Program-made: the position numbers and the translations under genes
DNA from: a virus
Taxonomy: Duplodnaviria; Caudoviricetes
Length of the DNA: 33,942 nt
IMG/VR virus record: IMGVR_UViG_3300025875_000075
Coordinates: 1-33,942 of that record
Reading direction: 5' to 3' (one strand)
Shown here: piece after piece, positions 1-33,942 of the stretch
How the letters are laid out: each line of letters begins with the position of its first letter
How positions within the stretch are numbered: position 1 is the first letter of the stretch
Notes under the pieces: generated by a model
Told to the model about the DNA's origin: nothing
Database searches by the model: none
The model's input: the letters and a program-made list of their open reading frames with translations, nothing else

Positions 1-56
1 GCCCGGAGCACCAGCGGCCCCGACACCACTGCGGTTGCCTCGCCACTCCCGAGCCC
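1..56. repeat. Terminal direct repeat, left copy (circular assembly overlap)
   Basis: Bases 1-56 are identical to 33887-33942. An ORF starting at 33760 reads through the junction in frame into 57..608. Confidence 0.95.
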
Positions 57-608
57 GTGGACCGCCGCGACGCCGACGACGCGACGTTCCGGGCGACCCT
101 GGCCCGCCTCGAAGCGGCACCGGTGGCCGACGAGGACACCGTGGAGCGGGTCGCGCGGGCGATCCACGACAGCGACCCGTTCTGCGGTGGCTGGCCCTGC
201 TACGCGGCCGATCAGTACCGCGACCAAGCCCGTGCTGCCATCGCGGCTCTCAAGCCCGCACCCGGCACCGACAGCAGCGGGCAGGCGTCGTGCGGGGACC
301 TGTCGCCGTCGGTCAACTTCGGCGGCGACGGCGAGTCTGAGCGCTTCATGTGCGAGCTGCCGCACGGTCACGGCGGCGCGCACCAGCGGGACAACGGGGG
401 TGGGCTGCCGCCGATGCGGTGGGTCGTGGCCGACAGCAGCGGGCTGGCCGTGCAGCGCGTGCTGGCAGTGGATCTGCCCGGGTACCTGAGTCCGTATAAC
501 GGCGAGCGCGCGGCAGGCTGGAACGAGGGCCTCCGCGTGGCCGATGCGCTGATCCGTGCCGCTGTGGCTGGTCCCCAGCGCGACCACGGCGGGGAGGGCG
601 GGCAGTGA
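1..608 (+). CDS. 3' part of a junction-spanning modular hypothetical protein (starts at 33760)
   Basis: In frame with ATG 33760 across the overlap. Contains a VERVARAIH...YRDQARAAIAAL helix motif and a C-x(n)-CELPHGHGGAH motif. TGA overlaps the next GTG. Confidence 0.75.
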   Translation, partial: PEHQRPRHHCGCLATPEPVDRRDADDATFRATLARLEAAPVADEDTVERVARAIHDSDPFCGGWPCYAADQYRDQARAAIAALKPAPGTDSSGQASCGDLSPSVNFGGDGESERFMCELPHGHGGAHQRDNGGGLPPMRWVVADSSGLAVQRVLAVDLPGYLSPYNGERAAGWNEGLRVADALIRAAVAGPQRDHGGEGGQ

Positions 609-715
609 CCGAGTGGCTGGCCCGGTCCCTCGGGCGACGGGTGCCGGGGTGGCTGCTGGTGCTCGCGCTGGCCACCGTCGGGGCGTGGCAGCTCTACCCC
701 TGCGTCGTGCCGTGA
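605..715 (+). CDS. Small membrane peptide (36 aa)
   Basis: MTEWLARSLGRRVPGWLLVLALATVGAWQLYPCVVP, with GTGA overlaps at both ends and one hydrophobic stretch. Confidence 0.55.
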   Translation: MTEWLARSLGRRVPGWLLVLALATVGAWQLYPCVVP

Positions 716-853
716 GGCGCGGACGGCGGTGCATCGCCATCGACGGTGCCCGCGTGCAAGTCGATGGCGAGTGGTCTGACGAAGACACCGCGGCGATGCG
801 AGAGATCATCGCCGCTGCTCGCCGAAAGTTCGCCCTCGAGCATCCGCTCGAGG

Positions 854-875
854 TGTCAGACCCCCCGGCTACCGT
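854..875 (+). promoter_or_regulatory. RecA-NDp/PafBC-type promoter
   Basis: TGTCAG-N10-TACCGT fits the TGTC(G/A)G-N10-TANNNT architecture and ends 40 nt before the GTG at 916. Confidence 0.55.
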
Positions 876-915
876 GCCGGGGTCAACCGCACTACCGACA
901 ACCCTGGGAGATCCC

Positions 916-1383
916 GTGTCCAACCCCCTCAACATCGAGGCCCCGCCGGCCACCGGCGGTGACCAGTGGAAGAACGCCGACCACGAGGGTGAGCTCATCG
1001 TGCTCACCGTCAAGAGCGTCGGCGAGCACGAGTTCGAGAACGGGCTCGCCGAGTTCGTGGTCTGCGACATCACCGTCGTCGAGGGCCCCAGTGCGGGCGA
1101 GACCTACGACGAGGCGTGGGTGCTCGGCAAGGTGCTGTTCGGCCAGCTCAAGCGGAAGATCGGCCGCACATTCGTCGGCCGCATCGGCAAGGGTGCGAAG
1201 GTCGGCAGCAAGAGTGCCCCGTGGCAACTCGACCCGGTGAGCGCCGAGGACACCGCCCGGGCGGTCGCGTTCATGACCGAGCGACTCACCCCGCCCGCCG
1301 CAGGTACCGCGGCCGCTGCGCCGGCGGCACCTGCCCCGACCGAGGTCGGGGGCGACGACGTGCCGCCGTGGGAACGCAAGTAG
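916..1383 (+). CDS. ssDNA-binding-like protein
   Basis: GGGAGA RBS before GTG 916. Beta-rich core, Ala/Pro linker and an acidic-aromatic tail (GGDDVPPW). The frame is also open from GTG 712. Confidence 0.6.
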   Translation: MSNPLNIEAPPATGGDQWKNADHEGELIVLTVKSVGEHEFENGLAEFVVCDITVVEGPSAGETYDEAWVLGKVLFGQLKRKIGRTFVGRIGKGAKVGSKSAPWQLDPVSAEDTARAVAFMTERLTPPAAGTAAAAPAAPAPTEVGGDDVPPWERK

Positions 1384-1476
1384 GCGACGGTGACGAGGCT
1401 CTCTAGACGGTGACTGTGGGGGGTCGGGGACACTCACCGAGTGACCCCGACCCCTACCACCGAGAGAGCCCCCGCC

Positions 1477-1908
1477 ATGCCCCAGGAGATCCCGACCCGC
1501 CGTGCACCGCTCGGTCTGACCCTGCCGATCCCTCGGCACATCATCGTCACCAGCGTGGCGCTGGGGCTCACGACGGTGCTGCTCGGGTTCTCCTACCTGT
1601 GGCGCCCCGCCACGATCCGCAGTCCCGACCTCGAGCGGCTGTCGGTGGTGGCGAAGATCGACGGCCCGCTCGGGTTCGTCATGGTCGCCGTGGGGGTGTG
1701 GGTAGTGGTCGCCGCGATGGTCGGATGCACCCGCGCCAGCGCGCACGCGGTCACCTCGATCACGCACCTCGCCTATGTCGTCGCGGTCGCCATGACCTAC
1801 GTCATTGCCTACCCGTTACAGCCACTCCCGTCGGTTCCGCTGGCGGTGTTCGGGTTCATCGCACACGGCGGGGCGTGCCTCGCCTACTGGCAACGGGGGT
1901 GGCGCTAG
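1477..1908 (+). CDS. Four-TM membrane protein (lysis-cassette type)
   Basis: Four hydrophobic segments; GAGAG upstream of ATG 1477. Confidence 0.7.
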   Translation: MPQEIPTRRAPLGLTLPIPRHIIVTSVALGLTTVLLGFSYLWRPATIRSPDLERLSVVAKIDGPLGFVMVAVGVWVVVAAMVGCTRASAHAVTSITHLAYVVAVAMTYVIAYPLQPLPSVPLAVFGFIAHGGACLAYWQRGWR

Positions 1909-2319
1909 ATGGACCCGGCAACCGTGGGGGCGTGGACGACGGGACTCGCGGCGATCATCACCGCCGTCGGGGTCGTCATCAGGATCGTGGTCTACCGGCC
2001 CCGACTGCCGGTGGCCGAGGAACTGCTCGAGCAGATCGACGAGATGCGGACCGACGTGCTGGCGCTGGCCCGGTGGGCTCACCGGGCCGTGTCGCAGGCA
2101 GCGGCGCAGGGATTCGACCTGGAGGAACCGCCCGAGGTGTTCCGGTCCCTCGGGCAGCGTGAGGGGGAGCGGATGCACGACCCGGGGCAGCACGGGTGGC
2201 GCGCAAGCGTCCGTGCACAGACCGGCGAACAGCCGGTGACACCCCGCCGGCCACCCGCACCGGTCGGGCCCGACACGCAACCTGAGCGGCGCCAGGTGCG
2301 CCCCCTCCCCCCGCGATGA
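1909..2319 (+). CDS. Single-TM membrane protein
   Basis: N-terminal TM (GLAAIITAVGVVIRIVV) followed by a short amphipathic helix; abuts the upstream stop. Confidence 0.7.
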   Translation: MDPATVGAWTTGLAAIITAVGVVIRIVVYRPRLPVAEELLEQIDEMRTDVLALARWAHRAVSQAAAQGFDLEEPPEVFRSLGQREGERMHDPGQHGWRASVRAQTGEQPVTPRRPPAPVGPDTQPERRQVRPLPPR

Positions 2320-2333
2320 GAGGGTCACTGACC

Positions 2334-2729
2334 ATGACGCACCTCGGCACCGAGCCACCGGCCGCCCCGCGGACCCTGCTCGAGCGGCTGCTCGGTGACA
2401 CCGAGCCGGTCCGCCGCGCGCTCTACCCGGTGCTCGTCGCCGTCGTCGCGCTGCTGGTGTTCTACGGGCGGCTCGACGCGGGCTCGGTGCCGCTGTGGCT
2501 GGCGCTCGCCGTGGCCGCGCTCGGCATCGGGGGCACCGAGGCGGCTCGGGCGGTCGCCTACTCGCCGGCCACGGTGGGGGTCGTCGCCGAGGATGAGTTC
2601 GCCCGAGGCAAGCTCGTCGCCCGGTACGAGAGCTACGGGGAGCACGACCCGAACCGCTGCCGCGAGGTCGAGGACGGGTACCGCTGCGCCCTGGGAAGGG
2701 GGCACGCCGGGCCGCACAAGATGACGTGA
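2334..2729 (+). CDS. Holin-like two-TM protein with a C-terminal Cys/His mini-domain
   Basis: EPVRRALYPVLVAVVALLVFYG...LWLALAVAALG...AARAVAYSP resembles actinophage holins. Ends RC...CALGRGHAGPH. Confidence 0.6.
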   Translation: MTHLGTEPPAAPRTLLERLLGDTEPVRRALYPVLVAVVALLVFYGRLDAGSVPLWLALAVAALGIGGTEAARAVAYSPATVGVVAEDEFARGKLVARYESYGEHDPNRCREVEDGYRCALGRGHAGPHKMT

Positions 2730-2734
2730 CGCAA

Positions 2735-2754
2735 TGGCGGGGAGCACCCCGCCA
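2735..2754 (+). terminator. Short hairpin after the membrane-gene cluster
   Basis: TGGCGGGG-agca-CCCCGCCA; no U-tract. Confidence 0.35.
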
Positions 2755-2808
2755 CCAGCGACGGGCGCCGGGCTCGCCGTAGTACCGCACCACCCCTGGG
2801 GGACTGCT

Positions 2809-3123
2809 ATGAGGGAGACCGCGCCGACGGCGCCGACTGCCGAGATCAACGCACACGACCGCGAGATCGCTCGCGAGCTGTACGTCGCCGTGCGCGACGG
2901 ATCGGGCAAGAGTGCGATCGCACTCGCTGCTCGACGGATCGCCGAGACCCGTGAGGCCGCATTCGCCGCCGGGCTCGAGGAACGGGCCGACGAGGCGCAC
3001 GCCACCGGGTACGCCGAGGGGCTCGCCGACGGCATCGACAAGGGCCGCGAAGCCGGGTACCGCGAGGGGTTCGACGAGGCACGTCGCTCCGCCGGGTTCC
3101 TCAACGGCGAGCACGGCGCATGA
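2809..3123 (+). CDS. Hypothetical protein with GxxxG helical repeats
   Basis: ACCCCTGGGGGA motif precedes ATG 2809. Contains ATGYAEGLADGIDKGREAGYREG; ATGA overlap with prim-pol. Confidence 0.65.
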   Translation: MRETAPTAPTAEINAHDREIARELYVAVRDGSGKSAIALAARRIAETREAAFAAGLEERADEAHATGYAEGLADGIDKGREAGYREGFDEARRSAGFLNGEHGA

Positions 3124-3734
3124 CCGCCGCGACCGACTACCTGCGGGCCGTCGAGGACGGCGCCGACGGGCTCGCCGAGTTCTACGCCGGCCGCCTCGAC
3201 GCCCCCGTGCTGGCCGCTCGGGTGTGGGAGGGCCGCGCCGACGCGCTGGCGATCTCGGCACTCCACTACGCCCGCCACGGGCTGCACGTGCTCCCGCTGG
3301 CGCCGGGGCTCAAGGTGCCGCTCGGTGACCGGGACGGGTGCTGCGGTGGCACGCATGCCCGCGGCAGCCTCGACGCCCGCCGCGATCCCGATCACGTGCT
3401 GCACTGGTGGCGGGCTCACCCGACGGCCAATGTCGGCGTCGCCACCGGCCACCGGGTCGACGTGATCGACCAGGACGGCGCCATGGGCGCGGTGTCGTGG
3501 GCGCGGATCGGGCGAGCCGAAGCGTGGCCGGCGGTGCTCGGTGTCGTCACCACTCCACGCGACGGGGGCGTGCACCGCTACGTCGCCGCCACCGGGGACG
3601 GCAACGGGGCGAAGATCGCCCCGGGCATCGACTACCGCGGCGCCGGGGGTTACGTCGTGGCCCCACCGAGCATCGTGGACGGTAGGCGGTACACGTGGGT
3701 GCAGGCCCTCGACCTGTCGAGAGCCGCACGATGA
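3120..3734 (+). CDS. Bifunctional DNA primase/polymerase (prim-pol) catalytic domain
   Basis: Motifs VLPLAPGLKVP, ANVGVATG, VIDQDG (DxD), TPRDGGVHRY and IDYRGAGGYVVAPPS. Confidence 0.9.
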   Translation: MTAATDYLRAVEDGADGLAEFYAGRLDAPVLAARVWEGRADALAISALHYARHGLHVLPLAPGLKVPLGDRDGCCGGTHARGSLDARRDPDHVLHWWRAHPTANVGVATGHRVDVIDQDGAMGAVSWARIGRAEAWPAVLGVVTTPRDGGVHRYVAATGDGNGAKIAPGIDYRGAGGYVVAPPSIVDGRRYTWVQALDLSRAAR

Positions 3735-3746
3735 GACGGGGAGCGA

Positions 3747-3926
3747 GTGGCCGAGCCGACGATCGACGAGGCGGCGAGGCTACTGCGCCGGATGAACGGC
3801 ACGGGGACGGTCAAGCGCCTCTCGGTGATGTACGAGGCGCTACGCCTCGCATACCGGGTGGGCCGGGCGGACGAGTCACGGACGAGAGCGGGAGAACCGG
3901 AGGCCGAGAGCGCGCTCGAGGGATAG
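3747..3926 (+). CDS. Small hypothetical protein (59 aa)
   Basis: GGGGAG RBS; reads MAEPTIDEAARLLRRMNG...EALRLAYRVGRADE...TAG. Not in the supplied ORF track. Confidence 0.55.
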   Translation: MAEPTIDEAARLLRRMNGTGTVKRLSVMYEALRLAYRVGRADESRTRAGEPEAESALEG

Positions 3927-3984
3927 CGGGCACGTGCTCGTCGTGTCTCACTGCGCCCGGCTGGCCGTGCATATACGCCCCTGA

Positions 3985-5526
3985 GTGCGCCTCGTGACCA
4001 TCGAGGGGGGCGTCGACTACCTCGGTGCGTGGCGGGCCGGGAAGGCCGCCGGGCCCGCGCCGGTGCTGTTCTCCAGCAACGGCAACGGGGCGCCGGCCAC
4101 CAGCACGCTCGGCACCAGCCGGGCCGGGTACGGGCAGAAGATCCTCGACGACGAGGTGCAGCGCGTGCTCGGCGCCGTCACCGGGGAGCGGAACGCGACG
4201 CTCAACGTGGCCGCGCTCAAGGTGGGCCGAGCCGTGGCCGGCGGGCACATCGACGAGGACGAGGGACGCGCCGCACTCTCGGCGGCCGGGCGGCAGATCG
4301 GGCTCGGGCCGCGGGAGGCCGCGAGAACGATCACCAGCGGGTTCCGGGCCGGGATGCAGCATCCACGCGATGCCGGCGAGTCGACCGGGGCCGACGGTGT
4401 GGCAGCCCCGGTGCCAACCGACATCACCTCGCAGGTCAGCGGACTGGTCGCGCCTGCCACACCGGCCGGGCCGGGTGCCGTGGTCACGCACGAGCCCGAG
4501 CCGGTGCGCGACATCGCCGAGGGCTACCTACGGCCCGGCTCGTTTTTGCTCGACCTGCCGCCCAACCCACCAGCCGTGTGGGGCGAGGGCGAGACGGTGC
4601 TCTGGGCGCAGGGTGAGGCGCTCATGATCGCCGCGCTCCCGGGGCTCGGTAAGACGACCATCGCCGCACAGCTCGTGCGGGCCCGGCTCGGGCTCGACGC
4701 GTCGCTGTTCGACCTGCCGGTGATGGAAGGGAAGCGAGTGCTCTACCTGGCCGGGGACCGTCCCCAGCAGATCGGGCGCGCGCTGCTCCGGGCGTTCGAC
4801 CGCACCGAGCTCGCCGAGATCGGTGACCGGCTGGTGCTCGGGTGGGGCCCGCCACCGGCCGACGTGGCGAAGCGGCCCGAGCTGCTGGCCGAGCTCTGCC
4901 ACTCGGCGCAGGCCGACACCCTCGTCGTCGACTCGCTCAAGGACACCGCGATCAAGCTGACCGACGACGAGGTGGGGGCCAGTTACAACCGGGCCCGGCA
5001 GCTCGCGATCGTCGCCGGGGTCGAGGTGCTCGAGCTGCACCACCTCGTCAAGCGCAACGCCGAGGGCAAGGCGCCGAGCTCGCTCGCCGACGTGTACGGC
5101 TCGGCGTGGCTCACCGCGGGCGCCGGGTCGGTGGTGGTGCTGACCGGCGACCCCGGCGACCCGGTGGTGCGGGCGTTGCACCTCAAACAGCCCCGCGAGC
5201 CATGGGGGCCGGCGTGGATCTCCCACGACCACGCGAAGGGCCGATCCACCGTGCAGGGCCGTGTCGATCTGCTCGAGCTGCTGGCGCTGACCACGGTGCA
5301 GACCGCGCTCTCCGCGGCGCAGAAGATGTACGAGACCGAGAAGCCGAACCGGGCGCAGGTCGAGCGGGCCCGCCGGCAGCTCGACAAGCTGGTCGGCACC
5401 GGGTTCGCCACCAGCTCCCCGGGGCGACCCGGGGGCGAGGGTGGCTCCGGGGCCACCCGCTATCACCCTGCACTGTCCGAGATCCGCACACCCTGGGAGA
5501 CCGAGAGCGATGACGACAACGAGTGA
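3985..5526 (+). CDS. RepA/AAA_25-type replicative helicase with an N-terminal primase C-terminal (PriCT-like) helical domain
   Basis: GERNATLNVAALKVG...TITSGFRAG domain; Walker A ALPGLGKT, Walker B LVVDS, LHH motif and GSAWL. Confidence 0.85.
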   Translation: MRLVTIEGGVDYLGAWRAGKAAGPAPVLFSSNGNGAPATSTLGTSRAGYGQKILDDEVQRVLGAVTGERNATLNVAALKVGRAVAGGHIDEDEGRAALSAAGRQIGLGPREAARTITSGFRAGMQHPRDAGESTGADGVAAPVPTDITSQVSGLVAPATPAGPGAVVTHEPEPVRDIAEGYLRPGSFLLDLPPNPPAVWGEGETVLWAQGEALMIAALPGLGKTTIAAQLVRARLGLDASLFDLPVMEGKRVLYLAGDRPQQIGRALLRAFDRTELAEIGDRLVLGWGPPPADVAKRPELLAELCHSAQADTLVVDSLKDTAIKLTDDEVGASYNRARQLAIVAGVEVLELHHLVKRNAEGKAPSSLADVYGSAWLTAGAGSVVVLTGDPGDPVVRALHLKQPREPWGPAWISHDHAKGRSTVQGRVDLLELLALTTVQTALSAAQKMYETEKPNRAQVERARRQLDKLVGTGFATSSPGRPGGEGGSGATRYHPALSEIRTPWETESDDDNE

Positions 5527-5743
5527 GACCCCGACCCGCCGCGTGCGGGTCAGATTCGAGCCGGTGGCCGCCGCGCTCGGTATCAAGCCATGGCGGGCGG
5601 TGATCCTCGAGCAGCCCGCCCCGAATCTCGAACGAACCGAGATCCCTGTCGGCCGGTTCGACGACCAGCCGACCGCCGTCACCGCCGCGTGCAGCGCGCT
5701 CCGGTTCCTGGCCGCGGGCATCCCCTGGCGGGTGACCGAGTGA
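5510..5743 (+). CDS. Hypothetical protein
   Basis: ACCCTGGGAGA motif upstream of ATG 5510; coupled to the next gene by GTGA. Confidence 0.6.
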   Translation: MTTTSETPTRRVRVRFEPVAAALGIKPWRAVILEQPAPNLERTEIPVGRFDDQPTAVTAACSALRFLAAGIPWRVTE

Positions 5744-6126
5744 GCCGGTGGGAGTGGTCCGAGCGGGGGATGACCGTCGTGCTCATCACGAACCCCGGCG
5801 GCGTGTACGACCTCACGGTCAGGGAGGACGGGCGGGGAGCTGGTGGCGCAAGCCTGCCCCCGCGGGCTGTGCGTGAGCTGCTCGACCACCTCGTCGAGTG
5901 CGAGGGGTACGAGCCGCTCGCGCAGGCGCTCGAGGACGTCGACGCACAGGAGAGTCGCGCCGAGGCGGCCGAGACCGGGGTCAACGCGCTCACGAGACAG
6001 CTCGCCGAGGCGCGCACCGAGATCGAGCAGCACAAGACCGCGCTCGACCTCGCCGACCAGCGGGTGCGGGCGCTCGAGGGTGACGGCGACGTGACGGCGA
6101 CCCAGTACCGGACGGTGCGCCAGTGA
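5740..6126 (+). CDS. Hypothetical coiled-coil protein
   Basis: GTGA overlaps at both ends; heptad-like C-terminal half. Confidence 0.65.
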   Translation: MSRWEWSERGMTVVLITNPGGVYDLTVREDGRGAGGASLPPRAVRELLDHLVECEGYEPLAQALEDVDAQESRAEAAETGVNALTRQLAEARTEIEQHKTALDLADQRVRALEGDGDVTATQYRTVRQ

Positions 6127-6443
6127 GCGCGCGCAAGGGCAAGGGGCCCGGAGTGCGCCGCACCGACCTCCTGGTGCCCGAGGGGTGGCTGCCCCGCCGC
6201 AACGCCCGCGTCATCGTCCTGCCGCACGCCGACGAGCCGCACCCGCCGGCCGGGGTCTGGCGGGTCATCGACCGCAGCAACGGCGACCCGGGCCCGCACT
6301 GGTGGTGCCAACCCGCCGACGACACCGCGCGGGAGTGGCTGGCCCGCCACCCGAAGCGGCGCGTGCAGGGCTGTATCGAGGTCAAGGGGCTACGGCTGGC
6401 CCCGCACACCACGCAGCTCGCGATCGACGGGGCCGGGTCATGA
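6123..6443 (+). CDS. Hypothetical protein
   Basis: Part of a 4-bp-overlap chain; protein-like composition. Confidence 0.65.
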   Translation: MSARKGKGPGVRRTDLLVPEGWLPRRNARVIVLPHADEPHPPAGVWRVIDRSNGDPGPHWWCQPADDTAREWLARHPKRRVQGCIEVKGLRLAPHTTQLAIDGAGS

Positions 6444-6775
6444 AGCTCCCGACGAGCACGCGGATCGAGTGCCGGGTGACCGAGTGTAAGTGGGCGCACG
6501 ACCTGCCCGTCGAGTTCCGCATCGTGCGCCACCCTGACGCGCCGGTCCCTGGTGGATTCGTCCTCGTCGGAGCAACCGTCGAGGTCGACGACGCCGCTGT
6601 CGCCGCCTTCGATGAGCTGCTCGCCCACCACCTCGACGAGCACGCGACCGACGGCGCCCCGCCGGCCACCGTGCCGCCGTCGTGGCCCGAGGTCGAGTGG
6701 TGTGACGACGGGGGCTCGTGCGAGCACGACTCGTGCATGAGAGCGGTGCTCGCCGAGATCGAAGCCGAGGCGTGA
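6440..6775 (+). CDS. Hypothetical Cys/His-containing protein
   Basis: ATGA overlap; CRVTEC...HHLDEH and WCDDGGSCEHDSC. Confidence 0.65.
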   Translation: MKLPTSTRIECRVTECKWAHDLPVEFRIVRHPDAPVPGGFVLVGATVEVDDAAVAAFDELLAHHLDEHATDGAPPATVPPSWPEVEWCDDGGSCEHDSCMRAVLAEIEAEA

Positions 6776-6957
6776 GGGGCGCCGAGCGGATCGTCGCCCT
6801 CGGGCTGGCCTGCCTGGCGCTGGCCATTCTCGGCTGGTGGGTGGGGTTCGGTGGTCTGCTCGTGGGGCTGGCGCTGTTCGCCCTCGGCACACTCGTCGCC
6901 GACCGCACGCCCCCGGCCGACACTGGCGGCACGACAACCGAGAGGGGGTCACCGTGA
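6772..6957 (+). CDS. Small two-TM membrane protein
   Basis: IVALGLACLALAILGWWVGFGGLLVGLALFALGTLV; GTGA overlaps. Confidence 0.65.
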   Translation: MRGAERIVALGLACLALAILGWWVGFGGLLVGLALFALGTLVADRTPPADTGGTTTERGSP

Positions 6958-7349
6958 CGGTGACCGACGACCGATGGACGTGCAGCGACTGCGAGATCAC
7001 CGAACTGCTCGACGGCGAGGACGCCGAGGCCCGAGCGACGCACCGGCGCGCTGTGCAGACCGGGCACGCCGCCCGCCACGAGGCCGAGCGGGGTCGGGCG
7101 GGCCCGCTCACTGCCGCGCTTGCCGAAGCGGCCGAGGTGGTGGCGGCGTTCCGGGTGTGCCTCGTCGTGCCCCCGGGCGACGTCGACCGGATGCGGGCGC
7201 AGATGGTGCGCCGGTCACTGCCGGTGGAAGTGTTCGCCGACGCCGCCCTCGGTGAGGGGCAGGGGTACGTGATGACGCCCCGCCGCGGGGTGCGGGAGCG
7301 ACCGCCGTCCCCAGGTGTGGACGGCACTGTGGACAAGCCAGCGTCGTGA
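6954..7349 (+). CDS. Hypothetical protein (CxxC...HxxxH)
   Basis: GAGAGGGGG RBS, GTGA overlap, WTCSDC...GHAARH. Confidence 0.6.
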   Translation: MTVTDDRWTCSDCEITELLDGEDAEARATHRRAVQTGHAARHEAERGRAGPLTAALAEAAEVVAAFRVCLVVPPGDVDRMRAQMVRRSLPVEVFADAALGEGQGYVMTPRRGVRERPPSPGVDGTVDKPAS

Positions 7350-7480
7350 CCCGACCCGACCACCTGCCCACCGTCGTGGGGCTGGTGCTGCTCCCGCCAG
7401 CCACCGTGCTCGCCGGTCTGTCACTGGCACTCGTGGCCCTCGACACGGTGCGGGGTCGCTGTCCGTGCCGAGGGTCATGA
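7346..7480 (+). CDS. Small membrane peptide (44 aa)
   Basis: MTRPDHLPTVVGLVLLPPATVLAGLSLALVALDTVRGRCPCRGS; ends 5 nt from the converging gene. Confidence 0.5.
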   Translation: MTRPDHLPTVVGLVLLPPATVLAGLSLALVALDTVRGRCPCRGS

Positions 7481-7485
7481 GCGGG

Positions 7486-7908
7486 TCAGTCGTCGAGGCC
7501 GTCCGGGCGGTAGCCCTTCGCACGGGCCCGCTCAAGAAAGGCCACGACCTCCGGGTCGTCACGGCGCCGGGGCTCGGGTGCCCCCTCGACGGGCGGCACC
7601 TCGACAGATCCCCCGGCCGGTGCGACGGCGGGAGGTTCACTGCCCCGGGGCGGGGTGGCGACGACGCCGAGGGCTCGTGCGCGCTTGAGGTACTCCTTGC
7701 ACCGGGAGGGGGTCAGCTCGGGGTTCACCTCACACAACAGGCGCACCGGCCGGGTGCTGCGGGCGCGGGCGATGCCGTACACGGCGGCGAACTCCAGGTA
7801 GAACGCCCGGTCGATGGTGCCCGGCACCGAGCGGGGAACGGGGTGGGTCAGGCGCAGGTCGGCGCGTGCGGCGAGCTCCTGGCAGTGCGGGCAATGGGCG
7901 CAGGTCAT
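7486..7908 (-). CDS. Putative HTH DNA-binding protein (DUF6214-like); the only leftward gene
   Basis: FAAVYGIARARSTRPVRLLCE...TPSRCKEYLKRARALGVV helix pattern. It fills the gap between + strand operons and has its own promoter and GGAGG. Confidence 0.6.
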   Translation of the reverse strand: MTCAHCPHCQELAARADLRLTHPVPRSVPGTIDRAFYLEFAAVYGIARARSTRPVRLLCEVNPELTPSRCKEYLKRARALGVVATPPRGSEPPAVAPAGGSVEVPPVEGAPEPRRRDDPEVVAFLERARAKGYRPDGLDD

Positions 7909-7915
7909 GCCTCCA

Positions 7916-7945
7916 ACGCTAGGGGTAGACAGGTATCCCCCGCAA
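7916..7945 (-). promoter_or_regulatory. Housekeeping-sigma-type promoter for the leftward gene
   Basis: Minus strand TTGCGG-N18-TAGCGT, 7 nt before ATG 7908. Confidence 0.55.
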
Positions 7946-8090
7946 CACCCCCCGATAGTGGGGGTTACGAGGTGCCCCTACTTAGACATAACCCCAAGTC
8001 GAGAGCAGTCACGATAGGGGGAGACACATACACGCCCCCACCCCCAGCCCCCTTCCCCTGGTCCGTAGGACCAGGGAGGGAAGGGGGAGC

Positions 8091-8375
8091 GTGATGGAGA
8101 CAGACAGCATGAGCACGAGATGCAGGCACAAGGGCTCGACGGTGCTCACGACCCTGGCCGGGTACGAGGTGCGGCTCGACACCGAGCCCCTCGATCCCCT
8201 GGCCGAGCTGGTGGCAGCAGTGGCTGGCCGTCGCACCTACACCGCCTATGCCAGCGGTGGCGCGTCCTACCGTGACGGCCAGACCATCCGGGCCCGCCCC
8301 GCCGGCACCCGTCCACGGGAGACCGTCCGGGTGCAGCACCAGTGTCCGCCGTCCATCACCCCGGGAGCGTCATGA
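8091..8375 (+). CDS. Hypothetical protein (first gene of the packaging operon)
   Basis: Purine-rich RBS (GGGAGGGAAGGGGGAG); C...VQHQC; ATGA overlap with the next gene. Confidence 0.7.
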   Translation: MMETDSMSTRCRHKGSTVLTTLAGYEVRLDTEPLDPLAELVAAVAGRRTYTAYASGGASYRDGQTIRARPAGTRPRETVRVQHQCPPSITPGAS

Positions 8376-10261
8376 CCGCGATCGACCTGGCCGCCCTCGC
8401 CTCGACCCTCGGCGTCGCCCTCGACGGGATGGTGCACGGCTGCGGATGCGGCCATGTGCACCCGCACGAGCCCTCGGCGATCACCGCTGATCCCTACGCC
8501 TGGCGGACCATCCGGCAGAACGTGCTCGCCCGCGATGGCCGGCGGTGCCAGGTGTGGCAGACCGGGACGGGCGTCGTGGCAGCGGACGGCAGCGGGGAGG
8601 AGGTGTGCGGGGCGACCGCCACCATCGCCGGGCACAAGTTGGCCCGCGGTCGGGGCGGATGCGACCGGCCGCGCAACTTGCGAGCCGAGTGCAAGCCGCA
8701 CAGCGACTCGGACTCGGGCCGGCTCACCCGCGAGGAACGGGACGCGCTCAACCTCGCACGCGCCCTCGTCGCCCGTGACGGGGCTCTCGACGGGGCCGTT
8801 CTCGCCTCTCAGCCTGTGGATAACCGGTCGGTTTTTCCACAGGGCGTCGCTCACGGTGACCCCGGCTCTGGGAAAATCTCTCTCTCAGCGTCGCGGGCCG
8901 ACGATCGCGAGGGCGTCGTGCGCAGTGACCTGCGGATCGTCGGCGACCGGGGCACGCACGCCGACGGATCGTCAGCGGGCCGACGCGGGTCAGATGGAAG
9001 CTCGGCGAGCCCCGGGGGTGTGATCGACCCGAGCACGTTCGCCGTCCCCGGCCCCGACTCCGAGGTGTGGGACGCCGCCCCGTGGCTGGACAAGCTCCGC
9101 AAGGTGCCCGAGGGGGCGGTCTGGCCCCGGCTCATGACCTACCCCCACCCGCGGGCGGTGGGCACGTACGGTCCCGAGCTGCTCGAGGTGCACGGGCGCA
9201 CCACGAAGGGTGGCCGGCTGCGGTGGTGGCAGCGGCTCGCCGCGTACCGCATTCTCGAGCACGACGCCGATGGCGTGCTCGTGTGGGCCGAGTTCATCGA
9301 GTCGACGGCCCGTCAGCTCGGCAAGAGCGTCGGTTTGCGGGCTCTGGCCTGGCATCGGGTGCTCAAAGGCCCTCAGCGGTGGGGCGAGCAGCTCGTGCTC
9401 CACACCGGCCGCGAGCTCGGCATCGTTCGGGAGGTCATGCTGCCGGCGTGGGCGTGGGCCGAGCGCAACGGGCTGGAGGCGTCGCGGAACAATCTCAACC
9501 CTGGGATCTCTACCGAGCCGCACATGACGGGCTCTCGGTGGGTGATCCGGGCCAAGAACGCCGCCTATGGGCTTGGTCCAGGGCTCGCGGTGGTCGACGA
9601 GGCGTGGGACGTGGCTGGCGTGACGGTCGACGAGGCGATCGAGCCGACGCTGGTCGAGCAGCCCTCCCATCAGCTCGGCATGTTCTCCACCGCGCACCGC
9701 AAGGCGACGGGGCTCGTGCTTGAGCGCCGGGCGGTGATGATCGCCGAGATCGTGCGTCCGACCCACCGATTGCTGCTCGAGTGGTCCGCGCCGGCCGATA
9801 TCGACCGTTCCGACCCGCGGGCGTGGCGGGCAGCGTCGCCGCACTGGTCGCCGAACCGCGAGCGGCTGGTGCGCTCGGCGCTGGCGAAGGTGCTCCGCGG
9901 CGAGAGCGTCGACCCGGAGGAACCGGACCCGATCGCTTCGTTCGACGCTCAGTGGCTCAACCGGTGGCCGAACGTCATCACGATCAAGGCCAAGACCCTT
10001 GACGAGCCCCTGATCGCCGGTACCGAGCGCCTCGAGGGGGGTCTGCGGTCGCTGGCGTGGGATTCCTGCCTCGACCCGGATGCGACGCCGGCTCCCGACT
10101 CGCCGGTCGTGCTCGCGCTGGAGGACGACCTCGGCGACGGCGCCACTGCGGCGGCCGCCGCGCTCTGCCCCGATGGCCGGGTCGTGGCCGGCGGGTGGAC
10201 TGGTGCGAGGACACCGCCGACGGCGCCGACGACGCGATTCTGCTGGTCGGGGCGTCGATGA
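8372..10261 (+). CDS. terL: HNH endonuclease domain fused to terminase large subunit (C-terminus continues in the -1 frame to 10530)
   Basis: HNH: WRTIRQNVLARDGRRCQ...C...AGHKLARGRGG...NLRAECKPH. Terminase ATPase: LRWWQ, Walker A ARQLGKS, Walker B LAVVDEAW, coupling motif FSTAH. No stop between them. Confidence 0.85.
   Translation: MTAIDLAALASTLGVALDGMVHGCGCGHVHPHEPSAITADPYAWRTIRQNVLARDGRRCQVWQTGTGVVAADGSGEEVCGATATIAGHKLARGRGGCDRPRNLRAECKPHSDSDSGRLTREERDALNLARALVARDGALDGAVLASQPVDNRSVFPQGVAHGDPGSGKISLSASRADDREGVVRSDLRIVGDRGTHADGSSAGRRGSDGSSASPGGVIDPSTFAVPGPDSEVWDAAPWLDKLRKVPEGAVWPRLMTYPHPRAVGTYGPELLEVHGRTTKGGRLRWWQRLAAYRILEHDADGVLVWAEFIESTARQLGKSVGLRALAWHRVLKGPQRWGEQLVLHTGRELGIVREVMLPAWAWAERNGLEASRNNLNPGISTEPHMTGSRWVIRAKNAAYGLGPGLAVVDEAWDVAGVTVDEAIEPTLVEQPSHQLGMFSTAHRKATGLVLERRAVMIAEIVRPTHRLLLEWSAPADIDRSDPRAWRAASPHWSPNRERLVRSALAKVLRGESVDPEEPDPIASFDAQWLNRWPNVITIKAKTLDEPLIAGTERLEGGLRSLAWDSCLDPDATPAPDSPVVLALEDDLGDGATAAAAALCPDGRVVAGGWTGARTPPTAPTTRFCWSGRR
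8813..8843. promoter_or_regulatory. Inverted pair of DnaA-box-like 9-mers
   Basis: TGTGGATAA (8815-8823) and TTTTCCACA (8833-8841) within CCTGTGGA...TCCACAGG. Confidence 0.5.
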
Positions 10262-10530
10262 TCGACGACGCCGAGCTTGAGGCGGTCGACATCGCCCTCG
10301 AGCCGGTGGGCCGCGCTGAGACCGCGGTCGCGCTGCCGCTGTTCCGTGAGCTGGTGCGCCTTGGGCACGTCGCGCATGACGGCGATGAGGACACCTCCGA
10401 CGCGGTGCTCGGGGCTCGTGTTCGCCCCGGCGCCGGCGGGTCATCCATACTGCTGACCGGGAACGAGTCGACGAGCCTCGTACGGTGCGTGATGTGGGCC
10501 GTGCAGCGGGCACACCGCGACCGGACGTGA
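10195..10530 (+). CDS. Frameshifted C-terminal segment of the terminase nuclease domain
   Basis: VDWCEDTADG...ILLVGASM...ALPLFRELVRLGHVAHDG...SLVRCVMWAV reads as real protein. The original frame turns to Pro/Thr/Arg-rich sequence after VVAGGW. Confidence 0.7.
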   Translation: MDWCEDTADGADDAILLVGASMIDDAELEAVDIALEPVGRAETAVALPLFRELVRLGHVAHDGDEDTSDAVLGARVRPGAGGSSILLTGNESTSLVRCVMWAVQRAHRDRT

Positions 10531-10543
10531 TGAGGGGGCCCCT

Positions 10544-10948
10544 GTGGACCGATTGAGCGACGACGAGCTCGCCGGCAGGCACCCGGGGGTGACCGAGCTG
10601 CTCTCGTTCTTCGACGCCGGACACCTGCCCGACGATCTGCGGGTCGTGTCCGAGCCGTGTGGCGAGCTGGCGCACCACCTCGTCGCCACCCTGCCCGACG
10701 GGCCGGAGCTGACCACCGGGCTGCGGAAGCTGCTCGAGGCCAAGGATTGCGCCGTGCGGCAGGCGATCCGAGCCCGGATCTCGCGTTCGGCGCCGTGGGT
10801 GGCCCCGAACGCCCGCGGCGTGGCCGGCGCGGACATCGAGCGTGAGGGTGACGATCCGCGCGACGGCGACCTTGACGGCGGTGACGACGAGGTGCTCGAC
10901 GTGGCGACGCACGGCGACCCGACCGCGACGCAGGTGTTTCGGCGATGA
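10544..10948 (+). CDS. Helical-hairpin protein (GPELTTGLRKLLEAKDCAVR family), possible Acb2/Tad1-like nucleotide sponge
   Basis: GAGGGGG RBS; FFDAGHLP..L..VS.P..ELA...RKLLEAKDCAVR pattern and an acidic tail. The function is inference. Confidence 0.6.
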   Translation: MDRLSDDELAGRHPGVTELLSFFDAGHLPDDLRVVSEPCGELAHHLVATLPDGPELTTGLRKLLEAKDCAVRQAIRARISRSAPWVAPNARGVAGADIEREGDDPRDGDLDGGDDEVLDVATHGDPTATQVFRR

Positions 10949-11307
10949 TCGACCCCGTGCAGCGGCTCGATGGCATCGCCCGTGTGTGCCACGAGGCGAA
11001 CCGCGCCTGGCAGATCGTCACCGGCGACCCGGTGGTCTCGCCGTCGTGGGACGAGGCGTCCGTCGACCAGCGGATGAGTGCCCGAGACGGGGTGCAGGTC
11101 GCTCTTGCGGGCGCCACTCCCGAGCAACTCCACGAGTCGTGGACGCGCAACAAGCTGGTGAACGGGTGGACGTTCGGTGCGGTGAAGGACGAGGCCGCGA
11201 AGACTCACCCCTGCCTCGTGCCGTACGACGAGCTGCCGGCCGAGCAGCGGGCGAAGGACGCGCTGTTCGGTGCCATCGTGACCGCGCTCGGGCGGGCGGC
11301 CTCGTGA
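10945..11307 (+). CDS. RyR (ryanodine receptor repeat) domain protein
   Basis: IARVCHEANRAW, HESW...GWTFGAVKDEAAKTHPCLVPYDELP.EQRAKD; GW.xG..KD...K.HP.LVPY..L is the RyR signature. Confidence 0.9.
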   Translation: MIDPVQRLDGIARVCHEANRAWQIVTGDPVVSPSWDEASVDQRMSARDGVQVALAGATPEQLHESWTRNKLVNGWTFGAVKDEAAKTHPCLVPYDELPAEQRAKDALFGAIVTALGRAAS

Positions 11308-11480
11308 TCGAGCCCGCACCGCCCGTTCCGCTGGTCGAGGTGCTCGTCGTCGAGCCCGCACCGGCTGTCGAGCCCCTCGCCTGCACCGCGGCGACGAACG
11401 GTGGGCACCTCCCGTGCCGCCTTGTCGCCGGCCATTCGGGGCTGCACCAGCTCGCTGACGGAACGGTGTTCGCCCCGTGA
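11304..11480 (+). CDS. Small protein with a Cys/His mini-domain
   Basis: GTGA overlaps at both ends; ACTAATNGGHLPCRLVAGHSGLH. Confidence 0.6.
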   Translation: MIEPAPPVPLVEVLVVEPAPAVEPLACTAATNGGHLPCRLVAGHSGLHQLADGTVFAP

Positions 11481-12832
11481 CCGAGCCCCGCGAGCCGTTC
11501 ACGATCGTCGACCGGCGCGGGGTGGCCATCGAGCGGACGGCGTTCCCCCGCGACCCCAGCCTTGTCGAGCCGAGCAACGGGCCCGCGGGCGCCGTCGGCC
11601 CCGACTCGCCGGCCACGCTCTACGGTGCGACCGCCGACGCCGAGCCGGTGATCGTCGATGGTGACGAGTTCGACGCCGCGCTGCCTGGCCCCCGGCTCAC
11701 CCCGACCCCGTGGGCCGGGTGGCCCTCGCAGTGGCAACCCGCGTGGGGCAACGGCGGGGGCGGTGCCGGGCTCGGTGGGCTCGGCCGGCAGGTCTCGACG
11801 GTGTTCTCGTGCACCGCGCTCAACGCGAACGCCCTCGCCTCGATGCCCGTCTCGCTCACCGAGGCCGGGCGCCCGCTGGACCCGCTGCTCTACGAGTGGA
11901 CGGAGAATCCTGAGCCCCGGCTCTACTCGGGCATCGATGAGTTCCTCACGCAGGCGGTCGTCTCGATCCTGACCCGGGGCGATCTCTACATCGCCCCGAC
12001 GCATTGGGAGTGGGAGACGCTGCTTCCCGATCGATTCATGGTCGTCGACCCTGATCGGGTGACGTGCCGGTTCGCCCTGGACGGGGCGACGCGCGACTAC
12101 TGGATCAACGGCGAGCCCCTCATGCCCGGGGATCTGCTGCACACCCGCTACATGAGCGCGGCGGGCTGGCCGACCGGGCTCTCGCCGTTGCAGGCCGCCG
12201 CGGGTAACCTCCGGTCGGCTGGGGCGCTTGAGCAGTACGGCGCGCAGATCGCCGAGTCGGGTGGCATCCCCTGGGGGACGCTCACCACCGACGAGCGTCT
12301 CACCCGGCGGCAGCGGGCGATTGCCCGGCAGGAGTGGATCGAGGCGCAGGCCAACCGCATGGGCGGGCCCGCGATCTTTGGGCAGGGGCTCAAGCTCGAC
12401 ACGCTGTCGATCAACCCCAAGGACATGGCGCTGCTCGACCTGCGGGTGTTCGACGAGCAGCGGATCGCGGCAGCGTTCGGGGTTCCGCCGTTCCTCATCG
12501 GCCTCCCCCAGCCCGAGGGGCTCACCTACGCGAACGCCACCTCGATGTACGACGCGCACTGGCGGCAGATGCTCCGGCCGCTGGCGCGGAAGATCATGGG
12601 CGCGCTCTCGTCGTGGGCGCTGCCGCGGGGGCAGCGGGTGCACCTCAATGCGGGCGACTACGTGCAGCCCTCGCTTCCTGAGCGCACCACCGCCTACAAG
12701 GAGATGCACGATGCCGGTGCGCTCACGGTCGACGAGTGGCGGGCGCTCGAGGGGCTGCCCCCGCTCACTGCCGGCCAGCGTGCCAGCAGGGCGCTCGCCG
12801 AGCAGACCGCCGACTCGGCGGTGACCCAGTGA
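11477..12832 (+). CDS. Portal protein (HK97 family)
   Basis: VFSCTALNANALASMP, DLLHTR...GLSPL, INPKDMALLDLR...IAAAFGVPPFLIG, LTVDEWRALEGLPP. Confidence 0.95.
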   Translation: MTEPREPFTIVDRRGVAIERTAFPRDPSLVEPSNGPAGAVGPDSPATLYGATADAEPVIVDGDEFDAALPGPRLTPTPWAGWPSQWQPAWGNGGGGAGLGGLGRQVSTVFSCTALNANALASMPVSLTEAGRPLDPLLYEWTENPEPRLYSGIDEFLTQAVVSILTRGDLYIAPTHWEWETLLPDRFMVVDPDRVTCRFALDGATRDYWINGEPLMPGDLLHTRYMSAAGWPTGLSPLQAAAGNLRSAGALEQYGAQIAESGGIPWGTLTTDERLTRRQRAIARQEWIEAQANRMGGPAIFGQGLKLDTLSINPKDMALLDLRVFDEQRIAAAFGVPPFLIGLPQPEGLTYANATSMYDAHWRQMLRPLARKIMGALSSWALPRGQRVHLNAGDYVQPSLPERTTAYKEMHDAGALTVDEWRALEGLPPLTAGQRASRALAEQTADSAVTQ

Positions 12833-13062
12833 GCGGGCTCCCGTGGTCGCGGCCGATGAAGGGTCGGCGGTGCGCCGCGCGGCTGCGCGCCGAGTCCAAC
12901 CCGCAGCGGTACGGCCGGTGCGAGCTCGCCCGGGATCATGAGGGCGAGGCGCACGCCCTCGAGTACGGGATGGGCGTCGTCCGGTGGGACGACGGCCCGG
13001 TGTGGGACAGCCATGACGAGGCCGGGCAGCGTCCGGCCGACGAGAGGACCGACCCCCGATGA
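12829..13062 (+). CDS. Small protein with a Cys/His mini-domain
   Basis: Overlap chain; RRC...RCELARDHEGEAH...VRW. Confidence 0.6.
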   Translation: MSGLPWSRPMKGRRCAARLRAESNPQRYGRCELARDHEGEAHALEYGMGVVRWDDGPVWDSHDEAGQRPADERTDPR

Positions 13063-13766
13063 CCTTGAGCTTGCCCCCGCTGCCCGCGCTCCCTGACCTC
13101 GACGCGCTCACCCGCTCGATGCCCGCGGCCGAGTACGACATCGACCGGGCGCAGGGCATCGTCGAGGCGCTGATCGTGCCCTACATGACCCCCGCGCACA
13201 TCGTCGAGATCATCCCTGACGCTGCCGGCCGCGGGCAGGTCGTCGACTACTCCGAGCAGTTCGCCCCGGGTTCGCTGGAGCGGGCGAAGGCGGCGCCGAA
13301 CCGGGTCGGGTTGACGTTCACGCACTCGGACTCGATGCCCGACCGCATGGGCTACGGGCGGGAGATCCGCGACGACGAGACACTCAATGGTGCGGTCGCC
13401 GTCTTCCAGCTCTACCGGGACACCCTTGACCGGTCGATCGAGCTGCTCACCACCTCGCACACCGGCATGAGCGTCACCGCCCGCTGCATCCGGCCGATGC
13501 GCGGCACCGAGACGAACGGCGCGCTGGTCACTCGCGAGGCCGTGCACCTCACGACGGTCGCCGCCACGGACAATCCCGCCTACATCGACACCCGCGTACT
13601 GGCGATCCGCGAGCGGCAGGCGATCCTCGCCGCCGAGCAGGAGCGCACCACCGAGCGCGCGGCACAGTACGTCGACTCGCTGCTGCTGCTGCGGTCCCGA
13701 GGGCGTGAGCTCTCCCCGGCGCAGGACGCCTACCTCGCCGAGCACGGGCACCCGATCGCCCGATGA
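13059..13766 (+). CDS. Prohead (capsid maturation) protease, HK97 type
   Basis: IVEALIVPY, EQFAPGS, catalytic-like FTH and GMSV, NPAY...VLAIR; lies after the portal. Confidence 0.85.
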   Translation: MTLSLPPLPALPDLDALTRSMPAAEYDIDRAQGIVEALIVPYMTPAHIVEIIPDAAGRGQVVDYSEQFAPGSLERAKAAPNRVGLTFTHSDSMPDRMGYGREIRDDETLNGAVAVFQLYRDTLDRSIELLTTSHTGMSVTARCIRPMRGTETNGALVTREAVHLTTVAATDNPAYIDTRVLAIRERQAILAAEQERTTERAAQYVDSLLLLRSRGRELSPAQDAYLAEHGHPIAR

Positions 13767-13849
13767 GCCGGCAGGCGTGGCGCACGGTCGCCATGCTGGT
13801 CGCGTTCGAGCTGGCCGTAATCGTGCTCGCGGTGTGGCTGGCCCGGTAG
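13763..13849 (+). CDS. 28-aa single-TM peptide
   Basis: MSRQAWRTVAMLVAFELAVIVLAVWLAR; ATGA overlap; stop just before a terminator. Confidence 0.5.
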   Translation: MSRQAWRTVAMLVAFELAVIVLAVWLAR

Positions 13850-13859
13850 CGTCGCCGTC

Positions 13860-13903
13860 GCGCCGGGGCAGCTCCCCCCGTGGCTGCCCCGGCGCTTCGT
13901 TGT
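13860..13903 (+). terminator. Intrinsic terminator
   Basis: 13-bp stem GCGCCGGGGCAGC/GCTGCCCCGGCGC followed by TTCGTTGT. Confidence 0.75.
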
Positions 13904-13967
13904 CCGGGTGTCCAGTTCTGGACATTCGCAAGCCTCAGGGGTTGCCCACCTCGGACGGGTGAGATTA

Positions 13968-14010
13968 TGTCGGGGTTTGTCTTGAGTTGTCGGGGTTCTC
14001 TGCCGATGAT
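13968..14010 (+). promoter_or_regulatory. Promoter (probably leaderless) overlaid with 10-bp-phased TGTC repeats
   Basis: TTGAGT-N17-GATGAT, 6 nt before ATG 14017. TGTCGGGGTT/TGTCTTGAGT/TGTCGGGGTT at 13968/13978/13988. Confidence 0.55.
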
Positions 14011-14016
14011 GAAGGC

Positions 14017-14307
14017 ATGACCACCCCCCGCGTTACCGCCGCAACGCTCGCGGCTGCCGCCACGCGCCTCGCCGGCACGGTCGTCCTCGACCTCGCTGAC
14101 CTGACCGTCGGGCCCGCGACCTACCTGCCCCGACTCGAGGCGTTCGCCGAGATCGGGGACCCGACCGAGATCCTCGGCGACGACGACGGCACGCTCGTTG
14201 TGCTCGTCCAGCCGGGCGTCGCTCGCGACCTCATCGCCGAGCACGGCACGCCCGGCCGGGCCGCTGCCGTCGTGAACCGTGAGCTCCGCTCGGTGTGGTC
14301 GGCATGA
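14017..14307 (+). CDS. Hypothetical protein (moron gene 1)
   Basis: ATG directly after a promoter; ATGA overlap with the next gene. Confidence 0.7.
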   Translation: MTTPRVTAATLAAAATRLAGTVVLDLADLTVGPATYLPRLEAFAEIGDPTEILGDDDGTLVVLVQPGVARDLIAEHGTPGRAAAVVNRELRSVWSA

Positions 14308-15032
14308 GCGCGCTCTCGCTGGTCTCGTCCTGGGGCGGGGACGCGATGCCCGACGGCGTGACCATCGACCGGCCGGTTGACGCGACGGTCTACTCGTCGC
14401 GGCAGACCGCCGAGCGCCGTGCCGCCCGCATCCGGGCCAACGTGGCCGAGCTGGTCGGCGACCTCGTGGACGCCTGGCGCGAGCACGACGACGAGGCGCT
14501 CGGGTTCGTCTCGTTCGCCGAGTTCACCGCGTGGCTGTTCGGCGACGTGAGCCGGGTGTCGATCCCGGTCGAGGCCCGCCGCGAGCTGGTGGCAGGCATG
14601 ACCGAGCGCGACGGGCTGTCGGTGCGGAAGATCGCCGACGCCCTCGGTGTGAGCAAGAGCCTCGTCGCCGACGACCGCAAGATCATGCTCCACCCGCAGG
14701 CGCTCGACGACGCCCGGATCATCGACGCCGAGGTCGTCGAGCCGCTCGACCCGTTCCGCGGGCTGTCGGCCCGGTGGGAGGTGCTGGCCCGCGTCGCCGC
14801 GCAGGCCGAGCGCGGGCTCACCTCGGTCGAGCTGGACGCCGAGCTCGACGCGCCGCTCGGCACCGCGACCGGCTCACTGTCCAAGCTGGCCGCCCGTGGG
14901 CTCATTGAGATCGGGTCGCTCGACGAGGCTCGGGCGAACCGGCGCCCCTACCGGGTGACCGAGCCCGGCCGGGCCCGGCTGGCCGAGCTGCTGACCGCCC
15001 GCGACGCCGCCGAGGGCGACGTCGAGGGGTGA
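14304..15032 (+). CDS. Double-HTH DNA-binding protein (HTH plus winged helix)
   Basis: GLSVRKIADALGVSKSLVADD; C-terminal GLTSVELDAEL...TATGSLSKLAARGLI...PYRVTEPGR. Confidence 0.8.
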   Translation: MSALSLVSSWGGDAMPDGVTIDRPVDATVYSSRQTAERRAARIRANVAELVGDLVDAWREHDDEALGFVSFAEFTAWLFGDVSRVSIPVEARRELVAGMTERDGLSVRKIADALGVSKSLVADDRKIMLHPQALDDARIIDAEVVEPLDPFRGLSARWEVLARVAAQAERGLTSVELDAELDAPLGTATGSLSKLAARGLIEIGSLDEARANRRPYRVTEPGRARLAELLTARDAAEGDVEG

Positions 15033-15086
15033 GCCCGTAACATCGAGCCCGCGCGGTAGCGCACGACCTCCCAGGGTCGGCACGAG

Positions 15087-15128
15087 ACGGCCCGCACCCG
15101 CCCGGGGGTGCGGGCCGTTCGTGCGTTT
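15087..15128 (+). terminator. Intrinsic terminator
   Basis: 13-bp stem ACGGCCCGCACCC/GGGTGCGGGCCGT followed by TCGTGCGTTT. Confidence 0.75.
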
Positions 15129-15247
15129 GGTGACGACGCACGGTGACTGGATCGTCTACTCTGCCGACCATCGCCGAGCGACACCCCCGTCACTGACGGG
15201 CACCCCGTGAGCGCGTGACTCCCACGTCACCCCTCGAGAGGTACCCC

Positions 15248-16717
15248 GTGAAGATCGACACCCGCATCAACTCCCGCCCCGCGCAGCTCGCCGCCGACAC
15301 GCTGGTCGGTACGCGCGCCGCTGCCGAGGCGCTCGCGGCCGGGTTCCTGGCCGCCCGCCGGGCCCGCCACGGCGCGGCGACCATGCGGCTGGCCGCCGGT
15401 GGTGGATCGAAGGCGCTGCTCGAGCAGTCCGTGCAGGAGCGCGAGGCGTGCGTCACGCTCATCGAGGGCGTGTCGACCGCCGCGTTCGAGGCCAAGCGCG
15501 ACCTCTCCGACCAGGACAACGACACGATCGAGCGCGCGCAGGCCCGGATCAAGTTCCTCGACACGCAGATCGAGCGGATGAGCTTCGACACCGCCCTCAG
15601 CGAGCGGGCTCGCACCGCGCTCGCCTCGAACGGCGTCTCGGGTCAGCAGATCCCGCTCGCCTACCGCTCGGCCGGCGAGGCGGTGCACGACCTGCTGCAC
15701 ATGAGCAATGCCGACGCCCGCACCCGGCTGGAGACCGAGATGCACCGCGCCGCGCAGCACATGGGCGCCGACGCCGCCAACACCGTCCCGGTGGCCGGCG
15801 GTCTCGGTGCGCTGGTCGTCAAGCCGGTCGTCGGCCCGATCATCGACCCGACCCCGGGCGGTCGCCCGTTCCTCACCGCCCTCGGCGTGCAGACCCTCGA
15901 CACCCCGCTCGGGTTCTCCCGCCCGCGCATCGTCGACGGCGTGCTCACCCCCGGCCACGACAACTACGGCGACGCGCCGGCCCCGCAGGGCAAGGAGAAG
16001 GCCGAGCTCGTCTCCCGCGCGTTCGACATCAAGCTCGACTCGATCGAGTCCGACACCGTGGGCGAGTACCTCAACATCAGCCAGAAGCTGCTCTCGCTGC
16101 CGATCCAGGCGCTCAACATCATCATGAACCAGCTCACGAAGCGGCGGGCCGTGAAGACCGAGCGGCTGGCCGTCGCCGAGGTGCTCACCTCGGCGTCGCG
16201 GGTCGACCTGGCCGCGAGCATCGCCACCGACGCCGACACCTCCGAGGCGGGCGCGATCTACGACGCGCTGTGGGAGGCCGCCGCGCTGGTCTACACGAAG
16301 ACCGGCGAGCTGCCCGAGTGGCTGGCGATCGGTCCGGCCGCGTGGCAGCGTCTCGGTCGCCTGCGGGACCGCGCCGACCGGCCGCTGTTCCCGACCATCG
16401 GTGCCGCCGTCAACGTCATGGGCACGATGCAGGCCGCGGGCGGGCAGCCGACCGTGAACGTCGGCCCGATCGGGCTCAACGTCATCGTGACCCCGGGGAT
16501 CACCGGCGGCGAGATGGTCATGGGCAACTCGGCCGGGCTGGAGGTCTACGAGTATGCATACCCGGTGCTCGAGGCGATCGAGCCCTCGGTGCTCGGCCGG
16601 CAGGTCGCCGTCGCCTCCGAGCTGGCCTTCTACCGGCCGGCCACCGACGAGCCCGCGGGCGCGGGCAACGCGGCCGGGAACGGCGCCGTCATCATCGCCC
16701 CGCCGCTGGCCCCGTGA
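15248..16717 (+). CDS. Major capsid protein, HK97 fold with an N-terminal scaffold (delta) domain
   Basis: GAGAGG RBS; N-terminal coiled coil (RDLSDQD...), YRSAGE, Q.KEKAELVS, LRDRADRPLFP, EPSVLGRQVA. Confidence 0.9.
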   Translation: MKIDTRINSRPAQLAADTLVGTRAAAEALAAGFLAARRARHGAATMRLAAGGGSKALLEQSVQEREACVTLIEGVSTAAFEAKRDLSDQDNDTIERAQARIKFLDTQIERMSFDTALSERARTALASNGVSGQQIPLAYRSAGEAVHDLLHMSNADARTRLETEMHRAAQHMGADAANTVPVAGGLGALVVKPVVGPIIDPTPGGRPFLTALGVQTLDTPLGFSRPRIVDGVLTPGHDNYGDAPAPQGKEKAELVSRAFDIKLDSIESDTVGEYLNISQKLLSLPIQALNIIMNQLTKRRAVKTERLAVAEVLTSASRVDLAASIATDADTSEAGAIYDALWEAAALVYTKTGELPEWLAIGPAAWQRLGRLRDRADRPLFPTIGAAVNVMGTMQAAGGQPTVNVGPIGLNVIVTPGITGGEMVMGNSAGLEVYEYAYPVLEAIEPSVLGRQVAVASELAFYRPATDEPAGAGNAAGNGAVIIAPPLAP

Positions 16718-17145
16718 CCGACCCGTTCGGGGGCGGGTACTACGACACGTCGTACCCGCCCGAGATCCTGCGGGGCTACGAGCCCCCGGCTCTTGTCGGT
16801 GCGGCCCGCACCGCGGCGACCGCCGAGCACACGCTCACGGTCGCCGCGGGCGAGCCGGGCACCTACGAGCCCGAGCTCGCCGGCCGGGAGCGTCCGCGCA
16901 ACGTGAGCGAGCTGCGGGCACGGGCTCGGGTCATCGACCCGGCCCCGTGGCCCGCGGGCACGTACGTGCTCGTCGGTGTCAACGGCAAGCGGGCGCACTG
17001 GACGGGCGAGGACTGGAAACTCGGCGACTCGCCGGGCTACAAGCTCGGCACCCCGCCGGACGCCGACAGTGACAAGCCCCTCGTCGTCGAGCAGCTCGCC
17101 GACGGCCGACTCGGCCTCGCGGGCGAAGGGGCCGAAGCACCGTGA
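16714..17145 (+). CDS. Capsid-adjacent protein, possible decoration or structural module
   Basis: GTGA overlap; AGEPGTY.P...PRN..EL...WPAGTYV...AHWTG..W..G resembles a module seen on actinophage virion proteins. Confidence 0.6.
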   Translation: MTDPFGGGYYDTSYPPEILRGYEPPALVGAARTAATAEHTLTVAAGEPGTYEPELAGRERPRNVSELRARARVIDPAPWPAGTYVLVGVNGKRAHWTGEDWKLGDSPGYKLGTPPDADSDKPLVVEQLADGRLGLAGEGAEAP

Positions 17146-17579
17146 CCGAGCCCCTCGTCGTGCCGCTCGGCGTCGTCCCCGGTACGTGGCACGAGGCGCA
17201 CGCCGAGATCACGGCGAGGGCCCTCGCGCAACGTCGCCTCGGTGGCGGTGACATGGACGCCGGCCAGTTCGTCGACCTCGTGCCGACCGCGTGCTCGATG
17301 ATCGACCAGCGGCTCGAGCTGCGAGCCGTGGCCGGCCGGGTGCGGTACGTGGTCGGTGGCGTGCCCGTCATTGCCTACGCACCCGGCGACGCCCCGGCTC
17401 AGGTGGTCGACGCTGCGGTGCAGCTCACCCTCGAGCTGTACGACCGCAAGGACGCCCGGTTCGGGGTGCTCACCAGCGCCTCGGCCGCGTTCGGTGAGCC
17501 GGTCCGGGTCTCCCGCGACCGGCTCGCCGGTGTCGAGGGGCTGCTCGAGCCGTTCGTCGAGGGCTGGGGCATCGGGTGA
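17142..17579 (+). CDS. Head-to-tail adaptor
   Basis: VVDAAVQLTLELYDRKDARFGV...VRVSRD...VEGLLEPF; synteny. Confidence 0.8.
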   Translation: MTEPLVVPLGVVPGTWHEAHAEITARALAQRRLGGGDMDAGQFVDLVPTACSMIDQRLELRAVAGRVRYVVGGVPVIAYAPGDAPAQVVDAAVQLTLELYDRKDARFGVLTSASAAFGEPVRVSRDRLAGVEGLLEPFVEGWGIG

Positions 17580-18064
17580 CCGGCCCGCTGCCCGACCTGC
17601 CCGGCAACGCCCTCGACGATGCCCGCACGCTGCTCTACGCCGAGCTGCTCGTCACCTTCGAGCGGGTCGGCTGGTCGACCGAGGGCCGGGTGCACGAATA
17701 CCCGGTCATCACCCCGGCCACCCCGGGGGCGTGGGTCGATGCGCCGACACTCGCCACGCAGGGGGCGGGGCTCGTCGCGACGTTCGCTCTCGGCGTCGTG
17801 GTCGACGGCAATGAGCGGTCGCAGGTCGCCCGGCTCGATGCGCTGGTCGCGATCCTGTGGGAGCGCCTCGAGGACGTGAAGATCCCCGCGGGGCTCACGC
17901 TCACCGAGGGGTCGACGTTGCAGGTGGCCACCGCCGGTCCCGAACCCTTCGACATCGGCGGGGGTCCGACCACCCGGTCGATAGCCCTCACCGTGCAGGT
18001 GCCCGTCGCCCGCCGGACGCTTTGCCCCACCGCACTCACGACTCCAGGAGACCCCCAGCCATGA
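17576..18064 (+). CDS. Tail terminator/completion protein
   Basis: Size, position before the tail tube gene and an alpha/beta pattern. Confidence 0.6.
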   Translation: MTGPLPDLPGNALDDARTLLYAELLVTFERVGWSTEGRVHEYPVITPATPGAWVDAPTLATQGAGLVATFALGVVVDGNERSQVARLDALVAILWERLEDVKIPAGLTLTEGSTLQVATAGPEPFDIGGGPTTRSIALTVQVPVARRTLCPTALTTPGDPQP

Positions 18065-18633
18065 GCACGACCGTCTTTCAGATCACCGACGCCGAGCTGC
18101 TGCTCGTCCCCGTCGACCCGACCGCCATCGGCTACACCGACGGGTGGCAGGCGCCCGGCGGGAAGACCGCGATCTCGGCCGTCGCCGCCGACTTTCCCGA
18201 CTCGGACGGGTTCTCCTGCCAGATCACCAGTGGGAAGCTCACCGCCTCCAAGCAGTCGACGACCGTCGAGGTGCCTGCCACGTTCTGCGGGCCCGCCTCG
18301 AGCCGTCCCCAGCCCGGTGAGACCCGGTTCGCCCTGGACGCCGAGTTCCTTCAGGACATCACCGTCCGCAACGGGTGGCAGGCGTTCCTCGCCGCGAACG
18401 ATGCGGTCGAGGCGTACTTCCTGCTGTCGCTCAACGGCGCCGCGAACCCGCCCCGCGCCGTCGGCCGGGTCAACCTGCATGACACCGGGTTCGGTGGCGC
18501 CCCGCGGGCCAACCTCACCGACACGGTGAGCTTCGACTGCACCCGCAAGCCCGACCGGCTGTTCGGCCGTCCCGGCGGTGGCACCCGGCTCATCACCGGA
18601 ACCGGCCTCGTCACGGACGCACCGCCCGCCTGA
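18061..18633 (+). CDS. Major tail (tube) protein
   Basis: AGGAG RBS; FSCQITSGKL, VPATFCGP, FALDAEFLQD, FGGAP. Confidence 0.85.
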   Translation: MSTTVFQITDAELLLVPVDPTAIGYTDGWQAPGGKTAISAVAADFPDSDGFSCQITSGKLTASKQSTTVEVPATFCGPASSRPQPGETRFALDAEFLQDITVRNGWQAFLAANDAVEAYFLLSLNGAANPPRAVGRVNLHDTGFGGAPRANLTDTVSFDCTRKPDRLFGRPGGGTRLITGTGLVTDAPPA

Positions 18634-18635
18634 CG

Positions 18636-19145
18636 GTGAGCGATCCTCTCGGTGACTGGGCGCGGCGGGTGGCTCTGCTGCCCGCCGCGCTCGTCGAGGC
18701 GACCCCGCGGGCGACCCGCGCCGGCGCCGAGGTGCTCGAGACTGCCGCCCGCGGGAAGTTGCTCGCTGCCACCGGCGGCGACATGCGCCTCTCGCGGGTG
18801 CGCTCGGGCAAGGGTGCGCGGGTCAACCTCAGCGTGCGCGACGAGGGCGCCGGCAGTCGGGCCCGGTCCGTGGTGGTGCCGACCGGCCCGGTCATGCTCG
18901 TCGAGGCCAAGACGAAGGCCCACATGCAGCCGTTCGTCTACACCTACAACCGCCGGGTCAAGAGCCGTGGCGGGCGACGGCTCATGCACATCCCGGGGAT
19001 CGGGGTGTTCGCCCGCGTCAAGCACCCCGGCACGAAGGGCAAGGAGCCGATCGCGAAGGCGTTCCGCGAGTCCGCCGACGACGCGGGCGCCGCGGGGGTG
19101 GCAGTGTTCGCCACGGCAGCACGTCGACACCTGGGGGGATCATGA
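18636..19145 (+). CDS. HK97 gp10-like neck/tail completion protein
   Basis: Basic protein with LVE..TKAH and VKHPGTKGKEP motifs. Confidence 0.7.
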   Translation: MSDPLGDWARRVALLPAALVEATPRATRAGAEVLETAARGKLLAATGGDMRLSRVRSGKGARVNLSVRDEGAGSRARSVVVPTGPVMLVEAKTKAHMQPFVYTYNRRVKSRGGRRLMHIPGIGVFARVKHPGTKGKEPIAKAFRESADDAGAAGVAVFATAARRHLGGS

Positions 19146-19528
19146 CCAGCGCAGCGCCCACGGAGCGCGCCACCGGCACCAGTCTGGGGGTCTGGTGGAA
19201 CGTCAAGCTCGGCCGGGCCGGTGAGGTGGCGAGCGACTCGCTCACCCTCGACGAGGTGGAACGGATCGAGACCATCACCGACACCCCGTGGTCGGTGGCG
19301 AACCCGCTCGCCTCGATGCGGCAGGCGAAGGGGTGGCTGCTGGTCGCCGCCATGCACATCGGCATGACCGAGGACGAGGCGGTCGTGCACCTCGCCTCGC
19401 TCAACCTCGGCGACATCAAGGGGGCGTTCCAACTCCACGCCGGCGACGCCCCGACCCTCGGGCTGGTCGATGACGAGTTCGTGCCCCCCGTCCCCCCGTC
19501 CTCGGTGCCTACGTCCGCGAATGGGTGA
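19142..19528 (+). CDS. Tail assembly chaperone (short form)
   Basis: Directly upstream of the tape measure; acidic (LTLDEVERIE). Confidence 0.75.
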   Translation: MTSAAPTERATGTSLGVWWNVKLGRAGEVASDSLTLDEVERIETITDTPWSVANPLASMRQAKGWLLVAAMHIGMTEDEAVVHLASLNLGDIKGAFQLHAGDAPTLGLVDDEFVPPVPPSSVPTSANG

Positions 19529-19647
19529 CGTGGGCGGCGCTGGCGGTCGGGTGGCCCCCCGACGTGACACGACGGCAGCGCGTGCGTGACCTCGAGCCCG
19601 TGCGGGACGCATGGGCCGATGCGATGAGACGGCGAGAGAGCAGGTAG
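19492..19647 (+). CDS. Tail assembly chaperone -1 frameshift extension
   Basis: The -1 frame reads VLGAYVREWVTWAALAVGWPPDVTRRQRVRDL...TAG and ends 4 nt before the tape measure. Candidate slip site C CCC CCG at 19492-19498. Confidence 0.65.
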   Translation, partial: PPVLGAYVREWVTWAALAVGWPPDVTRRQRVRDLEPVRDAWADAMRRRESR

Positions 19648-19651
19648 CGCG

Positions 19652-22495
19652 GTGCCGACGATGGAGGAACGCCTGCGACTGGTGGTCGAGGCGACCACCG
19701 GATCGGCTGAGGCATCGTTCGGGAAGCTCACCACCACGGCCGAACGGTCGGCCACCGCCAGCAACTCGGCGGGCGACGCGGTGCGCTCCGCGGCCGACGC
19801 CGTGGTGCAGGCGCGGGCCCGCGAGGCGGACGCGACCGGCAAGCTCTCGGTCGCGCAAGCGCGTCTCGATGAGCTGCGGGACAAGGGCAACGCGAGCGCC
19901 TCGCAGCTCGTGGCCGCCGAGGAGCGGGTCGCGGCGGCGCAGCGCCGGGTGCAGATCGCCAGCAATGACACGACTCGCGCACTCGCCGAGCAGGACGTCG
20001 TGCAGGAGGACGTGGCCGCCTCGGCGGGCCAGGCCGAGGGTGGTACTGATCGGTTCGGTGAGGGCGTGGGTCGTCTGCGTAACCAGGTCGCCGGACTGGT
20101 GGCCGGCGTCTCCTTGGCCGACTGGGTGAGCGAGAGCGTGACTGGGTTCCTGGACGGCGCCCGGGGCGCCTCGGCGCTGGCGATCGGCATGAACGCGACG
20201 GTCCAGGAGGGCGGTCGGTTCCTCGCCGTCGCCCAGCAGCTCGGGCTCGAAATGGGCGATCTCGTCGAGATCCAAGCGTCGTTCGCTCAGGTCGTCGGGG
20301 CCGACGACGAGGCGCTCTCGTCGTTCGGCGCACAGCTCAAGCTCAACGCCGACGGCACGACGAACTGGGCCCTCACCTTGCAGGACGCCCTCGCCAACCT
20401 CCAGCAGATCCCCGACGCGACGAAGCGCAACGAGACCGGCTTCCGTCTGTTCGGGGAGGAGGGCTACAAGCAAATGAACGCGCTACTGGTGAGCGGGCGC
20501 GATGTCGACGAGGTGTTCGCCTCGATGGGCACCCCGTTCGATGAGGATGACGTCGAGACGACCCGCCGGTACGACGCCGCGATGGTCGAGCTCACCAGCA
20601 CCGGCGGCAGCCTGTCACGCACCCTCGGGAGCGTGCTCGTCCCGATCCTGACCGAGGTGCTCGGCGGGTTCGACACGGTGGTCGACGTGATCGGTCAGAT
20701 CCCCGGGCCGATCGCGGTCGCAATCGCGCTCACCGTCGCCTACGCGGCAGCGAACGCCGCCGCTGCGGGTAGCGGCGGGCTGCTCGTCGCGGCACAGGGC
20801 GCACTCGTGGGCGGCTGGGGCCGGGTCACCGGCGCGGTGTCGGCCGCGACCGTCGGCACGGGGGCGTTCGCCGTGACCGCGGGCGTCGCCCGGGTGGCCG
20901 GCGCCGGGTTGCTCGCCACCCTCGGCGGGCCGGTGGGGCTGGCGATCCTCGGGCTCGGCGCCGGGTTCACGATCCTCAACTCGGTCATGGGCGACAACGA
21001 GAACCGGGCCGAGGGGGTTGCGAAAGCGACCGAGACGCTCACCGGTGCGCTCGAGGAATCGAACGGGGTCATCACCCGCAACGTGCGCGAACAGGCCGCC
21101 CTCGCGGCGCAGGAGGCGGGCGTGCTGGACGTCGCCGAGAGGGCGGGCGTCTCCCGGGGTGATGTGACCGCCGCGCTGCTCGGTAACGAGGCCGCGCTCA
21201 AGCGGGTGAAGACCGCGCTCGCCGAGTACGCCGAGGCGAATCGCACGGTCATCATCAGCGACGAGTCGGGGTACACCGAGAATGCGCTCAACGAGGAAGG
21301 TCGAGCCGCGCAGGGGGCGGCCAAGTCCTTCGACGAGCTGCTCGGGTCGACGAAGGACACCGCCGAGGGGCAGGGCCAGCTCGCCGCCGAGCTCGGCGAG
21401 ACCACCGACAAGGCCGCACTCGCCGAGGCCGCGATGGACGCGCTCACGGCGATCATCGACGCCGGCACGACCGGCGGTACCCGGCTCAGGGACGCGGTGC
21501 GCGGGGTCGTTGAGGCGCAGGACGCCGAGGCGGCGTCGAGCGATCGGGCCGAGGCAGCAATCGACGCCTACCGGGCGACCACCAGCGGGGCGGTCGACGC
21601 TCACCTCGCGCTCTATGACGCGGTGTTCTCGTCGGCGGACGCCGGCTATGCGTTCCTCGACGCGCTTGACACCGCCAACAAGGCCACCGACGACGCCTCG
21701 ACCAGCGTTGACGAGGTGGCGCAGGCGCACACCAAGCTCATGCAGGCAGCCCTCGGCGCGGGCGAGGCCGCGGGCGACGCCGCGGTCGCGGCGAAGACGG
21801 CGGCCGGTGAGGTGCTCACCGACATCGACGAGGCCAATGTGCGGGCGACGGCCATGATCGACACGCTCCGACTCAAGCTCGACACCCCGGGGCTCACCGA
21901 CACGGCCCGTGAGGCGATCGGCAACCTCATCACCGAGCTCGAGACGGCGCAGGGCAAGGGCGACATCGCCGCGGTGCTCTCCCTCACCGGCGCCCCCGAG
22001 GTGGCCGGCGAGATCGACGAGACCACCGAGGACCGCACCGCCGAGGTGACCGTCGAGTCGCGCAACGGGCCCGCGGTGATCCGCTACCTCGAAGGGATCA
22101 CGAACGCTTCCCGGCTCGCGCTGGTGCGGGTTGAGTCCCGTGGTGGCCCGGCGGTGAAGACCTACCTCGACAGCCTCGCGCACGAACGGCTCGCGATCAT
22201 TCGGGTCGAGACCCGTGGCGGGCCGGCTGTCGACCGCTACCTCGACGGGCTGGCGCGGGACCGTGAGATCACGTTCAGCACCCGGGGTGCGGGCGCCATG
22301 CGCGGCGCCCCCTCGCTGGCCGCTGCCGGCGTCGGTAGCCCGAGCGTCATGCTCGGCTCGGTCACGCTTGACCTCGAGCTCACCGGCCGGGCCGACCGCG
22401 GGCAGCTCCAGAAGGCCGAGCGGGGCCGCGCGCACATCGAGGATATTCGCGCTTACGAGGCGCGGAACGGCACAGGATGGAGGCGGTCACGGTGA
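19652..22495 (+). CDS. Tape measure protein (947 aa)
   Basis: Longest ORF; Ala-rich helical with a central hydrophobic stretch (LGGPVGLAILGLGAGF); follows the chaperones. Confidence 0.93.
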   Translation: MPTMEERLRLVVEATTGSAEASFGKLTTTAERSATASNSAGDAVRSAADAVVQARAREADATGKLSVAQARLDELRDKGNASASQLVAAEERVAAAQRRVQIASNDTTRALAEQDVVQEDVAASAGQAEGGTDRFGEGVGRLRNQVAGLVAGVSLADWVSESVTGFLDGARGASALAIGMNATVQEGGRFLAVAQQLGLEMGDLVEIQASFAQVVGADDEALSSFGAQLKLNADGTTNWALTLQDALANLQQIPDATKRNETGFRLFGEEGYKQMNALLVSGRDVDEVFASMGTPFDEDDVETTRRYDAAMVELTSTGGSLSRTLGSVLVPILTEVLGGFDTVVDVIGQIPGPIAVAIALTVAYAAANAAAAGSGGLLVAAQGALVGGWGRVTGAVSAATVGTGAFAVTAGVARVAGAGLLATLGGPVGLAILGLGAGFTILNSVMGDNENRAEGVAKATETLTGALEESNGVITRNVREQAALAAQEAGVLDVAERAGVSRGDVTAALLGNEAALKRVKTALAEYAEANRTVIISDESGYTENALNEEGRAAQGAAKSFDELLGSTKDTAEGQGQLAAELGETTDKAALAEAAMDALTAIIDAGTTGGTRLRDAVRGVVEAQDAEAASSDRAEAAIDAYRATTSGAVDAHLALYDAVFSSADAGYAFLDALDTANKATDDASTSVDEVAQAHTKLMQAALGAGEAAGDAAVAAKTAAGEVLTDIDEANVRATAMIDTLRLKLDTPGLTDTAREAIGNLITELETAQGKGDIAAVLSLTGAPEVAGEIDETTEDRTAEVTVESRNGPAVIRYLEGITNASRLALVRVESRGGPAVKTYLDSLAHERLAIIRVETRGGPAVDRYLDGLARDREITFSTRGAGAMRGAPSLAAAGVGSPSVMLGSVTLDLELTGRADRGQLQKAERGRAHIEDIRAYEARNGTGWRRSR

Positions 22496-23640
22496 CGTTG
22501 CCCGCGCAGCCCGAGCACGGCGGCGACTGGGGCGACCTCGCCCCCTACGTGTACGCGATGGCGGTCGCCCGAGCGCTGCCCGAGCACGCGGCGGGGCCAC
22601 GCCCCGGGCGCTACGACCCCTCGACGTGCGTCTACAACCTGCGGGCCGAGAACACGCACCGGGCCCGCGCTGCACTGGCGAGCGCCCGGGCGGGCGTGGG
22701 GCTGTTCCGGGCCACCTACCTCGGCGACTCGCTTACCGCCGGTGCCAGCTCGGTCCGGGGGACCAGCGACCCAACGACGTTTCTGCGGGGCGAGCTGAGT
22801 CGCGCCGGCCACGTCGTCGGCGAGCTGCTGCACTCGTTCATCAGCGGCGGCAGCACGCCCGAGCCGCGACTCTCCTACGAGGCGGGATCGTTCGCCCTGC
22901 CGTGGGCGACGATCCCGCAGGGCACCCCGGGCACGGCGACCGGCACCGGCTCGGTGTTCGAGATCGTCACCTCGACCGACTCGGGCCCGTTCACCGTGGC
23001 GGTCGACGGCGGGGCGACGACGCTCCGCACTCCGAGCGGCGGGGCTGCTGCGGTGCAGGTGTTCACCGTCACCGGGCTCACGCAGGCCGGACACACGGCT
23101 ACGGTCACCGCGACCACCGCGGTCGGGGTCAAGGTCTACGCGGCCGGGTTCCGGCCGGCCACGGGCATCGTGCTCGAGGCCGCGGGCATGAGCGGGGCGC
23201 GCACGACCGAGTGGCTGGCCGCTCAGGCGTTCGGCCCCCGCTGGTCGCTGTTCCACGCCGCGAACGTCGACCACGACCTTGTGCAGATCGAGCTCGGAGT
23301 CAACGACCGCCGGCAGTTCACCTCAGTCGTGACGTTCCGCGAGAACCTGCTCGAGCTGGTCGAGGCGGCAGGCGCCCGGGGTGCGACGGTGGCGCTCGCG
23401 CTGTCCAACGAACCGGCCGACGTGCTCGATGTCCCGTGGTCGGAGTTCGCCGCCGCGGTGTACGACGTGGCCGACGACGCCGACGTGCCGCTGCTCGACC
23501 TCACGGCCCGACTCGGCCCGTTCGCCACGGCCAACGCCGATGGTCTGACCCGCGACCTGCTGGCCGACACGGTGCACCTCACCCCGGCCGGGAACGCGGC
23601 GAAGGCCCGTGGGTGGCTCGACGTGCTCGCGGTGGTCTGA
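22492..23640 (+). CDS. SGNH/GDSL hydrolase with an inserted beta-rich domain
   Basis: Blocks I YLGDSLTAG, II AGMSGA, III ELGVND and V DTVHLT. Confidence 0.9.
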   Translation: MTLPAQPEHGGDWGDLAPYVYAMAVARALPEHAAGPRPGRYDPSTCVYNLRAENTHRARAALASARAGVGLFRATYLGDSLTAGASSVRGTSDPTTFLRGELSRAGHVVGELLHSFISGGSTPEPRLSYEAGSFALPWATIPQGTPGTATGTGSVFEIVTSTDSGPFTVAVDGGATTLRTPSGGAAAVQVFTVTGLTQAGHTATVTATTAVGVKVYAAGFRPATGIVLEAAGMSGARTTEWLAAQAFGPRWSLFHAANVDHDLVQIELGVNDRRQFTSVVTFRENLLELVEAAGARGATVALALSNEPADVLDVPWSEFAAAVYDVADDADVPLLDLTARLGPFATANADGLTRDLLADTVHLTPAGNAAKARGWLDVLAVV

Positions 23641-23641
23641 G

Positions 23642-25051
23642 ATGGCGGACGGCTGGGGCGACGGCTGGGGGCTCGCATGGGGCGGGGCCGGGGTCGACGT
23701 GCCGACGATCATCGCCGGGGTCGGTGGTAGCCCGAACCTCGCGATCGACGTGCAGCCCGACGTGAGCGAGGGGTCGTTCACCCTCGACGTGTCAGAGCTC
23801 GATGGGCCCGACCTGCTCGCCTGGGGCGTCGAGGGGTGGGTCAACGTCGTCTGCAACGTCACCCGGGTCCGCATCGTGCGCGGTGCGACGCGGGTGCAGG
23901 GTCCGTTGACCCGGGCTGAGGCCGCGCTCATCACCGTCGAGATCCTCGACCGTGAGCGGGCGTTCGATCCGCTGGTCAACGCCGACGCGGTGCACGCCGG
24001 CACCCCAGCCCGGGTGCGGGTGTGGGGCGGCACCGACCCCGCGGCCCCCGACTGGTCGGCAATCCTCGTGACCGGCGAGATCGAAGACGTGCCCGTCGAC
24101 TATGCGAGCGGCGCCGTTCCGCTGGTGACGATCAACGGGAGCGACATCATCGCCGAGCTCGTCGCATGGTCGTCCGAGGGTCGCCCCGAACCGGGGGTCG
24201 GCGCGGGGGACACGTTGCGGCAGCGGGTGTCCCGGGTGCTCACCGAGGCGGCGATCCCCACCTCGAGGATCTCGGCCGACTCCGACACCGGGTACGCGGT
24301 GACCCTGGCCCCGTCCACGCTGGCCGGCGGATGGGCCGACATCGAGGTCGCACAGCTCGCCGAACTGGGGCGCGTGTGGGCCGACGCTCAGAACCGGCTC
24401 GTGGTGCGCGGCCGCGGGTCGCAGCTCTCGGGCCCGGTGCGCGGCACCCTCTCGGACTGGCACGGCGAGACGGTCGACGAGTTCGAGCCGCACCTGTGTT
24501 ACGCCGACCTCGGCGCCATGCTGGGAACCGAGCAGCTCATCAACCGCACCATCGGCGCCCGCCACCCGGTCGGCGACGATGACGAGCCGTCGGTGATCCA
24601 GCGCGACGACACGTACTCCCAGGCGCGCTACCGCACGCGGGTCGGCAACGGCGAGCAGCGCGACCTCATGGTCGAGACCGATGTCCAGGTCACCGACTGG
24701 TGCGAGTCGCTGCTGCTCACCTCGTCCCGGCCCCAGCTCCGCGTCGACAGCGTGACGCCGGCGCCGTGGGCCGCCCCCGAGGCGTGGCAGGCCGTGATGC
24801 AGACCGACATCGGTGACCGGTGGGTGTTGCGGTATCACCCGGCGGTCGGGCCGACGGTGCGCCGCACGGTGGGCGTGCTCGGCATCGAGCACGAGATCAC
24901 TCCCGAGGGCTGGTCGATCGTGTGGCGGCTGGCCCCGGCCCTCACCCCGGGCGAGTCCCCTGACGGCTGGTTCTCCCTCGACGTGAGCATGCTCGACTCC
25001 GGGGACGTGCTGGCCCCGTTCCGTGGGAAGGTCGCCGCGCTCACGCCGTGA
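23642..25051 (+). CDS. Minor tail/baseplate hub protein
   Basis: VTRVRIVRG, DRERAFDP, ELGRVWAD.Q.RLV, DIGDR...GIEHEITPEGW; FxLDVSxLD motif at both ends. Confidence 0.8.
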   Translation: MADGWGDGWGLAWGGAGVDVPTIIAGVGGSPNLAIDVQPDVSEGSFTLDVSELDGPDLLAWGVEGWVNVVCNVTRVRIVRGATRVQGPLTRAEAALITVEILDRERAFDPLVNADAVHAGTPARVRVWGGTDPAAPDWSAILVTGEIEDVPVDYASGAVPLVTINGSDIIAELVAWSSEGRPEPGVGAGDTLRQRVSRVLTEAAIPTSRISADSDTGYAVTLAPSTLAGGWADIEVAQLAELGRVWADAQNRLVVRGRGSQLSGPVRGTLSDWHGETVDEFEPHLCYADLGAMLGTEQLINRTIGARHPVGDDDEPSVIQRDDTYSQARYRTRVGNGEQRDLMVETDVQVTDWCESLLLTSSRPQLRVDSVTPAPWAAPEAWQAVMQTDIGDRWVLRYHPAVGPTVRRTVGVLGIEHEITPEGWSIVWRLAPALTPGESPDGWFSLDVSMLDSGDVLAPFRGKVAALTP

Positions 25052-25110
25052 CCGGTCACCGGCTGTGACACCCTGACACCCGCAGCAGGACGACGAGAGG
25101 ACACCCCCAC

Positions 25111-25986
25111 ATGGCCGGGCTCGGCTGGCGCAGATTCACCCGCGAGAAGCTCACCGTCGCCGACGTGCAGGGCTACCTCATGGATCAGTCGGTGATGAAG
25201 TTCGACTCGATCGCCCAGCGCGACGCGATCCTCGTCACCCCGTCCGACGGGATGGTCTGCTACCTCGAGGACATCGACTCGATGTGGTACCGGGAGTCCG
25301 GTGAGCTGTGGCGGCCGCTGGAGGGCCAGTGGCCGCAGCAGCAGGCAGGGCAGTCGCTCCCGGGGTGGTCCGCCGGTCTTCGCCTGGGGGACCGCATCGA
25401 TTCTCTGCCCTACGAGTGCTCGTTCATCGTCACCCCGGCGGGCTGGCGGCAGGCGTCCGTGGCCACGATCGACGTCACGCTGGCCGCCTACATCACGCGG
25501 GCGAAGGCTGCCGGGGTTGAGGCGTGGCACAACGGTTTCCAGGTGTTCAACACCCCGGTCAACCGACTCTGGGTCTCCCGCGGGGGCGATGCGTTCACGC
25601 TGATCGGCGGTGACGAGCTGCCGCCCGTCACGAGCGGATTCCCGGCCGTGGGCGGGTTCGCCTTCGTGGGCGGTGGCACGACGTCGGTGCAGTCGCTCGG
25701 CAACGGCACGGCGCAGTTGTACGCGGTGGCAGCGAAGACCGATGCCGCGCTAGCGGTGAGCGCCACTGGCGACGTTCCCAACACGGTGATCGGAAAGGTG
25801 CCAACCGCCTACGCCCCGATGGTCGCGTCCACGCTCACCAGCGGCAGCCATGGCCGGGGGGCGTTCGGTTTCATCGCCCCGAACGGAGATGTCACCCTGA
25901 CAGCCGTCACTCCCGGGGCGAACATCGTCGTGGGCGACCAGATCAGTTTGGGCGGCACCTACCGCCTGGCCGACCATTCTCTCTGA
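25111..25986 (+). CDS. Minor tail / receptor-binding protein
   Basis: GAGAGGA RBS; LTVADVQGYLMDQSVMKF...RDA...P.DGMVCYL.D N-terminus; C-terminal IGKVPTAYAP...IAPNGDV head. Confidence 0.75.
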   Translation: MAGLGWRRFTREKLTVADVQGYLMDQSVMKFDSIAQRDAILVTPSDGMVCYLEDIDSMWYRESGELWRPLEGQWPQQQAGQSLPGWSAGLRLGDRIDSLPYECSFIVTPAGWRQASVATIDVTLAAYITRAKAAGVEAWHNGFQVFNTPVNRLWVSRGGDAFTLIGGDELPPVTSGFPAVGGFAFVGGGTTSVQSLGNGTAQLYAVAAKTDAALAVSATGDVPNTVIGKVPTAYAPMVASTLTSGSHGRGAFGFIAPNGDVTLTAVTPGANIVVGDQISLGGTYRLADHSL

Positions 25987-25996
25987 CGGGAGATCC

Positions 25997-27001
25997 ATGA
26001 CCGAGACCCGTGATCCGCTCGAGCCCGTCGAGGGCCGCCCGTGCCCGGTGTGCGGACTGCCTGACCCGGAACACGACTGGGATGCCCACGACCGCCGCGG
26101 GGCGCCGGCCGAGCCGATCTTCGAGGGGCGTCTTGGTGCGGCGCTGCCGAACATGCTGCTGCGATCGAGCACCCGCGGCCGGGCCGAGGTGCGCGTGCTG
26201 GCGCTGCACTCGACCGAGGGCATCCTGCGGGCCCGCGACCTGCGGGCGTGGGCGAGCTGGCCCGGCTCGAGCCACGCGAGCGCCGACTCGACCGGCGCGC
26301 TGCTCGGGCCCGCGGACGGGTTCGTGCCCTACCACCTGGCCGCGTGGACGCTCCGCTCGGGCAACCCGTGGTCGGAGAACCTCGAGCTCTGCGGGTTCGC
26401 CCGCTGGACGCGGGCCGAGTGGCTCGCCCGCCCGCTGCTGCTGGACGCCGCTGCCCGGTGGCTGGCCGAGCGCCACCTCGCCCGGCCGAAGATCCCGCTG
26501 GTGAAGATCACCGCCGCGCAGTACCGGGCAGGGGCGTTCGGGGTCATCGACCACGACGACCATACCGACGGCTATGCCGACGGCACGCACTACGACGTGG
26601 GGGAGAACTTCCCCTGGGACATCGTGATCCCCGCCGCTCGCATCCACGCGGGCGCCGAGACCGGAGGACTGGACATGGACGAAGCGATCAAGCTGCTCAT
26701 CGAGATCGTCGGTGAGCTGCGAGGTAACGCGGCGGGCAAGCTACGGAGTGGCTGGCCGGGGCGACGGTTCGGCAACGGGACGACGACGGCGGCGAAGGGG
26801 AACGGCACCGTCGTCGACTACGTGCTCGAGGTGGACCGTGAGCTGAACTCGCGGATCGACGTGCTCACCCGCAAGGGGGCGCCGACCACTCGTCCGGCGC
26901 TGGACACCCTGTTCGGCCACGTGGTGAGCTGCCGCGCCGAGGTGCAGCTCATGCGCGCCGAGCTGGCCGATCTCGCGGCGAAGATCGACACGGCGAAGTG
27001 A
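25997..27001 (+). CDS. Endolysin, N-acetylmuramoyl-L-alanine amidase (Amidase_2)
   Basis: LHSTEG, SSH, AAWT..GN, ELCG, GVIDH and HYDVG.NFPWD motifs. Confidence 0.88.
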   Translation: MTETRDPLEPVEGRPCPVCGLPDPEHDWDAHDRRGAPAEPIFEGRLGAALPNMLLRSSTRGRAEVRVLALHSTEGILRARDLRAWASWPGSSHASADSTGALLGPADGFVPYHLAAWTLRSGNPWSENLELCGFARWTRAEWLARPLLLDAAARWLAERHLARPKIPLVKITAAQYRAGAFGVIDHDDHTDGYADGTHYDVGENFPWDIVIPAARIHAGAETGGLDMDEAIKLLIEIVGELRGNAAGKLRSGWPGRRFGNGTTTAAKGNGTVVDYVLEVDRELNSRIDVLTRKGAPTTRPALDTLFGHVVSCRAEVQLMRAELADLAAKIDTAK

Positions 27002-27726
27002 GCGCCGTCGAGCTGGTCGTCCCCCGCAAGATCGCCCGACCCAAGAGCCCGCGGCGGCTGCTCGACTGGCAGCCGTTGCACGACTCCCACTCGAGGGGCT
27101 ACGCGGCGGCCGAGCTCGTCGAGGCGCCCCCCGCGCACGACGTGCGGTGGCAGGCCGGGAAGGTGCTCGACCAGGGCGCTGAGGGCTCGTGCGTGGGGCA
27201 CGCCGCCGTCGGCTGCATCGGCGCCCAGCCGACCCCGGCCCCGCGCTCGAGGGTCAGCCATGCCGAGTCGGTGCGCTGGTACGAGCGGGCGCAGCGACTC
27301 GACGAGTGGCCGGGCGACGACTACTCGGGCACCAGCGTCAACGCCGGGATGAAGGTCGGCCGGGCGTTCGGGTGGTGGGACTCCTACCGGTGGGCGTTCG
27401 GGGTCGACGAGATGCGCTCGGCGATCCAGCTCGGCCCGCTGGTGCTCGGCGTTCCGTGGCGCTCGGGCATGTACGACACCGAGCCCGACGGGCTGGTGAC
27501 CAGCGCCGGCAGCGAGGTCGGGGGGCACTGCCTGCTCGTCATCGCGTGGGTGACCGACCACCTCGGCCACGGGCCCGGTTTCTGGTGGCGGAACTCGTGG
27601 GGGCCGGGCTACGGCATCGCCGGCGACGGGTTCGTCCCCGAGGACACGATGGCCGGGCTCATCGCCGAGGTCGGCGAGTGCGCGGTGCCGGTCGGCCGGA
27701 AGATCGGCAAGAGTCTCGACGAGTAA
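26998..27726 (+). CDS. Papain-like (C1 family) cysteine peptidase
   Basis: LDQGAEGSCVGH (Q, C), GGHC (H) and RNSWGPGYG (N). Confidence 0.9.
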   Translation: MSAVELVVPRKIARPKSPRRLLDWQPLHDSHSRGYAAAELVEAPPAHDVRWQAGKVLDQGAEGSCVGHAAVGCIGAQPTPAPRSRVSHAESVRWYERAQRLDEWPGDDYSGTSVNAGMKVGRAFGWWDSYRWAFGVDEMRSAIQLGPLVLGVPWRSGMYDTEPDGLVTSAGSEVGGHCLLVIAWVTDHLGHGPGFWWRNSWGPGYGIAGDGFVPEDTMAGLIAEVGECAVPVGRKIGKSLDE

Positions 27727-27748
27727 CACGGCCAGCCACCGCGCGTCC

Positions 27749-27785
27749 CCGACACCCCCTCCACTTCCCTCGGAGGGGGTGTCGG
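27749..27785 (+). terminator. 14-bp stem hairpin ending the late operon
   Basis: CCGACACCCCCTCC-N9-GGAGGGGGTGTCGG. Confidence 0.7.
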
Positions 27786-27787
27786 CG

Positions 27788-27826
27788 TGTCGGGGGTTGA
27801 CGGGGTTTGTCGGGGTATGCGATGCT
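27788..27826 (+). promoter_or_regulatory. Early-operon promoter (probably leaderless) with 10-bp-phased repeats
   Basis: TTGACG-N18-GATGCT, 6 nt before ATG 27833. TGTCGGGGGT/TGACGGGGTT/TGTCGGGGTA at 27788/27798/27808. Confidence 0.6.
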
Positions 27827-27832
27827 CTCCCC

Positions 27833-28051
27833 ATGCCCGAGACCAGCACCTCCCCGGTCGTCATCACCGCGAGCGCGCTCAAGGCCGGCGACGTCGTGGT
27901 CGACGAGCACGGGGCGCGCAAGTTCGCCGCGTTCGATGTCGACGCCGAGACCGATCGGGTCAAGGTGTGGACGGCGGTCGACGACCAGCTCAACGGGTGG
28001 CCCCGCGTGCTCGAGTTCGAGCTGCACGACGTGCTCGCGGTCGTCCGATGA
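27833..28051 (+). CDS. Small beta-rich hypothetical protein
   Basis: ASALKAGDVV SH3/KOW-like start; ATGA overlap with the next gene. Confidence 0.7.
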   Translation: MPETSTSPVVITASALKAGDVVVDEHGARKFAAFDVDAETDRVKVWTAVDDQLNGWPRVLEFELHDVLAVVR

Positions 28052-28248
28052 GCGCCAAGATCACCGCGACCGAGGCGGCCCGCCGGCTCGGGATCTCCGT
28101 CCGCACCCTCGACCGGCACTTGCCCGAGTGGCTGGCCGACGGGGCGGTGACCCTCGACCGGACGCCGGGTGGTCACCGCCGGTTCGACGCCAACGAGATC
28201 GCCGCGCTCAAGCCTCCACCGGACCCCACCCCGCTGCCTGCATCCTGA
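28048..28248 (+). CDS. BldC/Xis-like MerR-type HTH protein
   Basis: ITATEAARRLGISVRTLDR...RTPGGHRRFDANEI matches the RTxGGHRR(Y/F) wing of BldC-like proteins. Confidence 0.85.
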   Translation: MSAKITATEAARRLGISVRTLDRHLPEWLADGAVTLDRTPGGHRRFDANEIAALKPPPDPTPLPAS

Positions 28249-28287
28249 CCCGCACCACCTCGTCACACCCCTGGGAGATACACCGCC

Positions 28288-28488
28288 ATGACCCGCACCC
28301 TGCTCGCGTTCCTCGCCGTCGTCGGCTGCCTCGTCGCCCTCGGCGCCGTGCTGCTCGGCACCGTCGGACCGACCACGGTCACTGCACCGGCCGACCCCCG
28401 CGACCAGCTCGGCACCGTCGAGCGCGGCGTCGACCGCTCCGTCGGCGCCGAGGTGGCCGCCTACCGCGCCGCGACGGTGCAGCCATGA
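28288..28488 (+). CDS. Small membrane protein
   Basis: ACCCCTGGGAGA motif upstream; N-terminal TM. Confidence 0.65.
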   Translation: MTRTLLAFLAVVGCLVALGAVLLGTVGPTTVTAPADPRDQLGTVERGVDRSVGAEVAAYRAATVQP

Positions 28489-28703
28489 GCCTGCGCTACG
28501 GAGCCGGGACGCCCCGCCCGCTGCCGGTCATCCTGCGCCGCCGGGCCATCGAGGATGCCCGCGTGCGCGCCCACATCGCCGCGATGCGCCGCTCGGCCGA
28601 GTGCGGACCCGCCTGCGACCACCTGCCCGCCCCGCGCCCGGCGCTCGACGACACGGTGCTCGTGCCCCGGATCGTGCTGCTCGCCGCCGTCCGCCTCCGG
28701 TGA
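28485..28703 (+). CDS. Hypothetical protein
   Basis: ATGA/GTGA overlaps fill the gap exactly. Confidence 0.55.
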   Translation: MSLRYGAGTPRPLPVILRRRAIEDARVRAHIAAMRRSAECGPACDHLPAPRPALDDTVLVPRIVLLAAVRLR

Positions 28704-30118
28704 GGGACGTGATCGACCTGTTCGCCGGGCCGGGCGGGTGGGATGAGGGGGCGCGCCCGCTCGGGATCGAGCCGTTGGGCATCGAATGGGACGAGGCAGC
28801 GTGCGCCACCGGCCGGGCCGCCGGACACCGCCGGGTGCAGGCCGATGTCGCCGCGCTCGACCCGCTGGCCGTCGCTGCCGAGCACATGGCCGGGCCGGTG
28901 CAGGGGCTCATCGCGTCGCCGCCGTGCCAGGGGTTCTCCACTGCCGGGAGCGGGCGCGGCCGGGCCGACTCGGTGCTCATGCTCGAGGCGCTCGCCCACA
29001 CGCACACGCTCGCCGAGCTCGACGCCGCGATCAGGTGGCTGCACCAGCACATGACCGACGACAAGAGTCTGCTCGCCCTCGAGCCGCTGCGGTGGGCGCT
29101 CGCACTCACGCCAAGGTGGCTGGCCTGGGAGCAGGTGCCCGCCGTCCTCCCGCTGTGGGAGGCGTGCGCGGTGATCCTGCGGGAGCACGGCTATAGCGTC
29201 GAGGTACGGAAGATGCACGCCGAGCAGTACGGCGTCCCGCAGACGCGGCAGCGGGCAATCCTGGTCGCCCGTGCGTGGTGGCTGGCCGAGGTCGCGATGC
29301 CGGTGCCGACACACTCGCGGTACTACCCGCGCACGCCCGCCAAGCTCGATCCGGGGCTGCTCCCGTGGGTGAGCATGGCCGAGGCGCTGTCGGGTGCGGG
29401 CTGGTCTGATGGCGACCGCATCGGCTTCCCACGCCGCGCCGACGACGGCGAGGTCGTCGAGATCGACGGCGAGCAGTACCGGGCCCGCGACCTGCACTCC
29501 GGCTCGCGACCCGCCCCGGCGCTGACCGAGAAGGCCCGCAGCATGACCCGGTGGGTGATGTGCTCGGCAGGTCGCACCGCGCTGGACACGGCTGGGCAGG
29601 TGCCTCGCGGGGTCGACGAGGCACCGAGCGCGACCCTCACCGGCAAAGGAGCAGCAACATGGGCCCTCGCCACCGGCACCCGCTCGGACTCGACGATGCG
29701 CGGCAGCGATCAGCCCGCGCCGACGTTCGCGTTCGGTAACGATGCCGCCTCCCATGTGTGGGTGCCGGCTGGTGTCCGACCCGAGGACGTGGTCGCCCTC
29801 AAGCGCGGCGAGCTGCCCGCGTGGGCCGACGAGCGCCCGGCGACCACGGTGCAGGGTGACCCCCGCGTGTGGCCCCCCGGGCGCAAGGTGAACGCCGACG
29901 ACTGGGCCCGGCTCGGCGAGAACGAGGCGAACGCTTGCTACGGCGACCGGGCGGGCACCCTCGCCGTGCGGGTCACCGTTGCCGAGGCCGCCGTGCTCCA
30001 GACCTTCCCCGCCGACTACCCGTGGCAGGGGACGAAGACCGCGCAGTACCGGCAGGTCGGTGACGCCGTGCCCCCGCTGCTCGCCCGCGTGATCGTCGCG
30101 GCGGTGACTGGCCGGTGA
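28700..30118 (+). CDS. C5 DNA cytosine methyltransferase (orphan)
   Basis: Motif I DLFAGPGG, IV SPPCQGFS, VI EQV, VIII QTRQR, IX-X EAAVLQTFP...RQVGDAVPP. Confidence 0.93.
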   Translation: MRDVIDLFAGPGGWDEGARPLGIEPLGIEWDEAACATGRAAGHRRVQADVAALDPLAVAAEHMAGPVQGLIASPPCQGFSTAGSGRGRADSVLMLEALAHTHTLAELDAAIRWLHQHMTDDKSLLALEPLRWALALTPRWLAWEQVPAVLPLWEACAVILREHGYSVEVRKMHAEQYGVPQTRQRAILVARAWWLAEVAMPVPTHSRYYPRTPAKLDPGLLPWVSMAEALSGAGWSDGDRIGFPRRADDGEVVEIDGEQYRARDLHSGSRPAPALTEKARSMTRWVMCSAGRTALDTAGQVPRGVDEAPSATLTGKGAATWALATGTRSDSTMRGSDQPAPTFAFGNDAASHVWVPAGVRPEDVVALKRGELPAWADERPATTVQGDPRVWPPGRKVNADDWARLGENEANACYGDRAGTLAVRVTVAEAAVLQTFPADYPWQGTKTAQYRQVGDAVPPLLARVIVAAVTGR

Positions 30119-30372
30119 CCGACACCCCGCCACCGCTCCCCGGCCCGACCACCGCCGCGATGAACCTGCGCCCGGCGGCCGGCGCGAGGCGCTCGGCAAC
30201 CGCGGCCGAGGTGCGGGCCCGCGTCGAGGACGTGCTCACGCTGCACCGGCCACTCGAGCTGACCGATCGTTCGATGTGCCGGGAGTGCCTCGCCAGCCAC
30301 CCGTGCCGCACGGTGCTGACCTTGCAGGGCGTCGCCCCGACCCCCGCACCCCCCGAGGAAGGATCACAGTGA
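30115..30372 (+). CDS. Small Zn-ligand-motif protein
   Basis: LHRP...CREC...HPCRT; overlap chain. Confidence 0.65.
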   Translation: MTDTPPPLPGPTTAAMNLRPAAGARRSATAAEVRARVEDVLTLHRPLELTDRSMCRECLASHPCRTVLTLQGVAPTPAPPEEGSQ

Positions 30373-30890
30373 CGAAAGCACATCGCGAGAGGGGCGTCGT
30401 GACCGAGCGCCTGGCCGTGACCTACCTCCGCGGCCACGGGTTCCCGAACGCCGAGCGGAGCGTGCGAACCGGCTACCGGGTGGCCGGCCGCGAGCTGGTC
30501 GACGCCGGAGACATCGACGGCACCCCGGGGCTGGCGTGGCAGCTCAAGGCGCTCAAGCCGTTGACCGCGGCCGAGAACGCCGTCCCGGGGTGGATGACCG
30601 AGACCGAGCGGCAGCGGGTCGCCGCCGGGGCCGACCTCAGTGTGCTAGTGGTGCGCCGCGACCAGCGCCCGGCCGAACAGTGGTTCGCGTTCCTGCCGCT
30701 CGTCGACCTCATCGCGCTCGGCGCCGGTGTGCCACTTGCTGACGAGCACCTCACCGTCAACCGGCTCGCCGATGTAGCGATCCCGGCCCGGCTCTACCTC
30801 GGTGATCTCGTGACGTTGCTCCGATCCCGCGGCTACGGCGACCCGATCACCGAGCCGGTCCCGCCGGCCACCCCGGGGCGGGTGTCGTGA
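30369..30890 (+). CDS. Holliday junction resolvase-like PD-(D/E)XK nuclease
   Basis: RG..TER....YLR..GFP.AER, DAGDIDG, WQLK, VLVVRR. Confidence 0.8.
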   Translation: MTKAHRERGVVTERLAVTYLRGHGFPNAERSVRTGYRVAGRELVDAGDIDGTPGLAWQLKALKPLTAAENAVPGWMTETERQRVAAGADLSVLVVRRDQRPAEQWFAFLPLVDLIALGAGVPLADEHLTVNRLADVAIPARLYLGDLVTLLRSRGYGDPITEPVPPATPGRVS

Positions 30891-31297
30891 CCGTCGAGCC
30901 GAACGCGGCCGAGCGGGCGCTCGCCGCTCGCGTCGTCATGGACTCGTGGTCAAATCCTGAGGCGCTGGCCGAGCTGCTGGCCGAGGTACGCGAGGGGTCG
31001 ACCCTGCCGGGTCCGCGGGCGATCGTCATGGGCAACGTGCGGGTCTCGCTTCGGCACGGTGTCGCCTATGCCGAGGGACAGTTCGAGGCGGCTACCGCCC
31101 ACGCCTGGCAGGCATGGTTCCGCGAGTTGCGCCGACGGTGTCTGCGCCCCTGTGGCTGGCCGAGTGAGCAGCGCACCTACCTCGCGTTCCCGCAGATCGT
31201 CGCCGGTGAGCAGACCTTCGTCGAGCTTGAGGCCGACGACCCCCGGGCCGAGTTCCTCGAGATCACCGTCGCCTGCGAGGCGGTGTCGATGACGTAG
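30887..31297 (+). CDS. Hypothetical protein
   Basis: GTGA overlap; protein-like composition. Confidence 0.65.
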   Translation: MTVEPNAAERALAARVVMDSWSNPEALAELLAEVREGSTLPGPRAIVMGNVRVSLRHGVAYAEGQFEAATAHAWQAWFRELRRRCLRPCGWPSEQRTYLAFPQIVAGEQTFVELEADDPRAEFLEITVACEAVSMT

Positions 31298-31300
31298 ACC

Positions 31301-31322
31301 TGTCACACCCCCGCACCATCAT
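31301..31322 (+). promoter_or_regulatory. Degenerate RecA-NDp/PafBC-type promoter
   Basis: TGTCAC-N10-CATCAT in the intergenic gap; same geometry as 854-875 and a similar ACCCCC spacer start. Confidence 0.4.
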
Positions 31323-31358
31323 CGACACCTCACCCGCTCAACCCCTGGGAGACACCCC

Positions 31359-31631
31359 GTGCAGATCCCCGACAGCAACGGCGAGAGCATCACCCCGACC
31401 GACTCGGGCCCCGGCCCGCTTGACGTGCTTGAGGCGCGAGCCGTCCTCATCACCCGCAACGCCCTCGACGATGCCGAGGCAGCCGTGCGGCGCCTCGTCG
31501 CGTTCCTCGACCGCGACCTCCGCCCGACGCCGATCACCGTCGCGAGCGAGGCGCGCCGCGTCGCCCAGGCGATCGAGCACGCTCTCACGCAGGTCGCCAC
31601 GATCGACAACCTCATGGGCGACAACCGATGA
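31359..31631 (+). CDS. Hypothetical helical protein
   Basis: ACCCCTGGGAGA motif upstream; ATGA overlap with the exonuclease. Confidence 0.65.
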   Translation: MQIPDSNGESITPTDSGPGPLDVLEARAVLITRNALDDAEAAVRRLVAFLDRDLRPTPITVASEARRVAQAIEHALTQVATIDNLMGDNR

Positions 31632-33763
31632 CCGAGGGATCAACCGTCCGGGTCGTGCACGACCTCACCGACGGCGAACGCGCCCTCGCCGCCCGCGTCG
31701 CCGAGGCGACCGAGCAGCCCCGCGTCGGGCAGACCGTGCTCGAGCGCCCGTCGGTCGATTGGGAGCGGCACCGGGGCGACAAGCGCCCTAAGATCAAGCC
31801 CCCGCCGGGCGGGGTGTGGCGCAACCCGGGGACGAACCGGAAGGTCGGGCACCGGTACTACACGCGGGTGACGACGTTCGCCGACGCGATCACCGAGAGC
31901 TACAACCTCACGCAGTGGAAGCTCGCCCGGCTGCTCATCGGGCTCGGGCAGCGGGCCGACTACGTGCGCCAGGCCGCCGCGCTCACGATGGACGAGCGTG
32001 ACCGGGACGCCCGCGACGAGCTGGTCGGGAAGGTGTTCGACGCGGCCGGCCCGGACGCGGCCGGGCTGGGGACGGCGCTGCACGCTCTCACCGAGCGGCT
32101 CGACCGGGGTGAGGATCTCGGCACCCCGCCGGTGGAGATGCTGCCCGACCTGGCCGCGTACACCGCGCTTACGAGCGACTCACTCACGATGCTGCTGCGG
32201 GAGCCGCGCACCGTGTGCGACGAGCTCGAGTGCGCCGGCACCCCGGACACGATCGCCGTCGTGCACGAGGCGCCCCCGACCGACTGGGGCCCGGCGTGCG
32301 ACTGCCCGCCCGGCCGGGCGCGGGTGGTGGACACGAAAACGGGCAGCATCCGGTACCCAGGGAAGATGAGCACGCAGCTCTCGATCTACGCGCACTCCGA
32401 GCTCTACAACGCCGAGACCGGCGAGCGGACCCCGCTGGACGTGTGCCCGCACTGGGGCGTGATCGTGCACCTCCCGGTCGAGACCGGCGAGGCGGCGCTG
32501 TTCTGGCTCGACCTCGCCCATGGCTGGCGCGGCGCCGAGCTCTGCGGGCCGGTGCGCCAGTGGCACCGGGCGAAGGCCGACGACGTGCTGCGCCCGTTCG
32601 CGACCGTCATGCCGGTCAAGGTGGTCGATGGCGAAGTGCTGCGGATGGACCCCCGGCTCGCCTCGACGAACACGAAGGCGCCCGCGCAGGTCGACGACGT
32701 GACCGACCAGCTCGCCGCCTCGCTTGCGATCGTGGCGACCGAGATCGAGGGGGCCGACGACGCACGCGGCTCAAGCGACCTCGACCCGGTGCAACGCGAC
32801 GACGAGGGCGACGAGGCCGCGCTGCACGAGGATCTCGACCCGGTGCAGCAGGCGTTCGCCGAGGCAGCCGACGGCATCCGGCCGCACCGCTACCCGACCA
32901 CCGACGCCGAGAGCGAGGCGCTACGGCTGGCGCAGGAAGCCGCACCGCTCATCACCCGCGCCGAGGCCGAGCGGCTCATCCCGGTCGCCCCCGGGCCCGA
33001 CACGTGCGCGCACTCGGGCGGTCGCACGATGAGCGGCAACCGGCTCATCTGCCGCGACTGCCGCGAGCCCGCCGGGTTCGGCGACGGCACCCCGACCCCG
33101 CCGGCCAAGGCCGAGCCGTTCACCATCGACGAGCGGATCGCGGCGGTCGAGCGTGGCGACGACCCCGACGCCGACGACCCGGTGCACGATCACCTGCTCG
33201 ACGACCCGATCGCCGAGCGGTCGAGTCTCGACCCGGCACCCGACGCCGAGCGGACGGCGATGCTCCGAGACGAGCCGTGGCGACTCAACGATGAGAGCGA
33301 GCGCATCGACCAGCAGCTCACCGAGAGCGCCGACCCCGGTGAGGGCGAGCCCGAGGTCGAGCGGCACGTGCCCTACGTGCCCCAGCACCCGAACGACCGC
33401 GACGGGGAGCTCGTGGCGCGGGGGTTCGTCCTCAACGACGAACCGCCCGAGCGCCCGAGCGACCCGCTCGGCGACGAGATCCGGCGCTGCACCAGCGTCC
33501 GCGAGCTCGAGCAGCTCGGCACGACCCGGTGGCGCGAGTGGAACGGCTCGCACCGCGCGCTCGCCGTCGAGGTGCACGACCGCCTCGCGTTCGTCGAGCG
33601 GGTGGAGCGCCCCCGGGCCGCGTGCGAGGCGGCGATCGGGGCCGCATCCACACTCGACGAGCTTGGCGCCGTCATGGCCAAGAGCGGAGGCGCTGAGTGG
33701 ATCACCGACGAGCTGCTCAAGCTCGGCACGGCGCGGTGGCACGAGCTGCGGGGCGCACGATGA
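31628..33763 (+). CDS. RecE/Cas4-like PD-(D/E)XK exonuclease with a long acidic C-terminal extension
   Basis: YTRVTT, L.QWK, GTALHALTE, AGTPD, VVDTKTG, QLSIYA and VIVHLP, all in the N-terminal half. Confidence 0.85.
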   Translation: MTEGSTVRVVHDLTDGERALAARVAEATEQPRVGQTVLERPSVDWERHRGDKRPKIKPPPGGVWRNPGTNRKVGHRYYTRVTTFADAITESYNLTQWKLARLLIGLGQRADYVRQAAALTMDERDRDARDELVGKVFDAAGPDAAGLGTALHALTERLDRGEDLGTPPVEMLPDLAAYTALTSDSLTMLLREPRTVCDELECAGTPDTIAVVHEAPPTDWGPACDCPPGRARVVDTKTGSIRYPGKMSTQLSIYAHSELYNAETGERTPLDVCPHWGVIVHLPVETGEAALFWLDLAHGWRGAELCGPVRQWHRAKADDVLRPFATVMPVKVVDGEVLRMDPRLASTNTKAPAQVDDVTDQLAASLAIVATEIEGADDARGSSDLDPVQRDDEGDEAALHEDLDPVQQAFAEAADGIRPHRYPTTDAESEALRLAQEAAPLITRAEAERLIPVAPGPDTCAHSGGRTMSGNRLICRDCREPAGFGDGTPTPPAKAEPFTIDERIAAVERGDDPDADDPVHDHLLDDPIAERSSLDPAPDAERTAMLRDEPWRLNDESERIDQQLTESADPGEGEPEVERHVPYVPQHPNDRDGELVARGFVLNDEPPERPSDPLGDEIRRCTSVRELEQLGTTRWREWNGSHRALAVEVHDRLAFVERVERPRAACEAAIGAASTLDELGAVMAKSGGAEWITDELLKLGTARWHELRGAR

Positions 33764-33942
33764 CCTCCTCCCCCACGGACCGCACCGACGCCGACGACGC
33801 GACGACGGAGGCGTGCGCCCCCGACTGTGCCGAGCGCACAGCGTGCCCGGTGGTCGGCGAGCCAGGCCACTGGCAGTGCGGCACCTGCCCGGAGCACCAG
33901 CGGCCCCGACACCACTGCGGTTGCCTCGCCACTCCCGAGCCC
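33760..33942 (+). CDS. 5' part of the junction-spanning protein (continues at 57)
   Basis: ATGA overlap; MTSSPTDRTDADDATTEACAPDCAERTACPVVGEPGHWQCGTCPEHQRPRHHCGCLATPEP. Confidence 0.75.
   Translation, partial: MTSSPTDRTDADDATTEACAPDCAERTACPVVGEPGHWQCGTCPEHQRPRHHCGCLATPEP
33887..33942. repeat. Terminal direct repeat, right copy
   Basis: Identical to 1-56. Confidence 0.95.

Follow-up and report, generated by a model that had tools for sequence, protein, structure and literature searches.

A putative two-sponge cassette between the terminase and portal genes of a high-GC phage

Genes in the terminase-portal gap

The window is the whole stretch of DNA analyzed, a virus record of 33,942 bases that has direct terminal repeats and a CheckV completeness estimate of only 35%. 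Homologues of helicase, primase, terminase, portal, prohead protease, capsid, tape measure, and endolysin are encoded in it. The G+C content is approximately 72% in the region of the two genes of main interest, herein designated genes A and B. The features of the locus are as follows.

8342..10261, + strand: N-terminal portion of the large terminase, fused at its N-terminus to an HNH domain (flank; phrog_9, E 6.5e-18; phrog_333, E 2.3e-7)
10057..10530, + strand: putative C-terminal remainder of the terminase, read in a second frame (flank; GC3 frame switch at 10140-10200)
10532-10538, + strand: Shine-Dalgarno-like sequence GAGGGGG, 5 nt upstream of the gene A start
10544-10948, + strand: gene A, 134 aa, GTG start
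10544..10783, + strand: conserved core of gene A, residues 1-80; all-helical domain (phrog_5120/1761), putative remote relative of the Acb2/Tad1 hairpin, homodimer predicted
10784..10948, + strand: C-terminal tail of gene A, 54 aa with 13 D/E, outside the family profile (the PHROG match stops at residue 80)
10945-11307, + strand: gene B, 120 aa; stand-alone RyR (Repeat12) domain protein, assigned by sequence to the RyDEP / RyR Tad family
11304-11480, + strand: gene C, orphan ORF of 58 aa (two Cys, three His) that overlaps the gene B stop and the portal start
11477..12832, + strand: portal (flank; PF04860, E 7e-52)

Genes A and B were confirmed as real. Every junction from gene A to the portal gene is a four-base stop-start overlap (ATGA for A/B, GTGA for both B/C and C/portal), and these overlaps suggest that A, B, C, and the portal gene are co-transcribed. 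The GC3 values (A, 0.89; B, 0.90; C, 0.83; portal, 0.92; A core, 0.93) span a range that resembles that of structural genes. A search of 8000-11600 found no consensus promoter or terminator. A first-pass annotation of this DNA had described two coupled genes interrupting the terminase-portal pair. The ATGA overlap and the nature of the flanks, TerL by phrog_9 and portal by PF04860, agreed with that description; the ORF at 11304-11480 had been missed, and therefore three genes, not two, occupy the gap. Gene C had no family match in profile searches and no match among 50,697 phage records. Genes A and B showed no relation to each other in sequence comparison.

The terminase aligned with TerL of relatives in the 8342..10261 frame up to approximately 10183. 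The frame breaks near 10185-10190, and the C-terminus ends at 10530 in another frame; the C-terminal piece (10057..10530) had no family match in Pfam/PHROG profile searches. The break is either an assembly error or a real shift, and the two are indistinguishable here because 9968-10204 is covered by no listed cognate contig.

The RyR-domain protein of gene B

Gene B matched PF02026 with an E-value of 9.4e-14 and 51.9 bits, above the curated cut-off of 27.4, as expected from the first-pass description of a clear stand-alone RyR protein. It also matched PDB 35tm_A (E 4.7e-12) over residues 15-111; 35tm was not retrieved in a search with the N-terminal half of gene B. Judged from the protein length, 35tm is probably DyoEdafos gp78. 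The gp78 protein of this mycobacteriophage, named RyDEP, is reported to cleave 2'/3'-cADPR via H75 and D117 and to bind the ligand through W78 and H100 (PMC13232231). RyR Tad, the gp68 protein of Pectobacterium phage vB_PatP_CB1, is described as a 43 nM sponge with the ligand residues H129, W132, K147, H154, K170, and D171 (bioRxiv 10.64898/2026.06.04.730250). A link between phage RyR proteins and ADPR-type signals, which had been mentioned at first pass, is thus on record in these reports of cADPR binders and degraders, and gene B keeps the ligand residues.

All six gp68 residues are found in register in gene B, as H63, W66, K81, H88, K104, and D105, and five of them (H63, W66, H88, K104, and D105) are invariant across 86 of 86 aligned relatives. 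H75, W78, H100, and D117 of RyDEP are kept as well, H75/D117 corresponding to H63/D105. The equivalent of RyDEP Q54 is aligner-dependent, being Q42, S45, or A46. Identity of gene B is 44-48% to gp68 vs 28-33% to RyDEP (44% vs 28% in one alignment), and gene B agrees with gp68 in 28 columns and with RyDEP in 11. Two differences from gp68 were noted: gp68 has an N-terminal domain, which gene B lacks, and gene B, known here from sequence alone, sits in the packaging operon of a high-GC phage.

By its sequence, gene B is a further member of the published RyDEP / RyR Tad anti-Thoeris family, and it is likely to bind the Thoeris signals 3'/2'-cADPR. Whether it would trap or cleave them bears on the first-pass proposal, a sponge next to a binder or degrader. 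Were gene B a glycosidase of the RyDEP type, converting cADPR to ADPR, the pair would be a sponge plus a degrader. The catalytic His/Asp dyad kept as H63/D105 is consistent with this, and the approximately 72% G+C together with actinophage relatives may indicate an actinobacterial host, as for DyoEdafos. The same dyad is present in non-cleaving sponges, including gp68, and gene B is more distant from RyDEP than from the sponge type, with the greater part of the discriminating columns siding with gp68. Six of the eight RyDEP homologues reported as tested in PMC13232231 bound cADPR, two did not, and none of the eight cleaved it. The RyDEP Q54 match varies with the aligner. Furthermore, genes of the NARP1 type (Adps-, Namat-, and NMNAT-like; PF14572, PF01467, and PF04095) gave no profile match in this genome, at the CheckV completeness of 35%. 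Because of the ligand residues, the closeness to gp68, and the absence of a NARP1-type profile match, gene B was assigned to the known family and most likely to its sponge type. We regard a sponge as quite probable for gene B and a glycosidase as unlikely. Two preprints already cover this family, and by 2026 such a protein is ordinary; the useful lead of the pair is gene A.

Gene A and the Acb2/Tad1 hairpin

Residues 8-80 of gene A matched phrog_5120 (E 2e-28) and phrog_1761, both entries without an assigned function. Only these residues are conserved; the 54-aa acidic tail, which is probably flexible, is not, and most relatives are 67-100 aa long. No Pfam match was obtained for gene A at E 1, Sequestin (PF21825), Acb4 (PF13876), and Tad2 (PF11195) included, and PDB sequence searches gave nothing significant. 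A haemoglobin match in the PDB search was rejected as weak. A weak profile match to the phage protein Gp22 (PDB 8jaj; E 0.006), which dropped to E 0.11 with a broader profile, was also rejected. The family comprises 4,231 clusters at 50% identity in an exhaustive search (E 1e-10), and 954 of 960 candidates from a word-indexed search belong to it. Members occur in 368 of 50,697 phage records, cultured phages included, from Mycobacterium, Gordonia, Vibrio, Acinetobacter, Erwinia, and roseobacters. In size the family roughly equals the Acb2 set on record, and it spans phages of Actinobacteria and Proteobacteria.

AlphaFold2 modelled the gene A core as all-helical with a pLDDT of 94 (helices 14-21, 30-49, and 54-79). 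A homodimer was predicted with a score of 0.73 vs 0.00 for the best of three controls; among solved structures, 20 of 30 pairs and 1 of 23 monomers reach the mark used. The runs agreed 100%, the partner pLDDT was at least 85, and the predicted interface is antiparallel, with E55 close to the partner's R72. Resemblance to hairpin dimers of solved structure may account for this score. The Acb2/Tad1 sponges are homo-oligomers, hexamers built from three dimers, and have their pockets at the interfaces. Gene A is thus predicted to be a helical hairpin with a short N-terminal helix that forms an antiparallel homodimer. Tandem duplications of the domain were seen in 9 of 150 library matches.

Conservation across 155 domains of the exhaustive search is 92-99% at F23, H27, L28, E55, R61, K62, E65, K67, D68, and R72; the figures are somewhat inflated because the 155 domains are the best-scoring matches. 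The near-invariant polar set (H27, E55, R61, K62, E65, K67, D68, and R72) is entirely intact in gene A. Position 25 is Ala in gene A where 126 of 155 relatives have Y/F/W. This substitution and the 54-aa acidic tail would fit a sponge family whose copy here is decaying or re-purposed, so that gene B alone would be active. Against such decay stand the other near-invariant residues, which are intact, and the rank of gene A among the best matches of its own family (E 1.8e-31). Moreover, the close relatives P0002 and P0004 share the Ala, P0004 also has a similar tail, and the core GC3 is 0.93. We consider a decaying copy improbable.

The first-pass annotation had noted, by eye, a likeness of the hairpin motif at residues 54-72 to the Acb2/Tad1 sponges. 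In part, this likeness was supported. With PF24729, none of 112 members of the gene A family matched at E 10, with positive controls at 63-68 bits. Profile-profile alignment (hhalign) of the family with 11 PF24729 members gave a probability of 91-92% over approximately 60 columns with pairwise E-values of 7e-7 to 1.2e-6, and a score of 36 compared with at most 15 in 40 column shuffles. The 11 members were collected for this comparison; one is a clear relative of PaMx33 Acb2, and their profile finds Acb2, Acb2_43, Vs.4, and Tad1 in the PDB. Against 80 FTYH-type hairpins alone, the alignment was weaker (probability 21% and 71%), still above reversed controls, and the family HMM scored these hairpins at a median of 11.4 bits vs -0.2 for reversed sequences. 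In the ESM Atlas feature search, PF24729 is present on some of the members in 27 of the 30 nearest clusters (14-62% in the top three), at a recognition value of 2224, below the 2300 mark; a feature search without PF24729 gave no named match. One ESM Atlas PF24729 model reached a TM of 0.63 over 50 residues against gene A, below the bar, and Foldseek with the gene A model gave no match in the PDB at E 0.001. The 50 matches listed by VIA-align were helical bundles of a generic kind (best Z 7.6) and included no sponge, an outcome that is uninformative for so small a hairpin.

The pocket residues were then compared. The ligand residues of Acb2 are Y11, K26, R67, and T74, and these also vary among true Acb2 homologues (PMC10312549). 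They map to A25, S36, P54, and R61 of gene A, S36 being present in 137 of 155 relatives. Hence, the residues for cyclic dinucleotides (Y11 and K26) and for cyclic trinucleotides (R67 and T74) are all four absent, and cGAMP or cA3 binding by gene A is not to be assumed. Acb2_43 is described as binding 3'cADPR via H5, K19, and K55 (bioRxiv 10.1101/2025.08.24.671296). By manual mapping, K55 corresponds to R72 of gene A (ungapped register), H5 to H27 (within one position, in a gapped loop), and K19 to S36.

Gene A thus shares with Acb2/Tad1 (PF24729; PaMx33 Acb2 8H2J, T4 Vs.4 7UQ2, Acb2_43 9PTQ, and Tad1 7UAV) a short two-helix hairpin with approximately 60 columns in register, self-association, which is predicted for gene A, and the habit of adjoining RyR genes. 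It differs in an extra N-terminal R-H-P helix, its own invariant K67 and D68, and a likeness below Pfam detection. The family appears to be a remote homologue of the Acb2/Tad1 hairpin rather than a member of the Pfam family, since the E-values are pairwise. It would keep the scaffold and part of one pocket, with the rest rebuilt.

The company of gene A and the role of the pair

Fusions of the gene A domain were surveyed in the best 120 of 712 long relatives. Nine of the 120 are fused to known sponge families: RyR in three (both domain orders), Sequestin in three, Acb4 in one, and Tad2 in two. Other partners in the same 120 are WDGH (7), prohead protease (10, of which 9 with capsid), and ClpP (1), and most partners are unannotated. 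Since the domain is also joined to unrelated partners such as prohead protease and ClpP, its fusion is promiscuous. The domain stands N-terminal on the prohead protease-capsid polyproteins (P0136, P0140, P0141, P0145, P0152, P0154, P0164, and P0178-P0180; the named ones are from Rhodococcus) and at the N-terminus of a ClpP protease in P0125. An unannotated domain of approximately 100 aa lies ahead of the A domain in 13 of the 120 long matches (P0194 and 12 relatives). A look-alike of this domain, judged by eye, is at L100:2660-2977 between A and RyR; HMM search did not confirm it.

Sequestin (PF21825) provides a precedent for discovery. It was discovered through fusion to known sponges (Tal et al., bioRxiv 10.1101/2025.07.12.664507). 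Like the gene A family, it is a small helical family of obscure function with Tad2/Acb4 fusions and antiparallel dimers, which are predicted for gene A. It differs in having no sequence match to gene A, and the A family is itself fused to it. The fusions seen here are of the kind that led to Sequestin, yet the A family is without the known ligand residues. A 2026 review lists seven sponge families (PMC13712596), and TadIV-1 is described in PMC13243611. In literature searches by words, not by sequence, neither the A family nor the WDGH domain was named in any paper returned.

Genomic neighbours were compared in 80 A loci and 80 RyR loci. After duplicate removal, 75 A loci (five dropped) and 76 RyR loci (four dropped), one of the latter without a called neighbour, were left; neighbour counts are lower bounds because genes were called by a crude longest-ORF rule. 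A RyR gene lies beside the gene A family in 1 of the 80 A loci (IMG/VR, within 3 kb), in the same order as here. From the RyR side, the A family is found within 1 kb in 4 of the 76 distinct loci (80 before duplicates), one being a terminase-[RyR-A fusion], compared with a chance expectation of 0.08-0.8 loci, a rough figure in which host bias is not controlled. Canonical PF24729 genes directly adjoin RyR in 6 of the 80 RyR loci and Acb4 in 3, PF24729 having been searched in whole records for 50 of the 80 loci only. Tad2, Sequestin, and WDGH occur as neighbours of the A family once each among 75 loci. We interpret the A-B pair as loose and recurrent, one case of a wider mix-and-match sponge neighbourhood. 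A fixed module does not agree with a RyR gene at only 1 of 80 A loci. The sponge half of the first-pass proposal gained from the fusions of the A family to four sponge families, and the degrader half lost, gene B being likelier a sponge than a degrader.

The A family lies between terminase and portal in three loci (L024, L060, and L075). On a single contig of a relative, in the one run that contains this DNA, the terminase end leads to the portal start without a match to A, B, or C (33-nt side); on another single contig of the same run (63-nt side), a RyR match precedes the portal. The terminase-portal gap behaves as a swappable insertion site. These positions also bear on the proposal that gene A serves in virion assembly or as a packaged head protein and that its proximity to sponges reflects nothing but shared late-operon hot spots. 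Late-module genes flank the A family in 18 of 75 distinct loci, nine of them with terminase, portal, or protease; a family member is among the head genes of DumpsterDude; and the N-terminal fusions in 10 of 120 long matches, where the partner is prohead protease and in most cases protease-capsid, together with the weak Gp22 match, would fit a virion role. However, the positions of the family vary widely, with lysis, tail, replication, and genome-end sites all represented. The same bias is seen for RyR, whose anti-defence role is proven and which adjoins terminase or portal in 10 of 75 loci, and the relative's contig on the 33-nt side runs from terminase to portal without A, B, or C. The RPP1 homologue gp29 is absent from the 13 virion proteins reported in PMC4193335, with gp28, gp31, and gp32 present; this is weak evidence, because gel-band MS can miss small proteins. 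A virion protein is accordingly held to be an unlikely reading of gene A. The first-pass annotation had tied the pair to terminase, portal, protease, and capsid as triggers of signalling defences, and the site may have been chosen to counter such triggers. Escape mutants in prohead protease and capsid vertex are treated in the review PMC13728456; high late expression would by itself suffice to explain the siting in a late operon.

A different anti-defence role of gene A, beside a sponge B, was given somewhat more weight and is still judged a minor prospect. The hairpin would then bind a host protein, for instance a TIR or CD-NTase sensor, or act on a nucleotide catalytically. The known ligand residues of Acb2 are missing, H/E/D/K/R residues are near-invariant, and the core is net acidic (14 D/E vs 9 K/R), whereas sponge pockets are reported as usually basic (Tal et al., bioRxiv 10.1101/2025.07.12.664507). 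RyDEP also provides a precedent, as sponge folds can turn into enzymes according to PMC13232231. On the other side, a ligand trap that assembles with itself would agree with the tandem duplications and with in-frame fusion to four sponge families, and a host partner was suggested by no analysis.

From its remote homology and its company, gene A is rather likely to be a sponge. For the pair, we lean, by a little over even chances, toward an accessory cassette in the late packaging operon that would supply two different sponges for immune-signal nucleotides, gene B likely for cADPR and gene A for another signal. Both proteins would be made in large amounts from the late transcript, which fits because stoichiometric sponges need abundance. 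Dimers of B would trap cADPR and so keep the Thoeris effector off. Oligomers of A would trap a ligand at protomer interfaces via H27 and R72, the counterparts of Acb2_43 H5 and K55. The best guess for the ligand is an ADPR-type signal.

A more specific version, to which we give tentative credence at most, takes the gene A family as an undescribed sponge family, a sister of Acb2/Tad1 with a pocket rebuilt for a signal beyond those screened so far. If so, the family would be a bait for finding a new second messenger, and the protease-capsid fusions would represent a sponge made in step with every capsid subunit in some phages. Sponges have already been used to capture and identify unknown immune signals (bioRxiv 10.1101/2025.08.24.671296); because sponges can capture signals, the small protein of gene A could reveal a new signal or a new specificity.

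Several minor observations were made. Fusions of the WDGH domain (PF25311) with the A domain are present in P0213, P0223, P0224, P0231, P0232, P0234, and P0238, twice together with Tad2; WDGH also precedes Sequestin in L069, and L046 is also among the WDGH cases. WDGH is a candidate for a further domain of the sponge network. The RyR proteins encoded at L119:3319-3525 and L154:3331-3555 bear unannotated extensions at the C-terminus (68 and 74 aa, respectively), and the former follows a terminase. In the window itself, a holin-like gene at 2316-2729 (region 1909-2729) adjoins the replication genes, far from the endolysin at 25997-27001, and two non-structural ORFs lie between the prohead protease and capsid genes at 13987-15032, one encoding a double helix-turn-helix protein (MarR_2, E 3.6e-6).
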